Part shown: positions 1 to 21,512 of the stretch, piece after piece
How positions within the stretch are numbered: position 1 is the first letter of the stretch
How the letters are laid out: each line of letters starts with the position of its first letter
Source: a virus
Lineage: Duplodnaviria; Heunggongvirae; Uroviricota; Caudoviricetes
IMG/VR virus record: IMGVR_UViG_2681813321_000021
DNA length: 21,512 bases
Direction: 5' to 3' (one strand)
Position numbers and translations under genes: made by a program
Notes under the pieces: model-generated
The model's input: the letters and a program-made list of their open reading frames with translations, nothing else
Told to the model about the DNA's origin: nothing
Databases searched by the model: none

Positions 1-171
1 ACTGCAATGGCTTCAATCAGTCTGATTCAGCTGAAATTGCAGGCCGGACGTAAACTGACGCAGGCAGAAACAACCAGCCTTAACGCTGTGCTGGATTACA
101 TTGACGCGGTGACGGCAACAGATACCAGCACCGCGCCGGATGTCATCTGGCCTGAACTGCCGGAGGCGTAG
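1..171 (+). CDS. Tail fibre assembly protein (Tfa/gpG-like), 3' portion, partial at window edge
   Basis: Same frame and sequence as the end of ORF 2749-3297. C-terminus ...TATDTSTAPDVIWPELPEA is typical of Tfa proteins (Mu U / P2 G family); stop TAG at 169-171. Confidence 0.7.
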   Translation, partial: TAMASISLIQLKLQAGRKLTQAETTSLNAVLDYIDAVTATDTSTAPDVIWPELPEA

Positions 172-583
172 GCCATTCAATATCTGGCGCACTGGCGGTA
201 TCGACCAGCTCCAGTGCGTCCAGATAATCCAGCCACAAATTATATTGTGCCAGTTCCTCACCTTTCAGACGACCAATAGCTGCTTTACCAGGCCATTGCT
301 TACCGTTCATATAATCGTTGGCCTGATTAATCAGTTGCTGCTTTTCCAGTTCGGCTGCAGCAATCTGTTCCTCATGTGTTGGTGGTGGAATTTCAGACCA
401 TGCAGGAAAACCATTTTCTCCAGCGATACGGATTTTTCCTTTCGGCGGTAATCCGGAAAACTCAATATACACTTGCTCATCAACTTCAACAGCATCATCT
501 GGCCATGAGTCAGCTTGAGTGTAATCCTCTTTCATCTCCAGCGAATAGAAAGAGTTTGTAGTCGCGGAATATATATAATTCAT
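143..583 (-). CDS. Alternate tail fibre assembly protein (Tfa', inverted cassette partner)
   Basis: 146-aa ORF ending ...DTASAPDIEWPTPPAVQAR (Tfa C-terminal signature). Its 3' end overlaps the plus-strand tfa 3' end by 29 bp, the convergent layout seen for U/U' in Mu G-segment-type cassettes. Confidence 0.75.
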   Translation of the reverse strand: MNYIYSATTNSFYSLEMKEDYTQADSWPDDAVEVDEQVYIEFSGLPPKGKIRIAGENGFPAWSEIPPPTHEEQIAAAELEKQQLINQANDYMNGKQWPGKAAIGRLKGEELAQYNLWLDYLDALELVDTASAPDIEWPTPPAVQAR

Positions 584-604
584 TTCTCATTCCATATAGC
601 TAAA

Positions 605-1009
605 TTAACAGCCTAACGCTAAAAATGAAGCGCCGAGACCTGGATTACTGGCTCTAGATATAAATTTAACCGGGTCGGGACTAAAACCTGCACAGGCAAT
701 ATAACCAACAGCCCCGCTATCTGGTGTGTAGTCTTGTGAGACCAAAACACGCAGACATCTGTTTGGAAATGCAATCGGGAAATGGGTTACTACATCCTGT
801 GCAATGCCTGGAGCGCCGATTGAGCCCCACTGAAGAATAAAACCAGATGGTAATTTTTGATATCCAGTACCTGAAACAGAAAGCGTGAAGCTACCCATAT
901 CAGGTATCTGATTCGTCCCTGTCCCCACATTCCTTTTTGCCGCTTCTCCCAAACCAACGTTTTCGTTTTTATCCCTACCTATACCAACTATGTATTTTTC
1001 ACGAAACAA
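605..1009 (-). CDS. Alternate tail fibre C-terminal (variable) cassette, silent in this orientation; the listed Met is probably not a true start
   Basis: Sits between Tfa' and the invertase with a hix-like site inside its 5' end. Gly/Ser/Thr-rich sequence typical of fibre distal domains. Position matches S'v of Mu or the alternative cassette of P1/e14. Confidence 0.6.
944..969. promoter_or_regulatory. Candidate 26-bp recombination site for the invertase (hix/gix/cix-like)
   Basis: TTCTCCCAAACC-AA-CGTTTTCGTTTT. From memory, the left half-site and AA core closely resemble hixL (TTCTTGAAAACC AA ...) and cix; the right half is more degenerate. Lies 55 bp upstream of the invertase start, as expected. 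Confidence 0.45.
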
Positions 1010-1023
1010 AGAGGATGTTTTTT

Positions 1024-1623
1024 ATGCAAATTGGCTATATTCGTGTGTCAACAAATGACCAGAACACGGATTTACAACGCAATGCACTGAACTGCGCAGG
1101 ATGTGAACTGATTTTTGAAGATAAAATCAGCGGAACGAAATCAGCCAGACCGGGATTGAAAAAACTGCTCAGAACGCTATCAGAAGGAGATACGCTGGTT
1201 GTCTGGAAGCTGGACAGACTGGGCAGAAGTATGAAACACCTGATCACGCTTATTGAGGAATTGCGGGAAAAAGGTGTTAATTTCCGTAGTCTGACGGACA
1301 GCATTGACACATCAACACCCATGGGGCGTTTCTTTTTTCACGTCATGGGGGCTTTAGCCGAAATGGAACGTGAATTAATTGTAGAGCGTACACTGGCCGG
1401 GCTGGCAGCAGCACGCGCACAAGGACGCATTGGCGGACGTCGCCCGAAGTTGACAAAAGAACAACACGAGCAAATAGCGAGGCTGATTAAAAACGGTCAT
1501 GACAGGAAACAACTGGCGATCATTTACGACATCGGCATATCGACGATTTATCGTTATCACCCTGTAGGCGATATACAGGCTGAAGAAACAACCAGGCAGA
1601 CTCAGGAAAATGAAAACCGCTAA
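1024..1623 (+). CDS. pin: Serine DNA invertase, Pin/Hin/Gin/Cin family
   Basis: 199 aa: MQIGYIRVSTNDQNTDLQRNAL...VVWKLDRLGRSMKHLI...GRIGGRRPKLT, with catalytic Ser in the YIRVSTNDQ motif and a C-terminal HTH. GAGGA RBS upstream. The longer ORF from 937 is rejected. Confidence 0.92.
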   Translation: MQIGYIRVSTNDQNTDLQRNALNCAGCELIFEDKISGTKSARPGLKKLLRTLSEGDTLVVWKLDRLGRSMKHLITLIEELREKGVNFRSLTDSIDTSTPMGRFFFHVMGALAEMERELIVERTLAGLAAARAQGRIGGRRPKLTKEQHEQIARLIKNGHDRKQLAIIYDIGISTIYRYHPVGDIQAEETTRQTQENENR

Positions 1624-1642
1624 TCTGACCATTAGCGGTTTT
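1613..1642. terminator. Hairpin between convergent pin and gpU (AAAACCGCTAAT-loop-ATTAGCGGTTTT), probable bidirectional terminator
   Basis: 12-bp perfect inverted repeat overlapping the pin stop codon; A/T runs on both sides. Confidence 0.5.
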
Positions 1643-1649
1643 GCGTTAA

Positions 1650-2144
1650 TCAAAACAGCCCTTTAACGGAGCTGGCCGCGCTGTTAAGGGATGATGTGAC
1701 CTTATCTTTGAAGCCGGACAGCATATCACTGAACGATGAGGATTGCAGGCGCTCCCGCAAATCCTCATCACAGCGTTCAAGGGTCAGTGAAAATTCTATC
1801 TTTTTCGCCTTACCGTAGCGATCAAACTCGGAGCGGGTCGTATTCGTTTCAGTCAGTACATACATGCCGTAAATCTGCCCGACACCATCAATCAGAGGCC
1901 AGGGGCGTCCTGTATATGCCTGCGTGGTCAGCAACGAAAGCGACACTTCGCCACCTGTAATTTCAGGATAAAGCACACCAGAAAGAACGATGCGATCATC
2001 ACCTGCACCGATATACTGCCAGCTTGCTGAACGGTTAACGCGTTCATTTTTCACATGCCGCCAGCTTTTGTTTTGCTGTAACTGCTGATGCGGCAGCGTG
2101 CGCAGCTCAAAAACAAACATGCCGTAGATCATCATCATGGCCAT
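1650..2144 (-). CDS. P2 gpU-like tail protein
   Basis: 164 aa with the conserved block ...WRHVKNERVNRSASWQYIGAGDDRIVLSGVLYPEITGG..., matching the P2 gpU family as I recall it. Confidence 0.85.
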   Translation of the reverse strand: MAMMMIYGMFVFELRTLPHQQLQQNKSWRHVKNERVNRSASWQYIGAGDDRIVLSGVLYPEITGGEVSLSLLTTQAYTGRPWPLIDGVGQIYGMYVLTETNTTRSEFDRYGKAKKIEFSLTLERCDEDLRERLQSSSFSDMLSGFKDKVTSSLNSAASSVKGLF

Positions 2145-2150
2145 GACTCC

Positions 2151-2814
2151 TCAATCTTTATCGTAAAAACTGCCACGCCCGGCACGGGCGCGCCGTTCCA
2201 TTTCTGCCCTGACCATTTCACCGACCAGTTTCGCCAGTTCGCGGGGATTCTGTGTAACAACGTTATGCAGATGAACATGAATTTCACCGCCAAATCCGGA
2301 GGCAACAGGCTCCCGGTTACGGGAAGTTGCAGGAACTGATGCCACTGGCGATCGTATGGCCTCTGCCACCGGGCGGGAGCTGGCCGCAACAACAGGGACC
2401 AGCGCCGGAGGCAGCGGAGCCGGAACCACAGGTGTGATATTAATTGCGGGGGCAGGCTTACTGACCTGCGCAATCTTCCGCTCCTGCCACTCCCCACGAA
2501 CAGCAAGTGCGCGGGGCAGGTTCTTAAAGACAATATCGCCGGGGCCAATACGTTTTTTCGTCTCATCAACCAGCTTACCTGTGTTATCAGCAATTTTGCT
2601 GAGTCTGCGTAGCGTACCGGTATTGCTGTCTGTGAGCGGTTTGTTGTCTTTGGGTTTATCACCTCCGGTGCCATTGCCATTTTCCACAGGCTTCGGCGGA
2701 TTGATTTTCGCCAGGTCCCCCTGAAGCAAGGCAACCTTGTCCTGAAGAATGGCCGCACGCTGTGCGTCTTCGATTTTCTTGCGCGCCCTTTCCGCTTCAT
2801 CCGGAAGCACACCA
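2151..2814 (-). pseudogene. 5'-truncated copy of the tape measure gene (C-terminal ~221 codons), cut by the duplication junction
   Basis: Translation is identical to the C-terminus of the 947-aa ORF at 5277-8120. Identity stops at 2814; upstream of that on the minus strand is the reverse complement of tfa. Confidence 0.8.
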
Positions 2815-3297
2815 GGTGTCGGTATCCCTGCATATTCCTGTTTAGATGCCCCTGGCACATACAAAGCTGGTTATGCAATCTGCCGATCTGTAGATTTTAA
2901 CTCATGGGAATATGTGCCAGACCATCGCGGTGAAATCGTCTTTAGCACCGAAACAGGAGAATCAAAAGAAATCACAGCTCCGGGTGATTACCCTGATAAT
3001 ACAACCACTATCGCCCCGTTAACGCCATACGATAAATGGGATGGTGAGAAATGGGTGACGGATACCGAAGCACAGCATAGCGCCGCAGTAGATGCAGCAG
3101 AAGCACAGCGCCAGTCACTGATTGATACTGCAATGGCTTCAATCAGTCTGATTCAGCTGAAATTGCAGGCCGGACGTAAACTGACGCAGGCAGAAACAAC
3201 CAGCCTTAACGCTGTGCTGGATTACATTGACGCGGTGACGGCAACAGATACCAGCACCGCGCCGGATGTCATCTGGCCTGAACTGCCGGAGGCGTAG
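2815..3297 (+). CDS. Tail fibre assembly protein (Tfa), 5'-truncated at the duplication junction in this copy
   Basis: Open frame encodes ...YKAGYAICRSVDFNSWEYVPDHRGEIVF...DVIWPELPEA. There is no in-frame ATG between the junction (2815) and 3133; the listed Met at 2749 lies in reverse-complemented tape-measure sequence and so is chimeric. Confidence 0.6.
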   Translation, partial: GVGIPAYSCLDAPGTYKAGYAICRSVDFNSWEYVPDHRGEIVFSTETGESKEITAPGDYPDNTTTIAPLTPYDKWDGEKWVTDTEAQHSAAVDAAEAQRQSLIDTAMASISLIQLKLQAGRKLTQAETTSLNAVLDYIDAVTATDTSTAPDVIWPELPEA

Positions 3298-3709
3298 GCC
3301 ATTCAATATCTGGCGCACTGGCGGTATCGACCAGCTCCAGTGCGTCCAGATAATCCAGCCACAAATTATATTGTGCCAGTTCCTCACCTTTCAGACGACC
3401 AATAGCTGCTTTACCAGGCCATTGCTTACCGTTCATATAATCGTTGGCCTGATTAATCAGTTGCTGCTTTTCCAGTTCGGCTGCAGCAATCTGTTCCTCA
3501 TGTGTTGGTGGTGGAATTTCAGACCATGCAGGAAAACCATTTTCTCCAGCGATACGGATTTTTCCTTTCGGCGGTAATCCGGAAAACTCAATATACACTT
3601 GCTCATCAACTTCAACAGCATCATCTGGCCATGAGTCAGCTTGAGTGTAATCCTCTTTCATCTCCAGCGAATAGAAAGAGTTTGTAGTCGCGGAATATAT
3701 ATAATTCAT
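3269..3709 (-). CDS. Alternate tail fibre assembly protein (Tfa'), copy B
   Basis: Identical translation to 143-583. Confidence 0.75.
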   Translation of the reverse strand: MNYIYSATTNSFYSLEMKEDYTQADSWPDDAVEVDEQVYIEFSGLPPKGKIRIAGENGFPAWSEIPPPTHEEQIAAAELEKQQLINQANDYMNGKQWPGKAAIGRLKGEELAQYNLWLDYLDALELVDTASAPDIEWPTPPAVQAR

Positions 3710-3730
3710 TTCTCATTCCATATAGCTAAA

Positions 3731-4135
3731 TTAACAGCCTAACGCTAAAAATGAAGCGCCGAGACCTGGATTACTGGCTCTAGATATAAATTTAACCGGG
3801 TCGGGACTAAAACCTGCACAGGCAATATAACCAACAGCCCCGCTATCTGGTGTGTAGTCTTGTGAGACCAAAACACGCAGACATCTGTTTGGAAATGCAA
3901 TCGGGAAATGGGTTACTACATCCTGTGCAATGCCTGGAGCGCCGATTGAGCCCCACTGAAGAATAAAACCAGATGGTAATTTTTGATATCCAGTACCTGA
4001 AACAGAAAGCGTGAAGCTACCCATATCAGGTATCTGATTCGCCCCTGTCCCTACATTCCTTTTAGCCGCTTCTCCCAAACCAACGTTTTCGTTTTTATCC
4101 CTACCTATACCAACTATGTATTTTTCACGAAACAA
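3731..4135 (-). CDS. Alternate tail fibre C-terminal cassette, copy B
   Basis: As 605-1009, but with one amino-acid difference (Thr to Ala at residue 32) and two synonymous changes. Confidence 0.6.
4070..4095. promoter_or_regulatory. Candidate hix/gix-like recombination site, copy B
   Basis: Identical 26-mer to 944-969. Confidence 0.45.
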
Positions 4136-4149
4136 AGAGGATATTTTTT

Positions 4150-4749
4150 ATGCAAATTGGCTATATTCGTGTGTCAACAAATGACCAGAACACGGATTTA
4201 CAACGCAATGCACTGAACTGCGCAGGATGTGAACTGATTTTTGAAGATAAAATCAGCGGAACGAAATCAGCCAGACCGGGATTGAAAAAACTGCTCAGAA
4301 CGCTATCAGAAGGAGATACGCTGGTTGTCTGGAAGCTGGACAGACTGGGCAGAAGTATGAAACACCTGATCACGCTTATTGAGGAATTGCGGGAAAAAGG
4401 TGTTAATTTCCGTAGTCTGACGGACAGCATTGACACATCAACACCCATGGGGCGTTTCTTTTTTCACGTCATGGGGGCTTTAGCCGAAATGGAACGTGAA
4501 TTAATTGTAGAGCGTACACTGGCCGGGCTGGCAGCAGCACGCGCACAAGGACGCATTGGCGGACGTCGCCCGAAGTTGACAAAAGAACAACACGAGCAAA
4601 TAGCGAGGCTGATTAAAAACGGTCATGACAGGAAACAACTGGCGATCATTTACGACATCGGCATATCGACGATTTATCGTTATCACCCTGTAGGCGATAT
4701 ACAGGCTGAAGAAACAACCAGGCAGACTCAGGAAAATGAAAACCGCTAA
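4150..4749 (+). CDS. pin: Serine DNA invertase, Pin/Hin/Gin family, copy B
   Basis: Identical 199-aa translation to 1024-1623. Confidence 0.92.
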   Translation: MQIGYIRVSTNDQNTDLQRNALNCAGCELIFEDKISGTKSARPGLKKLLRTLSEGDTLVVWKLDRLGRSMKHLITLIEELREKGVNFRSLTDSIDTSTPMGRFFFHVMGALAEMERELIVERTLAGLAAARAQGRIGGRRPKLTKEQHEQIARLIKNGHDRKQLAIIYDIGISTIYRYHPVGDIQAEETTRQTQENENR

Positions 4750-4768
4750 TCTGACCATTAGCGGTTTT
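4739..4768. terminator. Hairpin between convergent pin and gpU, copy B
   Basis: Same inverted repeat as 1613-1642. Confidence 0.5.
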
Positions 4769-4775
4769 GCGTTAA

Positions 4776-5270
4776 TCAAAACAGCCCTTTAACGGAGCTG
4801 GCCGCGCTGTTAAGGGATGATGTGACCTTATCTTTGAAGCCGGACAGCATATCACTGAACGATGAGGATTGCAGGCGCTCCCGCAAATCCTCATCACAGC
4901 GTTCAAGGGTCAGTGAAAATTCTATCTTTTTCGCCTTACCGTAGCGATCAAACTCGGAGCGGGTCGTATTCGTTTCAGTCAGTACATACATGCCGTAAAT
5001 CTGCCCGACACCATCAATCAGAGGCCAGGGGCGTCCTGTATATGCCTGCGTGGTCAGCAACGAAAGCGACACTTCGCCACCTGTAATTTCAGGATAAAGC
5101 ACACCAGAAAGAACGATGCGATCATCACCTGCACCGATATACTGCCAGCTTGCTGAACGGTTAACGCGTTCATTTTTCACATGCCGCCAGCTTTTGTTTT
5201 GCTGTAACTGCTGATGCGGCAGCGTGCGCAGCTCAAAAACAAACATGCCGTAGATCATCATCATGGCCAT
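4776..5270 (-). CDS. P2 gpU-like tail protein, copy B
   Basis: Identical to 1650-2144. Confidence 0.85.
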   Translation of the reverse strand: MAMMMIYGMFVFELRTLPHQQLQQNKSWRHVKNERVNRSASWQYIGAGDDRIVLSGVLYPEITGGEVSLSLLTTQAYTGRPWPLIDGVGQIYGMYVLTETNTTRSEFDRYGKAKKIEFSLTLERCDEDLRERLQSSSFSDMLSGFKDKVTSSLNSAASSVKGLF

Positions 5271-5276
5271 GACTCC

Positions 5277-8120
5277 TCAATCTTTATCGTAAAAACTGCC
5301 ACGCCCGGCACGGGCGCGCCGTTCCATTTCTGCCCTGACCATTTCACCGACCAGTTTCGCCAGTTCGCGGGGATTCTGTGTAACAACGTTATGCAGATGA
5401 ACATGAATTTCACCGCCAAATCCGGAGGCAACAGGCTCCCGGTTACGGGAAGTTGCAGGAACTGATGCCACTGGCGATCGTATGGCCTCTGCCACCGGGC
5501 GGGAGCTGGCCGCAACAACAGGGACCAGCGCCGGAGGCAGCGGAGCCGGAACCACAGGTGTGATATTAATTGCGGGGGCAGGCTTACTGACCTGCGCAAT
5601 CTTCCGCTCCTGCCACTCCCCACGAACAGCAAGTGCGCGGGGCAGGTTCTTAAAGACAATATCGCCGGGGCCAATACGTTTTTTCGTCTCATCAACCAGC
5701 TTACCTGTGTTATCAGCAATTTTGCTGAGTCTGCGTAGCGTACCGGTATTGCTGTCTGTGAGCGGTTTGTTGTCTTTGGGTTTATCACCTCCGGTGCCAT
5801 TGCCATTTTCCACAGGCTTCGGCGGATTGATTTTCGCCAGGTCCCCCTGAAGCAAGGCAACCTTGTCCTGAAGAATGGCCGCACGCTGTGCGTCTTCGAT
5901 TTTCTTGCGCGCCCTTTCCGCTTCATCCGGAAGCACACCAAGCTTTTCAAGTATCCACGCCAGCGTATCCAGCAACATTTTTGCAGGCGTCAGAACAAGC
6001 TGTAACGCGCCACCAAGAACGTTGCCGAATACCTCGCCAGCACTGGTGCATTTATCCAGCGTTTCCTTGCTGGACTCCATCGGTGACAGCAGCGATTTAA
6101 ACCAGTTAAACACCTGGCTGATCCCGCTTCCGATTGCGTCAAAAACAGGGCCAAACCGTTCAAAGGTTTCGCGCAACGGGGCCAGTCGCTCCATAATCCC
6201 ACTGAACACCCCGGCATAAAACGCCTTGATGGGTTCCCAGTATTTCCAGATGAGAACCGCCGCAGCGACAAACGCTGCAGCAATCAACCCGACCGGACTG
6301 AACAGCGCCCCGATAGCGCCTCCCAGCAACGAGATGGAACCTGTTACCATTCCCCATAGTGCTGGCAGCACCCTGACGACATTCATTGATCCGGTCAGGA
6401 GAGAAAAACCAAGACGTAACGTGGCCAGTTTCCCGTGAAGCACACCAATAACCAGCGACAACGAGCCAACCGTTGCAGTCATTGCCAGCAGCGCACCGCC
6501 TGCTATCAGCAGCTGGCGCGTCAGTACCGGATGAGCCTGCGCCAGCGCCGTCACCTTTGAAACTACCCGCGTGAGCCACTGCGTGACAGAACGCAGCGGG
6601 CCGTCAATCAGATCTGCAATGCGGATGCGCAACCCTTCCCATGCACTGCCGAGTGATTTCAGATCGCCGTCAAGGTTGTTGGCCATAACCTTTGCCGTGC
6701 GTTCAGCCTCACCGCGCGCGCCTTCAAGTTCTTTTCTCAGTTTGGGTAAGGAGCCGTCACCTGCCGCATCAACGAGGGCCATAAATGATGTGAAAGCCTC
6801 TTCTCCGGCAATGTCCTTAAAGAACGATACCCGGTCAACTTCCCCGTATTTGCGGGTGGCTTTATAAAGGTCGGCCAGCACATCCTCCATCGGGCGCATT
6901 TTGCCGTTCGCGTCAGAGACTGCCACACCAAGCTCTTTCAGCGCCTCTGCTGCTGCCTTTGGCGGTGATGCCAGACGAGCCAGGCTGGCACGCATTGCCG
7001 TCCCGGCATCACTCCCTCTGATACCCATATTCGCCAGCACGCCCGCCATCGCTGCGGCCTGCTCCAGCGATATTCCCAGCTGACCCGCCACCGGACCTGC
7101 ATATTTCATGGTTTCGCCCAGTGCGCGAAGGTCAGTGTTGGTACGGGTAAATGCTGCGGTGAGCGTGTCGCCAACCCGGTCCATCTGGTCAGCAGAAAGG
7201 CCGAACTGCGTCAGGATATTTGAGCCAATATCCGCCGTCTCGCCGAGATCCATGCCGCCAGCCGTTGCCATGCTCAGCACGCCCGGAAGCGCAGCCTGAA
7301 TGGCCTGCGGAGTGAAGCCAGCCATTGCAAGAAATGCCTGCCCACTGGCGGCATCGCCTGCGGTGAACTGCGTTTCAGAGCCAAGTTTTAACGCCTGCTC
7401 ACGCAGCGCCTTAAACTGCGGGCTGTTCTGGTCGATTCGCGTCAGTGCCTGAACGCGGGACATCTCTTTCCCGAACCCGATCGCAGGCTGCAAAAAACGC
7501 CCGGCAGCATAGCCGCCCGCCGCTGCCGCACCAATTGCCAGTGCACCACCTGTTTTCAGTTTTCCCGCTGTTTCCTGCGCGCGCGAATACCGCTCACGCG
7601 CCCGCGTTACACGCGCAAGCGCCTGCCGTTCGCGTTCAAGCTGGTTGTTGTACTGCTCGGTGCGTCTGATGGCCTGCTGGATGGTGTTATCGCTGCCTGT
7701 CAGGGAAATGCCGTGGCGTTTCAGCTCTCCGCCAAGCTCCCGCATTTTCTGAATTTCCCGTGTGCGCGATTCATTCAGGCGTTCAAGCCGGGTGCTTAAT
7801 TGCTGCATCAGCTTTTGTTGTTTTTCGCTGAGCACTGTACCCGTGCGTTGTAACTGATTAAGGGCGTTAAGCTGGCGTCGTGCTTTCACGATGCCCGCAT
7901 CCGCTTTACTGACAGCGTCGCGGGCGCGCTCAAATGATCGCGCCTGACGCTCGAGATTTTTGATCGCCCCCTGCGTTCGCTGGATGGAGTCACCAAACTG
8001 CCCCATCAGGCGGCGGGCGTTTTCGGCAGGCCGGGTCAGCCTGTCAACGGCGCTGAAAGCGACCCGGATATCAAGAGTCTTCATTGTCTGCATTCCCGCT
8101 GCGAAGTGCCGCCCGCTCAC
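5277..8120 (-). CDS. Tail tape measure protein (P2 gpT-like); exact start uncertain
   Basis: 947 aa with a coiled-coil/Ala-rich N-terminal half, hydrophobic Gly-rich central segments and a Pro-rich C-terminus. Sits between gpE/E' and gpU as in P2. Confidence 0.88.
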   Translation of the reverse strand: MSGRHFAAGMQTMKTLDIRVAFSAVDRLTRPAENARRLMGQFGDSIQRTQGAIKNLERQARSFERARDAVSKADAGIVKARRQLNALNQLQRTGTVLSEKQQKLMQQLSTRLERLNESRTREIQKMRELGGELKRHGISLTGSDNTIQQAIRRTEQYNNQLERERQALARVTRARERYSRAQETAGKLKTGGALAIGAAAAGGYAAGRFLQPAIGFGKEMSRVQALTRIDQNSPQFKALREQALKLGSETQFTAGDAASGQAFLAMAGFTPQAIQAALPGVLSMATAGGMDLGETADIGSNILTQFGLSADQMDRVGDTLTAAFTRTNTDLRALGETMKYAGPVAGQLGISLEQAAAMAGVLANMGIRGSDAGTAMRASLARLASPPKAAAEALKELGVAVSDANGKMRPMEDVLADLYKATRKYGEVDRVSFFKDIAGEEAFTSFMALVDAAGDGSLPKLRKELEGARGEAERTAKVMANNLDGDLKSLGSAWEGLRIRIADLIDGPLRSVTQWLTRVVSKVTALAQAHPVLTRQLLIAGGALLAMTATVGSLSLVIGVLHGKLATLRLGFSLLTGSMNVVRVLPALWGMVTGSISLLGGAIGALFSPVGLIAAAFVAAAVLIWKYWEPIKAFYAGVFSGIMERLAPLRETFERFGPVFDAIGSGISQVFNWFKSLLSPMESSKETLDKCTSAGEVFGNVLGGALQLVLTPAKMLLDTLAWILEKLGVLPDEAERARKKIEDAQRAAILQDKVALLQGDLAKINPPKPVENGNGTGGDKPKDNKPLTDSNTGTLRRLSKIADNTGKLVDETKKRIGPGDIVFKNLPRALAVRGEWQERKIAQVSKPAPAINITPVVPAPLPPALVPVVAASSRPVAEAIRSPVASVPATSRNREPVASGFGGEIHVHLHNVVTQNPRELAKLVGEMVRAEMERRARAGRGSFYDKD

Positions 8121-8600
8121 GCCAGCTAACCACTTCGCCGGGCGTCATCATGAAGATTTCGGCGGGCGACCAGTTAAAAATAACGGCAATATCTGCCACA
8201 AAGTCTTCTATGTGCTCAAAGCACACAACCGTGATCAGGCTTCCGTCGCCTGTTCGTTCTTCCCGCCAGAGTCCGCACCGCTCAAAAAATTTACGGCAAC
8301 CACACATAACTGAATAAAGTCACGGGATGCCATTTTTTTGATCGTCACTTCATCCAGTCGCGGTGATGTCACGCGTGACAGCAGCGTAAACATGGCTTCC
8401 GCTTTCAGATTCAGCACATCAGACAGCGACAAATCTCGCAGAGATCCAGCCTGCTCAATAGCCCCGGTGATCTCCACATACGTGATTTTTTCGCCGCCTC
8501 GCTCAATTGGTTGGGTAAGTTTTACGCCACGCTCACTGGTTTCTTTCACAGTGTCAGCAACTACCGTGTTTTCGGTATCGATGTTTTTCGTCTCTTTCAT
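8071..8600 (-). CDS. gpE+E' produced by programmed -1 frameshift (E' extension 8071-8282)
   Basis: ORF 8071-8307 is in the -1 frame relative to gpE. Minus-strand heptamer T_TTT_TTG (plus 8283-8289) lies in the overlap, arranged as in P2 E/E'. Confidence 0.65.
8235..8600 (-). CDS. Tail assembly chaperone gpE (zero-frame product)
   Basis: 121-aa ORF immediately upstream of the tape measure gene. Its C-terminal region contains the slippery heptamer. Confidence 0.75.
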   Translation of the reverse strand: MKETKNIDTENTVVADTVKETSERGVKLTQPIERGGEKITYVEITGAIEQAGSLRDLSLSDVLNLKAEAMFTLLSRVTSPRLDEVTIKKMASRDFIQLCVVAVNFLSGADSGGKNEQATEA

Positions 8601-8654
8601 CAGGAAACTCCTTTCAGTCAGAGGCGACGCACTGCGCCGCCTGCATATTACTTA

Positions 8655-21512: not shown

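Follow-up and report, generated by a model that had tools for sequence, protein, structure and literature searches.

Does the tail-gene region at one end of this prophage contig really occur twice in the bacterial DNA, or did an assembler write out a single copy twice? The stretch analysed here, which we call the window, is 21,512 bp long and is the whole of draft contig CYBF01000060.1 (assembly GCA_001285025.1), position 1 being the contig end. The contig comes from an Escherichia coli isolate and includes, next to fabB/mnmC, the right half of a prophage of the P2 family (P88/Xuanwuvirus-like). For positions 1–5940, the original prediction was of a recent 3,126-bp tandem duplication with chimeric ORFs at its joint, made with the reservation that it could be an assembly artefact.

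Extent and gene content of the repeat

Pfam matches, together with synteny with P88, 500465-2 and annotated prophages, identified a P2-family (Peduoviridae) tail module in the window: its genes for GpU, the tape measure, GpE/E', tube, sheath and GpD are arranged as in P2/P88. Scanning the window against Rfam gave zero families, and there is no N anywhere in it. Frameshifts that could hint at poor assembly proved to be real alleles that are shared. The draft assembly is fragmented, with at least 60 contigs as judged from the contig number, and a literature search on the assembly and run accessions found nothing.

We compared the two putative copies base by base and found that positions 1–2814 match 3127–5940 at an offset of 3126 with four mismatches in 2814, and that beyond 2815 the identity at this offset drops to random (about 25%). 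The same period of 3126 was given by a repeat tool, whose reference copy is capped at 300 nt. The number of bp truly present twice is 2,814; because 312 bp of the left copy are missing at the contig end, the unit of 3,126 bp is deduced from the period and not seen twice, and as the window is the entire contig the left copy cannot be completed. The copies are head to tail without a spacer, the period being equal to the unit length and the single 312 bp between them belonging to the unit. It can be seen that the unit starts at tfa codon 41, takes in tfa', a silent fibre cassette, a pin-proximal crossover site, pin and gpU, and finishes with the final 221 codons of the tape-measure gene. The predicted period and the ends of the unit, inside tfa and inside the tape-measure gene, were therefore right, and every gene call that had been made was sustained, the ORFs being present with the Pfam identities claimed for them. 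The coordinates of all features are listed in Table 1.

Both predicted pin genes are complete and intact, and the encoded protein has the architecture of an invertase, with a Resolvase catalytic domain, a C-terminal HTH and the N-terminus MQIGYIRVSTNDQ with its serine. The two predicted gpU genes are likewise present. The claim of two alternate fibre cassettes was correct in that two cassettes are present, but they are the same silent cassette twice, with one amino-acid difference, and not different alternatives. As for the crossover sites, the window has the pin-proximal one alone, in two directly oriented copies; the inverted partner site was located in gene H of a single-copy relative (L003), 634 bp to the left of the breakpoint, and is absent from contig CYBF01000060.1. 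From its sequence, the hairpin where pin and gpU converge resembles a bidirectional terminator.

Table 1. Features of the repeat region, in coordinates of the window.
Feature	Position	Strand	Basis or remark
Left (contig-terminal) copy, incomplete	1–2814		Matches 3127–5940; contig begins here
tfa 3' end, left copy, cut by contig end	1–171	+	Gene call
tfa' (alternate tail fibre assembly), left copy	143–583	−	Caudo_TAP 4.7e-37
Silent alternate fibre C-terminal cassette (gp53-like C), left copy	605–1009	−	Pfam; protein is WP_172738697.1, PEC240-type lineage
Patch with the sole four inter-copy differences, spanning crossover site	916–1017		916, 926, 938 and 1017 versus 4042, 4052, 4064 and 4143
Pin-proximal crossover site TTCTCCCAAACCAACGTTTTCGTTTT, left copy	944–969	+	Motif scan: 2 matches in window, 0 expected
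pin (serine DNA invertase, 199 aa), left copy	1024–1623	+	Resolvase PF00239 1.5e-51; HTH_7 PF02796 1.4e-12
Hairpin AAAACCGCTAAT...ATTAGCGGTTTT between pin and gpU, left copy	1613–1642		Sequence
gpU (162 aa), left copy	1650–2138	−	Pfam; ORF 1650–2144
Chimeric ORF: 15–17 codons antisense to tfa, then tape-measure C-terminal 221 residues	2151–2864	−	ORF list, sequence comparison
Chimeric tfa ORF: 22 codons antisense to tape-measure gene, in frame with tfa residues 41–200	2749–3297	+	Caudo_TAP
Novel joint AGCACACCA/GGTGTCGGTAT	2805–2824		Blunt; without microhomology to either native context
Unit part present once in contig (tfa codons 41–144)	2815–3126	+	Offset comparison, relatives
Right copy, continuous with full tape-measure gene (resident prophage sequence)	3127–5940		Identity to relatives and sister contig
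tfa', right copy	3269–3709	−	Pfam
Silent fibre cassette, right copy, resident allele WP_261289269.1	3731–4135	−	One residue differs from left: A instead of T
Pin-proximal crossover site, right copy, direct orientation to left one	4070–4095	+	Motif scan
pin, right copy, protein identical to left	4150–4749	+	Sequence comparison, Pfam
pin/gpU intergenic hairpin, right copy	4739–4768		Sequence
gpU, right copy	4776–5264	−	Pfam; ORF 4776–5270
Complete tape-measure gene (935 aa)	5277–8084	−	Pfam; repeat ends 664 nt into its 3' part

The novel joint and the four-mismatch patch

The unit end is linked to the unit start by a single novel joint, which lies between 2814 and 2815, as predicted. Here a 3' fragment of the tape-measure gene, ending at the 5940-equivalent, meets tfa codon 41 (tfa nt 121) in the sequence ...GGAAGCACACCA/GGTGTCGGTATCC, with resident-type sequence on both sides. 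The bases spanning it are CACACCA/GGTGTCGG, and a small palindrome, ACACC-A-GGTGT, is present at this point. Both of the chimeric ORFs that had been predicted exist. For the minus-strand ORF the GenBank call starts at 2858 and gives a 235-aa product (CTU02598.1), and zero Pfam matches were obtained; within the plus-strand ORF the Prodigal call covers only 2914–3297 (127 aa). We consider that the two junction ORFs are probably silent.

The joint was absent from 5,426 complete E. coli genomes, phage records, GTDB representatives, IMG/VR and JGI metagenomes. A search for the joint ORF among 153 billion called genes found it on no other public assembly, although in this region the Logan contigs are so fragmented that the joint would not appear in them as a called gene. 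Exact-sequence lookup of the chimeric ORFs found the longest forms unrecorded and the 235-aa form on contig CYBF01000060.1 only. Two candidates for further occurrences were dismissed: 233-aa ‘tail protein’ fragments of the same protein cluster, which could have pointed to a truncation that recurs, simply use an internal Met of the native sequence as their start, and a 1.9-kb contig from another assembly with a 127-aa tfa call (L018) has tfa cut at about the 2873-equivalent, followed by unrelated sequence.

We also considered whether Pin itself had made the joint. By eye, the tape-measure side (CACACC-AA-GCTTTTC) is loosely site-like, but the tfa side is unlike a site and the central dinucleotides differ, and so this origin was rejected on a manual comparison with the site consensus. 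A HindIII cleavage position (AAGCTT) at 5940/5941 was taken as coincidence, as the tfa side has no such site.

The four differences between the copies are not random drift; they are clustered round the invertase crossover site and match the allele of another lineage: a 102-bp patch of the left, contig-terminal copy is the allele of a PEC240-type prophage lineage. The original argument that the copies are nearly identical and hence recent is reasonable, but incomplete, since the four differences form a patch from another lineage. Because two distinguishable alleles are present, the sequenced DNA contains at least two copies of this 102-bp stretch. In a search for natural prophages equal to the left copy, the highest identity was 98.6%, and the cassette ORF of the left copy is on no other contig of the same assembly. 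Internal gene conversion from the H-proximal site region was rejected as the source of the four SNPs, since homology does not extend past the core of the site and one of the SNPs lies outside the invertible segment.

Duplicated DNA or a second pass of the assembler

Ten single-copy loci encode a tape-measure protein identical to that of the window, and all lack the joint; four of them (L003, L004, L007 and L010) are 100% identical to 2815–8054. Contig CYAU01000064.1, from a sister isolate that has a single prophage with the resident allele, begins at the 3132-equivalent and shows 0 differences over 7 kb. The window is equal to this sister contig plus 3,131 nt, approximately one extra turn of the 3,126-nt unit, and its first base is 5 nt from the sister contig's end point. 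Sister assemblies with neighbouring accession numbers, which are probably from one project with this isolate, have the identical prophage sequence without the joint ORF, which shows that this sequence does not systematically give rise to the joint. The D protein was tried as a route to a 265-kb sister contig and set aside, being too widespread, and that contig has a different tape-measure lineage.

Our best reading, to which sequence comparison lets us give about an even chance, is an isolate-specific, recent and unstable tandem duplication formed by illegitimate recombination. Culture DNA would then contain the 3,126-bp prophage segment repeated head to tail, following RecA-independent illegitimate joining between sister chromosomes (unequal exchange), a route that we infer because the joint lacks microhomology. 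All of the native genes would be intact, with H–tfa on the left (off the contig) and U-T-E-FII-FI on the right, and the gains would be duplicates of pin, gpU and the silent cassette with its crossover site, together with the two junction ORFs, which have no obvious promoter. The assembler would have written the duplication by going round a cycle once more, and have stopped at the tfa graph boundary where the sister contig stops. In favour of a duplication, the sequence is of resident type on both sides of the joint, and repeat and joint are exact. The one-turn relation to the sister contig, the lack of the joint in the sister assemblies and the two alleles of the patch count on the same side. 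Furthermore, since a blunt joint shares no bases and cannot be created by k-mer overlap, a de Bruijn assembler would need reads containing it, and the joint was thus probably within reads; this read support, the copy number and the mechanism are the parts of the duplication reading that we infer.

Several observations argue against it. The repeat is at the contig end of a fragmented draft assembly, and if the data are short reads, as the fragmentation suggests, read evidence cannot resolve a near-identical repeat of 2.8 kb. With a start only 5 nt from the sister end, the layout may be a graph walk and not a measured structure. The joint is in no other public assembly searched, the repeat ends on a site that differs between lineages, as expected for a graph branch point, and the foreign patch on the contig-terminal copy would also fit reads of a second related prophage threaded into a second pass.

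The reservation in the original prediction is accordingly upheld: the contig, being the sister contig with one unit added, looks like a traversed graph cycle. We rate an assembly artefact only a little below a real duplication, somewhat short of an even chance. There would be one genomic copy, and the assembler, scaffolding or gap-closing would have traversed T-U-pin-tfa' twice to give a false contig-end duplication, the second pass taking an alternative bubble arm that another related prophage or pin locus of this genome supplied. Besides the terminal position in a window that is the whole contig, the single unit of extra length and the near coincidence with the sister stop, this explanation accommodates the fact that other draft contigs are broken in the same region (2858-, 3142-, 3281- and 4007-equivalent), the contig start itself being the 3127-equivalent. 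The repeat ends exactly at 5940, where lineages have either A or G; this is where PEC240 and P88 first differ, following identity over at least 160 nt. Position 3127 also varies among tfa paralogs of the e14 type. The PEC240-type patch, the presence of up to eight related loci per E. coli genome, the restriction of the joint to one assembly and an odd G7AG12 tract on the contig point the same way. However, the joint is blunt and without N, so that a k-mer graph cannot have invented it and a scaffolder would need T'–tfa read pairs, and in none of the tfa lineages examined does homology begin or end at 2815. The joint is missing from sister assemblies of this prophage, the left cassette ORF is on no other contig of the assembly, no natural lineage matches the left copy exactly, and the suspect frameshifts are real shared alleles.

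A real joint might alternatively be confined to a minority of molecules that the assembler unrolled: a subpopulation in which the segment is duplicated or amplified further, or a 3,126-bp circle cut out of the prophage. Tandem duplications with 2.8 kb of homology are quickly lost through RecA-dependent recombination, and heterogeneity is for this reason expected; the contig geometry shows a cycle and no copy number, and sister isolates lack the joint. Nevertheless we regard this as unlikely, because assemblers normally discard low-coverage k-mers, the two breakpoints have no recombination sites or repeats able to form a circle, and a non-replicating circle would not persist.

The remnant of a tandem double lysogen, in which a deletion of approximately 30 kb joined the left tape-measure gene to the right tfa of two near-identical P2-like prophages, would leave a final structure indistinguishable from a 3.1-kb tandem duplication, and would explain the natural allele of another lineage in one copy without gene conversion, the four-SNP patch being a difference between the two phages. 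We think it highly improbable: it needs two rare events against one, two phages should differ at more than four clustered sites in 2.8 kb (the lineages differ by 1.4–3% over this region), immunity normally blocks a second lysogeny by the same phage, and only one prophage, of the resident allele, is present in the sister isolate.

Meaning and comparison with known systems

Whether it is a real duplication or an assembler loop, the event is unremarkable. If real, it would be another transient tandem duplication, in a prophage that is common, and of very little biological weight. The practical message is one of caution, as gene counts for the assembly are inflated (two pin, two gpU, the extra ‘modular tail protein’ CTU02598.1 and a truncated tfa) by a structure unverifiable from the record, and sister assemblies can expose one extra graph-cycle turn in a contig. 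We regard it as very unlikely that the duplication is both real and stable enough to matter, giving one H-proximal and two direct pin-proximal sites with two pin genes. In that event Pin could invert either the usual 1.9 kb or a nested segment of approximately 5 kb that includes pin, gpU and the junction ORFs, and could in principle excise the extra unit through the two direct sites, making this a natural three-site test of partner choice and deletion avoidance by a Hin-family invertase.

Phages of the P88/Xuanwuvirus and Gemsvirus type (Escherichia phage P88, 500465-2 and 503458, and E. coli prophages) have the same gene order (V W J I H tfa → ← tfa' ← fibre cassette, pin → ← U ← T ← E' ← E ← FII ← FI, D → ogr), with 90–97% identity over T-U-pin, and their GpU, PhageMin_Tail, GpE, sheath, tube and GPD Pfam families were all found here. 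They differ in having the T-U-pin-cassette segment once, and none has the T'/'tfa joint.

The Hin/Gin/Cin/Pin switches (Mu G, P1 C and e14 P segments) are alike in their Resolvase plus HTH_7 invertase with an N-terminal RVS motif, and in a promoter-less alternate fibre C-terminus and convergent tfa/tfa' between the sites. The 26-bp site adjoining pin is one that we take to resemble the hix/gix consensus, and the inverted partner in gene H of relatives shares the 14-nt half TTCTCCCAAACCAA. No inversion was seen, the invertible region having the same orientation in all assemblies examined. Here, in contrast to these switches, the pin-proximal site, pin and the silent cassette occur twice in direct orientation and the H-proximal site is off the contig.

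Spontaneous tandem duplications in enterobacteria form by RecA-independent illegitimate recombination and are lost by RecA-dependent recombination. They resemble the structure described here in their head-to-tail near-identical copies, a single novel joint, no gene destroyed and relatives that lack the duplication; the differences are the zero microhomology, where a short one is usual, and the four-SNP patch of a foreign allele in one copy. False duplications at contig or scaffold ends share with it the terminal position, an extra length of one cycle, a recurrent break region and a joint in one assembly, but they are usually found at shared k-mers or N gaps, whereas the joint here is blunt and has no N.

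The repeat, its joint and the genes involved

When the window was compared against its own sequence shifted by 3,126 nt, the first 2,814 bp recurred with only four mismatches, identity was at the random level from 2815 onward, and a repeat finder returned the same period; the near-identical tandem repeat of the original prediction therefore holds in the sequence. The 3,126-bp unit is deduced from this period, 2,814 bp being present in two copies and the intervening 312 bp in one. The positions of these and other features are listed in the table.

The predicted joint between a tape-measure fragment and a 5'-truncated tfa could be read directly at 2814/2815 as ...GGAAGCACACCA/GGTGTCGGTATCC, the slash marking the breakpoint. 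The native left context of 2815 in L003, L004, L007 and L010 (single-copy relative loci with an identical tape-measure protein) is ...ATCTTGCTGTG/GGTGTCGG, and the native tape-measure context is ...GCACACCA/AGCTTT. No bases are common to the two breakpoints, which makes the joint blunt. It also forms a 5-bp palindrome (ACACC-A-GGTGT), and the last repeated base, 5940 (equivalent to 2814), is the cleavage position of a HindIII site.

Features of the window and their Pfam matches
Feature	Position	Match or description
Left copy	1-2814	contig-terminal
Differences between copies	916, 926, 938, 1017	left-copy positions
Intervening sequence	2815-3126	single copy
Right copy	3127-5940	resident prophage sequence
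26-bp pin-side sequence	944-969, 4070-4095	one per copy
Hairpin	4739-4768	between gpU and pin
HindIII site	5940-5945	AAGCTT
tfa, tfa'		Caudo_TAP
Small minus-strand ORF		gp53-like fibre C-terminus
pin		Resolvase + HTH_7
gpU		Phage_P2_GpU
935-aa protein		tape-measure protein
RES segment	12325-13822	about 1.5 kb
Inverted repeats	12340-12417, 13734-13811	78 nt, 96% complementary
RES ORFs	12661-12909, 12915-13493	82 and 192 aa
Shortened C run	12883	C5 to C4
G tract	13654-13673	G7-A-G12
yfcJ ORFs	17096-17677, 16501-17148	193 and 208/215 aa
yfcJ deletion	about 17136-17138	GCGC to GC
Short tandem repeat	17941-17959	units of about 9 nt, CTACTCCGA-like

The identities proposed for tfa and tfa' (the alternate tail fibre assembly gene), the fibre, pin, gpU and tape-measure genes were each confirmed by Pfam. 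In annotated relatives the normal layout is V W J I H tfa -> <- tfa' <- cassette, pin -> <- U <- T <- E' <- E <- FII <- FI, D -> ogr, where the cassette is a silent alternate fibre C-terminus. The prophage belongs to the P2 family and is of the P88/Xuanwuvirus type; it has inserted close to fabB, mnmC and yfcJ. Window position 2815 is tfa nucleotide 121, so that the tfa copy at the joint is 40 codons short. What is left of it happens to be in the reading frame of an ATG that stands 22 codons into tape-measure antisense, and on the opposite strand the tape-measure gene contributes its last 221 codons, which continue into tfa antisense. Chimeric junction ORFs are thus present, as had been proposed, one on each strand.

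Between the cassette and pin each copy carries the 26-bp sequence TTCTCCCAAACCAACGTTTTCGTTTT (two matches, none expected by chance), which we take to resemble the hix/gix consensus. In L003, gene H contains an inverted partner that has the half-site TTCTCCCAAACCAA in common with it and is placed 634 bp leftward of the breakpoint; the unit therefore begins within the invertible segment and includes the pin-proximal site only. The H-proximal site is absent from the window contig.

Copy number in relatives and the origin of the repeat

The window is the entire contig CYBF01000060.1 of GCA_001285025.1, which encodes exactly its tape-measure protein and has the same length, 21,512 bp, so that position 1 is a contig end and not an arbitrary cut. 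The right end falls just where the closest complete genome has a copy of IS621, which is typical of a draft assembly breaking at repeats. In related records an 8,200-nt query is spanned by only about 5,386 bp, the same as 8,200 minus 2,814, and these records are therefore single-copy. Likewise, the identical tape-measure protein was found in 10 other loci, all single-copy, four of which (L003, L004, L007 and L010) are 100% identical to window 2815-8054. A 40-mer across the joint was looked for in complete E. coli genomes (5,426, of which not one spans it), phage records, GTDB species representatives, IMG/VR and JGI metagenomes and was found in none of these sets, and among 153 billion called genes the joint-spanning ORF, on record as CTU02598.1, 'tail protein (modular protein)', was found on the window contig only.

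Our leading reading, at about even odds, is that the DNA sequenced did contain a real tandem duplication; the isolate's reads probably include the joint, and we read the contig as a graph cycle traversed once. The original prediction had allowed for an assembly artefact, and we take a false duplication at the contig end as a serious, if doubtful, rival, with three observations that point to the assembly graph and four against. Sister isolates with neighbouring accessions have contigs of 18,381 and 18,324 bp that share with the window the yfcJ 2-bp deletion and the RES frameshift. One sister contig, CYAU01000064.1, begins at window-equivalent 3132 and shows no differences over the next 7 kb. 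It can be seen that the window is this contig plus 3,131 nt, running from 3127 to 5940, across the joint and from 2815 to 3131; this is one turn of the 3,126-bp cycle, the two contigs stopping 5 nt apart, which points to the assembly graph. Contigs of unrelated assemblies also stop in the same region (2858-, 3142-, 3281- and 4007-equivalent). Thirdly, the repeat ends exactly at 5940, where the resident lineage has A and the comparison genomes PEC240, CH4804 and P88 have G; at least 160 nt of unbroken identity precede this difference and dense divergence comes after it, and a second prophage of the PEC240/CH4804/P88 type would branch from the resident one there. However, polymorphic sites are numerous in this stretch of the gene and 5940 is simply one of them, so that its coincidence with the repeat end is only moderately unlikely. 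Moreover, a blunt joint, in a contig that contains no N, is not producible by k-mer overlap, in none of the tfa lineages examined does homology begin or end at 2815, and the joint was not produced in sister assemblies of the identical prophage. The joint palindrome, the HindIII position and the 5940 polymorphism have no mechanism linking them and may be coincidences. A minority variant and a collapsed double lysogen jointly take the small probability that is left.

The four differences between the copies are confined to 102 bp and lie on both sides of the crossover site: the pin leader has one of them, and the other three fall on the opposite side, just within the invertible segment. All nine close relatives covering this patch have the right-copy allele; the left copy has the PEC240 allele, from a lineage further removed, and encodes a cassette protein identical to WP_172738697.1 of that lineage. 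At 3938 and 4596, the nearest flanking sites with a PEC240 difference, the left copy has the resident base, and the patch is therefore between 102 and about 650 bp long. We conclude that it is not random drift: to take the near-identity as a sign of a recent event is reasonable, but the differences form a cluster with the allele of another lineage. There are two possible sources: either another P2-like or pin locus exchanged sequence with this one by gene conversion or recombination, or the assembly walk took up reads of such a locus on its second pass. The left-copy cassette ORF was not on any other contig of GCA_001285025.1, and no exact match to the left copy was found in any complete genome.

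Other features of the contig

L003, L004 and other relatives are 100% identical to the window across tfa-T, but numerous SNPs separate them from it beginning within gene D at about 10750 (region about 9614-10750 onward). CH4804 shows the opposite pattern: its fibre genes are different, and from D towards the host flank it is 99% identical. The prophage is a mosaic in which a recombination boundary separates the sheath gene from D.

A segment with a RES-domain gene and a small upstream ORF, bounded by inverted repeats at which Logan contigs break, sits between hok and a zinc-ribbon gene when compared with L003-type prophage ends, about 11 bp of L003 sequence aligning on either side; it looks like a small transposase-less mobile cassette with a toxin module. 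Within it the shortened C run splits the 275-aa RES-domain protein of CH4804 in two. The 192-aa ORF recurs in several metagenome contigs, in Logan ERR134550 and in the sister assemblies, which makes it a genuine allele rather than an error of assembly. The G tract, G6 in CH4804 (the closest complete genome) and also different in sister contig CYAN01000063.1, represents either hypervariable poly-G or an artefact of sequencing or assembly.

The deletion that splits yfcJ (an MFS transporter gene) is common to GCA_001277575.1, GCA_001285125.1 and Logan ERR134550 and ERR134558 (both from sister isolates), SRR31898999 and DRR481228, and is thus a lineage-specific pseudogene. Between yfcJ and fabB the copy number of the short tandem repeat differs among CH4804, L003 and the window. 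In L018 (GCA_001266025.1, JHSP01000186.1), a 1.9-kb contig of an E. coli draft, a PEC240-type tfa is cut at window-equivalent ~2873 and abuts unrelated sequence (...GGTTCTTGCTGCACGCTTACA/TGCAATCTGCC), possibly through an insertion element or other rearrangement; disruption or contig breaks seem to affect the 5' part of tfa readily.

Consequences and comparison with known systems

If the duplication is real, its structure is what unequal illegitimate joining between sister chromosomes of tape-measure nt 2144 (from the gene start) to tfa nt 121 would produce. No native gene would be broken: H-tfa would lie to the left, and the FI-FII-E-T-U operon to the right would stop at the hairpin between gpU and pin. 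We found no promoter-like site upstream of either junction ORF and no obvious source of transcription; the cassette and tfa', upstream of the tape-measure chimera, are promoter-less until inverted, and the pin terminator hairpin stands 1.1 kb upstream of the truncated tfa. A real duplication, with 2.8 kb of direct homology, should not be stable in a recA+ host. It would add about 9% to the length of the prophage, and as related phage genomes span 31.2-37.6 kb, packaging of the prophage might remain possible.

If real, this is an ordinary tandem duplication, and if not, an ordinary false duplication at a contig end; nothing in it is new in kind. The components are the standard set of a P2-family tail module, and the invertase system is a standard example of a Hin/Gin/Pin-type fibre switch.
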